NCBI GenBank assembly: GCA_001179505.1
Contig: CDMY01000234.1
Span: forward strand, 95,361-159,360
Direction: 5' to 3'
Source: Vitrella brassicaformis CCMP3155
Lineage: Eukaryota > Protista > Chromerida
DNA length: 64,000 nt
Within the stretch, counting starts at the first letter, position 1, and each line of letters begins with the position of its first letter. The translations under genes and the position numbers were made by a program. Below, one piece after another: positions 1 to 64,000 of this stretch. The notes under the pieces were generated by a model. That model was not told the origin of the DNA. It worked only from the letters and a program-made list of their open reading frames with translations, and made no database searches.

Positions 1-3000
1 ACCGGTATGCTCACGGTCGGTCGGGTAGTCAGTGTCTTCGCGGCGATGGCCCCGGCGACCTCCCGGCCGTCCGCCGGGGAGACGTCTTGCGCCTGCACGG
101 ACGGATCGAATGCACACACAACGAGTGCATGACATAGAAGTGGATGTACTCAGTGGAAGGCTCTCTTCCCTACTTGGCGTTGTAGAAGGCGAGGGCATCG
201 GGGTGCTGTGTCTCCAGCCGAGACGCCTCCATCATATCAAACTGCACAAACACAATGAATGCACCCACAACAATGCACCTCCATGCACTGCAGGCACTCC
301 GTCCGCCTTACCTGTTCGTTTTCGTCGAGGTCGTCCCCCTCCGGCCCTCTGGTGGACGATGAGAGGGTCTTGGCCGCTGAGGCGACCGCGTCAGCACCAC
401 TCACCAATTGGCCGTACTTCTCCTCATACCTGGGGCCACAGGCCATCGATCATGTTGGTGGGATTGGGCAGAGGGGTGGGAGGGCATGCACTGAGTGCAT
501 TACCATCGCTCGAAGGCCTGCAGCAACTGTGTCTTGCACTTCTGAATGTTGTGGTCGATCTGGAGCAGGTGTGCCTTGAGCTCCTTGTGGGCGTCGAACT
601 GCTCGCGATACTGCTTCTTGAGGTCTTTCAGGCGCTTGATGAGGGCGTACTCTTCCTCGTCGATCAGAGACACCGACGAATCGCCGCCCACCTGCATGTC
701 GTTGATTGCATGAGCCATGTGGATGGGCTGAAGGCATGCATGTGAGACATATATGTGGCCACCCACCTTTGCGCCCTCTGCGCTGCGCTCCCTCTGTTTC
801 TTCTGGACCATTTCTTTCACCTCCTCCATTGAAACCTTCACACGGCTTATCTCCTGCACACATCCAGTATAGCCACAGTAGTGGTGTTTGTATTTTCTTG
901 TCTGTCTTTCTCTCACCTCAGCGACTGTCCTGAGCTCTTGTTTCTTGGTCCGCTGATCGATCTTGTTCTGGTTGAACGCCGCCTCCAGCTGTTGCCCCTC
1001 CTCTGTGCTGGCCTTGAAGTCAGTAAAGGCCGTCTGCCGGTCCGGCGGGGCGGGGCCGGCCTGCGCGTCCCCCCTCTGCTCACCAGCAACACCATCAGGG
1101 CTGCGACGCTTGCCCGCCGCCCTGAGGCAAACGAGAAATGATCGGATTCCATGTCTCTGTCCAGATCTCCTACCTTGCTTCCTGGTCGATTGCCCCTCCC
1201 TCCAGCCCCGCCCCTTTGGCTCTCTTGGACTGGTCGGCGGCCACACCCACAGACAACCCCGCAGCCGCCTCCTCATCGCCCACACCCTCATCCGCACCCC
1301 CCGCGCCCTCGGCTGCCGGCTGACCGCCCTCGGCTACATCACCCTCGGCACCTGCTCCTGGCGCCTGTGAGGGGTGTGCGCGTGCTGGTCTGGACTGGAG
1401 TGCCTGCTGCTGGTTCTGGTAGAGCCGACGCATCGACTGGAATAGCTCACGAACCTGCCTATGGGAAGGAAGGAGAAAGGGAAAGGGGAGACGGGGCAGA
1501 ATGATCTGGATGGGTGTTGTTGGTTGATCTGTAACACGCATACTTGATGGACGTGATATCCACGTCTGCCACTTCGCCCTCAAAGTACTGCTCGGCGGCC
1601 TTCTCGATCTCGCGCTGCTCCTCGGGCGTATACGGCTCATACGACTGCACGGACCATCAAGACACAGACAGATAAGACACGACCATCCGCCCTCCACACG
1701 CAATGACCTATCCAGAAAATACCATCTGGCTGCGTCCGCTGAGGATGTCGTGCATGGCGAGCTCCTGCTTGAGATCCCTGATTTCTCTCTCGTACTTGCG
1801 GATGAGCTGCTGGCTGTCCAGCTGGATGTTTTGCGTCGCCTCGTTCGAGACACGCATCATGCGTGTGGCAAACCGGAGCGTACTCACTGTCTCCTCGACG
1901 TGCGACCCCTCCGGCCAGATGTTGGCGATCATCATGGTGCGGCAGTTGCCACCAATCGAGTCTTTCAGCAGGTGGGTGAGCTTCGACGAGCGGTAGGGCA
2001 CATGGTCGCGACGCTTGTCCGAGAGAGCGACAACCACCTACACCAACACACACAAATAAATGACGGCTGACTGTGCTGTGGCCCCCCAACTCACAAATCA
2101 GTCACCTGCTCCAGAAAGGTGAGGCTCTTGTTGATGAATGTCGCCTCTTTCAGCGTCGCCCCGAACGATCCCGTCTTCTTCAATCTTTCGCTGCCAGCGA
2201 GGTCCACCAGATGGATCTTGGAATAGACCACCCTCTCATTCGACTCCACTCGCGACCGGCTCTCCACAAACAGGGTCACCACAAAGTGACTCCGGCTCGA
2301 CAGCACGTTCAACGAATGCTCCGACACCGCCCGCGCCGCGTCGGCCTCGAAGAAAGCCTGGAGACACTCCTCCTCTGTCAATGCTACCCTTCTCGTCAGG
2401 CCCTTGACGCTCACACCGCCCTTGCTGTCCTCCTGGATCTGCTGATCGGCCGCAGTGTCGCCGGCAGAGGGGTAGGGGAGGAGGTCCATCATGAGCTCGT
2501 TGTAGATCTCGAGGGCGCCCAGTCGGACGGTGATGGCGCATTCTGGGCGTGCGGCGATTGCGGTGAAGAGGGCGGTGATGCAGCGGGGGATGATGCCGCG
2601 GTATGCGAAGTTGGCGGGGCCCCCCACCATGGTGAAGGTCTTGCCTGCAACGATGAGACATACCTTGCACACAGACTCTGTCTCACTCAGTGACTGGCTG
2701 ACCAGCCCCTGTCTGTCCGTATGCCATGCAGGTGCCATTGAAGCCGTCGAGCACACCGGTGCCGCCAGTGCCCAGCAGCTCCCTCGCAAACTCATCAAAC
2801 ACCCTCTCCTGCACTCCACACCACACACCACACACCATACACAAGCAAAGAAACAAACAAACAAGCAAGCAGCATCACGCACCTGAGAACAAGCAAGCTG
2901 AGCCTCTCACCTGTGAGGCGTTGTGGAGGACCCGGTCAAACTTGAACGAGAAGCTGTCCACTTGGTTGTTGACCGTTCCCCCAACATCGCTCTTAGGCAG

Positions 3001-3190
3001 CTTGACGTCAATCGCCTGGACCAATCAAATGACACCAAACACACACAGGCGGCAAAATACAAGCGACCTGCTGCGTTTGTTTGTCTGCCTGTCGCCCACA
3101 TTGGTGTCCTCGTGGATGCGGAATGTCTGCTCTGCAAAGCGTCCGGTGGGGCGAGTGCGCACCACTACACGAACGTGTTTGCTCGGCATG
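1..3190 (-). CDS. Kinesin-9 (KIF9/KLP1-like) motor protein, multi-exon, 3' end runs off the window
   Basis: ATG at 3190 (MPSKHVRVVVRTRP). Spliced exons give the P-loop AYGQTGAG|KTFTM, switch motifs SSRSH and LVDLAGSER, FINKSL, HVPYRSSKLTHLLKDSIGGNCRT, then a coiled-coil tail and ...DALAFYNAK|RKTSPP. GT-AG introns keep frame. Confidence 0.93.
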
Positions 3191-3523
3191 ATTGAATCTC
3201 TGTCACATGCGCTATGAGAGTGTATGCGTGTTTGGAACGTGAGGAGGGGGCGTGGGGGCGAGACTCCATTGGCAAGCTCGCAACAACAAATCGGGAAGAA
3301 AGGCACAAGGGCGTCTTTGTATGTTCAAATCGTGCGAGCGCGTAAGGATTGGTTGGGGTGATGGGCGTTAGGAGAGATCTCTCAGTTCTCTTGCTCCTCT
3401 CTGTCTTGTGGTGTGGCTCAGTGTTTCAGAGGCGAGCCCGAGGAAGTTGCACCCCCCGCCGCCACCAAGGAAGAGGCTCCCGCCACCGCTGACACCACCG
3501 CACCTGCAACAGCCAAGAAGAAA

Positions 3524-3613
3524 ATGGGATTCAACCTCGGTAGGGAGCTCTCGTATCATGACGATGAGTGCCTGTCTGGGGTGTGTCTGTCATGCGCCCT
3601 CTTGCCCCGCCTG

Positions 3614-3646
<33 letters not shown>

Positions 3647-4818
3647 GCAGGCGACGTCTTCCCCAACTTCCAGGCCCAAGCATCTGGCGTGCCAAATGGT
3701 GAGGGGTGAGGGGGGCGTAAGGACCACAGCGGATGGAAAGATCTCTCTGCCTGTGTGTGTGTGCAGGCGAGTTTGATCTGTACAAGTACTGGGGGGACGG
3801 CTGGGGCATCCTGTTCTCGCACCCTGCCGACTACACGCCCGTGTGCACCACTGAGCTGGGCAAGGCCGCCAAACTCGCCGAGGAATTCGCGAAGCGCAAC
3901 TGCAAGCTGTGCGCCATCTCGTGCAACGACAAGGACTCCCACGAGGTCTGTGGTGTGCACTCGTGTGTCAGCTCCAGGGAAACGACATGAGTCAGCTCAT
4001 GTGGTGTGTGCGGCCGGTTGTGTGTGTTCAGGGTTGGTCGAAGGACATCATCTCGGTGCAGGGCATGAGCGGCGACATGCCCTTCCCCATCATCGCTGAC
4101 CCCACACGCGCCATCGCAACGGGACTGGGTAGGTACATCCACAACAGCCACCGAATCACATCGACCCGTAACGTACCTGAAGTCAAATCAACTCACGTCG
4201 GTGTGGCGAGCAGGCATCATGGATCCCGAGGAGAAGGACAAGCAGGGGCTGCCTCTCACCTGCCGATCCGTCTTCTACGTCTCCCCGGACAGGAAGCTCA
4301 AGGTACGTGGGTGGGTCGGTGGGCAGGTGGGTGGGCGGATAGATAGGGCGAACACATCGCGGCAACACGAGCTCCTCTGGCCTTTCCCCTGGTCTCTCTC
4401 TTTGGTGGTCGTCAGGCCCAGGTGCTGTATCCCGCCACCACTGGACGTGACTTCTCCGAGCTGCTCCGTGTGCTCGACTCCCTGCAGGTACCCTCTCTCT
4501 CACACACTCACACACAGAGGACAGTCACAGATCTTCGGTCGGTGTGTGTGTGTGTGTGTGTGTCAGCTGACGTCCAAGTTCCCCGTGGCGACTCCCGAGG
4601 GCTGGCAGAACGGCAGCAAGTGCATGGTGGTGCCCTCGCTCACTGACGATGACGCAAAGACCAAGCTGGCCAAGGGTTTTGAGAAGGTCGACGTGCCGTC
4701 TGGCAAGAACTACATCAGAATGACGCCGGTCAGTGGCAGGGCGGGCACACACGACACCCGTGGGAAATCGATGCTGCGACTGTGTGTGGATCCCTCCGTT
4801 TATCAGGACCCCCGCTAA
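3524..4818 (+). CDS. 1-Cys peroxiredoxin (Prx6 family)
   Basis: MGFNLG|DVFPNF...WGILFSHPADYTPVCTTELG (PVCTTE peroxidatic motif)...LYPATTGRDFSELLRVLDSLQ|LTSKFPVATPEGW...RMTP|DPR*. A possible 5' extension starts at ATG 3321. Confidence 0.95.
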
Positions 4819-5804
4819 GTCAAGCCGAGAGGTTCCAACGAGGGAAGACAGACAGGTGTACGCTCAAGCACGCACCACGTACGGACCGATGGGCGCGTGA
4901 GCTGAGCAGCTGCGAGTTGCGTGTGTGTTTCATCAAGGACTTTTTATTGGCCGACTGTCTGTGAGTTTGCCTCTGTTCTCTGGTGAGGTTTTGAGTGGCA
5001 AAGGCGTCAGTCATCGTCTCTGAGGAGCTCCTCCTGCTTTCGCCAGCTGCATCGTTGGTCGCTTTCCGTCTGCAGTGCAGCAGATGGGCGTCTCGCGACG
5101 TTGCAGTGGGTCGAAAACAAGGGTGCGCCCGACCAAACAGACAGACCGCCACCACTTTCCATGGAGGACTTTTATGTCAATCCATGTATGTGTGTGCATG
5201 CGTCCATACTTGTCTTTGTGAGGGAGAGAGTGAGCGAGATCACTCAGGCGGGCAGTTGTCTGACGAAGGCATCCATCCATGCGTTGTCTTTCTCTTCTGT
5301 ATCGTTTTTTCCATCGATCGTGATCATGCATGGCATGTATCCAACGATCCATCGACGCACGCCATCATGTCTGTCTTTTTTTGACACACACAGACACACA
5401 CAGACACACACAGACACACACAGACACACACAGACATATACGTATATGTACGTATGCATTCATATGGCTGTTTTTTTGTCCGCTGGTTTTTCTCACACCT
5501 ACGACAATCACACACCTGCGACCAGGCAGCAGAGCAGGAGCGATTGTGAGCATCTTAGTTGCTCACTTGCAAACTGGCTGAGGTGTAAGGCCACGCGTGT
5601 TGTCTTTGATTTCTGTCTCCATGATGGGATCAAGGATGGGCACCATGTCGCTTTCGCCAGGTAGCCTGCGATAGGCGGGCCAGGTTTTGACAGACTTGAG
5701 TGGGATGAGACGATATATGATGCATTGCAAGGCTTGAACCTTCCTCATCACTGGAGCCTGTGAAGTGTCCACCTCTCCGATGCGACACATGGGGAGAGGA
5801 GCCC

Positions 5805-7235
5805 TCCCCCCATGCCTCCCCCTCATCGTTGCAACCCAATAGCCTTCATGCCCGCTAGAGACACCAGCAGTGTGAAGGAAATTTTTGCGACACACGGCAG
5901 CAGGCCAAAAGGTGCGGGGGGAGGAAGTTGCAAGCTCGCAAGCTCGCAAGCTCGCATGGGAGGGGCCATTCCGGTCTTCCCCCCATGCCTTCCCCTCATC
6001 GTTGCAACCCAATAGCCTTCATGCCCACCAGAGACCAGCAGTTTGAAACAAATTTTTTGCGACACACGGCAGCAAGCCAAAAGGTCGGGGGAGAGGAAGT
6101 TGCAAGCTTGAAGCTCGCATGAGGGGGGCATTCCGGTCTTCCCCCCATGCCTCCCCCTCATCGTTGCAGCCTAATAGCCTTCATGCACGCCAGAGACACC
6201 AGCGATTTGAAGTAAATTTTTGCGACACACGGCAGCAGATCACACGTGGGGAGGAGAGGTGCGGAGACACACGGCTGCAGGCCAAAGGGGGAGGGGCGAG
6301 AATGCCTCGGGATGGAGTTAGTAACGAATCGCGCGTGAAACACAATATCCCCCCCATTTTTTCAAAGTGAGGCCCACCCCTTCCCCCTGCCTCTCCCTCA
6401 TCGCTGGAGCCAACAGAACCTTCATGCACGCCAGAGACACCAGCGATTTGAAGTAGGATTTTTGCGACACACGGCAGCAGATCACACGTAAGGAGGAGAG
6501 GTGCGGAGACACACGGCTGCAGGCCAAAGGGGGAGGGGCGAGAATGCTTCGGGATGGAGTTAGTAACGAATCGCGCGTGAAACACAATATCCCCCCCATT
6601 TTTTCAAAGTGAGGCCCACCCCTCCCTCCTGCCTCTCCCTCATCGCTGGAGCCAACAGAACCTTCATGCACGCCAGAGACACCAGCGATTTGAAGTAGAT
6701 TTTGCGACACACGGCAGCAGATCACACGTAGGAAGGAGAGGTGCGGAGACACACGGCTGCAGGCCAAAGGAGGAGGGGCGAGAATGCCTCGGGATGGAGT
6801 TAGTAACGAATCGCGCGTGAAACACAATATCCCCCCCATTTTTTCAAAGTGAGGCCCACCCCTCCCCCCTGCCTCTCCCTCATCGCTGCAGCCAACAGAA
6901 CCTTCATGCACGCCAGAGTCACCAGCAGTTTGAAGTATTTTTTGCGACACACGGCAGCAGGCAAGAAGAGGGGATCAGGAGCTCTTTTCTCGCGAGCTCG
7001 CAGAATTCAACGGGGCGCGCGGGCCATTCCGGCCCTCTCCCTCATCGCTGCAGCCTATATAGCCTTCATGCCCGCCAGAGACACCAGCGATTTGAAGTAG
7101 GATTTTTGCGACACACGGCAGTAGCCCAAAAGGGGGTTTCAAGAGAAGCTGCGACACACGGCTGCAGGCCAAAGGGGGGCAGGGAGAATCCCTCGGATGG
7201 AGTTAGTGACGAATCGCGCGTCAAACACAATATAT
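5805..7235. repeat. Compound tandem repeat: 7 copies of an ~85-bp core with ~162-173 bp and ~241 bp periods
   Basis: The core (ccctcatcg..gca.cc.aatagcc/acagaaccttcatgc.cgccagagacaccagc...tttgaa....tttttgcgacacacggcagcag) has its tcatgc anchor at 5846, 6019, 6181, 6422, 6664, 6904 and 7066. The three middle units are near-identical. Confidence 0.9.
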
Positions 7236-7271
7236 CCATCAGATTTGATTATTTGCCGAAGGAGCATCATC

Positions 7272-8993
7272 ATGGCGATGGCGTCATCTGAGAGGAGCGT
7301 AAGGTGGTGAAGATGCGTTAGAAGCAGCCGATCTGAGTGGGTGTTGGTGACTCGCTGCCTGTAGGTATTCACCATTGTTGAGGCGAAGCGCAAGGAGGCA
7401 CTCACACAGAGCCTTCCGGAAGAGGTGAAATCGCGAAACAACAGACAGTGGCATGCAGCGTGACGTTGCCTTTCGATTCATTTCCCTTTCAGTTCCGGCG
7501 GGCTTTGTCAGTGGCGGACTCTGAGGAAGAGGCCACAGCTGAGGATCTGCAAACAATTGCAGAGGCGGTGGAGCGCAATGCGTTCGATGTGGACACGCGA
7601 GATCCGGTGAGGGAAGGCACGCAGACCTTACCCATCCAGCCCATGGGTGTGCTTGTGGGTGCATATGAATCAGAGCGGTTCGACTCTGCTGGCGTTGGCC
7701 TCGTCGCGCGGCAAGGTGGACATCGCCACGATGCTTATCGGCAAGGGGGCAGATGTGGCAGCCACGGACAAGGTTAGCCATTCACTGTAGGCTGTAGGGC
7801 AGGCAGGCAGGCCAATCCTTCTCTGTTTTCGGTTAGCTGGGGTTCACGCCCCTGCACGTGGCGGCGGCAAACGGGCAGAGGGATGTGGTGAAAGAGCTCA
7901 TCGACGCAGGGGCAGAGGTAAGCGAGAGGGGACGCGTGCAATGGCACGGACATGTTGGCTGCGCTGTTCCCACGCCAAGCAGGTCAGCCAGGAAAACAAC
8001 TGGGGGGCGCAGCCTCTCCATTTGGCGGCATCGTCCGGCACTCCGGAGGTACGTGAAGGCACAAAGGAGGCAGCGATGGATGGATGTCGTCATTTGCTGG
8101 GCTGCACAGGTGTGTGACTTGCTGCTTAGCACGGGTGGTAGTGTGTCAGCAACCGATCTGGTAAGGCAAGCCGGCAGAGAGCGCACGCCCCTAGAACAAA
8201 GGCTGCGTTTCATATCTCGTGTGTTCATGTATCGTGCGTGCAGAGCGGCCGCACCCCCCTGCTCCAAGCGTGTCAGACGGGCAACTACGACACCGTCGCC
8301 TTGCTGGGCCCCAAGGACATGTCAGCCGTCAACAAGCCCGACTGCGACCAGTACGTCACGCCCCTCCATGCGGCAGCCACGCACGGCCATCTGCCCACTG
8401 TGGAGCTGCTGCTTCGCCTCGGTGCCGACCCGACAGCGAGAGATGTCAAGGGCCAGACACCGCTGCACTCTGTGGCTGCGGCGGGAAACAGGAGAGACAA
8501 GAAGCGGGTATTGGTTGCCCGTGCGCTGTGCGAGGCCGGAGCGGACATGGAGGCTACCGACGATGTGAGAATGGCCGTGAGATGGATGGCATGTCCGAGC
8601 GATATGTATGTATGTCGTGTGTGGTGTGTTGTTGCTCGTTCAGGAGGGCCGCACTGCTGTCGATTTGGCGAAGAGCGTCAGGCACACGGCATTTATCGCC
8701 TACGCAGAAAGGTACGGACGTGGTGTGGTTGATGCAAGAAAGGAGAATGAGTGACCCTTTCTCTGCCTATCCTCAGAGGCGAGCTTCCAGATGCAACCAA
8801 TGAGGCTCCCCGCCCCCCAGCAGCAGAACAAGATAACCCTCAGAATGGTGCAGCGACTGACAGCGTGTTAGAGATTGCTCCAGCACCCCCTGATGGGCTG
8901 ATCACTAATGGCGATGCTGCCAGTGCGAGGGGCCGGGGGACAGGGAGGGGGCGGGGAGCTGGGACACACCTGAGCTACGAGGGGGAGGATTGA
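7272..8993 (+). CDS. Ankyrin-repeat protein, multi-exon
   Basis: Exons encode SGSTLLALASSRGKVDIATMLIGKGADVAATDK, WGFTPLHVAAANGQRDVVKELIDAGAE, GRTPLLQACQTG, VTPLHAAATHGHLPTVELLLRLGADPTARDVKGQTPLHSVAAAG. The start at ATG 7272 is inferred; stop 8991-8993. Confidence 0.88.
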
Positions 8994-9900
8994 GGTGTGC
9001 GAGAGTGTGGCCTCGCCTGCTTTTTTCGGCGGTTCCTCCCGTGTGGTTCCATGCGGTTGACGTTTGTGGTTGCATTTTTGTCGATACCCAGACTGACACA
9101 TGCTTTTCGTGAATGAGTGACTGACTGACTGGTTCAGGCCAATCTTCTTGGCGTGTCTCCCCTTGATGCCTCCACGCATTCACACAGCCGGTCATTCACA
9201 CCAACTACACAATGATGTGACCGGCCGCAATGATGTGCGTCGGTGTCTGCTGTGAGTTGGACATTACGTTGCAATAGGCGCGATTTGTGAGCCAAAGCTG
9301 AGCGCACGGCCCTGAGTGTGCGGCATTGTTGGGTCCCTGCAGTCAGAAGGCTTGCATCGATGGAATGCGTCCGGATGGCGCTGCGCCGGTCGGGTCACGT
9401 CGATAGAGGGCGCTGGGGCCCTCGTTGCGTGTTGCTACAGTAAGTATCGCTTAAAGCAATCACCGCATAAACCAATCATTTCTGTAAAGCAATCACCCCG
9501 CCCCGATCACTCTGTACACAGTCAAAATGCATCGCATAAACCAATCACCTCCCAAAGAGACTGAAATCAGCCATTCGGGCCGACCATTCATGGCTCAAAA
9601 TGACAGCCAGAAAATGAAGCACCACTCTGTGAAAGAGCGGACCGATGAAACAGTCGATGAACGGAGAAATACAGACATTTTGATGGTCATCCACCGAGAT
9701 GAACCATTTTCGATGATGATTTCCGACGAGAGAATCACAATGTAAACGGAAGAGCATTCTGTCACTCGCGCAGCAATGACGGCGCCACTGTGACGATCAA
9801 CCGAGTCAATCGAGTCATTCAATGCATCCGATGACATCTACCCAGCCGCACACACGTTTGAGCGACAAAGAGTGAGCAGCACGCCTTCTCCCCACGCGAG

Positions 9901-10200
9901 NNNNNNNNNNNNNNNNNNNNNNNNNNNNNNNNNNNNNNNNNNNNNNNNNNNNNNNNNNNNNNNNNNNNNNNNNNNNNNNNNNNNNNNNNNNNNNNNNNNN
10001 NNNNNNNNNNNNNNNNNNNNNNNNNNNNNNNNNNNNNNNNNNNNNNNNNNNNNNNNNNNNNNNNNNNNNNNNNNNNNNNNNNNNNNNNNNNNNNNNNNNN
10101 NNNNNNNNNNNNNNNNNNNNNNNNNNNNNNNNNNNNNNNNNNNNNNNNNNNNNNNNNNNNNNNNNNNNNNNNNNNNNNNNNNNNNNNNNNNNNNNNNNNN
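9901..10200. other. Assembly gap (300 N)
   Basis: N run; its length matches the other three gaps, suggesting a placeholder size. Confidence 1.
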
Positions 10201-11381
10201 CCAGCCACCCGCCACATCGCAGCGCACCATGGTGCGCCAACCGTACCAAGATCGGCCAGCCGAGACGCTCGATCGACCACGCCACCGCAAGCCGTCAAAA
10301 AGGAAGCTGGAGGCCGACGGAGCTGACGGCTCAGATGACGATTATGCAGCAGCCATGGCAGCAGCGGCACACCAGCCAGCGCCGCAGCCCAAGAGCAGAC
10401 CCAAGAGCAAGGCCAAGGGCAAGGCCAAAAGCAAGGCCAAGGTGACGGCTGGGCGGCGCCAACAGCTGAAGGGGATGAGCGAGAGGAGGATCGCACCGTC
10501 GATGACGAGGAAACCATACAGGTACACACAAAAGGAGAACACAATCACACACATGGAAACAATGGATGGGCTTCTTTTTCTCATATAGGCCTTCTCACTT
10601 CAGGGGGTTCCGTTGGGCGAGAAGCTTCTCGCAGAACTCAAATGCTGCCGGTTGCAGGTGGTGTGGGCTTGGACGACATCGCAGATGAGATCGAGCAGGA
10701 GCGAGGTCTCCAGACCCGTTTGGCGATGAGCGAATCAGCGGCCATCGCATTCGGCAAGAGTGGGGAGATGCCCAAGGAGCCGACAGCCGACTTTGAAGAC
10801 GAGGAGGCCGACACCAATGCCGCTGTTGATAAAGGTAGGTGGGAGCAGCACGAGCAACAGATACCAGCACACGCCACGTTGCGCGTGCTGCTCCTTCCAG
10901 TTGTTGTTGGTGATGCGCAGGCCGCCATGAGGGGGATGGCGGCCGTCGAGCGCTACGTGGGTGCCCACTGTTCGTTACGGCTTCAGAAAGCACTCGGACG
11001 ACTGAAGAAAGGAATCAGGACAGAAGCACAACAGAAGGGACACCTCAAGCGTGCTCAGTGACTGAGTTTGAGTGAGTGAGTCGTGCTGCCGTACCTCATC
11101 TTGGCAGATCTGTCGTTCATGGCTCTGCATCGTTGGTGCATGACTCTGTCCATCCATACATCTACTTTTTTGGTGAGATCGGCGCTAGTTTGCCTCACAG
11201 GAAGGCCACCATCTGCCGCTGACATCCTCAAAAGTGACTGAAAGGCTCCAGAAATCACCCTCACGAGCGATCGGCAACCTTTTCCGTAAATCCATATCAT
11301 CCATGGTTTTCCGTCGTTTCAGGGTCGTTTGAGCGGGGAAAAAAGAGTCAATGTGATGGAGGGTGGCTCTGGTGAGTCATT
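10201..11381. repeat. Copy A of a ~1.2-kb duplicated unit with short ORFs (MVRQPYQDRP..., ...GGVGLDDIADEIEQERG...)
   Basis: Co-linear with 12567-13755, with scattered substitutions and small indels. No recognisable domain. Confidence 0.9.
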
Positions 11382-11607
11382 AACGGCGAGAAACCCCGCA
11401 GAAAACAAACAGCAGGTAAAGCAATCATTGCCTTGTTCGCATAAACCCATCAAATCCATAAAGCAACTGTGCGAAAAGGCCGGTGAGGACCTTTCCTGTA
11501 CTTAGCTGAATAGAGGATCTGCTGGGCGGTAAGTCCCAGAGTAAGAGTGCTTTTACTTTAATAAGACCGATGGACTGGCCAGTCAGTCAAAGTTGTTTCT
11601 GTCCATG

Positions 11608-12264
11608 TGTGGCATCATGAAGGGTGGTCAACACAGATCTCACTTCGGTGATGGCTGATAAGATCGTGTCTCCTCAGAATGCTTTCCTTGTCTTTCCTTG
11701 TCTTCTCATCTCTCCACCCGTTACACAGCAATATACCCTAGCTCACAAGCTCGCAGTGGTTCGTCTTGCCAAGCTGGCAATCCTGACACCCCCTCTCAAG
11801 ACGAACCATCACGGCGTGTACTCAGGAAAAGAAAATCACGAAGAAAGCACAAAGGCATCCAGAAAATGACCATTGGGTAGCGAACGCGCACACACAGTGG
11901 ACAAGTGCACAGATCAGCATAAGCATGAGCACGAATGGTGTGGTGTGTGCACAGATGGAACAGTTACAGCATATCACAACACATCCACGATGGCCTTCCT
12001 TCCCAAGTGACCACAACACACCAAGGAGGTACACAGATGCAGACTCATTCATCCCTTGTTGCCCTTCCACGTTTCAACAAACTCACTGCCATCTAACCCT
12101 GCCTGTAACTCTCTCACTCAGGTACTTGTGCGCTTCACGCCCAAGTCCCTTCGTGAGTATGTCAGCTATGTTCTCACTGGTACGTACGTATCGAACAGCG
12201 AGAAAGCCTGACTGAACTAGCTGACGTATGTAGTGATAACGCACGTCAATGTGTTTCGTTCTGT
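11608..12264 (-). mobile_element. 3' end of a Ty1/copia LTR retrotransposon (RNase H C-terminus, PPT, start of 3' LTR)
   Basis: Minus-strand RTKHIDVRYHYIRQLVQSGFLAVRYVRTSENIADILTKGLG...* is a copia RNase H signature. Downstream TTGAGAGGGGG|TGTCAGG gives a PPT (11797-11789) followed by a TG LTR start at 11788. The far LTR boundary is uncertain. Confidence 0.88.
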
Positions 12265-12564
12265 NNNNNNNNNNNNNNNNNNNNNNNNNNNNNNNNNNNN
12301 NNNNNNNNNNNNNNNNNNNNNNNNNNNNNNNNNNNNNNNNNNNNNNNNNNNNNNNNNNNNNNNNNNNNNNNNNNNNNNNNNNNNNNNNNNNNNNNNNNNN
12401 NNNNNNNNNNNNNNNNNNNNNNNNNNNNNNNNNNNNNNNNNNNNNNNNNNNNNNNNNNNNNNNNNNNNNNNNNNNNNNNNNNNNNNNNNNNNNNNNNNNN
12501 NNNNNNNNNNNNNNNNNNNNNNNNNNNNNNNNNNNNNNNNNNNNNNNNNNNNNNNNNNNNNNNN
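12265..12564. other. Assembly gap (300 N), probably hiding the copia internal region
   Basis: N run abutting the RNase H frame. Confidence 1.
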
Positions 12565-12566
12565 AC

Positions 12567-13755
12567 CCAGCCACCCGCCACATCGCAGCGCTCAATGGTG
12601 CGCCAACCGTACCAAGATCGGCCAGCCGAGACGCTCGATCGACCACGCCACCGCAAGCCGTCAAAAAGGAATCTGGAGGCCGACGGAGCTGACGGCTCAG
12701 ATGACGATGATGCAGCAGCCATGGCAGCAGCGGCACACCAGCCAGCGCCGCAGCCCAAGAGCAAACCCAAGGGCAGACCGAAGGGCAGAGCGAGGGTGGC
12801 GGCCAGGCGGCGCCAGCAGCTGAAGGGGATGAGCTAGAGGAGGATCGCACCCTCGATGACGAGGAAACCATACAGGTACACACAAAAGGAGAACACAATC
12901 ACACAAATGCAAACAATGGATGGGCGCCTTTTTCTCATATAGGCCTTCTCACTTCAGGGTGTTCCGTTGGGCGAGAAGCTCAATTTGAGTGCCCTCATCT
13001 GACTTGGACCTCTCCATGCTGCCGGCCGCAGGTGGTGTGGGCTTGGACGACATCGCAGCTGAGATCGAGCAGGAGCGAGGTCTCCAGACCCGTTTGGCGA
13101 TGAGCGAATCAGCGGCCATCGCATTCGGCAAGAGTGGGGAGATGCCCAAGGAGCCGACTGCCGACAGTGAAGTCGAGGAGGCCGACACCAATGCCGCTGT
13201 TGATAAGGGTAGGTGGGAGCAGCACGAGCAACACATACCAGCACACGCCACGTTGCTCGTGCTGCTCCTTCCAGTTGTTGTTGGTGATGCGCAGGCCGCC
13301 ATGAGGGGGATGGCGGCCGTCGAGCGCTACGTGAGTGCCCACTGTTCGTTACGGCTGCAGAAAGCACTCGGACGACTGAAGAAAGGGATCAGAACAGAAG
13401 CACAACAGAAGGGAGACCTCAAGCGTGCTCAGTGACTGAGTTTGAGTGAGTGAGTCGTGCTGCCGTACCTCATCTAGGCAGATCTGTCGTTCATGGCTCT
13501 GCATCGTTGGTGCATGACTCTGTCCATCCATACATCTACTTTTTCGGTGAGATCGGCGCTAGTTTGCCTCACAGGAAGGCCACCATCTGCCGCTGGCATC
13601 CTCAAAAGTGACTGAAAGGCTCCAGAAATCACCCTCACGAGCGATCGGCGACCTTTTCCGTAAATCCATATCATCCATCGTTTTTCGTCGTTTCAGGGTC
13701 GTTTGAGCGGGGAAAAAAGAGTGAATGTGATGGAGGGTGGCTCTGGTGAGTCATT
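12567..13755. repeat. Copy A' of the ~1.2-kb duplicated unit
   Basis: Homologous to 10201-11381; homology ends at ggtgagtcatt in both copies. Confidence 0.9.
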
Positions 13756-13804
13756 CAGGGGCTCGTCGCATTTGCGAGCTTGACTGAGAATTTTTGTGGC
13801 GAGA

Positions 13805-15331
13805 ATGGCGGCGAGATGTCAGATCATAGCCGTCTCCGAGACAGATTTGTGAGAATAAGGGATATCAAACAGTTTCCGAGCCGGCTGCCCTCATTTCTCA
13901 CTGTTTGCCCCACATCTCCCTCGTTTCTTTTCATTTTTTGGCGGGAGTGGTCGCGCGCCACCCGCCCGAGGCCCACGCAGCCCACGCAGCCCACCCTGCT
14001 CCCCGTTTGCGAAGAGGACGAGTCCACCTGATCGGCCCTGACCCTCCCGTCAGACGCTGACATCACCCTGATGCGCATCTTGCATCCCATTTCCTCTTTC
14101 CGTCCCAGAGCCTCCCGGCGCAATGTAGTCGTCTGCCTGGCCTTCCCAAGGCACCCACTACTGCGTCCGCCGTCTGCAAGGTCCCCAAGTACAGCGCCGG
14201 GGCGACCGATGATGCAGACCCGTCGTCATTCTTCTGGGTCTTCGAGGCCAAGGCGCCGCACGGCGAAGGGTCGGACTTCAGACGGCGCCTTGCCAACGAC
14301 ACGCGAGCGCTGCTGGGCGAGGAGGTGCCCATCGAGTACATGTCGGAGGAGCAGGCTGAGGGAACACACCTGCCACGGCTGCCTAACCCGCCGGTCACGA
14401 ACCTTGACCGGACGCATCCATCCATCCATCCATCTATCTTTTGTGTGTGTGTCTGTGTGTATGTGTGTGCAGGAGGCACTTGCGGCTGGGGCTGCTGCTG
14501 CTGCTGATGGTGGTGGTGGTGATGATGACGATGGCAACGAGGATGAAGTCGAGGACGAGGAGGAGGTCAGCGGAGAGAGATGGGATAGGATAGGATGGGA
14601 TGGGATGGCACACATGCGCTCTTGCGTGCGTCGTGTGTGTCGATCTGTGTGTGAATGGGCGTGTGTGTATGGTGACAGGATAACGACGACAAATACGAGG
14701 ACGAGAAGGTCAGCCAGACACCTCACGCACCGAACCATGCACCCTTGACATCCCCCTCCCTCTCTGTGTGTTGAATGAGTGCAGGCGGTCAAGGCCAAGT
14801 CGAAAGCCAAGCGAGCGGCCAAGCGCACCGATGACCCAGGTAACTGCCGACTCAGAAAGAACTGATGCTTGCAGCAATGAGAGACATGCACACGTGTGTG
14901 TGTGTTTGTGTGAAAGAGTGGAAGCCCAAATGCCTTCGCGAACAAGCCAAGGGCCTCCCCAAGCACTTCACAGCCAGAATATTTCATTTTGTATTTTGTT
15001 AGACTGCTTTGCAGCTATCTATGGGTATTGTCCATGTGTGTTCGCAGTACCAGAGTGACGTCCGGGGCGTCTCTTACAAGAAAAGAGACCACTCCTGGAT
15101 CGCGACCTGGTACGAGTGGGGCCGGCCAAAGTGCGCCAGGTTCTGGGTGGGGGGCATCACCCAGACAGACAGACAGACAGAGAGATGGGTGTCGTGTGAT
15201 GCGGATGAGTCCACGCAAGACACACCTCCATGTGCAGAGTCGGAGAGACACGCAGGGCGCCCCTCACCCTGTGCGGCAGCGGCAGCGGCAGGCGAGGAGA
15301 CCATGGGAGAGGCAGACCAATCAAACGGACA
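13805..15331 (+). pseudogene. 5'-truncated AAA+-like/linker/AP2 family gene; AP2 domain interrupted after the beta strands
   Basis: Spliced MAARCQIIAVSETDF|RLPGLPK...VPKYSAG..., acidic exons, then EWKPKCLREQAK and AP2 exon from 15048 YQSDVRGVSYKKRDHSWIATWYEWGRPKCARFWVGG. The C-terminal AP2 helix is missing, and a TGA lies in frame just upstream of the ATG. Confidence 0.65.
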
Positions 15332-15863
15332 GGTGGACTTGACTGACACACGACGCCGATAGGTCACATCGCACAATCATGTTGTGCCTTGTGTCTCGTG
15401 TCGTGTGTGTTTTGTGTGGTTAGGATGAGTCGGTTAAGGACGGTGACGAGGGCATGGGTGTGGTCAAGGCCAACACACACCATCAGACAGACACGCACCC
15501 TCCCTCTCCGTCCCTCTTTCCGTGCCCACCAACACCAACCTGCCCGCTCAGTATATTGAGCTGGCCTCGGTGCAAGCCCCAGTCGCGCAGGAGGAAGCGA
15601 CGAGGGGAGAAGGGCCTCTGGGGATGGCTGCGGCTCCTTGTGGTGCTGGGCGATTGAGACTTCCCCCAGCGGCAGCAGCAGCAGCAGCAGCAGCAAGAGC
15701 TCGATGTCCTCAAAGTCCGTTCTTGAGAACACGAATGAGAACAGTAAGACATGTCTGTCCACACAGATGTCGACACTCACGAATGGGAACACAGCGAGAA
15801 ACGTGTGTTTTCACCTCTTTTTGCGCATCTGTCTGTCCGCGTGTGTGTTGATTCTACGATCAG

Positions 15864-17392
15864 AGGTCTAAGGCCCACCTGGTGGACAAGCTAGAGCGCG
15901 AGCTGCGCATCCTCAGCAACCAGGTCAGGTTCGTCCTCGCCGTCGTCAACGAAGAACTCGAAATCCGCAACCGGTCGGTGGGTCCTCATCCACCACACAC
16001 ACACACGGACGGGCTCACCTGCACATGGGTTGATGTAATGTGTGTGTGTGTGTGTGTTTGTCGGTTATCAGGAAGCGTCAGTTGCTGTTGGACGAGCTGC
16101 ACAACTTGGGGTTCGACGCCATGAGTGCCATCCTGGAGGGGGCCCACAAGGGGCCCGAGGGCGACGTCCCTGACCCCGACCAAGTAGACAAGGAGGTCGG
16201 TGCACCACCCACCCTCCCACACACACCAACCACACACAAAGCCAGACAGGCAGCTGTGTGTGTCATTGTGCTTGTGCTTGTGATTGTGTGTGTTGTGTGC
16301 TTAGGATGAGTCGGTTGAGGACGGTGACGAGGGCATGGGTGTGGTCAAGGACAAGGACTACGGCTACCTCCTCGGCATGGCCATGTGGAACCTTACACAG
16401 GAAAAGGCAAGCCACGCCATCCACACAACCACACACACACACCATTAGACAGACGCCCAGTCTCTCTCTCCGTCTCTCGCTCCGTGTCTGTGTGTGTGTG
16501 TGAGTAGTCAGAGGAGTTGCGCAAGCAGAAGGGCTACAAGGAGACCGAGCTCGACACGCTCAGGAAGACCACCGAGCACCAGCTGTGGGAGAAGGACCTC
16601 GACGCCCTCGATGAACAGGTAAGGTACCCCCTCCCTCCCTCCCTCCCTCCCTCCCTCCCCCACACACATACATGTGTGTGTGTGTGTCTGTGTGTGTGGT
16701 GTGTGGTTGTCAGGATCGCATTGACGAGGACGATCCCGCAGCCGAGTTGAACGGGAAGAAGGGCAAGCGCAAGAAGGTCATGTTCTCACGGCCCAAGGGC
16801 AAGGCCGCCAAGAGACGCTTCCCCGCCGCCAACAAAGCCAGGGCCAAAGCCGCCAGAGCCAAGAAGAACAAGGTCGATGGCGTAAGCAAGCCCGTACACC
16901 CATGCATATCCTCCCACGCACACATACACACATGGATGCATATGTGCAGACATTTATATTCTGTCTGTCTGCTTTTCTGTGCGCGTGTGTGTCTGTGTGT
17001 CTCAGTTCACGGATTTCAGCGACAGCGACGAAGAAAACCAGCTACTCTGTAGTCGCCTCCCTGACCCTCTGGCCAATGTCAGCTTCCAATCCATCCATCC
17101 ATCCATCTATCCTCTGTGTGTGTGTGTGTGTGTGTGCGTGTGTGTTCGACAGGGGCAGGATGGCGGCAAGGACAAGGAGAAGGAGTCGAGTGAGGAGAGA
17201 GACGCCCACATGAAGCTCGTCGACGCCGACGACGACCATGACGACGACCATGACGATGACATGGGGCAGGGGGCTGGTGCTGCTGCTGGTGGCGGCAAGG
17301 CGGCAAAGGCCAAGGCCAAGGCCAACGACAAGAAGGAGCAGCACAAGAAGGACAAGCGCGAGTCTCTCCTCGACGACAAACTAGTACACACA
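15864..17392 (+). pseudogene. TOP2: DNA topoisomerase II (type IIA) C-gate/C-terminal fragment
   Basis: Exons 15864-15973 RSKAHLVDKLERELRILSNQVRFVLAVVNEELEIRNR, 16072-16195 KRQLLLDELHNLGFD..., 16305-16406 ...DYGYLLGMAMWNLTQEK (GC donor), 16508-16618 EELRKQK..ELDTLRKTTEHQLWEKDLDALDEQ. ATPase, TOPRIM and catalytic Tyr regions are absent from the window. Confidence 0.85.
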
Positions 17393-17469
17393 CAACACAC
17401 ACACAGTCCACACACAAAGTGCAGGTGTGCCTCCCTCTCTCTCTCTCTCTCTCTGCGTGTGTGTGTGGT

Positions 17470-18180
17470 CAGTTCGCTGACGATGACGATGAGGATGTCG
17501 ACGAGGACCAAGACGGGGACGAGGAGAGTGAGGAGGTCAGAAAATAGAAAGAAAGAAAGAAAGAAAGAAAGAGAGATGAGATGCCACATACATGCGCTCT
17601 TGCAGGCATCGTGTGTGCTGATGCATGTACATGTGACATCTCATTTCCTCTTTCCGTCCCTCCCGGTGCAGCCGGCTAAGGACGATGATCAGAAAGGTAT
17701 GCGCCCATCGATGCTTGCAGCAATGAGAGACATGCACATGTTTGTATGTGTGTGTTTGTGTGAAAGAGTGGACGCCAACATGCCGGCGCCGACAAGCCAA
17801 GGGCATCCCCGAGTTGCAAACGGGGACGTTGGTACATCTGATGCTCGAAAAGAGCGTCTGGTAAGTGCAGGAAGGGCGAGGAGAGAGGGAGACGGAAAAG
17901 GGTTCACCCTCATCGCATCGATGTGTGTCTCGCCCCTGCAGGTTCGTGATTGTCACGAATGTGGGCCAGTTGCCTGTCGGATTGCTGGCTGACCTCACCC
18001 ACGACCCTCGCTCCAAAATTGCGGTCATTGGTACAGATGCGTAGCAGAAAGATCGATCGGGCGCTGCCTCTTTTTGCCACTGTACTCGCTGTCTCTTGCA
18101 ACAACGAGGAGCGACTACGAGGAGGACCAGCAGCAGAAGAAGAAGAAGGCCAAGGAGAAGAGAGAAGACAATGCGGGCCG
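17470..18180 (+). pseudogene. Chimeric fragment: family linker exons fused to an inverted partial copy of the 22.2-22.5 kb AAA+-like exons
   Basis: FADDDDEDVDEDQDGDEESEE|PAKDDDQK|EWTPTCRRRQAKGIP-ELQTGTLVHLMLEKSVW|FVIVTNVGQLPVGLLADLTHDPRSKIAVIG. About 17810-18095 is the reverse complement of about 22175-22465, including an intron. Confidence 0.8.
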
Positions 18181-18823
18181 TTCTTTTGTTGTGTGTCAGA
18201 TCGGCTGCTCATCGCTGCCTGCATTTTATATCCTGATGTCTCATCCGCTCGCTGACCGTCTCGTATGTGTGTCGTTCGTGCCGTATTGGCCTGTTTGATT
18301 ATTCGAACCTTTTACGTCCGTGATCTGCATGGCACGTGGTTGGTTGGTTATTGTGTTTAATGAGACTCGTGTCTGTAACCCCGGAGGGGATCCTGTCCAT
18401 TTCACGCACTAAAATAGCAACATCCTCATGGATAGAAGCATGCACACGGTTTATCTACCCATCCCACCCACCCACCCACCCACTCGACATGCACGTGCCA
18501 CCCTATGACGGTCAGAAGACAGCCAGACATATGCATCACGCACAGAGGCTACTTTCATATACCAATTCGTCGTCTGCCCCTGAATTCAATCCTCCTGGTT
18601 CACACGAAGCGGGACACCCCGCCCTGACTCTCGGACGCGATCGGGGAGATCATTCACTGGATCTTCATCAAGATGATGAGTCACGTCATGCAGATCTTGC
18701 TCGGATGCGACGAATTGAGTCCTGTGATGGCTTCTCTGGACGGCAACGAGTGCAAGCGCAAGAAGGTCGGCTTCGTGCCGCCTAGAGGGGCCAATTGAAA
18801 GCCTCCTAGGATGTCCATCTGCG

Positions 18824-18863
<40 letters not shown>

Positions 18864-20448
18864 TGGAGTAATGGAGACACCACCTTTGGTTGACACCTTA
18901 GCCTGCTTGGAGAAGATGGATGCAATCAAGCGCACAGCTGAATGCCAAGTGTCAATGTCTCATGCACCACTTCCGTCCATCCATCCATCCATCGATCTAT
19001 CCGTCGGTCCATCGATCACCACACCCGTCCATCTACCCACCGCTGCACTCAAACTAACGACCCCAGCCAGCCAGCCCGCCTCTCTGTGATCTTCGTCTTT
19101 CTTCCTTTCTCGTGGTGCGGACCACCAGACAGCCAGCCAGACAGCCGCACAGACGCAACCGATCTTCTCTACTCTGCAAGTAGGTCAAATGCAAGGCACG
19201 CACCAGGCAGCCACGCAGTCAGTTTGGACACACAGACACACTCTTCCTAAGAGTGTCCACCGAGAGGAAGTGTCTCAAGCCCACCACAGGCACAGAGACA
19301 CCCGCGAAAGTGCGCGATGGGCCAGCAGCAGACAATGGCAGCCAGCCAGCCAGCCAGCCAGGTGAAAGACATAAACACTGATAGACTAGATGAGTGTGTG
19401 TGTTTTTGTGTATGTACGCCCGGTGCCGAACTCAGACCCCATCGCCTCTCGTCACACGCGGGCTCTCTGGACCTCTGCGACGTACCAGAGACATTCCCGC
19501 TCGCAAGTGTGCGCTTCGAGAGGAAAGGCCCCAAGCCCACCACAGAGGGAGAGAGACACCCGCAAAAATGCGCGAGGGGCCAGCGGCAGACAAATCCAAT
19601 TGTGGTATGTCGTATGTGATGGTGGGAAAAAAACTACGAGCGGAGTGATAGCGAGCGAGAAGGGGGGACGGGTGAACGGACATGGACACACTACTGACAG
19701 ACAGACAGACAGACAGACACGATTAGAAAATATATCGCGCGGGTGCACCGTTGTGCGCATCTCTCTCTTCATTCCTCCCAGCGACCGACACACAGACAGA
19801 CAGGGAGGTGATGATGATGGCATGGTGGTACGAGAAATGTGTGACGTGTGTCTGTGTGCAGGCAGGCAGGTAGGCAGGCAGGCAGGTAGGTAGGCAGGCA
19901 GGCAGCGTAGCAGCAGCCTATCCACCCATGCACTCCTCCTCCATCCATTCCACCCACCCAGCCGTGACGCAAAAGACCTGACTACCACGTTTGCCTCTTC
20001 ACCACTGAGTGCACACGCATTCGTGTTAGTTAGTTATGTGCCGTGGAAGTGGTTGCTTGATTGACTGACTGGTGGTGGGGAAACAAGGAAGCGCTTGTGT
20101 GTGTGTGTGTGTGTGTGTGCGATGAATGTGTGGGCAAAAGGCGTGTTGGGACACAGACAGAACACACAGCACAATCAGCCAGACGTGTCCACAGTGACAC
20201 CCCCAGACAGGCAGACAGACAGACAGTCGGGCAGTCGGTCGGTTGGCACCACATGCCGTCACCACGGGGAATGGTGGACAGGGGTGGCGGGCAGGCAGGA
20301 AGGCCGACTCTCTCCCTTGACCATCTATCCATCCGTCTGTTCAGCACAAGACACCGTAGGCAGCCAGGCAGGCAGGCAGGCAGACAGTCAGCAGATACAG
20401 GCCTCTCTCTCGTCGTAACCCTCACTCACCGTCCAGCCGTCCGTGAAC

Positions 20449-20811
20449 TCATCGAGAGTGCTTCTGTCGGTGTGCGATGGCGCTCGCCTATTATCATGCA
20501 AAGAGAAGAGGCACGCAAATTGAAGAGGCCGGCTGGCGTCTCTATCACGTGGGCTGTGTTGTTGGCAAACTGACCTTTGCCCGGGCGAACCCAAGTGCCT
20601 TGATCGAGAAAAGCTTGTACCTGCGCCGGCCGCTCTCGTACCAGGTGGCCATCCAGCCATGATCTTTCTCCTTGTAGGTGACTCCACGAACGTTGCTCTG
20701 ATACTGCGAGCACACACACACAGATGGCTGCGAGGCAGTCTAACAAAATACAAGATGAAATACCTTCACCTTCTTGGCCTGCGTGCATGTGTGTGTAGGG
20801 GTCCAGTCTCC

Positions 20812-20846
<35 letters not shown>

Positions 20847-23059
20847 TGTGTGTGCATGTCTGTCATTGCTGCATGAGTAGGCACATACCGTCCTCGTCCT
20901 CGTCATCGCTGTTTTTGTGTGTGCGCTTGGCCGCCTGCACTCATTCGACACACAGGGAGGGAGTGAAGGAGTGGGCTGTCACATGTGCATCGCTGGTCTG
21001 TGAGATGTGGCTGACCTTAGGTTTCGGTTCGTAGTTCTCGTCGTCATCCTGCCACTATACACACACATCAACACACAAGATACATGCAAGAGCGCATGTC
21101 GCATCCCATCCCATCTGTCTGTCTGTCTGTCTCTGTCTCTCTCTGGCTGACTGACCTCCTCCGTCTCCCCATCTGCGTCTTCATCCTCGTCTTCGTCGTC
21201 GTCTTCATCCTCGTCGTCCTCGTCGTTTTCGTCGTCCTCGTCGGGGTACTGACAACACACACACATCACACCCCCCAGGAAAGAGGGAGACAGCGAGGCA
21301 CACATGCACTGTGTGCCTTCTCTGTGTGTGGTAAATGGTGTGAATGGTGTGAATGTGTGTGTACCAGGTCATCTTGGACGAGCGATTTGGCCTTGGTCTT
21401 TCCCTTGGCAGCCGCCGCCGCCGCCGCCGCTCCGAGCTCCTCATCTGACATACGTGTGCACATGTGTGCTCATTTATCAGCTCTCCGAGCTGGCACGTAC
21501 CTGTGGCGGTCCACCTGATGCACCTCGCCTGCTGGCCGGCCCCTGTCACTGTAGTTATCTCATAGCGACCTCCACTGTCGCAGTCGCTCTCACGCACGGC
21601 GTCCAAGAGCTTCTTCAGCTCAGCAGCTTCGTCCGGCTTGAAGTTCTGATGGTTTTGGTGGTGTGGGGGGGCCAGGACCTGTCGTTGGTGAGGGGAGCAG
21701 CGGGGCCGAGTCTGATCTGCGGGTGGCGGCTGAACACACTGACACACACGCCCACAGAGAGAGAGAAAGAGAGAGAGCGACGAGTGCGTGAGAGGGTGTG
21801 TGTGTGTGTGTGCGTCTGCGTCTGCGTGTGTGTGTACTGACCTCCTGTGGTTTGCCCCTGATGTCATTGCCCAGGGAGGACATCTCGAGGTCGGCCACCT
21901 TGGCTCCGCGGCCGGCGGGTGTGACAGTGTTGTTCTCCTGTCGGGCCCCGGGAGGGCCGGTGATTTTCTTGTTTGTGAGTTGCTTGGTCTCGTCCAGGTG
22001 GAAAATCTTATACTTGGGCGTGGCATTGGGATCTGAGGCATAGCAAGAGAAACACAGGCCGGCATATGACAGCTTTTTGCAATGAGTCGCTCAGTGGATA
22101 CTATACCATCAGAGGCGCTGCTGCTGCAGCTGAGTGAATGTGATCCATTGGTGTCCAGGCCTGCAAAAGACAGCGAGTACAGTGGCAAAAAGAGGCAGCG
22201 CCCGATCGATCTTTCTGCTACGCATCTGTACCAATGACTGCAATTTTGGAGCGAGGGTCGTGGGTGAGGTCAGCCAGCAATCCGAGAGGCAACTGGCCCG
22301 CATTCGTGACAATCACGAACCTGCAGGGGCGAGACACACATCGATGCGATGAGGGTGAACCCTTTCCCGTCTCCCTCTCTCCTCGCCCTTCCTGCACTTG
22401 CCAGATGCCCTCCTTCTTTTCGAACTTTTCCAGCATCAGATCTAGCAACGCCCCCGTGTGCAGCTCTCCGCCGACGGTAGCGTGATGAAACATAAGCTGC
22501 ACCTCATTACTGCCCCCCCAAATGGCCTCGCAGATGTCCCGCAGCACATTGGCCGCACCACACACACCGTCGACAGGCCGTACTCGTGGCTGGAAGGGCT
22601 GCGTGGCTCTGTCGAACGTGGCGATGTGTGTGTTGATGGTCTTCTCGACGAGACGCTCCACTGCGATGGCGTCTTGGGGGGTGGAACGGACGACAACAAG
22701 GTCTCCACAGTTCACACGGGAGCACCTGCGACGCACACAGGCAAAGGCAGGCCTCATTTTGGGGGCGACTGAGAGAATGCACATGCCACGCAACCACCAC
22801 TGAAGAGAGCGTCCACAGTGTCATGCATCGTGGAACGCGTGACACCCATGAGACGGTAGGCACCCCCGAGGCACAATAGAGCCGCTCAATGCGCATGAGG
22901 TTGCGGGAGTGTGCGGAGGAAGAAGTGGTGCATTTCCCGTGGGGCTCACCGTTCTATGATGGCTCGAAGGTCTTCCATGACGTCTGTCGGGTGGGGAAGA
23001 CTCCGAACTTCTCCCCCCTTCCCGCACTTCTTAGCTCGCACGATCGGCAGCCTCCCCAT
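20449..23059 (-). CDS. Intact 13-exon gene: degenerate Cdc6/Orc1-like AAA+ region + acidic/basic linker + C-terminal ApiAP2 DNA-binding domain
   Basis: All 12 junctions were checked and keep frame (one GC donor). N-term ...MEDLRAIIER|CSRVNCGDLVVVRST...IW|FVIVTNAGQLPLGLLADLTHDPRSKIAVIG|LDT...; C-term YQSNVRGVTYKEKDHGWMATWYESGRRRYKLFSIKALGFARAK|ASAIAHRQKHSR*. The AP2 call is strong; the AAA+ call is inference. Confidence 0.82.
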
Positions 23060-23171
23060 CTGAAGGATATGATGTCGCTGGATCTTCATCAAGGTGATGA
23101 ATCACGTCATGCAAATCTTGCACGGATGCGACTAATTGAGTCCTTTTCTTCTCGCAGGTGAGATGTGAACG

Positions 23172-24411
23172 ATGGGCAATACCCTCGCTGCATTCGCGCC
23201 AACTCAGCCACTCCCTCATCATCGCCCTCCCTTCGTCAGACCTCTCGTTCAGCCTCTCGCCCGACGGAGGCCCGTGCGGCGCACCGACGCTCCCATCGCA
23301 TGTGCAGCCTCTCTGGAAGAGCATGAGTGGCGGAGATCTGCCCGGCGCCACCGAAGGGACGTGCTGGGACTGCTAGGGATGGAGAACGAAGGCGACGAGG
23401 TGTCTGTGAAGCTGCACCACGACCCAGCCCATCCCATCTTCAACTTCATTCTGGAGTATTACGGCTTCAACCACGCTGATCTGCATCGCTACTCGCCTGG
23501 CTCGTGCATCTTCCTCCAGGGCGCTCTGGCGGACGATCCCAGGCTGCACAGAAAAGCATTCGTGGCGGCCGAGGGCGGCGGGTTCTTCGACCCTGGCCTC
23601 ATCCCAGAGAAGCGCTTGGCGTGGTTCAAGTGGATTGCGGAGCTGCTGCGGGTGACAATGGACCGTGAGCCGTCATTCAAGTGCTTTGGTTGGAGGACAC
23701 AAGGCGTGGATGAGAGGGGGAAGGCATGGTTGGGTGTCTGTCTGCTTGTGCGCAGGTCTTCACGAGTGGGCGATGCTGTATCGCCCGGCTGCAGATGAGG
23801 ACGCGCCTGTCAGCCGGTTCCAACAACTGCGACTGCGACTCAGCCAACAAGAGCTCAACATGGTAGGTGCTAAAGTGACCCGCCCCAACACAACACAACA
23901 CAACACAGACATCACAATGCCGATGTGTCCATGCTCTGTGTGGGCGCAGGTCGTTGAGGCCGGCCTGCTTTCGTGCACTCACTATGACGCCTCGCGCCAC
24001 TTCCCACACTCCGCCCTCCCCCTCAACGCCATCCAGCCGCCGCCATCCAAGTCAAGACGGCTCAATTTGGAACAACCTGGGTGCGTCCACACCAACATGG
24101 ACCTCTTCAAGTGGGCCGTCAAGGCCGTCCCATTCATCCCCAGCGACATCGTCCGGGAGGCCCTCAGCATTGCCATCGAGGCGCGGGTCCTGGACATGCG
24201 TGCGAGTCCGTATGACCTGACCAAGGTGTCTCTGCAAAGGGGCTCGGCGGACTTTGATGCATCGCCTGTGAGGGTGGAGACGGCTGGAGGGCGGGAAGAC
24301 TATCAGCTGATGCAGTGGGCGATACATCGGAGGGCGAAGCCTCTTCGCGAGCGGCTGCTACACCATTACGAGAAGATGCTGACCGACGCTGCTGGGCGGA
24401 GGAGGCCGTGA
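23172..24411 (+). CDS. Conserved uncharacterised protein of a mostly bacterial family (often labelled 3-methyladenine DNA glycosylase in actinobacteria)
   Basis: Motifs HPIFNFILEYY, FKCFG|LHEWAMLYR, CTHYDASRHF, EQPGCVHTNMDLFKWA, ARVLDMRASPYDL, ETAGGREDY. Two introns. Confidence 0.8.
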
Positions 24412-25511
24412 TTGATGTGTCTATTGAGTGGTCGGAAGATGTGTGTTTGCTATATTGAAGCTGCGTGGAGAGTGTCGATATCAGCGTGGCAGCTGCATGC
24501 ACGTGAGTGAGATGGACGGAGGCGATGGGACCAGGTTGACCGACAGATTCATTCAGGCTGTGCATAGTACATTGTTGCGATGTCCTCGATCCCCACTTTA
24601 TTGGCAAAGAAGAAGAGGTATGATTCAGTAATGGCTGAATGCAGCCACTCGACGAGTTACAGTAGTCACCTCTCAATTTGGTGGACTGGGCGGGCGGCAT
24701 GTGACACGCAGCTATCAAATCACACCTCACAAATGGATCCATTCATTCGTTCGCCTGCACTGCCGGTCGGTGCATGTCTGCCCACACGCACATGTACTAG
24801 TACTCAACACAACACATCTCACACACGTGTGTCACAGCAACACTAGAGTGACCGAGATAGAGGCTAACAGAGATCCGTGGCGAGAATTCGCCTTCTCGAC
24901 GAGACGCGTGGATTATTCCCGCCATTCCATTTTCCGCATCGGCTCAAGCTCATGGCCGTTACAACAGCCGTCGGCGCAGGTGCGGCAAGCTTTGCCCGTC
25001 GGCCAGTGAAAGCAATCGGCTTCAAGCGGCGCGCGATATGGCTGCGCTGACCGTATTGCTGAAAGTGTGTGCATGCGAGCGATGCTGGAAGTGGCGGCCG
25101 GTATGTGAGATCGCCACAGACGGTGGCTGGCCCGCGGACGAGGGCGATTCGGTATGAGAAACCACGCTTTCACTCTGCCCTTCTCTCTCTCAGTGCACGT
25201 CCCTTCATGTACATGTGTGTGCCAGGCAAGCGATCGAAGAAGCGAAGCGCAGGGGGGCCAAGCTCTCATTGCCCACGGCCAAGGCCGCCAAGGGCCGCCT
25301 CAGCCATCAACAAAGCCGAACCCTACAAGAAGGTAGACGACGACGTGAGCAAGCCAGACGTCCATCCTCCCCTTGCTCATCCACCCACACACATGGATGC
25401 ACGCATACACGCACCTCCGTGTGTGTGTGTGCGTGTGTGTGTAGAGGAGTACCTGCCGACACACGGGGGGATCTGCATTTGCGAGCTTGGCTGAAAATTT
25501 TTGTGGCGAGA

Positions 25512-27145
25512 ATGGCGGCGAGATTTCAGATCATAGCCGTCTCCGAGACAGATTTGTGAGAATAAGGGACATCAAACAGTTTCCGAGCCGGCTGTCCTCA
25601 TTTCTCACTGTTTGCCTCACATCTCCCTCGTTTCTTTTCATTTTTCGGCGGGAGTGGTCGGGCGCCACCCGCCCGAGGCCCACGCAGCCCACCCTGCTCC
25701 CCGTTTGCGAGTCCACCTGACCGCCCCTGAACCTCCCGTCAGACGCTGACATGCCCCTGATGCGCATGTTGCATCCCATTTCCTCTTTCCGTCCCTCCCG
25801 GCGCAATGTAGTCGTCTGCCTGGCTTTCCCAAGGCACCCACTACTGCATCCGCCGTCTGCAAGGTCCCCAAGTACAGCGCCGGGGCGACCGATGATGCAG
25901 ACCCGTCGTCATTCTTCTGGGTCTTCGAGGCCAAGGCGCCGCACGGCGAGGGGTTCAGACGGCGTCTGGCCAACGACACGCGAGCGCTGCTGGGCGAGGA
26001 GGTGCCCATCGAGTACATGTCGGAGGAGCAGGCTGAGGGAACACACCTACCACGGCTGCCTAACCCACCGGTCACGAACCTTGACCGGACGCATCCATCC
26101 ATCCATCCATCTATCTTGTGTGTGTGTGTGTGTGTGTGTGTGTCTGTGTGTATGTGTGTGCAGGGGGCACTTGCGGCTGCGGCTGCTGCTGCTGCTGATG
26201 GTGGTGGTGATGATGATGATGACGATGGCAACGAGGATGAAGTCGAGGACGAGGAGGAGGTCAGAGGAGAGAGATGGGATGGGATGGGATGCCACACACA
26301 TACGCTCTTGCGTGCGTCGTGTGTGTCAATGTGTGTGGGTAAATGGGCGTGTGTGTTTGGCGGCAGGATAACGACGACGAATACGAGGACGAGACTTCCA
26401 AGAAATCCAAGGTCAGCCAGACACCTCACGCACAAAACAATGCACCCGTGACATCCCCCTCCCTCTCTGTGTGTTGAATGAATCAGACGGCAAAGGCCAA
26501 GCGCACCGATGACCCAGGTTACTGCCGACTCAGAAAGAACTGATGCTTGCAGCAATGAGAGACATGCACACGTGTGTGTGTTTGTGTGAAAGAGTGGAAG
26601 CCCAAATGCCGCGGCCCACAAACCAAGGGCCCCCGCAAGCACTCTAAAGCGAGAGTATTTCATTTTGTATTTTGTGAGACTGCAGTCTTTGCAGCTATCT
26701 GTGTGTATTGTCTATGTGTGTTCGCAGTATCAGAGTGGTAAATCGGGAGTGCTCTACCACGAGAAAGACAACGCCTGGATCGCCAAGTGGACCGAGAGGG
26801 GCCGGTACCGCTACAAGTCGTTCTGCATCAATTCACTTGGGTTTGCCGACGCGCTGGTCAGTTTGCCAACAACACAGCCCACGTGATAGAGATGCAAGCC
26901 GGCCTCTGCAACTTGCGTGCCTCTTCTCTGTGATCAGTTCGCTGACGATGACGATGAGGATGTCGACGAGGACCAAGACGGGGACGAGGAGAGTGAGGAG
27001 GTCAGAAAGAAAGAACGAGAGAGATGGGATGCCACATACATGCGCTCTTGCACGCATCGTGTGTGTTGATGCATGCACATGTGACATTTCATTTCCTCTT
27101 TCCGTCCCTCCCGGTGCAGCCGGCTGAAAACGAGGATCCAGAAGG
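25512..27145 (+). pseudogene. Second 5'-truncated AAA+-like/linker/AP2 family copy, AP2 lacking the final helix exon
   Basis: 25472-26760 is co-linear with 13766-15080, introns included. The AP2 exon 26728-26856 reads YQSGKSGVLYHEKDNAWIAKWTERGRYRYKSFCINSLGFADAL, then jumps to the acidic exon also seen at 17470. Confidence 0.7.
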
Positions 27146-27169
27146 TATGCGCCCATCCGTGGATGTGTT

Positions 27170-28398
27170 TTGGCGCGTGCGACCAACTCAGTGCTAAAAT
27201 CGCACCCAATAACATCACCTGGTGCACGGGTTTCTGGCCAACCAGAGTCGGGTTATTTCGGTGGCAGCAAATACATCGAAGCTCATGAGGTGGAGGTGCT
27301 GCATGCGCTGTCGACACGAGCCACGGAGCCCGAAGAACCTATCACAACGACAGTCGCACCTGCATCGACGACAAACGGCTCTGCGTCACCGCTGAATGGC
27401 TCGTCCCTGTCAGCATCAGAATATGAGGGCCTCCGTGGCCTCCTGGGTGACAACAAGAACCTGACTTCGATCTACCGGTATGGCTGTCGGTCCAGACGGG
27501 TGCAGCCATCTAGGCCACAGACACGCGTGTGTATATGATGGCTGTGTGTCTGTGTGTCTGATTCGCCGGACTTGTGTATGTGTGTGGCTGGCAGGTCGTC
27601 TGTGCACACTGATCTGCTCGGCCGCTTGCGCGCGACACGTGGTGATTGGTCGGGCGGCCGTGGGTGGCCCTGGTGATGAGACGTGAGACACACAGCTCTC
27701 TTGGATGGACTCCGCTTTGCCGTCTCGTGTATGCCTCAGCTGGGTGGTCTGGCTGGTCTGGCACATACACCCACTGGGTGTTCCTTGTCCGCAACGCCCC
27801 GTACGTGTTCGGCGCCTATATCAGAGACCACAAATATACAGGCGTCGTAGACTCTATCTTGGACGGCCAAAGTAGCGAAGGATATTTCGAGCTTGGGGAA
27901 GATGATATGTGGCACTTCTCACTGGCGGGCCACTTCGATGGGCCGACAAAAATTCGCCCACCACTTTGGGTCGAAAACTACGGCACGGCCTACTTGGGAG
28001 TTGATACTAGACAAGTTAACATTCAGCTAACGGTGCGCTGGGAAACATCAACCTGCAGTGGGTTGAGCTTTACTGTTGGTGAGAAAGGACATGAAGGGTA
28101 TGGGACGGACATCGATTATTCTTGTTTGCGGGGTGATTCTGCCGATGTTCGCCGAAGCCAATTTAGCATCCATCGTAAGCGTGTGCCTGAGGACTACAAG
28201 GGGGTGAGGAGCGACTTGGGCGATGCTTATCTTGGCGGCGCGCTCGCCTTCACGGCTGATGAGGTGGAGGTGCTGTATTTGCTGGAGGAGGACCCTTTAC
28301 CTGCACTGGATAGCAGTGGGGGGACAAGTATGAAGGGGTGGTCACTGTGGGGCGGGGTGATGATGGCGATGCTCATCTGCCAGTGGGTGGCCATGTGA
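27170..28398 (+). CDS. TLDc-like domain protein or fragment with hydrophobic C-terminus; 5' structure uncertain
   Basis: LTSIYR|...VFLVRNAPYVFGAYI...HFSLAGHFDGPTKI...YLGGALAFTADEVEVL resembles TLDc. A duplicated EVEVL end motif occurs at 27280. It ends WSLWGGVMMAMLICQWVAM*. Confidence 0.55.
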
Positions 28399-28699
28399 AT
28401 GTTACAAGCCGTGTTTTCAGCGGTCAGGCGTTTGCAAGTGTGTGCTGAGGGAGGGTGTGACCCGAGTGCTGTTTAATGAGATGATGGTCGTTGGCCTCGT
28501 TCATGTGTGTGTGTACCGGTTGTTTGTGAAGCAAGTCGAGAAAGAAATACCGAAATACCTGTGCGCAGGTATACTGGGCGGGGCGTCTGTGTGTGGCCAA
28601 GAGAGCTGCACGTGTGTGTGTGTGTGTTGGCTGATGTCGTGAGCCATGATGGGACAGAGGTCACGTCATGCTCGCCTTATGCTCCTTCACGTGTGTCGC

Positions 28700-31600
28700 G
28701 TTTGTGAGGCCGTGATGTCTTTCCTGCCTGTTTGAAGTGGGTAGGACGTGTCTGTATGATAAGTAGACAGACTCACTCGCGTGAGTATCGTGACAGTGTG
28801 ACAGTCAGTCTGTAAGTGCGCTAATTGGTTGATCGCATTGATGTCGAGAGCCGTGCACGCAGCACCGCACACGAGTGTTTGTGTCCCCCACTCTCTCACT
28901 CATTCACTCACTGACCCCCTTGCTCACACGTACGAGAGACAGACAACAGTGTGTCCGGCCATCCATCCCTCTCTCATCCCACTCATCATCCTTCCTCTTG
29001 TTCTGTTTTGTTGGCAGCCAGCTACCGAATCAGATGATGGAGACAGACAGCACGGATAAACACACGTACACTGACGCGACACACATGGATTCACATCACT
29101 CCCCGGTCCTCTCTCTCCTCTCCTCTCCTCTCTGTCTCTCCTCTCTCTGTCAGCAGTGGTGGCAGCAAATGGTCCGCATCGCATTCAGGCATGCAGACAG
29201 ACAGACAAGACATGATGGGCACGGGCACGGCAGCATTCACACGCATCACAGCACATCGCATCACACACATGAATCAGTCCACCGATAGATCAATTGGCCT
29301 GGAAGATCTAAAAATAGCTCGGTCATTTCATTGGATGGAGTGGGCAGCCCTGCCAGCCGTCCCTCCCTCCCTCCCTCCACAGTCAGTCAGTCGGTCAGTC
29401 ATGACACACACATGCACATGCACACGCACATTTCGATGAATGAATGGCACGCAGACGACAGCCAGGCAGACAGGCAGGCATACACACGGGGGGCGGTGGG
29501 CGGGCAAATCCGCTTGGTACGCAAGAAAGAGACACCAGTCAACACCAAAAAACTTTCCTATGCTTGCCTTGCCCCCATCCATCCGTCCATCCATCCATCC
29601 ATCCATTCATCCATTCACCTGGCAGGCACCCATTCGCGCAGCCGCCGTCACACCACGCCACCCACACCCATGACAGACACCCATGGCCACCATCCATCCA
29701 TCTCATCTCATCTCTCCTCTTTGAGCAGCCCATCTCACTTCATTCATCCATCCATTCCATTGCATGGCAGGGGGTCAGGAAGGGCACGCAGCGATCGATT
29801 GAGGCCGGCCGGCCGGCAGGCAGGCAGGCAGGACAGGAAAAATACCCTTGGTCGGAAGGCTTGCTTGGTGTAGCTCGCTTACTTTTCGGTGTCAATCAGT
29901 CAACCAAATCGATCAGCCAAGAAGCAGCAGAAGGAGAAGGAGAAAGAGCGATGGTCCTATCTCTATCTATCTGTTAGGCTACGTAGCAGCCAGTTAGTGG
30001 TGCCGCGCGTGGATGGATGTGTCAGTCAGTAGTCATGTGCTCACAGAGATGGGATGGAGAGAGATGTCAGCAAGAGAGAGAGGGGGAGTGGAGCGAGTAA
30101 GCTCTCCCTACCAAGTCCATCCATCCATCCATCCACGTGTGCTGTGCTTTGCTGTGGTGTGTGTTTGTGAGGTGTGTAGACCACAATGGTGAAAAAGCCT
30201 CGAGTGAAAAAGACCGTACACAGAGACAGACAGGTAGACAGGCAGACAGAAAATTGAAGGAGGAGGCAATCAACCAACAACAGGCAGGCAGACAGAAAGG
30301 CGCCACACGTAAAAATCCTTCCTTTGTCGGTCCATCCATCCATCCGTCCACAAATGCTGCTATGCTGCTGCTGTCCGCCTACCGGCCACCATACACACAT
30401 TACTTACTTACTCACTTAAACCCTCCGCCGTAGGTATAGGTAGGTAGCTATGTAGCTCGTCACTGACTGCAAAAAGAAGAAGAGACCATGGCATGGCTGA
30501 CGTAGGCAGGCAGGCAGGCAGGGAGGGAGGCATCTTTCGCGGAGGGGAGTGAGTCAAGTGGGTGGCAGGGGGGGGTGGGTGGGAGGGGGAACAGAGAGGA
30601 AGAGGGCGAAGGGAAGAGAACTCGTAAGTAAGTAAGATATCAGGCTGTCTATTCACAGGCAGGCACTTCCTCACACGCCAGTGAACTGAACACGGCACGC
30701 AGCCACCCATCCATCCGCCGGTGAGTGGCTGGCTGGCTGGCTGCGTGCATCTCAGCTTCCAAAAATCCAGGACAAACACCACACCCACCACCACCAACAA
30801 CAACAAACAGCAAACACCTCTGCCCTCTCCCTCCCTCTCTGTCCCCCTCCCCCTCCCCCTCCCCTCTCAGGCCACAAATCGTCACGTGTTGGCGCGCAAT
30901 GCGATATGAAGCAAAAGCAGCACACGCGCCATGCGACACGACAAGACACGACACACTGCATCACATCAACAGCTAAATGGGGCCATCCGCCGTCACTCAC
31001 ATCACATGAGAGAGTGTGTGTCGGGTCGGGTGGGGTGCGGAAGTAAGTTACGTTAGCAAAGACAGACAGACAGACAGACAGAAAGCCGAGAAAGATCGGT
31101 ATGACGGATGGGCTGAAGTGAGTGGGTGAGTGAGAAAGATGGAATCGAATCGAATCAAGCACGTAAAGGCAAGGCAAGGCAAGAAAGGGAAGACACTGAA
31201 TGAATGAGTGAGTGGGCACACGCACACGCACACACATGGACGCACACGAACACTCCATACGTAATCAACGGATGAGAAAAAACATACACACATAGAGAGA
31301 CAACATGCACACATGGACGGACGTGCACTCATACACACAACATGTACACACCCATACCTGCTTTTCGCGCAACAATTGCGCTTCCCCCCACCCACACCCC
31401 TCAGCCCTCACCCTACCCCTCCCACAAATCCCTCCCTCCCTGCCTGCCTCCCGTGGACCGACACACCGTAAAAATAAGACTGACGAGGGCGTGTGTTCAA
31501 GGCGGCATTGACCACCACTCTCCCTCTCTCTCTCTCCTTCATTCTTTCCTCTCTCGCACAGAGAAACACACAAAGACGCATTGCATCGCATCGCATCGCT

Positions 31601-31780
31601 TTCTCGCCAGTCCAGACAGACAGACCGACAGAACGACAGCCTGCCTTGCCAACCAGCAGGCTACCGACAATCGATAGATGTGTAGGGGTGTGTTTGCAGT
31701 GATTCATTCCGCCAGACAGACAGACCGACAGCCATCCAGCCGTTATTAAAACCACCGCCCCGCCACACACACATACACAC
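28700..31780. repeat. Microsatellite-rich non-coding tract (3' flank of the KH gene)
   Basis: Dense (CATC)n, (GGCA)n, (GACA)n and (CA)n runs; ORFs are low-complexity artefacts. Confidence 0.7.
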
Positions 31781-31805
31781 ATACACGCACACATGAGGGG
31801 ACGAA

Positions 31806-34800
31806 TCACTCTGACCAGCCCTGGGCCTGCTGCTGAGTCGGCTGCGGCACCACGTAGCCGTTGGCAGTCACCTGCTGCTGCGGGGCCGCCTGCTGCTGCT
31901 GCTGCTGCTGGTAGAGGGGGTGGGCTGCGCCTGGTGGCGGTTGCTGGGCGAGGGCCTGGTCCTGACGCTCGAAGGAATCCAGCTTCTGCTGGATGAGGGC
32001 ACATGCCTGCTCAACTCCCTCGGCAGAACCCTTGACAGTGCCTGGCAGGTACACAACACACCGACAGACAGACAGCAATGGTGCGGTTCGGTGCGGCGCA
32101 TCCGGTTTGGTGTGGCTGGTGCGGTGTATGTGGAGTGTGTGGCAATTGATTACAAGTCCTGGTGCCGGGGGGCTGGTCCTGTGTGGCGTCGCGTCTGTCG
32201 ATGTGGATGTTGGTGCCGCTGCTCTTCTGCAGATCCTCCACCTGGTGGCCCTTGGAACCTGACACGACACACACCGGGACACCAGGACGCACCACGACCG
32301 CATCCATGTCGATGGATGTGAGGCGTGTTGCAGTTGGTTCGCTCACCGATTAGCCTCGCCACGTGCTGGTCTGGCACCGGCACCACACGCACACACGTCC
32401 TGAACCACACACACACAGACACACAGACATGGTTTCCTTGTCGCACTGCCCGCGCCCCTCCCTCCCTCCCTCCCCTCACCCATCGCTTGTGGCACTGCCG
32501 GCCCCGCCATAGCCGTCATAGCCCGCCGTTTGCGGCGGGTACAGCTGCGCCCCGCCGTAGGCCACCCCGCCGGCCACCTGCATGCCCACAGCGGGGAAGG
32601 CCCCGCTCATGTTGCCAGACGCCACGATGGGCGCGTTGATCTTGGTCTCGATCAGCTTCTTGGCGTGGTGAATGGCCGACAGGGAACCCTTGATGGTCAG
32701 CTGCACAGAGAGAGAGAGAGAGAAGGGCATGAGAGGGCTGTGTTGAGGGGGGGGGAGGGGAGGAGAGAAGCGATGGCTACCCTGCGATGTGGCGCACTGG
32801 CCGGTGCGTCATTGATGACATCGATCTTGGTGCCGGACATCTCTTGTATCTCCCTCACCGTGTTGCCCCGCGAGCCGATGATCCGCGCCACAGCGTCGCC
32901 CGGCACCACAAACTCTGTCATCGTCAGAGAGCTGTCTGACGGCGGCGAGGGCGTCCCGCTCGCCAGCATCTCCACAGGCCGGCTGTATCCAGCGGCGGCA
33001 ACGGCCTCCTGCGCACCGGGGGGGTAGTAGCCGCGGAGAGACGCCGCGTACGGCCCACCGGCGGCTGCGAGCGGCGTGCCCGGATACTGCTGCGCCATCG
33101 ACTGCCCGTACCCTGCCACCAACACGACACACATATATATGCGCAACACACACGCACACGCGCATGTGCCCATCCTTTCTGCTGGCTGGGCGGCTGACCG
33201 ACCTGGTTCGAGCGGCTCGCCCTGCATGAAGTCTGGTGTGGCCTGGTAGGGCTGCGATGCGGCGGCCGCCATCATGGGCGGCAGCGACTGGTGAGGGGGC
33301 CCCAGTGCGTATGCCGTGTAGCCCACCGACATGTGCTGCTGTTGCTGCTGGCTGGGCGCTGCCATGTGGGACGTGGGCATGGGCAAGGGGGACGGGAAGA
33401 AGGGATGCGGGTGGCCCGGCTTGGACAAAGCTGAGCGAGAAGGAATGAGTGAAGCGATATCATGTGTGGGTGGTGGTGAGAGAGACTCCCCAGCCCACCT
33501 GTGGGGGTGGCGTGTGCAGCGGGGCTGGCTCCACCAGAGGCAAACACCCCTGCACCTCCAGCGGCAGTCGGGCTCGTGCCAACAGTGGTCGGCGTCTACC
33601 AACACGCAACCAACCAACACACATCCATCCATCCATCCATATCGATTGTACCGCCCTGCGTGTGCTCCCTCACCGTGAAGACGCGCGAGTGTCGTGAGAT
33701 GAGGTACTGAGCAGTGGTGCAGCCGGCCGGCGTGCCGGTGATGAGAATGCGCCTGCCGCCGAGTGAGGGGAGCATCTCGCCCTCCGACTCGATGTCGATG
33801 TGTGCGCCGCTCTCGTGCTGGACGGCCTTGATGTTGTCGCCGCGCTTGCCGATGATGTACTTGACGCACCCGTTGGGCACCACCAGCTTCAGGATCGTCG
33901 GCTGGTTCGGGAAGTTGGCCGCACTGCCCATTGTCTTGTTGCGGACCTGATGAATGAATGAATGAATGGATGGACGAACGAAGGAACGACGCCCATACAA
34001 GGGAGACGGGGAGGGAGGGAGGGAGGGAGGGTGTGGTGGGTTGCCTACCTGTTGGCTGATGAGGTGCTGGCATCTCTGTATGGCCACGATGGTGCCGAAG
34101 ATGGTGAGCTTCCTTTCCGAGAAGTTGGGCATGATCTCGGCCTCGCTCTGCACCTTGACCTCGGCAGCCGACATGCGCTCGATCTCCGCTATGCACTGGC
34201 CCTTCGCCCCAATCAACCTGCAAGCAATGCAACCAAACAACGGGCCACTCCAGTCAGGTCACCACACGCACACAGCAAGGCGATGCTGATGCTGCACCAT
34301 ACACACATACTTACGTACCATCCGACAGTGTGGTTTGGGATGAGCATCATCAGCGAGGTGCACGTCCTGTCGACGTCGTCGTTCTTCAAAAAGGCCGCCT
34401 CGTTCAGATCGCTCATACTCAAGGGGTACTTAAACTTGTGAGGCTGACCCACACCTCCCACACCGCCCACACCGCCAGCAGCGCTCAGGTTGCTGCTGCT
34501 GTGGAGGGGCGTGTGCGTCGCCCCACCCGCCGCGACACCGACAGCAGCCATTGACGCGTGGAAGGGGGGCGAGGTGGGACCCTCGAGCGGCCTGTCGTCG
34601 ACTTGAGGGCCGTGTGGGTGTGCCGGGGAATGTATGTGGGAGGCAGTCAGGGAGGATGGCTCGCTGAGAGGGTGAGGGGGGAGGGAAGGATGGGGCGAGG
34701 TAAAACCCATCGGGACAGACACCACTGAAGGAAGACACAGACGCAAAACACACACAAGTGTGTCTGTCTCCTCGATATGATCACCAACGACACCATATCC

Positions 34801-34979
34801 TCCCCTCTCTCTCGGCCTGTGTGCCTGCCTGCGTGCCTGCCTGCCTCATCGGCTGGCTGACCTTCATGGCTCTTGGCGTTGTAGGCTGACATGGGGTAAG
34901 TGGTGTGCCGAATGGCGTGCGGCTCGGCGCCGGGCATCTGCATCGCACTCATCATCTGCATCGCCGTCGCCGCGCTCAT
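31806..34979 (-). CDS. Multi-KH-domain RNA-binding protein (4 KH domains)
   Basis: GxxG loops: LIPNHTVG|RLIGAKGQ, VVPNGCVKYIIGKRGDN, VVPGDAVARIIGSRGNT, VPDQHVARLI|GSKGHQ. Q/A-rich C-terminus; start ATG 34979 inferred. Confidence 0.88.
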
Positions 34980-35599
34980 AATAACCACAAACACCACACG
35001 CCGCCCTCAATCACAGACACCGCACCGCAGACACACCAAAGCGGCAGCCGCCGCCCAAAGCGCCACCCACACACTCAGATGGTCACTCGACAGGCGACAG
35101 GCGTCGAGCAGCGGGCGGCTTGACAGATGAGATGAGACGCTGATTTGATGTCGCAGCAGCAGCGGATTTCAGCGTGTGCTGACGTCGCAGCGATGCTTTC
35201 ACCACTCGCCCCGGCCGGCTGCGCACACACGTCGGCACACTGTAAGGTCTCCCTCTCTCTGTGCTTTGCTTGTGGCTTGGCGTCAGTCAGCTGATCTGCG
35301 GGAGCTGTCTAGTCACATTCCACTTCGGCACACACTGCAGGCCTGAAAGAACCCCGCTGGCGTCTCTGCTGACTGCCCTGCTGCCGTCAGTCAGGTCTTC
35401 CGGTGTGGCGGTGAGAGATGCCGCCCCGATCTCGCTGGCCGCAGACGCTGTGGGCCAGATCTTTACTGCTGCCGTGCACTGCGTTGCCCTGACAACCGCA
35501 ACGCTCCTTATTTGCCGTGGCGCCCACCAAACTGCGAGCTTGCAATATTCTGCGAGCTGTGGGAAGATACGAAGTGATTTTCGTTGATGGGACGGACTC

Positions 35600-38500
35600 T
35601 TGATTGCAGACAGACGAAATGGTCTTAGTAGGACGCTCGCTCATTACCAACAATTACCACACAACGAACGAATGAATGAGATCACTGAGTGTCACCACCA
35701 TCCAGAACCAAACGCACGGACCGCAGACACGACTCACCTGTCTGTCTGTGTCTGTCTGTCACTCTCACACGACACCCAGACAGGCAGGCAGACAGTCAGA
35801 CAGGCATGGTGCTTGAAATGGCAAGGTACGGCGGATGGGCTGGTGGCAGGTGGGTGGGGTGAGGTGGGTCGGTACGTATACAACAACGGCGAGGGGGGAG
35901 GACGGGATCAACACTGGCCATGAACGAATGTCACACTGACACACGCAGGCAGGGCAGACCAGACCAGACCAGCAACCAATCGGGCACGCTGGCAGGCAGC
36001 CAGGCAGGCACTGTGTCGTGGTATGCTATGTATGCCTGTCTGTATGTATGTCTGTCTGCCTGTGTGTGTACCGCATCCATGGTGTAATGGTGTCTGTCTG
36101 TTGGTGCCCTTCAAAAAGTGAGGAACGTACGCACCGCACCGCACCGCACCCTGGCTGGCTAGCTGGTCTTGCGTAGTGCACTTAAAGGAATGAGTGGATG
36201 GATGGATGGATGGATGGGCACACACACACACGCACGCGACAGACGCGACAGACACCAATTGGCCGCCCACTCCAGTCACTCATTCATTAGTGGATCATCC
36301 ACACACACATACATACAAGTGCCGCAGCAGATAGCGCCCCCGTGCCGAAGGGAGAGTGAAGAGGCACAAAAATCGCCACGCAGCACCCAGGCAACAAACT
36401 CTCACTCGACCTCATCCCCCCCACCCCACCCCACCCCACCTCTGCCTTCATCCATCTTGTTGTCATTTTTACGTGTGTGTGTCGGTGTGTGTATTGTCTG
36501 TGTGAGAGTCTGGAGCAATGAGCAGGCACAAGCACGGCACCCGGCCGGCACACAGCACTGTCTCCCTCCCTCCGTCCCTCCCTCGCACCGCACCGCAAAA
36601 GTAAGCGAGCGGGCGTCTTCACACCACCAGCAGATGAAGCAAGCGACCACACACCACACCACACCAAACCACACCACAGCCCCCGCTATCACGCCATCAC
36701 GCCGACGCCCACGCACATCCATCCATCCATGCATCCATTCGGCCACGGCACATAATCGACTGGTCGATCCTTCCTGTCGTCCTTGCTGTCTTCATTGGTT
36801 CATTCCTTCCTGTACTCACTCAGTCACTCACTGCTGTACGTCAGTCAGTCCGATAGGTGGCTGGCTATGTTATCGACAAAAAACGCAGAAGCCTCATCTC
36901 ACTCACTCACAGACACACAGACAGATAGATAGGAACCTCAGCTCTCCTTCCTTCCTCGCTGAGCTGAGCTGACCTGACTGACCTGAGCTATATATAGGTG
37001 ATAAACGAATTAGACACATACATACACACAACATCACAGGCCATGCGACACCCCCCAACCTTCCCCACCCCACCCACATCCCTCCCTCATCCCCTCTTCA
37101 CTGTTGCCCTCTCGCTCCATCCACCATTCATCCATTCATCCAGTCATTCAATCAATCAGGAGCCATCCCTCCCTCCCTCCCTGTCACTCGTCTGTCTAGC
37201 TGTCGGGCTGTCATAAAGGTCAGCCCGCCCCGCCCCGCCCCGCCCCGCCCCGCCCGCCGCGCGAATGAATCAGACAGACATTCAAGAGAAGAAAAGGCCA
37301 ACCAGCATCGACAGGCAAGCAGACAGCCGAGGCGAGATGAATGAATGAATGAATGCATCACCACGAAGACAGACACGAAGAAAGGAAGGCGCACACACAC
37401 AAGAGGGCATGCACACGAGAGAGCAGAGGAGTCATGTCATGTAGCAAGGCAAAGCAAGGCAAGGTAGAGTGAGTCAGTGAGTCATTGAGCCGGCAAGTGG
37501 TTGTCGTCTCAATCAACGTATCAATGAATGTCTCTCCGTCATGCGTCCGTCAGGTCTGCATCCATCGCCGGAGGATAACAAATACACCACACAAGACTCA
37601 TTCATTCAAGCAGCCAGCCAGCCAGCCACTCACCTTCCTGCCGTCTGCCGGTCTGTCTGTCAATGCATTCAGTGAAAGGCGGGCGGACAATCGCCCCCAC
37701 GCAGCGCAGGTGCGCACACATAAATCCTCCCACCCGCCCTCACAGCCCCATAGTCAGTCAGAACCCTTGGCACACACCTACACGAGGGACGATCGTTCGT
37801 TCGTCCTTCCCCCTCCTTCCCCCCCTTTGTGTCTGTCTCTTCCTTCCCGCGCCCAGCCAGGCAGGCAGGCAGACAGGCAGACAAACAGGCGGGCAGGCGG
37901 GCACAATGCGGGAGATGATGAGCATGGACCACCATGTGCAGCAGTGCAAGGAGTGGAGTGGATGCGGGTGAAGGAGATAGAGAGCGCAGCGCCCTCCTGC
38001 GTCGCTTTTGCACGTGCCGAGAGCGCTGCCCCCCCGTCCCCCGCATCTCCACACACCCAGGCATGCACGCCATGCATGCCATGCTGTTCAATAATGAATG
38101 CCGTTCGTCTCACCACACACCGTACCGTAGACCACACAGTGCCGCCCCCGGCCCCCCAGCCCTTCCTCCCGCACGTCGACCGACCGCTGTGTGTATGTCG
38201 ATCGACGTGTTGTCGACAGATGGATGGATGGATGGATGGCCTGTCAGCCTGCCTGCCTGACTGCCTGAAAGTCTATCTACGCAGGGCAGGCCAGGCCAGG
38301 AGAGGCCGGACAGGCCATTGTGTCTGGAGGGATACACACAGGACGGCACACACCACCAGGGAGACACACAGACGGTAAGAAAGCCATGCCAGACGGCGAG
38401 ACAGACAGACAGACAGACAGATAGACAGACGGACAGGTTAGCGGAGAAGGGTGAAAAACAGCCTCACATCAATCAGGTTGGCAGCTACCACAGGGCAGAG

Positions 38501-39601
38501 CAGAGCAGAGCAGTCAGTACACGCACACACACACACACGCACGCACGCACGACGCCCACACAGCACCCCCACTCCCCAACCTCCCCCCCTCCCCACCTGC
38601 ACAGGCGTATCAAAGTCAATCAACCGAGGAAAGCCATTCGATCAGCCATTCAGCCATTCGACAAGTAAGTCCTCCTCCTGTGCGCCCGCACCTAAAGGCC
38701 CGTGCAGCAGCAGAAGGGAAACACAACACAACACACACACAACACAGACATGCACAGTTACCTACCTAAGTGCCTATCGATGAGGCGGTATGGTTGCTCT
38801 GGGTGGGTGGCTGGGTTGGTGGGGCCACAGCCACGGATCTCTCGTCAGCGAGAGCGGGTCAGTCAGTCAATCAAAACCACCACACGAACAACACGAATAA
38901 CACGCACTCAGACGATAGACAGACAGAGAAAGAGAGAAAAAGACAACAGCGGCCGTCGATCAAATGAGTGAGTGAGTGGGTGGGTGAGTGGATGGATGGT
39001 GGGATGGGTGGTGGGATGGGTGTGTCGAGGCGAGAATGGAACCAAAAGCGTATGTATGTATGGGTGTGTTTGTGTGAGTGGTGTGGATGACACACACACG
39101 TGTGGTGTGCTGTGGTGCACTCATTAAGCCTAATCGTCTCAGAGCACCGCAAAAAGCGCTGTGAGCGAAATATATGGGAGAGAGAGTGGGAGAGAGCGAT
39201 GCGGTGGGTATTAAGCACTGCGATGGAGCGATTGGGTGTGGGTGTGGTGGGCTGTGGAGACACACATACACACACACACACATGCACATGGACATGCACA
39301 CGACCACACGACACGATGTGATTCGATGAACAGGTGGCTGCTCTGCTCTGCGCTGCGCTGCTCTGCTCTCTCTGAGCAAGTCAGTCGGTGTGTGTGTGTT
39401 GGGTAGGTCGGCAGGAAGCTAGGTACGTATGTAGGTATGCAGTCGGACGGAGGGAGGCACAAACCCTCCCTCCCTCCCTCATCGCTGCTCTCGTCTCACT
39501 CGCAAGAGCATCTCTACCCAACACACACACACACGCCGTATGTATAAGTACCGACAGACAGACAGACAGAAAGACCCTCGTTCGCCCAATCCCCCCCCCC
39601 C
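35600..39601. repeat. Microsatellite-rich non-coding tract
   Basis: (CA)n, (GACA)n, (CCCCG)n, (GCAGA)n and (TGAA)n runs; no recognisable coding signal. Confidence 0.6.
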
Positions 39602-39901
39602 NNNNNNNNNNNNNNNNNNNNNNNNNNNNNNNNNNNNNNNNNNNNNNNNNNNNNNNNNNNNNNNNNNNNNNNNNNNNNNNNNNNNNNNNNNNNNNNNNNN
39701 NNNNNNNNNNNNNNNNNNNNNNNNNNNNNNNNNNNNNNNNNNNNNNNNNNNNNNNNNNNNNNNNNNNNNNNNNNNNNNNNNNNNNNNNNNNNNNNNNNNN
39801 NNNNNNNNNNNNNNNNNNNNNNNNNNNNNNNNNNNNNNNNNNNNNNNNNNNNNNNNNNNNNNNNNNNNNNNNNNNNNNNNNNNNNNNNNNNNNNNNNNNN
39901 N
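39602..39901. other. Assembly gap (300 N)
   Basis: N run flanked by poly-C. Confidence 1.
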
Positions 39902-40092
39902 TCCCCAGCTCAAGAGGCAACACATCCTCCCTCCCTCCCTCCCTCCCTCCCGTAGGCACAGACAGACAACGCAACGAGGCAACCGAATAAAAAAGCGGCT
40001 CGGCTGCCCGATTGGTCGCCCGCTCGCATGCAACCCCCAATCCAGCCCTTGATTGATTTCATCCTCAGTCAGTCGCTCGATCACTCAGTCAC

Positions 40093-42562
40093 TCACACAG
40101 CGCTTAGAAAATCGCTCCACCCCTCGACCCCCTTGCGCGCCGCGTAGAGCAGCGCGTCGCACCCCCGAATCTGCTCCTCCAGGGCCGTCAGCACGTCCGC
40201 ATCCACAGTCGGCCCCACAGTGACGTTCTTCAGGCCACCCGACCCGCTCTCCACCGAGCTGCTGCTCAGCGTCGAAGACGTGTCGCTCAGCAGCTTGGTG
40301 TCCTCCTGCGGCCCCTTGCCGCTGCTGATGCTGATGCTGCTGATGGTGTCCTTCTGGTGGGTGTGGGTGTGGGTGTGGACGAGGCCCATGTAGCTGAAGC
40401 CGCCCCCGCCTCTGTTGCTGTGCTGTGGCGTGTGTCGCGGGCGGAGCGACGGTGAGTCGGGTGGCTGAAGGAGAGAGGGCGGGGTGGGCGGCTCTGGTGG
40501 GCCTGGCGGGGAGGGCAGCACACGATGTGTGGGGGGCACGAATGTTGGGTGCAGGGTCGATCTGTCGCCCTCAAAACCTGCACACACAATCAGACAATCA
40601 GATGGATGGATGGATGGCAAACAGGGGAGGGAGGGGCCATGTGCTGTGCTGCTGGGTGTGGTGTGTATGTTTGTGTGCGTGTGTACCGACCGAGTCTTGA
40701 TGTTTCTGAGAGTGTGGCGTTGGCCTGAAGCTCCTCTCGTGTGATCTCCTGCAGCCGCAGCCGAATGCTGCGCGCCTTCTGCATGGACGATTGCAGGTCA
40801 CGCGCACGCCGCTCACGGTCCAACAACTCGTCAATCGGCTGAGGACACACATACACACAAACACACACAGAAAGAGATGGGGCAATGTGTGGACTCACTC
40901 AGTGTGTGAGTGCGGGAGCTTCCCCACTCACCGTTGACCGCTTGCTCTTCTTGCCCTTTCCCTCGCCGTCCTTTTTTCTGCTGCCCCCGTCAGAGTCCCC
41001 CAGCATAGGCAAAGTGCCGCCACCTCCGGCCGCTGCCGCTCCCTCCCCCTTGCCGCCCTGCTCGCTGGCCCACGAGGCCACGAGCTCCCTCATGCTGCGG
41101 GTGATGCCCTGCCGCACCTGCCGGCGCATCGAGATGCTCTCGGCGCTGGGCGGGGCGGGCGGCAGCAAGGCGTCTTTTGACGATGAGTGGGAGATGAGCC
41201 CGGCCGACCACTCGTCGGATGGGCAGTAGCTGATGGAGATGACCGATGAGGGCGAGGGGGGGCAAAGGGAGGCCACGGGGGTCGTCACGCCCTGCTCTGG
41301 CGGTGTGCCGTGGGTCAAGGGGTGGGGGGTGTCTTCCCCGCCGCCACTCACACTGGCGAGGTTGGGCGCCGTCCGCTGGGAGCGCAGCGCCGCCTTCTTG
41401 TTGCTGCTGCTGCTGCTGCCCAGCATGTTCATGTCGGAGAGGCTCTCGACGGTGCTGCCGCTGCTGACGAGCCGCCGCAGTGTCGTGTCCCCACTGCGCC
41501 TGGTGCTGCCGGAGCTGTCCTTCTCTTTCTGCGATTGCGATTGGTGAAGGCGGAAGTAGGGCGAGTGGCTGTGGTAGCGCAGCAGCTCCTCGCGCGCCTT
41601 GAGCTTGGCGCGTTTGTCCTCAAGGTAGCGCCGCTGGTAGTGGCCGATGACCTTGAGGTTCTTGCACAGCGACTTGTGCAGCGCCTGGGACACCTGCACG
41701 CCCACACGGCTGTCCCACGAGGGCTGCGACGCCACCGCGCCCGCCTGGCCCGGCTCGATAAGAGGCGGCTCGTTGACCGGAGAAGCGCACTGGCGGCGCT
41801 TCTCCCTCCAGCACACGGCTGTCAGCTCGAGAGTGGGGTCGACCCCACTCACCGTGTAGGTCCGCTGCGATCTCCGCTCGAAGAGGACGGCTGACGAGGT
41901 GGGTGGGGAGGGGAGGGGTGTGTCGTCAGATGACGGGAGGGGGTGGTCGGGGGCCGACTTGACAGTGTCCTGGCTGAGCAGGAGCATGTCGTCGTCAGTG
42001 CATGAGGGCATGCGATGGAGGTCGGCGAGCGGCGAGATGGACACGTCGGCATCGCTCTCGGCGGCGCTCTCCAGCCCGTGTGGGGGGCGGTGTGACTGCG
42101 AGGGCGAGGTGGGTCTCCGCCGCAGCCATGACAGCAGGAAGGGGAACACCTTCTTGCGATTCCGCTTCTTGCGCCGATTCGCAGGCAGCGGATAGCCGTC
42201 ATGGTGGTGGTGGCTCGAGGAATCGGCCCGTGGAAAGGGCAGACACGCAGCAATTCTGACCATACACCCACACCCACACACACAAGCAGTCAGTGAGTGA
42301 GATGGCGGGTTAGGCAACCTTGCTTCTCTGCCCTGGTGTCCCTCGCTGACCTGAATGGCGGAGGTGCCTGGCTTGCGCTTGCCGTCGACACCTCACTGGC
42401 GTAGTCGTGCGTGGTGGCTAACGAGCCCGACGCCGTCGATGCTGTCGAGGTGCGTTGGGTGAGTCTGTCGAAGTGTTTGCCCAGGTCGGCATCATGATAG
42501 GGCGGGCAGTGGCAGTAGGACGGCGAGACACCGGACTGCTGAACGAAGCGGAACGAGTCCAT
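40093..42562 (-). CDS. Hypothetical Ser/Pro-rich protein with predicted coiled coil
   Basis: A long open exon (about 40930-42230) plus spliced exons PIDELLDRERRARDLQSSMQKAR... and ...EEQIRGCDALLYAARKG...*. No family recognised. Confidence 0.6.
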
Positions 42563-42905
42563 GCCGGACAGCTAGAGCAGCGGCCCTGCTGCCGCCGGAG
42601 GTGGCGGAGCGGAAGTAGAGAGATCCAGGGTGCAGCGGCTGCGATAGAGGCTGCGATGGTGCGATAGATCAGCAGGGCTAGGCTTTGTCAAGCCGCTTGA
42701 GAGATGCGAGCCTACTAAGAAGTGTAGCTCGCAGTGGGAGAGGGGAGAAAGAAGAGGAAAGAGGAGGAAGGAGGAGCCCTCCTGAGCATCGCGTCAGGAG
42801 CTACTTATCCACCAAAATCCGCCAGGCGTTCGGTGCCTCCCCAATCTCTCTCCCCTCAGCCCCATCACTGCAGCCCGGCTCCTTCAATTGGCTCCTTCCG
42901 GCAAG

Positions 42906-44780
42906 ATGTCTTCCACATCCACATGCAAGGTGGCCGTCTTTTCTGCCAAAGGTCAGCCAGCCTTCGCCTCCTCGTGTTTGGCAGTCACGCCTGAGGCTCC
43001 CCTTTCTCTCGATCAATCGCCACCTTTCTGCTCTCCATGTCTGTTGCCAGTCTACGACAGGGCGTCGTTGACGCAGCAGCTGAGCCTCCTCGGCCACAAC
43101 ATCGAGTTCACCTTCCTCGAACCACGCCTCACGCCCGTCAGCCTGACCATCCAACCATATGTGGGGGCCGGGCACAAACGACGCTTTCGGCTATGTCTTT
43201 TCAGGCCACTGTGAGTCTTGCGAAGGGGTTCAGTGTGGTCTGTGCGTTCATCAATGACGTCATCAACGAGGAGGTGCTCAAAGAGCTGGACAAGCTGGGA
43301 ATCCGTCAGGTGGCCCTCAGATGTGCCGGCTTCAACAACGTCGACTGTATGCGTAGCGCAGCACTGACATCCACTGACTCAAGGCGATGTCTCTCTGCCT
43401 CTCTCTCTCTCTCTCTGTGTCTGTGTGTGTCTATGTCCAGTGGTAGCGGCTGAGAAGTGGAAGATAACAGTGTGTCGAGTGCCGGCCTACTCGCCCTACG
43501 CCGTGGCCGAGCACGCCGTCGGACTCGTAGGCATATCACTTTGCAAACGCAGTGGTCACATTTTGACAGTCTCGGTCTGCTCTTACAGATGATTTGCCTC
43601 AACAGAAATCTCCACAGAGCATTTTCCCGTAAGCCCCCCAAGCGGAACACAATACTGCACGGATGCCTATCTCTCTCTCCCTCTCTGTGTGTGTCTGTGT
43701 GTCTCTGTGTGATGTTTCAAAGGTGTCCGTGACGGCAACTTCTCGATCAACGGTCTGCTGGGGATGGATTTCCACGGCAAGACGTTCGGCTTCCTCGGGA
43801 CGGGCAGGATCGGATTCCTCACCGCCCGTATCTGCAGCGGATTCGGATGCAACATACTCGGTACACACGCAATGCAGCCCAGCAGTGGGTCCATCCGCCA
43901 ATGGGTGTGTGTGTGTGTGTGTGCAGGGTGTGATCCGTATAAGAATGCCGACTTTGAGAAGCTGGGCGGCAAGTACGTCGAGATGGACGAGCTGCTGGCG
44001 ACGTCGGACATTATTTCGCTGCACTGCCCCCTCACGCCCGAGAGTCACCATCTGATCAACGAAAAGACCATTGCCAAAATGAAACCAGGGGCCGTCATCG
44101 TCAATACGTCACGAGGTACGTCCCAGAAAGACACATAGAGACACAAAGACACGTACACATCGAGGCGATATACCGCTTTCTGTCTTGGTCGCTCTTTCAG
44201 GCCCCCTGATCCACAGCAGAGACATGATCGAAGGACTGAAGTCGGGAAAGGTGCTCTCTTTTTTAGATTCAATTCGACGTGTCTCGATGTCTTCATGCCT
44301 CCTCTCTGTGTGTCTGGATAGGTCGGCGGTTTGGCGATTGATGTCTACGAGGACGAGGAGGAGATATTCTTCGAAGATCTGTCCAGCGAGGTGCTCCAGG
44401 ACGACACCATTGCCCGGCTTCTCACGTTTCCCAACGTCATGATCACTGCGCACCAGGTGGGTGGTTGCAGGCAGGAATCCTTTACCACACACACAAAGAC
44501 ACAGAGACACCGAGGGCAAATCTGTCTGTCTGCCTGTCTCTGTCTGTCTGTCTGTCTGTGCGCGTAGGCATTCTTCACCAAGGAGGCTCTGGAGGCGATA
44601 GCCAAGGTGACGATCGGCAACATCGCCTCGTTCGACGGCCAGACGAGCGACGACTCGTGGAAGCAGAACCAGGTCAAGAACCAGACGCACCGCCGACCCT
44701 CAAAGGAATCAATCGACGTGAAAGAGACAAAGATGGGCCATGCACGGCCACCCAGTTCACCTTGCGTTGTACTGCGCTGA
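42906..44780 (+). CDS. ldhA: NAD-dependent D-lactate dehydrogenase (LdhA-like D-2-hydroxyacid dehydrogenase), copy 1
   Basis: KVAVFSAK|..[11 protein letters not shown]|[18 protein letters not shown]|[42 protein letters not shown]|AFFTKEAL. Confidence 0.93.
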
Positions 44781-44838
44781 TATGGTCTGCTCTGATCCGG
44801 GCTATACTGAGTAGCAGTACAGTCTATGCTCATCGATG

Positions 44839-45100
44839 GATGGCACTAAGTGCTTTGTGCCTAAGACTCTGATTGGACGGGCAGTGCGGACGAGCAAGAG
44901 ACTGTGTGCTTTGTGGCCAAAGGCCTTTGACGACTGAGGAATCCGATGTTGTCAAGCCTGCATCGCGAAACCGCCCTGAAAGCAAGCCAAAGCGGAAGTC
45001 CCTTAAATATCGAGTTCGGGCGTCGACCCTCAAAGTCAGTGAGTGGCCCCAGTCTCTCCCCTCAGCCCCATCCTAGGCCCCATCACTGCAGCCGGCTCCT
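44839..45100 (+). promoter_or_regulatory. Upstream region of L-LDH, homologous to the D-LDH2 upstream region
   Basis: Blocks gatggcactaagtgctttgtgc, taagactctgattggacgg (reverse CCAAT), gcaagagactgtgtgcttt, aaaccgccctgaaagcaagccaaag and gagtggccccagtctct..cagccccatc..actgcagccgg occur in the same order at 47659-47950. Confidence 0.8.
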
Positions 45101-45152
45101 TGGGGCAGTTGTTTGAGTCGCCATAGGGTCAGGTTGCTCGAGTTCGCCCACC

Positions 45153-47547
<2,395 letters not shown>

Positions 47548-47658
47548 AGGCCCGTGGAGACTGTATTACGGTCATCCCAACCATACGACACGGCTTAGTC
47601 GTAGTCACCCCTTTCTTTCGCGCCTGATGAATGGCTGATCGAATTTTGCGGCATGATC

Positions 47659-47950
47659 GATGGCACTAAGTGCTTTGTGCTCAGTAAGACTCTGATTGGA
47701 CGGGTAGGGGGGGGGGGCAAGAGACTGTGTGCTTTAGGGGAAGGCGTGACCGACTCGGAGCGGAGCAGGGCCATGGGCGAGCTAGTTGTCAAGCTTGCAA
47801 ACCGCCCTGAAAGCAAGCCAAAGTAGGAAGCCCCATTAAAATCGACTTCGGGGCGTCGCGGGCAAGTGAATCGCCTCGTCACATAGTAGGTAGTAGTGCC
47901 GAGTGGCCCCAGTCTCTCTCCCCTCAGCCCCATCACTGCAGCCGGTTCCT
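47659..47950 (+). promoter_or_regulatory. Upstream region of D-LDH2, homologous to the L-LDH upstream region
   Basis: Same ordered blocks as 44839-45100. The proximal ~45 bp is also present at 42841-42883 before D-LDH1. Confidence 0.8.
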
Positions 47951-47958
47951 CGGGCAAG

Positions 47959-49803
47959 ATGTCTTCGGCCACATCGACTTGCAAGGTGGCCGTCTTTTCT
48001 GCCAAAGGTGGACCTTGCCTCCCCTCACCTCACCTTCCCTCGAAGTTCTCACTTACCCAATGATCCGACTGTCCCCCATCTCTGACTTAACGTCTTTCTG
48101 CTCTCTACTGTTGCAGCGTATGACAATGCGTCGTTCACTCAGCAACTGAGCCTCCTCGGCCACAAGATCGAATTGGAGTTCTTCGAACCACGCCTCACGC
48201 CCGTCAGCCACACCAATGGATCGAGGGAACACAGACAAACAAGCAGGTGTGTCCGTATCTGTGTGTGTGTGCAGGCCACTGTAGGTCTTGCGAAGGGCTT
48301 CAATGTGGTGTGTGTTTTCATCAACGACACGGTCAATGAGGAGGTGCTCAAAGAGCTGGACAAGCTGGGAATCCGTCAGGTGGCCCTCAGATGTGCCGGC
48401 TTCAACAACGTCGACTGTACGCACAATCTGCACAGCATCGCTGAGGCACTCGCTGACTCAAGGCGATGTCTCTCTTGTTGCCTCTCTCTATATTGTGTGT
48501 CCAGTGGTAGCGGCTGAGAAGTGGAAGATAACAGTGTGTCGAGTGCCGGCCTACTCGCCCTACGCCGTGGCCGAGCACGCCGTCGGACTCGTAGGCATAT
48601 CACTTTGCAAACGCAGTGGTCACATTTTGACAGTCTCGGTCTGCTCTTACAGATGATTTGCCTCAACAGAAATCTCCACAGAGCATTTTCCCGTAAGCCC
48701 CCCAAGCGGAACACAATACTTCGCGGACCCTCTCCCTTACTGTGTGTATGCCTGTGTGTCCCTGTGTGATGCCTTTAAGGTGTCCGTGATGGCAACTTCT
48801 CGATCAACGGTCTGCTGGGGATGGATTTCCACGGCAAGACGTTCGGCTTCATCGGGACGGGCAAAATCGGGTTCCTCACCGCCCGCATCTGCAGCGGATT
48901 CGGATGCACCATACTCGGTACACACGCAATGCAGCCCAGCAGTGGGTCCATCCGCCAATATGTGTGTGTGTGTGTGGGTGTGTGCAGGGTGTGATCCGTA
49001 CAAGAATGCCGACTTTGAGAAGCTGGGCGGCAAGTACGTCGAGATGGACGAGCTGCTGGCGACGTCGGACGTTATCTCACTGCACTGCCCCCTCACGCCC
49101 GAGAGTCACCATTTGATCAACGAAAAGACCATTGCCAAACTGAAACCAGGGGCCGTCATCGTCAATACGTCACGAGGTGCGGCAGACAAATCCACATGGA
49201 AAAAGACAGACCGACAGCTTTGTTGTCCTTCCTTGTTCGCTATATCAGGTCCCCTGATCCACAGCAAAGACATTATCAAAGGACTCAAGTCGGGAAAGGT
49301 CCGCTGCGTGTGGATTCTCTCAGACGTGTCTCACTTAGCCCATGTCTCTGTCACTCCCCTCTCTCTGTGTGTAGGTCGGCGGTTTGGCGATTGACGTGTA
49401 CGAGGACGAGGCGGACATTTTCTTCGAAGATCTGTCCAGCGAGGTGCTCCAGGACGACACCATTGCCCGGCTGCTCACATTTCCCAACGTCATGATCACT
49501 GCGCACCAGGTGGGTGTCACTGACTGCAGACCAGAACCCCTTGCCATACACACAGAGACACAGAGACACCGACGGCAAGTCTGTCTGCCTGTTTGTGTGT
49601 GCGCGTAGGCATTCTTCACCAAGGAGGCTCTTGAGGCGATAGCCAAGGTGACGATCGGCAACATCGCCTCGTTCGACGGCCAGACGAGCGACGATTCGTG
49701 GAAGCAGAACCAGGTCAAGAACCAGACGCACCGCCGACCCTCAAAGGGGGCCATCGACCCCAAGGAAACACACATGGGCCATGCACAGCCCGCCGCTAAG
49801 TGA
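47959..49803 (+). CDS. ldhA: NAD-dependent D-lactate dehydrogenase, copy 2
   Basis: Same exon structure and motifs as copy 1, with few substitutions; different C-terminal tail (...MGHAQPAAK*). Confidence 0.93.
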
Positions 49804-50087
49804 GCTGTAGAGTCAAGTAGTAGACTGCACTATACACGTACTTACTGCACTGGACTGAATGCGTCTGCAAAAGGCGGACTTTGATTCATTAGTGCACACA
49901 GACACGAATTCCTTGATTAGATGCGCACATTCAGACACGTGGGGATGGAGGGTTGGGTGAGAGGGGGTTTTTGCTGTGTTGGGGGATTTTGATGCTTGGG
50001 GGGGTCGATGATGATGAAGGGACGTGCAGAAAGGCCGTGGTAATGTTTGCACAGTAATTTCTGTGGTCATTACATGGGGAGGGGGAG

Positions 50088-50124
<37 letters not shown>

Positions 50125-50558
50125 CAACAGTAGACTGGCGCCGAATGTTCGATAGTCTGTCTTCGTCGAGAGAGACCGTTTTGTCATTCAAGCACCGCGG
50201 AGGTGCACTGAGTCACATATTATGTCTCCCATTCGAATTCATTCACACAAGCCGACACGCTTTCTGTCCTTTAATCCCCCTCGAGTGGCCTGGGCAACGA
50301 GCCAGCACGACGCAACACGAAAACAGTGGCATCACGACTTGCTCCTCTGGCGAGGAAACCGTTGCGCACGTGAGTCAGCAGCCCCTCTTTGACCCAGGTG
50401 ACTCAGGCGGGTCAGATCTTAAAGAAGCAGGTCCAAAATTAACAGTGCAAATGGTAGATCCATGGTCTGCAGCGTCACATGTGACCAGAAACGAAGGCGG
50501 TAAACCGACGTGGTCTTCACCAAGCCGCTCAGAGTTGCGAGCTTGTAGGGAAAAGTGA

Positions 50559-51393
50559 ATGCATCGCCTTTCGTTCTTCATCACTTTCCTCGCTCATTCG
50601 TTCAGCCGCCAAGTTGAAGGCACCTGCTTCATCGGCACCCGGGCCTTTGTGAAACCTGTGACTCTGTCGGCGTCGTCACGGGCTGCAGGCATGTCAACAG
50701 CGCTGCTCGACAACTGGTCCCTGGAGCAGGAGGGCGGCGACGCATCAAACACGCCAGAACTCAGTGAGATCACACACGAACAAACAGCAGCAGGACAGAG
50801 AGAGATGTGCGCGTTGATTGTCTGTCTGACTGTTCGATGTGGCGGTGAAGGTGACGGCTATGGAGGCAGCGGGCTCACTTACCCCCCCGGCGGAGAATAC
50901 AAAGCCACATGTAAAAAGGAGAGGCAGGCAAAGATCACACACACGGGGTGGCCTGGCCCATCCATCGGTCTTGCTGTTGCTATCCATCCATCAGTGATAT
51001 GGCTGCACGGCCTGGGCGACACAGCACGTGGCTGGGGCCCCCAGCTGGCCGACCTGCTTCGGCGCAACAAGGGCACTGAGCTCGATCACGTCAAGCTCAT
51101 CTTGCCCACCGCGCCCACGAGGCGCGTCACACTGGTCGGCCACGCACAACACCAGACAGCACGGCAGGGCAACTCACGAGGCATGATTCGAACACATGCA
51201 GAATTTTGGCATGGCGATGCCAGCATGGTGGGACATCAAGGGTCTGAACCCCGACCAGGCTGACGTGCCGGAGCACCTCGACGAGTGCCTCGCCCGCCTG
51301 ACCAAGATCATCGATGGGGAGAAAGACAAACCCGTCGTCATCGGTGAGCAAATGACAACAACTGACAGGCGAGGAAGCAACGATTCCATTCCG

Positions 51394-51427
<34 letters not shown>

Positions 51428-51980
51428 GTGGTTTCTCGCAAGGCGGTGCGCTGGCGGTTCACACGGCATTGAACTACGGGTCGTCTGAGGCCGTCAAGGC
51501 GTGTGTGGGTCTGTCGTCGTGGCTGCCGGTGGCCTCGTCATACGACGGCAACACTGACAAGGTGGAGGCCATCAAGAGGAAGCAGCTGCCAATGCTCATG
51601 TGCCATGGCACCGGTAACACAGTCCGGGCGCAATACAAGGCACTGCGCAACACCGACCTACGCACAAAGATCCATCGTATGGTGCGTATATTGATTGTAT
51701 ACATTTGGTGTGTGGCATACAGCTGACCAGGTGGTTGCATTCGATTGGGGCGTGAGGAGCAGGGACTTCCTCATCAAGACACTCGGCGTGGACGTGCAGG
51801 TCGGCCGGCCACTCATTCACATCTATCAAACAGTCTGCTCACCTCACCCTTTTGGACTGACGTCTTTGGGCGTGTGTGTGTGTGTGTGTGCAGTGGGAGA
51901 CGCTGAATGGTGTTGGCCACGGCTCGAGTGAAGATGAGATGCGCTCTGTGGCCAACTTCCTGCAGAGGGTCCTCAGCTAG
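50559..51980 (+). CDS. Phospholipase/carboxylesterase (acyl-protein thioesterase-like) with N-terminal extension
   Basis: IWLHGLGDT, LILPTAPTRRVTL|NFGMAMPAWWDI, nucleophile G|GFSQGG, HGT|ADQVV (Asp), GVGHGS (His). Confidence 0.9.
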
Positions 51981-52509
51981 CAGCCCCGTCGCTACCCTGG
52001 TGCGAAGTGTATCATATGATAGAAGGTGCGTAATGCGGCTAAAGCACAATGAATTCATTCATTTCTGCAATCAATCAGCCAGTAGTTTTGACTGACACGT
52101 CACGTGTGTGCGTGCAACCTCCTGTGTGCTGTGTGTGTGTGCGCTGATGTTGGCACACCACACCCAGCCTGAGTGTTTTGACTGACTAGCTTCCACGACA
52201 TGATTGCCTGCCTGCCGAAGAAGCACAGACAGCACCAACATGCTCCCTGTGTGTTGGTTCATCCGTCCATCCGTCCGTCCGTCCACTCATTCGGAGAGTC
52301 CGGCAGCATAGCATGTGCATCCAATACGCTCGTGTCACTCATCCCATGCAATCAATCACCCACCGTCAGTCGAATAATTCACTTGTACGCCCACATACCA
52401 ACACCCCCCACACCCACACCCACACCCACGTGCATGTTCGCAGCTATACATCCCGCCACACCCCCACCCACCCACCCATTGCACCGAATTCTGTGTGTCT
52501 CTCCCTCTC

Positions 52510-55500
52510 TCATGGCATGACTATGTGGGCCCCGCTGCCCAGCCACTCCGCCAGGCTCTCCATGTCGGCATCGTCACCACCACCACCACCACCATTTGCA
52601 CCAGCACCCGGCCCCTCGTCGATGTCCATCCCTTTCCCCTCCCCCTCTCCCTTTCCCTCTCCCTCTCCCTCACTACCGTCATCGCCGCCACCATGGTCCG
52701 ATGAGTCCTCCTCTGCGGCCAGCCGGCACCGCGCCACGTCCACGCGGCACTGCCAGTCCGATGCTCGCGCCATGTCCTCCATGCGCCTCCGCAGTGGAGC
52801 CAGCACACGCTGATCGTTCCATACCATCGGCTGCCGACTCCGCCCCTTGCCGCGTGACGCCCTCCTCTTGGGCGACGCGGCCTCATCCCCCGCTGTCTCG
52901 GCTGGGTCTGCTACCTTGACCACCTCGCCCTCACGCCCCCCGCACCACTGGCCGCACAGCACCTCCTCCCCCAGCCCACCAAACACGGGCAGCGTCTCCT
53001 CGACGGCGGCGCGCTTGGCTTTGGGGAGGGGCCGGGCGTCGCTGTCCGACGGGCCGGGTGATGGGAGGGGGCTGCGGGTGCGCTTCTTGCGGTTCTGTCG
53101 CAGCACCATGCCGTGTGCGTTGGGGCCGCTGGCGAAGGGGTCGGGCTCCTGCTCTGGGTTCGGAGGTGACGACAGCCGGTAGCGGTGGTGCTGGGAGACG
53201 GTGGGCGACGGCACGTCGGGTTCCGGTGCCGGTGCCCGGCTGCATGAAAGGGTGAAAGCACCAAGGACCAGCTCGAGATCTATCTTGGCAGCGGGCGATG
53301 CAGTGGCCACGTCAGCGGGGAAGGGGTGCGTCGACAGCACCTGCCGCGAAAGCCGCAGCTCGGCCGCCAGCGACCTCTTCGCACACCTGCGACACACACA
53401 CACACACACACACGTTCAGCTGCATGGGGGGGCCATTGCACATCTGCCTGATTGCCTGGCCGCCTACCCTTCTGTGTGTTCATGGTCCTCCTTGGGTGGT
53501 GTGTCATCCTCCCCATTGCAGTCGTCTGCCGGGAGTGAGGGCGTCTTGAGGGCCACCACGGGTGAGGGGTTGGTGGCCAGAGCACCATTCGATGACAGAG
53601 TGCCCAACCGGCTGCTGGATCACACACACACACACACAAAAGAATGCACGGAGCTTTAGCTTGATCTCTTGTCGCCCTTGAGGTCACACACATACATGTT
53701 GGATGGGGGTGGCGGTGGGGGTGCTGGCGGCTTCACCCTCGACGACCGCAGCTGGTCCACCAAACGAGCCCTTAATCGACAGAGAGGCAGGCAGGCAGAC
53801 CGAAGAGTACTCATGAAGAGGGGGCTCCGTGCGGTGCGTCCTCTCTTTCATGTCATCCATACTCACTTTGGCCTGTTGCCTGCCGGCTTTCCCCGCTGGC
53901 TCTGGCCGTATCCAGGCAAGTGCACGGGCAGATGACCTCTCCTCAACTCAAACGGCGCTATGCTGAAGAAGAGGGAGGAAGAGAGCAGCAGCATCGGCTC
54001 CTGCGTGTGTCTGTGTAGAGCCTCTGTCTCTGTCTGACCTCCTGCTGGCATCCATCGGCTGCCTGCCATCGTAGTACTGATACCCTCCCTCCCACCCATC
54101 AGCCCCGCGCTCCCCACACACACCACTGCTACCGCCCAGCTCCCCAGCCTCCTCTCGCTTGGCTCTCGGCTTCTGTCTCTTGGGCTTGCTCCTGACCTTT
54201 CTGGGTGCGCGTGGCTCGTAGACGCCGTCGTCGTCATTGTCCGCAATGTCGCCGGCGAAGCGGTCCTCGGCGCGAGCATTGTCCTCGACGAATAGGTCCA
54301 GCGCCGAGATCATCTCGGCTGCGAAGGTGCTCGGCGCTGCCCTGTCGGCGGGCGGCGAGGACTTCTTCTTGCGTGGCGGCGGAACGAGGGCAGCGTTGAT
54401 GAGCTCCTTGGCTGAGTTGAGCCGGAGGATCTCGTACCTGGGGGAACCTGCAGGCAGAGAGACACAGACACACGAGGGAGGGAGGGAAGGGAATATGGAC
54501 GAAGAAAGGGTTGTTCCCTCCGTACCACTTGAGGGGCTGCTCCAGGACGGCGTGGATTCGTCACTATCGCCAACGACCGTCTGCAAGCCTGCAAAGGACA
54601 CAGCGACAAAGGCAATCGAGACGCAGGTGTTTGTGTGCGTTGGAGCCTCAGTCCCCGCCCACCTATGATGGCCACCTTTGACCGGGGGTCGGTAGTCAGA
54701 TTCGCCAGCAACGACAGCGGCAACATGTCCATGTGCGTGATCACCACGAACCTGCACACAACACAATCGCATCAGACACCAGAAGACCGCACAACAGCAT
54801 CCCTCCCTCTCTCCATCCATCCATCCATCCATTCATCCATCCATCCATCCATCGCTGTGACCCGCCCACCCACCAGATGGTCTTCTTCCACTTGAGCCGG
54901 TCGAGCATCCTCTCCACCAGCAGATGAGGGTCAACGGGGCCACCAGCCGGCGGGTCTCGGCTCCTCTCAAGCATGTCGTGCACCTCACGCATGATCCCCG
55001 CCCTGCCGCCCTTGGTCCGCCCCCACATCGCCATCGAGATGGTCCGCAGCACCGCCACAACATCGTAGGTGCCGCTCCGGCTGTCGGACGGCGAGAGGCG
55101 CACCACGTTGGGCTGGAAGGGGGTCTGCTTGGTCTTGGCGTATGTGGCCATGTGGGAAGTGAGGGTGCTCTGGACGAGCTTCTCCACCTCGCGAGCGTTG
55201 GATATCGTCGAACGGACCACCATGAGATCTCCACAGCCCTCACTATTGCATCTGCACCACACCCACACACGCAGTGGCACAGACAAGTCTGGGACCCAAT
55301 TGAATGCGCATCTATCCACGCACACTGCGTCACAGATGATCTCACAGATGGCCATGCATGTGTCAGGACAGCCCAACAGAGCCTCACGACACCTCACACC
55401 ATTGCAGTGCTCCACTGAGTCCACCGAATCGGTGATCTCACCTTGAGATGAAGGCCTCGACTTCCTCCATCTTGCTATGGGTGGCAGATTCCAGCTGCTG

Positions 55501-55551
55501 AGCCATCGCGGGCGACAGCCTTGCCCCTGGGAGGGCTGGCAACGACGTCAT
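52510..55551 (-). CDS. AAA+-like family paralog (same N-terminal region as the 20.4-23.1 kb gene) with a non-AP2 low-complexity C-terminus
   Basis: MEEVEAFISR|CNSEGCGDLMVVRST...IW|FVVITHMDMLPLSLLANLTTDPRSKVAIIG|LQT..|SPRYEILRL..DDDGVYEPRAPRK|. Intron positions and phases match the paralog. The link to the 52.5-53.8 kb exons is in frame but less certain. Confidence 0.6.
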
Positions 55552-56434
55552 GATGACGCCGCAGCTCGTCAGGCCGCCGCAAAAGGAGGAAAGAAAGGAT
55601 GGTCGCGGCCTCGCCATCTGTCGGTAATGCTGATGGATAGGGATGGCATAATGGAGCCCTCTAGGTGCTAGAAAGCCGAATGGGCTTGGTCAGACGCGAT
55701 CTCACATCCAGTGGTCGACCTCGGCCGTCCAGGATTGACGTATTCTTCTGCCGCCCCTGGTCAATCTCCCGAGGTGCCCAGATGGTCCAATCCGCCGTGT
55801 TCATATGCCTCCATTTTTTGTGTGTTGTCTGCGCAGGTCCGGACCACTTGCTGCCGTCGCCACTGAGAGAGCGACGAGAGGGCTCATGTGGGATTCATCT
55901 GAGAGTGAATCCATCGGTTCTTGGCTGCCAGGAACACCACAGCAAGGACGAGCTGAGAGACTCCGGGATGGAGGCATGAAGAGGCGTGGCGACATGAAAC
56001 CTTGGCGTGCTCGCGTTATTCTCACAACGCCAGTGTGAGGCCGTCTACCTATCACACACACTCGCCCTGCATCTGCACGGAAAGCGACACGCGTAGCATA
56101 TGTCGCGGCCTCACAAAACGCAACAACACGAGCCGATTCACTCACAGAAGGTGTCACCCACACACCCACACACATACACACATAGGTAGGTATCTGCACA
56201 CCGGCATCACCAGTGCAAATCAAACGATCGGTTCGTGCCGAGTCTCATCTAGCTGCCAGCAGCGCTAACCCTCCCACGTAGCCACACAGGTGCGTCTGTC
56301 TGCGTGCGCACACAAGGGGACAAAACAGCGGGACAAAAACCGTCATGCGCAACATACAACACATTCCTCTCGCTCAGTCAGCCAGACAGACAGACAGCCT
56401 TTGGTCTGTCTGTCTGTCTGCTTGCCTGCCAGCA

Positions 56435-57247
56435 TCATGGCTGCATCCTCTCTATGCGCCACTCGCCCCCTCCCTCTCCCTCTCCCTCGCCCCTAGTGTA
56501 CACCAGCCTGTCGTGCAGCCGACTTTCCCGCCCCTTCCAGAACTCTATCCTCGACGGCACCAGCCGGAAGCCGCCCCAGTGAAGGGGCCGGGGCACCTCT
56601 GCCGTCCCCTCATACCGCCCTTCCAGCTCCGACCACTTGGCTTCCAGCGCCTCCCTGCTCGCAATGGGGCGGCTCTGGTCGGACGCTATCGCGCCCAGCC
56701 GGCTGGCCTTCGGGCGGGAGGTGAAGTAGGCGTCGGACTCCTCAGGCGGCACTTGCTGCACGCGGCCCTCTATCCTGATTGACCGCTCGAGGGCCTCCCA
56801 CCAGAACGTCAGTGACGCGAAGGGGTTCTCCGTCAGCTCTTTGCCCTTCCTGGACTCATAGTTGGTGTAGAAGACAAAGCCCCGCTCGTCATAGCCCTTG
56901 AGCAGCACAAACCGCGCCGACGGGCGGCCTTCCTTGCTGGCTGTCGACAGGCACATGGCGTTGGGCTCCACGCTGACTGTCTTGGCGTCCTCAAACCATT
57001 CGCCAAACAGAGTGAGCGGATCCGCGGGCATCGAAGCCTCGTCCAGGCCCTTCATCGAGTACTCTTTCCGCAGGGCACTGATGCGCTCCAGGTTGTTGCT
57101 GAGAAGGCCGTTTGCTGAGGACATGAACCGGGGAGGCGGCGAGAGGGAGATCTGCTTGGTCTTGGAGAAGATGCGTCTTAGTGACGGCCTGAGGGCAACG
57201 ACCATAGACTGGATGATCAGCGCAACTAAGACCAGGGATGTGCACAT
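56435..57247 (-). CDS. pdxH: Pyridoxine/pyridoxamine 5'-phosphate oxidase, intronless, with hydrophobic leader
   Basis: RKEY, EPNAMCLST, PSARFVLLKG, FVFYTNYESRKG, IRIEG, YFTSRP, WGGFRLVPSRIEFW, RLHDR in one uninterrupted ORF. Confidence 0.95.
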   Translation of the reverse strand: MCTSLVLVALIIQSMVVALRPSLRRIFSKTKQISLSPPPRFMSSANGLLSNNLERISALRKEYSMKGLDEASMPADPLTLFGEWFEDAKTVSVEPNAMCLSTASKEGRPSARFVLLKGYDERGFVFYTNYESRKGKELTENPFASLTFWWEALERSIRIEGRVQQVPPEESDAYFTSRPKASRLGAIASDQSRPIASREALEAKWSELEGRYEGTAEVPRPLHWGGFRLVPSRIEFWKGRESRLHDRLVYTRGEGEGEGGGEWRIERMQP

Positions 57248-57411
57248 TCTTTGAGCTCGCAACAAGAGGACGTTCCGTGAAACCGTTCTCTGAAGAGAAC
57301 GTCGCGGTGCCGTTTTGGCTAAAGGACATTCGTTGAGGCTTCTTCTGTGTGAAAGGTTTGCTGCTGGATCTGCCTTGTGGTGACCGTTTTGTCATCGGTT
57401 GGTTCATCGAC

Positions 57412-59660
57412 ATGCTTCCGCCTGCCTGCAACGGAGCGGCCGAGTCCGCCCCTCCACCGATCTCCCGGATCGAGCTCACCAAGATGCTCAACCAGATACA
57501 GACAGAGGGCATCGACTTCGTGCGCTTCGAGTTCGCCGATCTGCATGGCATCAGCCGCAGCAAGACGATTCCGGTGTCCCATGTGCCCGACTATGGCTCA
57601 CATGGCCTCAACTTCATCCTCGCTGTGTTTGGCATGGACCCACTGGTACGCACCCACTGGCCCGGCCGCGGTAGCAAAACCGCGTAATACATGGAATGGC
57701 ATGGCATGTGTGTGTGTGGCTGTGGCTGTGGCATGGCTATGCAGGGTAACGTCGCGACTCACGGCAAAGACACCGGCACGATGGAGGACATCGGCTACAG
57801 CGACGGCACATGGTTCCCCGACACCTCAACGTTCAGGGTCGTGCCGCACTCGGACAGGACGGGCCGAGTCCTCATCGACCCCTACCACTTCGACGTCAGC
57901 CCGTCTGGCGGGTACATGCCCTGGCTCATGGCACCCAGAAGCGTCGCGCGAAAGCAGCTCGACCGTCTCCGGGGGATCGGCATCGAACTCTTGACCTCGT
58001 TCGAGTATGAGGTGAGATATATATATGGGCGGCAGGGTGGGGGAACGTGGTGGCCTGATGACTCCCCGCTCTCTGTCTTTCCCCTTGTGTGTGTGCGTGT
58101 GTGCGTGTGTGTGTGTGTGTGTGGTCAGTTCTACTTGGTGGATCGAGCCACCCGCAAGCCGCCCTTCGGCGGCATCAACATCTTTAGCACGATCCGGCTG
58201 GCGCAGGAGGAAAAGCTGGTCTATGAGGTGCTGCGGTCGATGAAGAAGATGGGCGTGGAGTGCACCACAGCCAACGTCGAGTATGGGCCTGGTCAGATGG
58301 AGCTGACGTTCGCCCCTTCGTTTGGCCTGGAGGCTGCCGACAACGCCTTCACCTTCAAAACCGGTTAATCACACGCACAGAGAGAGAGAGAGAGCGAGAG
58401 AGCGATCTGGTGCATTCCTGTCGTGTAGGGCGGTGTGTGTGTGTGTCTGTGTGTGTGTTGTAGGCGTCAAGGAGATCTGCCAGAGGGCGGGCTACATGGC
58501 CTCGTTCATGACCAAACCCTACCCAGACTGCGGCGGATGTAAGCAAACGGCCCCACATGACATTGACACACATCAGATCACTTCACTTGCCTTGCCTGTC
58601 TGTCATCTCTGTCGCTCTGCTCGTGTGTTTGTCGTCTGGCACCATGGCAGGTGGCTGTCACCTGAACCAGTCGCTGTGGGATGTGAGCCGGTCGGTCAAC
58701 CTCACTGGCGACTCCAAGGAGCCGACGGGCTTCTCCCAGACGGCACAGCACTACATGGCCGGCATCCTTCACCACGGCCGGGCCATCTGTGCCTTCTTCA
58801 ACCCTACGACCAACTGCTCAAAACGGTCAGCCAGCCACTCCACCACACTGCAGCAAGCAATGTGCCTGCCCCTGTGGTGTGTGTATGGTATGTCCGATGA
58901 CCTGGTGTGTCTGTCGTAGGCTGAAGGAGAACACCTTTGCGCCGGTGTCACTGTCTTGGGGCAGGCAGAACCGGACGTGCGCCATCAGGGGGAAGCCCGG
59001 CCACAACGCATACTTCGAGAACAGAATTGGCGCGGGGGCGTCAAACCCCTACCTGATCCTGGCGGCCAGCATCGCTGCTGGTACACACACACACTCACAC
59101 ACGCACACACAGACAGTGATGAGAATGCTTGTATGTGTGTGAGTGTATCCTTTTTGTGTGTGATCACGGATAGGAATGGACGGCATCGAGAAGAAGATGG
59201 AGCTGCCGCCCGGCGTCAACGGTGACGCCTACGAGATGAAGGATCACCCGCGGCTGCCCTCGTCGCTCGAGGAGGCCCTTGCCGCACTGAAGCAAAACAA
59301 AGTAGGGCCCCCCCACACCGCACACACACAGAGAGAGAGAGAGGGGGAGATGGCCGGTAATTATCCATCCATCCATTGTCTGTATACGGCCTTCGTGTGC
59401 GTGTGTGTGTGGTTGTTGGTCCAGGTGTTGTGCAAGGCGCTGGGCGAGGACTTCATCAAGCTGTTTGTGGCCGTCAAGGAGTGGGAGGTCCGTCCATCAC
59501 ACTCACTCAGTTCGGTGCTTCCCTTGCCCATCTGTCTCCCTGTCTGTCTGTCTGTCTGTGTGTCTGTCTGTTTGTTTGTGTCGGCCACCATCCACCTCAT
59601 CAGATTGAGCACAACAGTGGCGACGATTGGGAAATGAAGACCTACTTCGAGATGCTCTAG
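57412..59660 (+). CDS. Glutamine synthetase type I-like (lengsin/gamma-glutamyl-amine ligase-like) protein
   Basis: FVRFEFADLHGISRSKTIP, SFEYE|FY, VEYGPGQMEL, ADNAFTFKT|GVKEI, FMTKP, GCHLNQSLW, WGRQNRTCAIR, FENRIGAGASNPYL; 8 exons. Confidence 0.9.
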
Positions 59661-60146
59661 ACTGGACAAGGAGGAGGGTCTTCAAGATGGAAGCGGTGGC
59701 CTGCCTTTATCCAACGATGGACGGATGGATGGATGAGGGCCGTGACGGGATGGTGTGCCGTGAGGGCCGTCAGGTTTTTTGGGCGCAGGCATTTGGTGCG
59801 CTACCCTGACGAGCCCTTCCACGCAATCCGTGTGTGTGTGTGTGTGTGTGCGGTTTTTGTCTCCATCGATGATGGTGTCATCCAGCCCTTTTTGACACGC
59901 GTGTGCTTCACTACCGCTCCAAGGAACCGGCCATGTACGTGTGTGGGAGCGGGCGGGTGTTCTGGCTGTCTGAATGAGCGTGTCCATGTGTGACAGGCGG
60001 CAGCCAGGTGTGATGACAATCGTTGAATCCATCATGCAACCAAACCCAAAAAGCGTCTCTCAACTGTCTCAGCTCTCACATCACAAGAGCACCAACCAGG
60101 TCAGGTCAACAACAGCATTCATTCCATCGCATCATCACGACCTTCT

Positions 60147-60446
60147 NNNNNNNNNNNNNNNNNNNNNNNNNNNNNNNNNNNNNNNNNNNNNNNNNNNNNN
60201 NNNNNNNNNNNNNNNNNNNNNNNNNNNNNNNNNNNNNNNNNNNNNNNNNNNNNNNNNNNNNNNNNNNNNNNNNNNNNNNNNNNNNNNNNNNNNNNNNNNN
60301 NNNNNNNNNNNNNNNNNNNNNNNNNNNNNNNNNNNNNNNNNNNNNNNNNNNNNNNNNNNNNNNNNNNNNNNNNNNNNNNNNNNNNNNNNNNNNNNNNNNN
60401 NNNNNNNNNNNNNNNNNNNNNNNNNNNNNNNNNNNNNNNNNNNNNN
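60147..60446. other. Assembly gap (300 N)
   Basis: N run. Confidence 1.
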
Positions 60447-60538
60447 CCCCCCCCCCCCCCCCCTCCCTCCTCCAACCAGCAGCTTCGCATGCCGTCATCT
60501 TCCATCCACCTCCTCGCATCACCTCACATCACCTCACG

Positions 60539-60948
60539 TCACTCGCCAAGAGTCGGGATGAACTGCACAGCAACAGACAGACAGGCACCTCAGCCATTCA
60601 TTCATCTGGTTGCATTGCGTCCCATTGCGTGCGTACCAGCTTGAAGAAGGCCTGCCCCAGCAGCAGCTCGACGATGGCCACCCCCACAAAGCCCATCATG
60701 GCCACCCGCCCCACCTGCCGCTCGACGATCTCCAGACCCTGCTCCTGAGGCGGCAGACTCGACAGCTCCGGCTTGCTCTGCATCAACACTGTGAGTGGTG
60801 AGGACGGCGGTCTCTGCGGCACATGTTGGCGCAGCTGGCGCAAGGAGGAGCGAGATGTGGAAGATCGGACGAAGGCTGATGCATTTTCGGATGACGCTCG
60901 CGATGACAGGGCAGCAATAAGGCAGACAAGCAGGTAGAGGAGCTTCAT
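60539..60948 (-). CDS. Plastid-targeted one-helix LHC-like (HLIP/OHP-like) protein
   Basis: Signal peptide MKLLYLLVCLIAALSSRASSEN-ASAF-, Ser/Arg-rich transit region, then VERQVGRVAMMGFVGVAIVELLLGQ. It ends either |FIPTLGE* (spliced, stop 60539) or unspliced at 60598. Confidence 0.78.
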
Positions 60949-61221
60949 TCTCAAGGAGATCCAAAGGCGGAAAAGGTGCGAGCTCGTCGAAGAGAAAACG
61001 GCCAAGCTCGCAATTCGAGTGTGCGAAGAAAAGTGGACTGGCCCTCCTGCATTGCATCTGCGGCTCTCCGTTCAGCTATCTGTTTTGCTGTTGTTGTCCC
61101 ATTCGCTGCCCGGAAGATCCAGCTGTGCGAGGCTTCTCAGTACTGTCCTTCTGCCAGCCGGTGACACTGGCGTGAGCACGGAGCAGCCGGCAGGCGTCAC
61201 CCACCAGACGGCCTGGCCGTG

Positions 61222-62205
61222 ATGGCGCTCGGCAGACCCCTTTTCACCCTTCCCCTCCCCCTTCTGGCTTTGGCGCTGCTGCTGCCGCATCTCGCGAGCA
61301 GCCAGGAGTCGTGTCCTGCGGACTGCATGACCTTCTACGACGGTTGTAACACGTGCGGGTGTCAGGACGGTCAGCTGACCCACTGCACCGAGATGTTCTG
61401 TGAAGACGACGAGCTGGGCGAGGCCAAGTGCACCACCTGGACCTTCACCAGCGCCAAGGACTGCAGCACCTGCATCGACAAGGGCGGCCTGTGGAACGAC
61501 CAGGACGGCAAATGCCTCAAAGAGTGCCCGGCGAGCGCCGAGTGCGTCAGTGACATCTCGGACTGCGCCGAGGGGCCGCCGTCTGGCGGCAGACCGTCGC
61601 TGGACGACTGCCCCCGCGCATGCCCCACCGTGTGGAAGCCCGTGTGCGGCTCTGACGGCAAGACCTACAGCAACAAGTGCGCCCTCACCACGGCACGCCA
61701 GTGCGACAAGACGGGCAAGCTCAAGACCCTGGCAATCATCGACCCCACGGGCCCTTGCGAGGACTACTCGGTGTCGTCCGTGAGGGATGGCGAGTCGGCT
61801 GAGGAGGGCAATGGGTCAGATGCCGTGACACTGGGGCCGCAGGAAGTGCATATTGCGACCGAGGGAGAGCCAGAGGAGCCAGGCGTGCACTCGCCAGTGG
61901 TCGAAGAAGGGGAGGGAGAGGGGCGGGGGGAGGGGGAGGGCCATGCCGAGCAGCCGCCAGAGGCGATTACGGATGGCGACCCGACGGACACACCATGTAA
62001 GCGCGCACACAGACAAACACACACACACAGACAGGCAGAGAGCTAAGAGCCATGGGATGGGTGGGTGGGTGGGAACGTCATGGATCACTTCCTCTGTGTG
62101 TTGTGTGTGTGTTTGTGTGCAGCTGGATCATCTCGCGGCGCCATAACGTCGAATTTTGGCTATGCGCTCCTGCTCGCCCCCCTGTTTGTCTATCTGTGCA
62201 TGTAG
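61222..62205 (+). CDS. Secreted, probably GPI-anchored Cys-rich protein with pacifastin-like and Kazal domains
   Basis: Signal peptide; CPADCMTFYDGCNTCGCQDGQLTHCTEMFC; Kazal CPRACPTVWKPVCGSDGKTYSNKC. Intron 61997-62122 (phase 1) leads to SGSSRGAITSNFGYALLLAPLFVYLCM*. Confidence 0.85.
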
Positions 62206-62289
62206 CCCGCCCCTGCCTCTCTCTCATTCTCTCCCTCTGGTGTGGTCGAAGTGTTTGGCCTCCCTCCCTCCCTCCCCTCCGCTGCTCAC

Positions 62290-63391
62290 CAGCCAGCAGA
62301 CGACTGTCTGCGCGCGGCGACGCGAAAGCGAAAGATGAGGAGGGGGGCCACCCGAGAGACAGACAGGCAGACGCCGGCAGATGGGTATGTGTGTATGTAT
62401 CTGTATTGAGGGCTTTTTTGTGTTTGGTCGGTAGCTTTGTTGCTCTGTGTTTGTGTGAAGATGGTAGCTGGTGTGTATAGGGGACGGGACGGTGGGTCGG
62501 ATGAATTTGGAGCGTGTGGGATGGATGTGCGCACGTCAGTCATGATGTCATGATGATGGCGGCGATGGCGTGTTTCTGTATAGCTTCCCCTCGGGTGTCT
62601 CCTAAGCGGTTGATGATGTGTGTGTGTGTGCTTTGGGATCTGTGGGCTATCTAATCTCTCTCCCTGTGAGCCTGTTGGCCATGCCTGTACTTGCCGCCCT
62701 CCGTACGGTGATGCTGCCTGTCTGCTGCACACAGGCGGCAGTGCCGTCGAGAGGGTGGTGGGTGCAGGAATGGCTGACAGGTCACTCACTGGGAGTGCCA
62801 CGTCCACACGGAAGTATTGTACACACCGGGGGATGAATTGATTGATAGTGCGGACATCGTATCGTTTTTCGTCTGTCGGTGTGGACCTGTCAGCTTTCAG
62901 TCAACCATGATTTGTGCAGTGATAGACAGGTTGAAAGCACCCCACGCACCCCACACATCCCACGCACTCTGACTCTCTGTCCCACCTCACACACACAGAA
63001 AGAAAGAAAGAAAGAAAGAAAGACAGACAGACGAGTGTGTGTGTGACGACAGGTACAATGCGCTGAAGAGTCGTCAGTCCGAGCAGGAAGACGCCCACGA
63101 CGCCCACTTGGCCGTCCCGCCAGAGAAAAAAAGCTGAGACAGAAGTGACCACACTGAGTACACACACACACACACACACACAGGCAGAGAGAGAGAGGCA
63201 GGCACATTCGTGTCTGTGTGTCTTTCTGTGTGTGTCAGGTTGTGGTTGAGGGCGTCTCATCTCTGAGTGAGGGCGGCCAGCCCAAGTTCATTGTCAACGA
63301 CGGCGAGCCGGTGCAGCTGCTCAACGAGACGCTGGCCAAGGCAATCGACACCGTCACACAAGACCAAAAGGAGCAGCAGATGGCGGCGTAG
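62290..63391 (+). CDS. Possible small multi-exon hypothetical gene
   Basis: Exon-like patches bounded by AG/GT, the last VVVEGVSSLSEGGQPKFIVNDGEPVQLLNETLAKAIDTVTQDQKEQQMAA*. No complete model could be built. Confidence 0.3.
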
Positions 63392-64000
63392 ACTCACCCA
63401 CTCACTGAACACACGTGGACATGGACGGATGGATGGATGGACAGACAAGGAGGCAGACAGGTGGGCCAGCCGATACAGACAGCCACACACAGACGAGTAC
63501 CAAGACTGCCAGTGGTGCATTGAATGATGAGTGCGGCTGGCTGCTTCCATTCGGTTGGATTTGGGCGAGACAAGTAACGCCTGACACCCTCGTCAATTAG
63601 GACTCTCTGTACGCGTCTCTTTTCTATCCAGTCTCGCGCGATGTGTGCCCTTGTGTCACGTACCCCTACCCCTTTCCTGCGTAAGATCCATGCATTGAGA
63701 GAGCGACTGGGTGCTCTTTTTGCGCCTGGTGTACACGACATGAAGCATGGCCTCTATCTGCTGTGTTCCCCTTGGTCCACTCAGTCTTATCTCGGTTTCA
63801 CGACACGTGGTTATGTTGTGCGTTGGGATGAGCATGTCAGTCACGCTTTTCGTCATGGCACTCGCTCCCACTCCCCACAGCAGCACTTATACGGCTCTCT
63901 GTCGCGAAATGATGTATGTGCGTATGCATGCGTCCCTCTGTGTTCATTTGACGCGTTGGGTCTCACTATACATCAAATGAAGTCGATTGAAGTACAGGCC

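What the first reader, a model, noticed from the sequence alone, without database searches (positions are those of the whole stretch)
20449..23059. Intact gene fusing an apparently ATPase-dead Cdc6/Orc1-like AAA+ region to an ApiAP2 domain
The N-terminal region follows the Cdc6/Orc1 layout by eye. An amphipathic helix precedes GDLVVV (cf. GSLYLS), but RSTPQDAI replaces Walker A GxxGxGKT. RVRPVDG..AANVLRDICEAIWG occupies the initiator-specific region. FVIVTNAGQL replaces Walker B hhhhDE, followed by KIAVIG (sensor-1 strand, cf. LVLIGIAN) and PKY (cf. PPY). All 13 exons splice in frame to a complete AP2 domain. A sequence-specific DNA-binding domain on an ORC-like subunit has a precedent in the AT-hooks of fission-yeast Orc4. 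An AP2-tethered pseudo-ATPase could mark origins or chromatin sites, and I know of no description of this architecture.
Basis: partly seen in the sequence, partly recalled or inferred. Interest (0 to 1): 0.82.

Follow-up and report, generated by a model that had tools for sequence, protein, structure and literature searches.

The report
Dead ORC/Cdc6-like domain fused to AP2
An expressed, 13-exon gene of the alga Vitrella brassicaformis joins a predicted ORC/Cdc6-type ATPase fold that has lost its ATP-binding motifs to an AP2 DNA-binding domain; I found this combination only in this species and in no paper searched, and its function is still inferred.

Summary
A minus-strand gene (23059..20449) is spliced exactly as a 13-exon ORF in RNA-derived contigs of four public runs. 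Two boundaries needed correction (exon 6 starts at 21738, exon 11 ends at 20770). Intron 2 is a GC-AG intron. The product is 490 aa and ends in an AP2 domain (Pfam E 1.2e-10).

The N-terminal ~180 aa has no Pfam, NCBIfam or PDB sequence match. I could not fold the spliced domain of this gene itself. I folded two paralogs, one 79% and one 38% identical. Both AlphaFold2 models, and the ESM Atlas's own model of the closer paralog, match ORC/Cdc6 AAA+ domains best (VIA Z 12.6 and 12.1; the top 11-12 rows are all Orc1, Cdc6, Orc4, Orc5 or Sir3). Language-model features point to ORC3_N.

RST-PQD stands where Walker A should be and TN where Walker B's DE should be. There is no lid and no winged helix.

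The family (at least six loci plus fragments) was found only in Vitrella. One divergent member (1304 aa) also ends in AP2 domains.

This gene looks like a fairly young chimera. Exons 1-5 are 87% identical in DNA to another locus, and exons 8-12 (acidic linker and AP2 exon) match a local AP2 cassette.

The fold reading is supported. A role at replication origins is untested. My best guess is a Sir3/Orc2-like, nucleotide-free interaction module tethered by AP2. Another window's reader called this stretch a dead NYN fold; that reading is not supported.

The parts
22950..23059 (-). Coding exon 1 (aa 1-36). Alternative in-frame start M28 at 22978. The helix MEDLRAIIER precedes beta1.
   Evidence: Sequence. 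Joint 22950|22725 in X8 record 15. P0001 starts at the residue equivalent to M28.
22402..22725 (-). Coding exon 2 (aa 37-144). Holds beta1 GDLVVV, RSTPQD in place of Walker A, alpha1, the strand RVRPV and the helices of the insert between beta2 and beta3.
   Evidence: Secondary structure transferred from the models.
22321..22401 (-). Intron 2: 81 nt, GC-AG, in frame if retained.
   Evidence: Joint in X7 record 11, depth 102. Donor TG|GCAAGT read.
22232..22320 (-). Coding exon 3 (aa 145-174). FVIVTN stands where Walker B would be, and KIAVIG is the sensor-1 strand.
22107..22160 (-). Coding exon 4 (aa 175-192): Ser-rich loop.
   Evidence: Joints 22032|22107 in X7 and X8. 16-nt overhangs at 22231 in X1 and X7.
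21842..22032 (-). Coding exon 5 (aa 193-256). Holds beta5 (PKYKIFHL) and one helix, then disorder. Homology to the P0001 locus ends near 21858.
21501..21738 (-). Coding exon 6 (aa 257-335), acceptor corrected to 21738. Holds a short module AAELKKLLDAVRES..RYEITTV of unknown fold.
   Evidence: Contiguous pieces 21738|21842 in X1 record 3 and X7 record 9. Weak similarity to P0002 824-879.
20770..21444 (-). Exons 7-11 with their introns (exons 21444-21365, 21248-21156, 21054-21016, 20934-20889, 20810-20770). Together they encode the poly-Ala/Lys stretch and a strongly acidic linker (42 D/E in 100 aa).
   Evidence: Joints. Composition.
20575..20703 (-). Coding exon 12: AP2 domain, three strands and the start of the helix.
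   Evidence: Pfam PF00847, E 1.2e-10. PDB phmmer hit to T. gondii AP2IX-6, E 6.5e-9.
20449..20487 (-). Coding exon 13: end of the AP2 helix (ASAIAHRQKHSR) and the TGA stop.
   Evidence: Joint 20487|20575 in four runs. Aligns with AAIAHRR of the second AP2 of P0002.
20337..20429 (-). 93-nt GT-AG intron in the 3' UTR.
   Evidence: Loose ends at 20430 in X1, X2, X7 and X8 continue with the letters at window 20307-20336.
54661..55289 (-). In-window paralog of the N-terminal domain. It is 36-63% identical, has the same intron position and keeps GDLMVVRST, with no AP2 exon found nearby.
   Evidence: tblastn. Frames.
17811..18100 (+). Inverted duplicate (91% nt identity) of the end of exon 2, intron 2, exon 3 and part of intron 3. 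It is annotated as the tail of a TOP2-fragment gene (P0003).
26278..26932 (+). Paralogous acidic-linker and AP2 exon cassette (68% nt identity) in the divergently transcribed neighbour. A third copy lies at 14520-15158 (+).

Best explanation
This is a real, transcribed gene of Vitrella brassicaformis.

Shown:
- It encodes a 490-aa protein (463 aa if translation starts at M28).
- Its C-terminus is a complete AP2 domain.

Predicted:
- Residues ~28-206 are predicted to form the alpha/beta base of an AAA+ ATPase.
- The closest structural matches are the ORC/Cdc6 initiator group.

Shown at sequence level and by position in the models:
- The phosphate-binding loop is missing. RST then PQD joins beta1 directly to alpha1.
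- The Walker B acidic pair is replaced by TN.
- There is no lid domain, so no sensor 2.
- There is no winged helix.
The domain therefore should not bind or hydrolyse ATP.

Inferred:
- The AP2 domain fixes the protein at specific DNA sites.
- The nucleotide-free AAA+ shell serves as a protein-protein interaction or oligomerisation surface. Comparable cases are the AAA+-like domain of yeast Sir3 and the non-catalytic subunits Orc2 and Orc3.
- The long acidic linker may contact histones or basic partners.

Inferred from the DNA comparisons:
- The gene arose recently. Exons 1-5 of a Vitrella-specific gene family became joined to a local acidic-linker-plus-AP2 exon cassette.
For: Gene and splicing.

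AP2.

Fold:
- AF2 of P0001:1-215, which is 79% identical to this gene over 230 aa: pLDDT 71, pTM 0.69.
- AF2 of P0002:195-415: pLDDT 71.3, pTM 0.72, with three of five models at 68 or more.
- Foldseek on PDB is led by A. pernix ORC1, Sir3, Orc2 and ORC4, at E about 1e-3.
- Atlas shape search: archaeal ORC1-type proteins, TM 0.55.
- The Atlas's own ESM model of P0001 (poor overall: pTM 0.30, pLDDT 0.44) matches, over residues 1-190, Cdc6, ORC4 and ORC1 at TM 0.60-0.67. Language-model features rank ORC3_N first at 0.90 for both paralogs.

Dead motifs: the alignment and the regex scan. GDL[VM]VVRST is present in every member that covers that column.

Family and constraint:
- Only Vitrella hits among 1.84 billion representatives and in the profile word search.
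- P0002 combines the same domain with two AP2 domains.
- dN/dS against the P0001 locus is 0.62 (bootstrap 0.40-0.96), and 0.47 in the folded core.

Chimera: 86.8% nt identity to L001 from 21858 to 23040, introns included, ending inside exon 5. The AP2 cassette has paralogs at 66-68% nt identity.
Against: - No sequence-level link to any AAA+ family. Pfam and NCBIfam give nothing even at E up to 10, and profile searches of PDB give only noise.
- The models rest on 7-row alignments of paralogs. In the first run only one of five models was confident.
- The spliced domain of this very gene could not be submitted. The fold is transferred from a paralog that is 79% identical.
- Foldseek E-values are weak (about 1e-3) and TM by query is about 0.45.
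- No experiment or co-occurrence supports any particular partner.
- The gene is young. The dN/dS upper bound is near 1, and exons differ more than introns do, so selection for the fused product is not proven.
- Some ApiAP2 domains do not act on DNA at all. The closest solved AP2 is a T. gondii mitoribosomal protein (PMC11742926).
Confidence: 0.6

Rival explanations
1. Origin or ORC adaptor. The pseudo-ATPase docks into or beside the Vitrella ORC/Cdc6 ring through AAA+-AAA+ interfaces. The AP2 domain gives the complex sequence-specific origin or heterochromatin targeting, as the AT-hooks of fission-yeast Orc4 do.
For: The best structural matches are specifically ORC/Cdc6 subunits rather than other AAA+ clades. 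ORC3_N is the top language-model hit. The same pairing of this domain with AP2 occurs in the divergent paralog P0002.
Against: There is no lid or winged-helix domain, and those domains form much of the inter-subunit contact in ORC (established knowledge). There is no arginine finger context. The family is restricted to one species and evolves fast, which is unlike a core replication factor. Nothing here tests binding to ORC.
Confidence: 0.1
2. A young chimeric gene with no selected function of its own. It would be a by-product of a local duplication and exon-shuffling hot spot, transcribed and spliced because it inherited working signals, and intact only because it is recent.
For: - Exons 1-5 are 87% identical in DNA, introns included, to the P0001 locus, with a sharp breakpoint inside exon 5.
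- An inverted 91%-identical fragment of exons 2-3 sits 4 kb away, attached to a TOP2 fragment.
- AP2 cassette copies flank the gene.
- The dN/dS interval reaches 0.96, and dN (0.116) exceeds intron divergence (0.071).
Against: - All 12 coding introns are spliced and the 490-codon frame is open.
- dN/dS in the folded core is 0.47.
- The AP2 exon scores above Pfam's gathering cut-off (41.9 bits against 33.3).
- An old paralog (38% identical) keeps the same domain pairing.
- GDL.VVRST and LPL..LA.L are conserved across the family.
Confidence: 0.2
3. The N-terminal region is a catalytically dead NYN/PIN-like nuclease fold followed by an R3H-like segment. This is the reading of another first-stage reader of the same stretch (s1-218655).
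For: The beta-alpha-beta layout with hydrophobic strands (LVVV, FVIV) is compatible by eye with many Rossmann-like folds. That is the only support, and it is by inference.
Against: No NYN, PIN or R3H structure appears among the 50 best rows of either exhaustive structure search, or in the Foldseek lists. Pfam finds no NYN or R3H in any piece, even at E up to 10.
Confidence: 0.03
4. The AP2 domain is not a DNA-binding transcription-factor module here. It would serve as a structural or RNA-associated scaffold, as in the four ApiAP2 proteins built into the Toxoplasma mitoribosome.
For: The closest solved AP2 sequences are T. gondii AP2IX-6 and AP2VIIb-2, from ribosome-scale entries. PMC11742926 shows that ApiAP2 proteins have been repurposed in the mitoribosome. 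The optional N-terminal 27 residues are basic.
Against: Few ApiAP2 structures exist, so the closest solved one is not evidence of orthology. The acidic linker and ORC-like domain suit a nuclear protein. The paralogs lack the basic N-terminal extension.
Confidence: 0.05

Closest known systems
Yeast Sir3 AAA+-like domain (PDB 3te6), an Orc1 paralog
   Same: An ORC/Cdc6-type AAA+ shell. By established knowledge it no longer binds nucleotide and works as an interaction surface in chromatin silencing. It is among the best structural matches (Z 10.5 and 9.8).
   Different: Sir3 keeps the lid subdomain and is recognisably homologous to Orc1 in sequence. It uses a BAH domain for nucleosome binding. 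The Vitrella domain has only the alpha/beta base, no detectable sequence similarity, and a sequence-specific AP2 domain instead.
Non-catalytic ORC subunits Orc2 and Orc3
   Same: Degenerate AAA+-like folds without working Walker motifs that act as scaffolds. Orc2 chains lead the Foldseek lists, and ORC3_N is the top language-model cluster.
   Different: They carry winged-helix domains and are universal, slowly evolving, single-copy replication factors. This family has many copies, is confined to Vitrella and evolves fast.
Orc1/Cdc6 initiators (archaeal Orc1/Cdc6, eukaryotic Orc1, Cdc6, Orc4)
   Same: Best overall fold matches (Z up to 12.6, 138-152 aligned residues). There is an N-terminal helix before beta1 and extra helices between beta2 and beta3, where the initiator-specific motif lies.
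   Different: No Walker A, no Walker B, no lid, no winged helix, and no Pfam AAA_16, AAA_22 or Cdc6 match.
Fission-yeast Orc4 with AT-hooks, and Sulfolobus Orc1-2
   Same: Precedents for an ORC-type protein that carries its own DNA-targeting module (Orc4, from my own knowledge), or that works as a transcription regulator rather than an initiator (Orc1-2, abstract of PMC9738581, seen).
   Different: By established knowledge Orc4 is an intact AAA+ subunit of ORC, and the PMC9738581 abstract gives Orc1-2 an AAA+ ATPase domain, ISM and winged helix. Here the ATPase is dead and truncated, and no ORC link is shown.
ApiAP2 proteins of apicomplexans and chromerids
   Same: A C-terminal AP2 domain above the Pfam cut-off. 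Chromerid ApiAP2s are known to be numerous and to have expanded by duplication (PMC4501334).
   Different: The accessory domains listed for ApiAP2s are AT-hook, zinc finger and ACDC (PMC11742926). No paper searched pairs ApiAP2 with an AAA+ or ORC-like domain.

Membership tests
AAA+ ATPases, initiator (ORC/Cdc6) group | Alpha/beta Rossmann-like core superposable on ORC/Cdc6 AAA+ bases | tested here: met
   This rests on predicted models only. VIA Z is 12.6 and 12.1, with 138-152 residues aligned at rmsd 3.0-4.1 A and the top 11-12 rows all ORC/Cdc6/Sir3. The ESM Atlas's own model, made by a different predictor, agrees (TM 0.60-0.67).
AAA+ ATPases, initiator (ORC/Cdc6) group | Walker A P-loop GxxxxGK[ST] between beta1 and alpha1 | tested here: not met
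   The sequence reads VVVRST-PQDA. Helix alpha1 starts one residue after beta1 in both models. No GK[ST] occurs in the domain of any member. The only regex hit (AAAAKGKT, aa 345) lies in the Ala/Lys linker.
AAA+ ATPases, initiator (ORC/Cdc6) group | Walker B hhhhD[DE] at the end of beta3 | tested here: not met
   FVIVTN in this gene. The other members have VVVTN, FVIPH, VVITH and IVIEG.
AAA+ ATPases, initiator (ORC/Cdc6) group | Sensor-1 polar residue at the end of beta4 | tested here: inconclusive
   The strand KIAVIG is followed by LDT. Without model coordinates I could not assign the residue.
AAA+ ATPases, initiator (ORC/Cdc6) group | Helical lid subdomain with sensor 2, and an arginine finger | tested here: not met
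   After beta5 the models are disordered, with pLDDT below 50. There is no Cdc6_lid or AAA_lid Pfam match.
AAA+ ATPases, initiator (ORC/Cdc6) group | Initiator-specific extra helix between beta2 and beta3 | tested here: inconclusive
   Three helices lie between beta2 and beta3 (67-78, 85-98 and 107-118 in P0001), where a canonical AAA+ has a single helix. Residue-level superposition was not available.
AAA+ ATPases, initiator (ORC/Cdc6) group | C-terminal winged-helix DNA-binding domain | tested here: not met
   No WHD_Cdc6 or WHD_ORC match. The C-terminus consists of low-complexity linker plus AP2.
AAA+ ATPases, initiator (ORC/Cdc6) group | Sequence-profile membership (Pfam AAA_16, AAA_22, AAA, ORC families) | tested here: not met
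   Zero families at E up to 10 in Pfam and NCBIfam. PDB profile searches are blank.
ApiAP2 / AP2 domain proteins | AP2 domain (PF00847) above the gathering score | tested here: met
   41.9 bits against a cut-off of 33.3, E 1.2e-10, on exon 12 alone. The last helix is on exon 13.
ApiAP2 / AP2 domain proteins | Sequence-specific DNA binding | not testable with these tools
   This needs a binding array, DAP-seq or ChIP. The caveat comes from the mitoribosomal ApiAP2s.
NYN/PIN nucleases (rival reading) | PIN-like fold or a Pfam NYN match | tested here: not met
   Absent from all fold-search lists and from Pfam.

The most novel reading that the evidence does not exclude
A Vitrella-specific gene family descends from an ORC/Cdc6-type initiator ATPase. 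It lost nucleotide binding, lid and winged helix, and was joined to AP2 domains at least twice (this gene and P0002). If so, it is a natural fusion that points to a working partnership between ApiAP2 DNA-binding proteins and ORC-type chromatin machinery in the lineage leading to malaria parasites. The partnership could be Sir3-like silencing or sequence-specified replication origins.
Probability: 0.15. Interest if true: 0.85.

Novelty: new variant of a known kind. Interest (0 to 1): 0.62.

Why it matters
ApiAP2 proteins are the main specific transcription factors of apicomplexan parasites and their algal relatives. Outside the AP2 domain they are mostly featureless, so how they recruit other machinery is largely unknown.

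A nucleotide-free ORC/Cdc6-type shell attached to AP2 would be a new kind of effector module for this family. It would also be a new example, beside Sir3, of a replication-initiator fold recycled for chromatin work.

The locus also shows how such architectures arise: a five-exon module and an AP2 exon cassette shuffled within a few kilobases.

The limits are real. The family is confined to one alga, the fold is predicted rather than solved, and no function has been tested.

Tried and rejected
Sequence searches that found nothing for the N-terminal region:
- Pfam and NCBIfam scans of every exon piece and of the paralogs' domains at E up to 10.
- Profile searches of PDB sequences with alignments A2 and A4: only noise.
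- Atlas feature search with this gene's own read-through piece (exon 2 + intron 2 + exon 3): a weak TraI hit at 0.78. I discarded it because the query carried 27 intron-encoded residues and lacked both ends of the domain.

Searches that did not return this gene's own protein:
- The word search with P0001 residues 1-215 returned only P0001 itself. I therefore never obtained this gene's annotated protein as a reference.
The two structure jobs therefore used paralogs (79% and 38% identical) instead of this gene's own domain.

Readings tested or set aside:
- NYN/R3H reading: tested and rejected.
- Transposon-ATPase reading (TnsC/MuB-like target selector plus an integrase-type AP2). TnsC and MuB score Z 7.6-9.2, at or below most ORC/Cdc6 rows. 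Intron positions are shared between copies. I looked for no transposase. I consider it unlikely, but I did not test it formally.

Not done, or failed:
- Profile-profile comparison with ORC/Cdc6 families was not possible, because no tool-supplied ORC/Cdc6 sequences were at hand.
Full report
**The gene**

The finding's interval holds a minus-strand gene. I built a 13-exon model by eye: twelve introns, eleven GT-AG and one GC-AG. I then laid the contigs of four public runs on window 20400-23100.

The contigs lack the introns, so they derive from spliced RNA. Every junction is seen:
- Exons 1-2: X8 record 15 (22725|22950).
- Exons 2-3: X7 record 11 (22320|22402). This is the GC-AG intron of 81 nt.
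- Exons 3-4: 16-letter overhangs at 22231 in X1 and X7 that spell the start of exon 4.
- Exon 4 through exon 13 and into the 3' UTR: the single 1218-nt contig X7 record 9.
- The small exons 8-12: X2 record 7.

Two boundaries of my model were wrong. Exon 6 starts at 21738, and exon 11 ends at 20770. The corrected CDS is 1473 nt and encodes 490 aa. A further 93-nt intron lies in the 3' UTR (20429..20337).

The refutation test "the exons are not co-transcribed" therefore fails. Exon 5, which carries beta5 of the N-terminal domain, and the AP2 exons sit on one contig.

The start codon is uncertain. M1 (23059) and M28 (22978) are both in frame. Contigs of this strand reach only 23012. The closest paralog is annotated from the residue equivalent to M28.

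**The organism**

The organism is Vitrella brassicaformis CCMP3155. The source names of the paralogs say so, and earlier notes of this scan agree.

**The C-terminus**

Exon 12 alone passes Pfam's AP2 gathering score (E 1.2e-10). Exon 13 adds the rest of the helix, which aligns with AAIAHRR in a paralog's AP2.

The nearest solved AP2 sequences are Toxoplasma AP2IX-6 and AP2VIIb-2. These come from ribosome-scale entries. PMC11742926 reports ApiAP2 proteins built into the mitoribosome. That is a caveat against assuming DNA binding.

**The N-terminus: sequence searches**

- Pfam and NCBIfam give nothing at E up to 10.
- An exhaustive phmmer run with the read-through of exons 2-3 against 1.84 billion representatives found three proteins. 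Sources name P0001 as Vitrella; P0002 lies on the same Vitrella contig, and P0003 matches a gene model in this window:
  - P0001 (664 aa, 79% identical over 230 aa, no AP2).
  - P0002 (1304 aa, 38% identical, domain at 195-410, two AP2 domains at the C-terminus).
  - P0003, a TOP2 C-terminal fragment whose tail is the inverted duplicate at window 17811-18038.
- A profile word search added two more Vitrella gene models, P0004 and P0005.
- The window itself holds another paralog at 55289-54661, with the same intron position.

GDL[VM]VVRST is present in every member that covers that column. LPL..LA.L is nearly so.

**The N-terminus: structure**

I therefore folded P0001:1-215 and P0002:195-415, each with a 7-row family alignment.

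| Target | Mean pLDDT (best model) | pTM | Other models |
|---|---|---|---|
| P0001:1-215 | 71.0 | 0.69 | 40-52 |
| P0002:195-415 | 71.3 | 0.72 | three of five at 68 or more |

Both models share one layout: a helix, beta1, a long helix starting one residue after beta1, beta2, three helices, beta3, a helix, beta4, a disordered Ser-rich loop, beta5, then disorder.

Results of the fold searches:
- **VIA-align, first model, against 48,161 representative chains.** The top 12 rows are Drosophila Orc1 (Z 12.6), Pyrobaculum Cdc6 (12.5), yeast Cdc6 (12.5), human ORC4 (12.2), Sulfolobus Cdc6/Orc1, human ORC1, yeast Orc4, Aeropyrum ORC2, Sir3 and Orc5. CED-4 (9.6) and TnsC (9.2) follow.
- **VIA-align, second model.** The pattern repeats: yeast Cdc6 12.1, Drosophila Orc1 11.1, and the top 11 rows all of this group.
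- **Foldseek.** E-values are weak (about 1e-3), but the lists are again led by ORC1, Sir3, Orc2, ORC4 and Cdc6.
- **Atlas shape search.** It finds archaeal ORC1-type proteins.
- **The ESM Atlas's own model of P0001.** This comes from a different predictor and is poor overall (pTM 0.30, pLDDT 0.44). Over residues 1-190 it matches Cdc6, ORC4 and ORC1 clusters at TM 0.60-0.67.
- **Language-model features.** They rank ORC3_N first (0.90) for both paralogs.

No NYN, PIN or R3H structure appears anywhere.

**Dead motifs**

- Beta1 (DLVVV) runs through RS/T straight into the helix PQDAIAVERLV. There is neither the length nor the glycines and lysine of a P-loop.
- Beta3 ends in TN. The paralogs have PH, TH or EG there instead of DE.
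- No member has GK[ST] or hhhhD[DE] in the domain.
- The one regex hit in this protein (AAAAKGKT, aa 345) sits in a poly-Ala/Lys linker far from any strand.
- After beta5 there is at most one helix. There is no lid, hence no sensor 2, and no winged helix.

So the domain resembles ORC/Cdc6 in fold but fails most of the family's defining features. I call it ORC/Cdc6-like, not a member.

**Origin of the fusion**

- Window 21858-23040 (exons 1-5 with their introns) is 86.8% identical in DNA to the P0001 locus on contig CDMY01000488.1. The homology stops inside exon 5.
- Downstream, exons 8-12 (acidic linker and AP2 exon) match two other cassettes in the window at 66-68% (26278-26932 and 14520-15126, both on the plus strand).
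- A 91%-identical inverted copy of the end of exon 2 through intron 3 lies at 17811-18100.

The gene is thus a fairly recent chimera in a local shuffling hot spot. This agrees with earlier notes s1-218475 and s1-218601.

Constraint against the P0001 locus:

| Measure | Value |
|---|---|
| dN | 0.116 |
| dS | 0.187 |
| dN/dS, whole alignment | 0.62 (bootstrap 0.40-0.96) |
| dN/dS, folded core | 0.47 |
| Intron divergence K | 0.071 |

Introns are oddly more alike than exons. I cannot explain this.

The old paralog P0002 keeps the same domain pairing. This argues that the combination is useful rather than accidental.

**Function**

Nothing here tests function. The reading I favour is an AP2-tethered, nucleotide-free AAA+ shell used as an interaction or oligomerisation surface. 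By analogy it would work like Sir3 and Orc2/Orc3, with the 42%-acidic linker as a possible histone-contact region.

It is weakened by three points:
- the lid and winged-helix domains that knit ORC together are missing;
- the family is confined to one species;
- the family evolves fast.

A neutral young chimera is a serious rival.

**Literature**

No held paper pairs ApiAP2 with an AAA+ or ORC-like domain. The chromerid genome paper describes ApiAP2 expansion by duplication. I did not see this architecture in the passages I read.

Noticed in passing
window 23053-23175 (+): A plus-strand transcript (X2 record 8) has a 5' exon covering at least 23053-23093, a 64-nt GT-AG intron (23094-23157) and an ATG at 23172 (MGNTLAAF...). 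Its 5' exon overlaps the M1 start codon of the AP2 gene head-to-head. This neighbour appears to run on to the AP2 cassette at about 26.7 kb, and its first ORFs have no Pfam match.
   Followed up: partly
window 21858-23040 against L001 5925-7136: Between this gene and the P0001 locus, exons differ more (87-94% identity; dS 0.19, dN 0.116) than introns do (93-94% identity; K 0.071). This is the reverse of the usual pattern. It could reflect diversifying selection, constrained short introns or a mutation bias. The counts are small.
   Followed up: partly
window 21365-21444 (-), aa 345-352: The string AAAAKGKT fits the Walker A regular expression. It lies in a poly-Ala/Lys low-complexity linker about 140 residues after the AAA-like domain. 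I read it as a chance match, not a P-loop.
   Followed up: yes
window 21501-21640 (-), aa ~290-332: The exon 6 segment AAELKKLLDAVRES..GGRYEITTVTGAGQQARCIRW weakly resembles P0002 residues 824-879 (E 0.004 in a tiny database). By eye a related segment recurs near P0002 residue 130. It may be a second small family module.
   Followed up: partly
window 15865-18100 (+): The annotated protein P0003 joins the C-terminal end of a type II topoisomerase (Pfam DNA_topoisoIV, E 1.3e-12) to an acidic linker and to the duplicated 50 residues of the AAA-like domain. It is probably a chimeric or decaying gene model.
   Followed up: partly
window 22162-22269: Contig X7 record 10 (341 nt, depth 4.8, two mismatches) covers intron 3 and part of exon 3. 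It then continues for 233 letters that match nothing in the stretch. It may be an unspliced or alternative transcript, or another copy.
   Followed up: no
window 51500-55500 (-): The in-window paralog continues downstream with segments like those of P0001 and P0002 (for example RLSSPPNPEQEPDPF and RLVDQLRSSRVKPP). No AP2 exon was found near it. The family therefore exists both with and without AP2.
   Followed up: partly
L002 1558-6682 and L001 6001-8872: P0002 and P0001 lie on the same 361,651-bp contig (CDMY01000488.1), about 330 kb apart.
   Followed up: no
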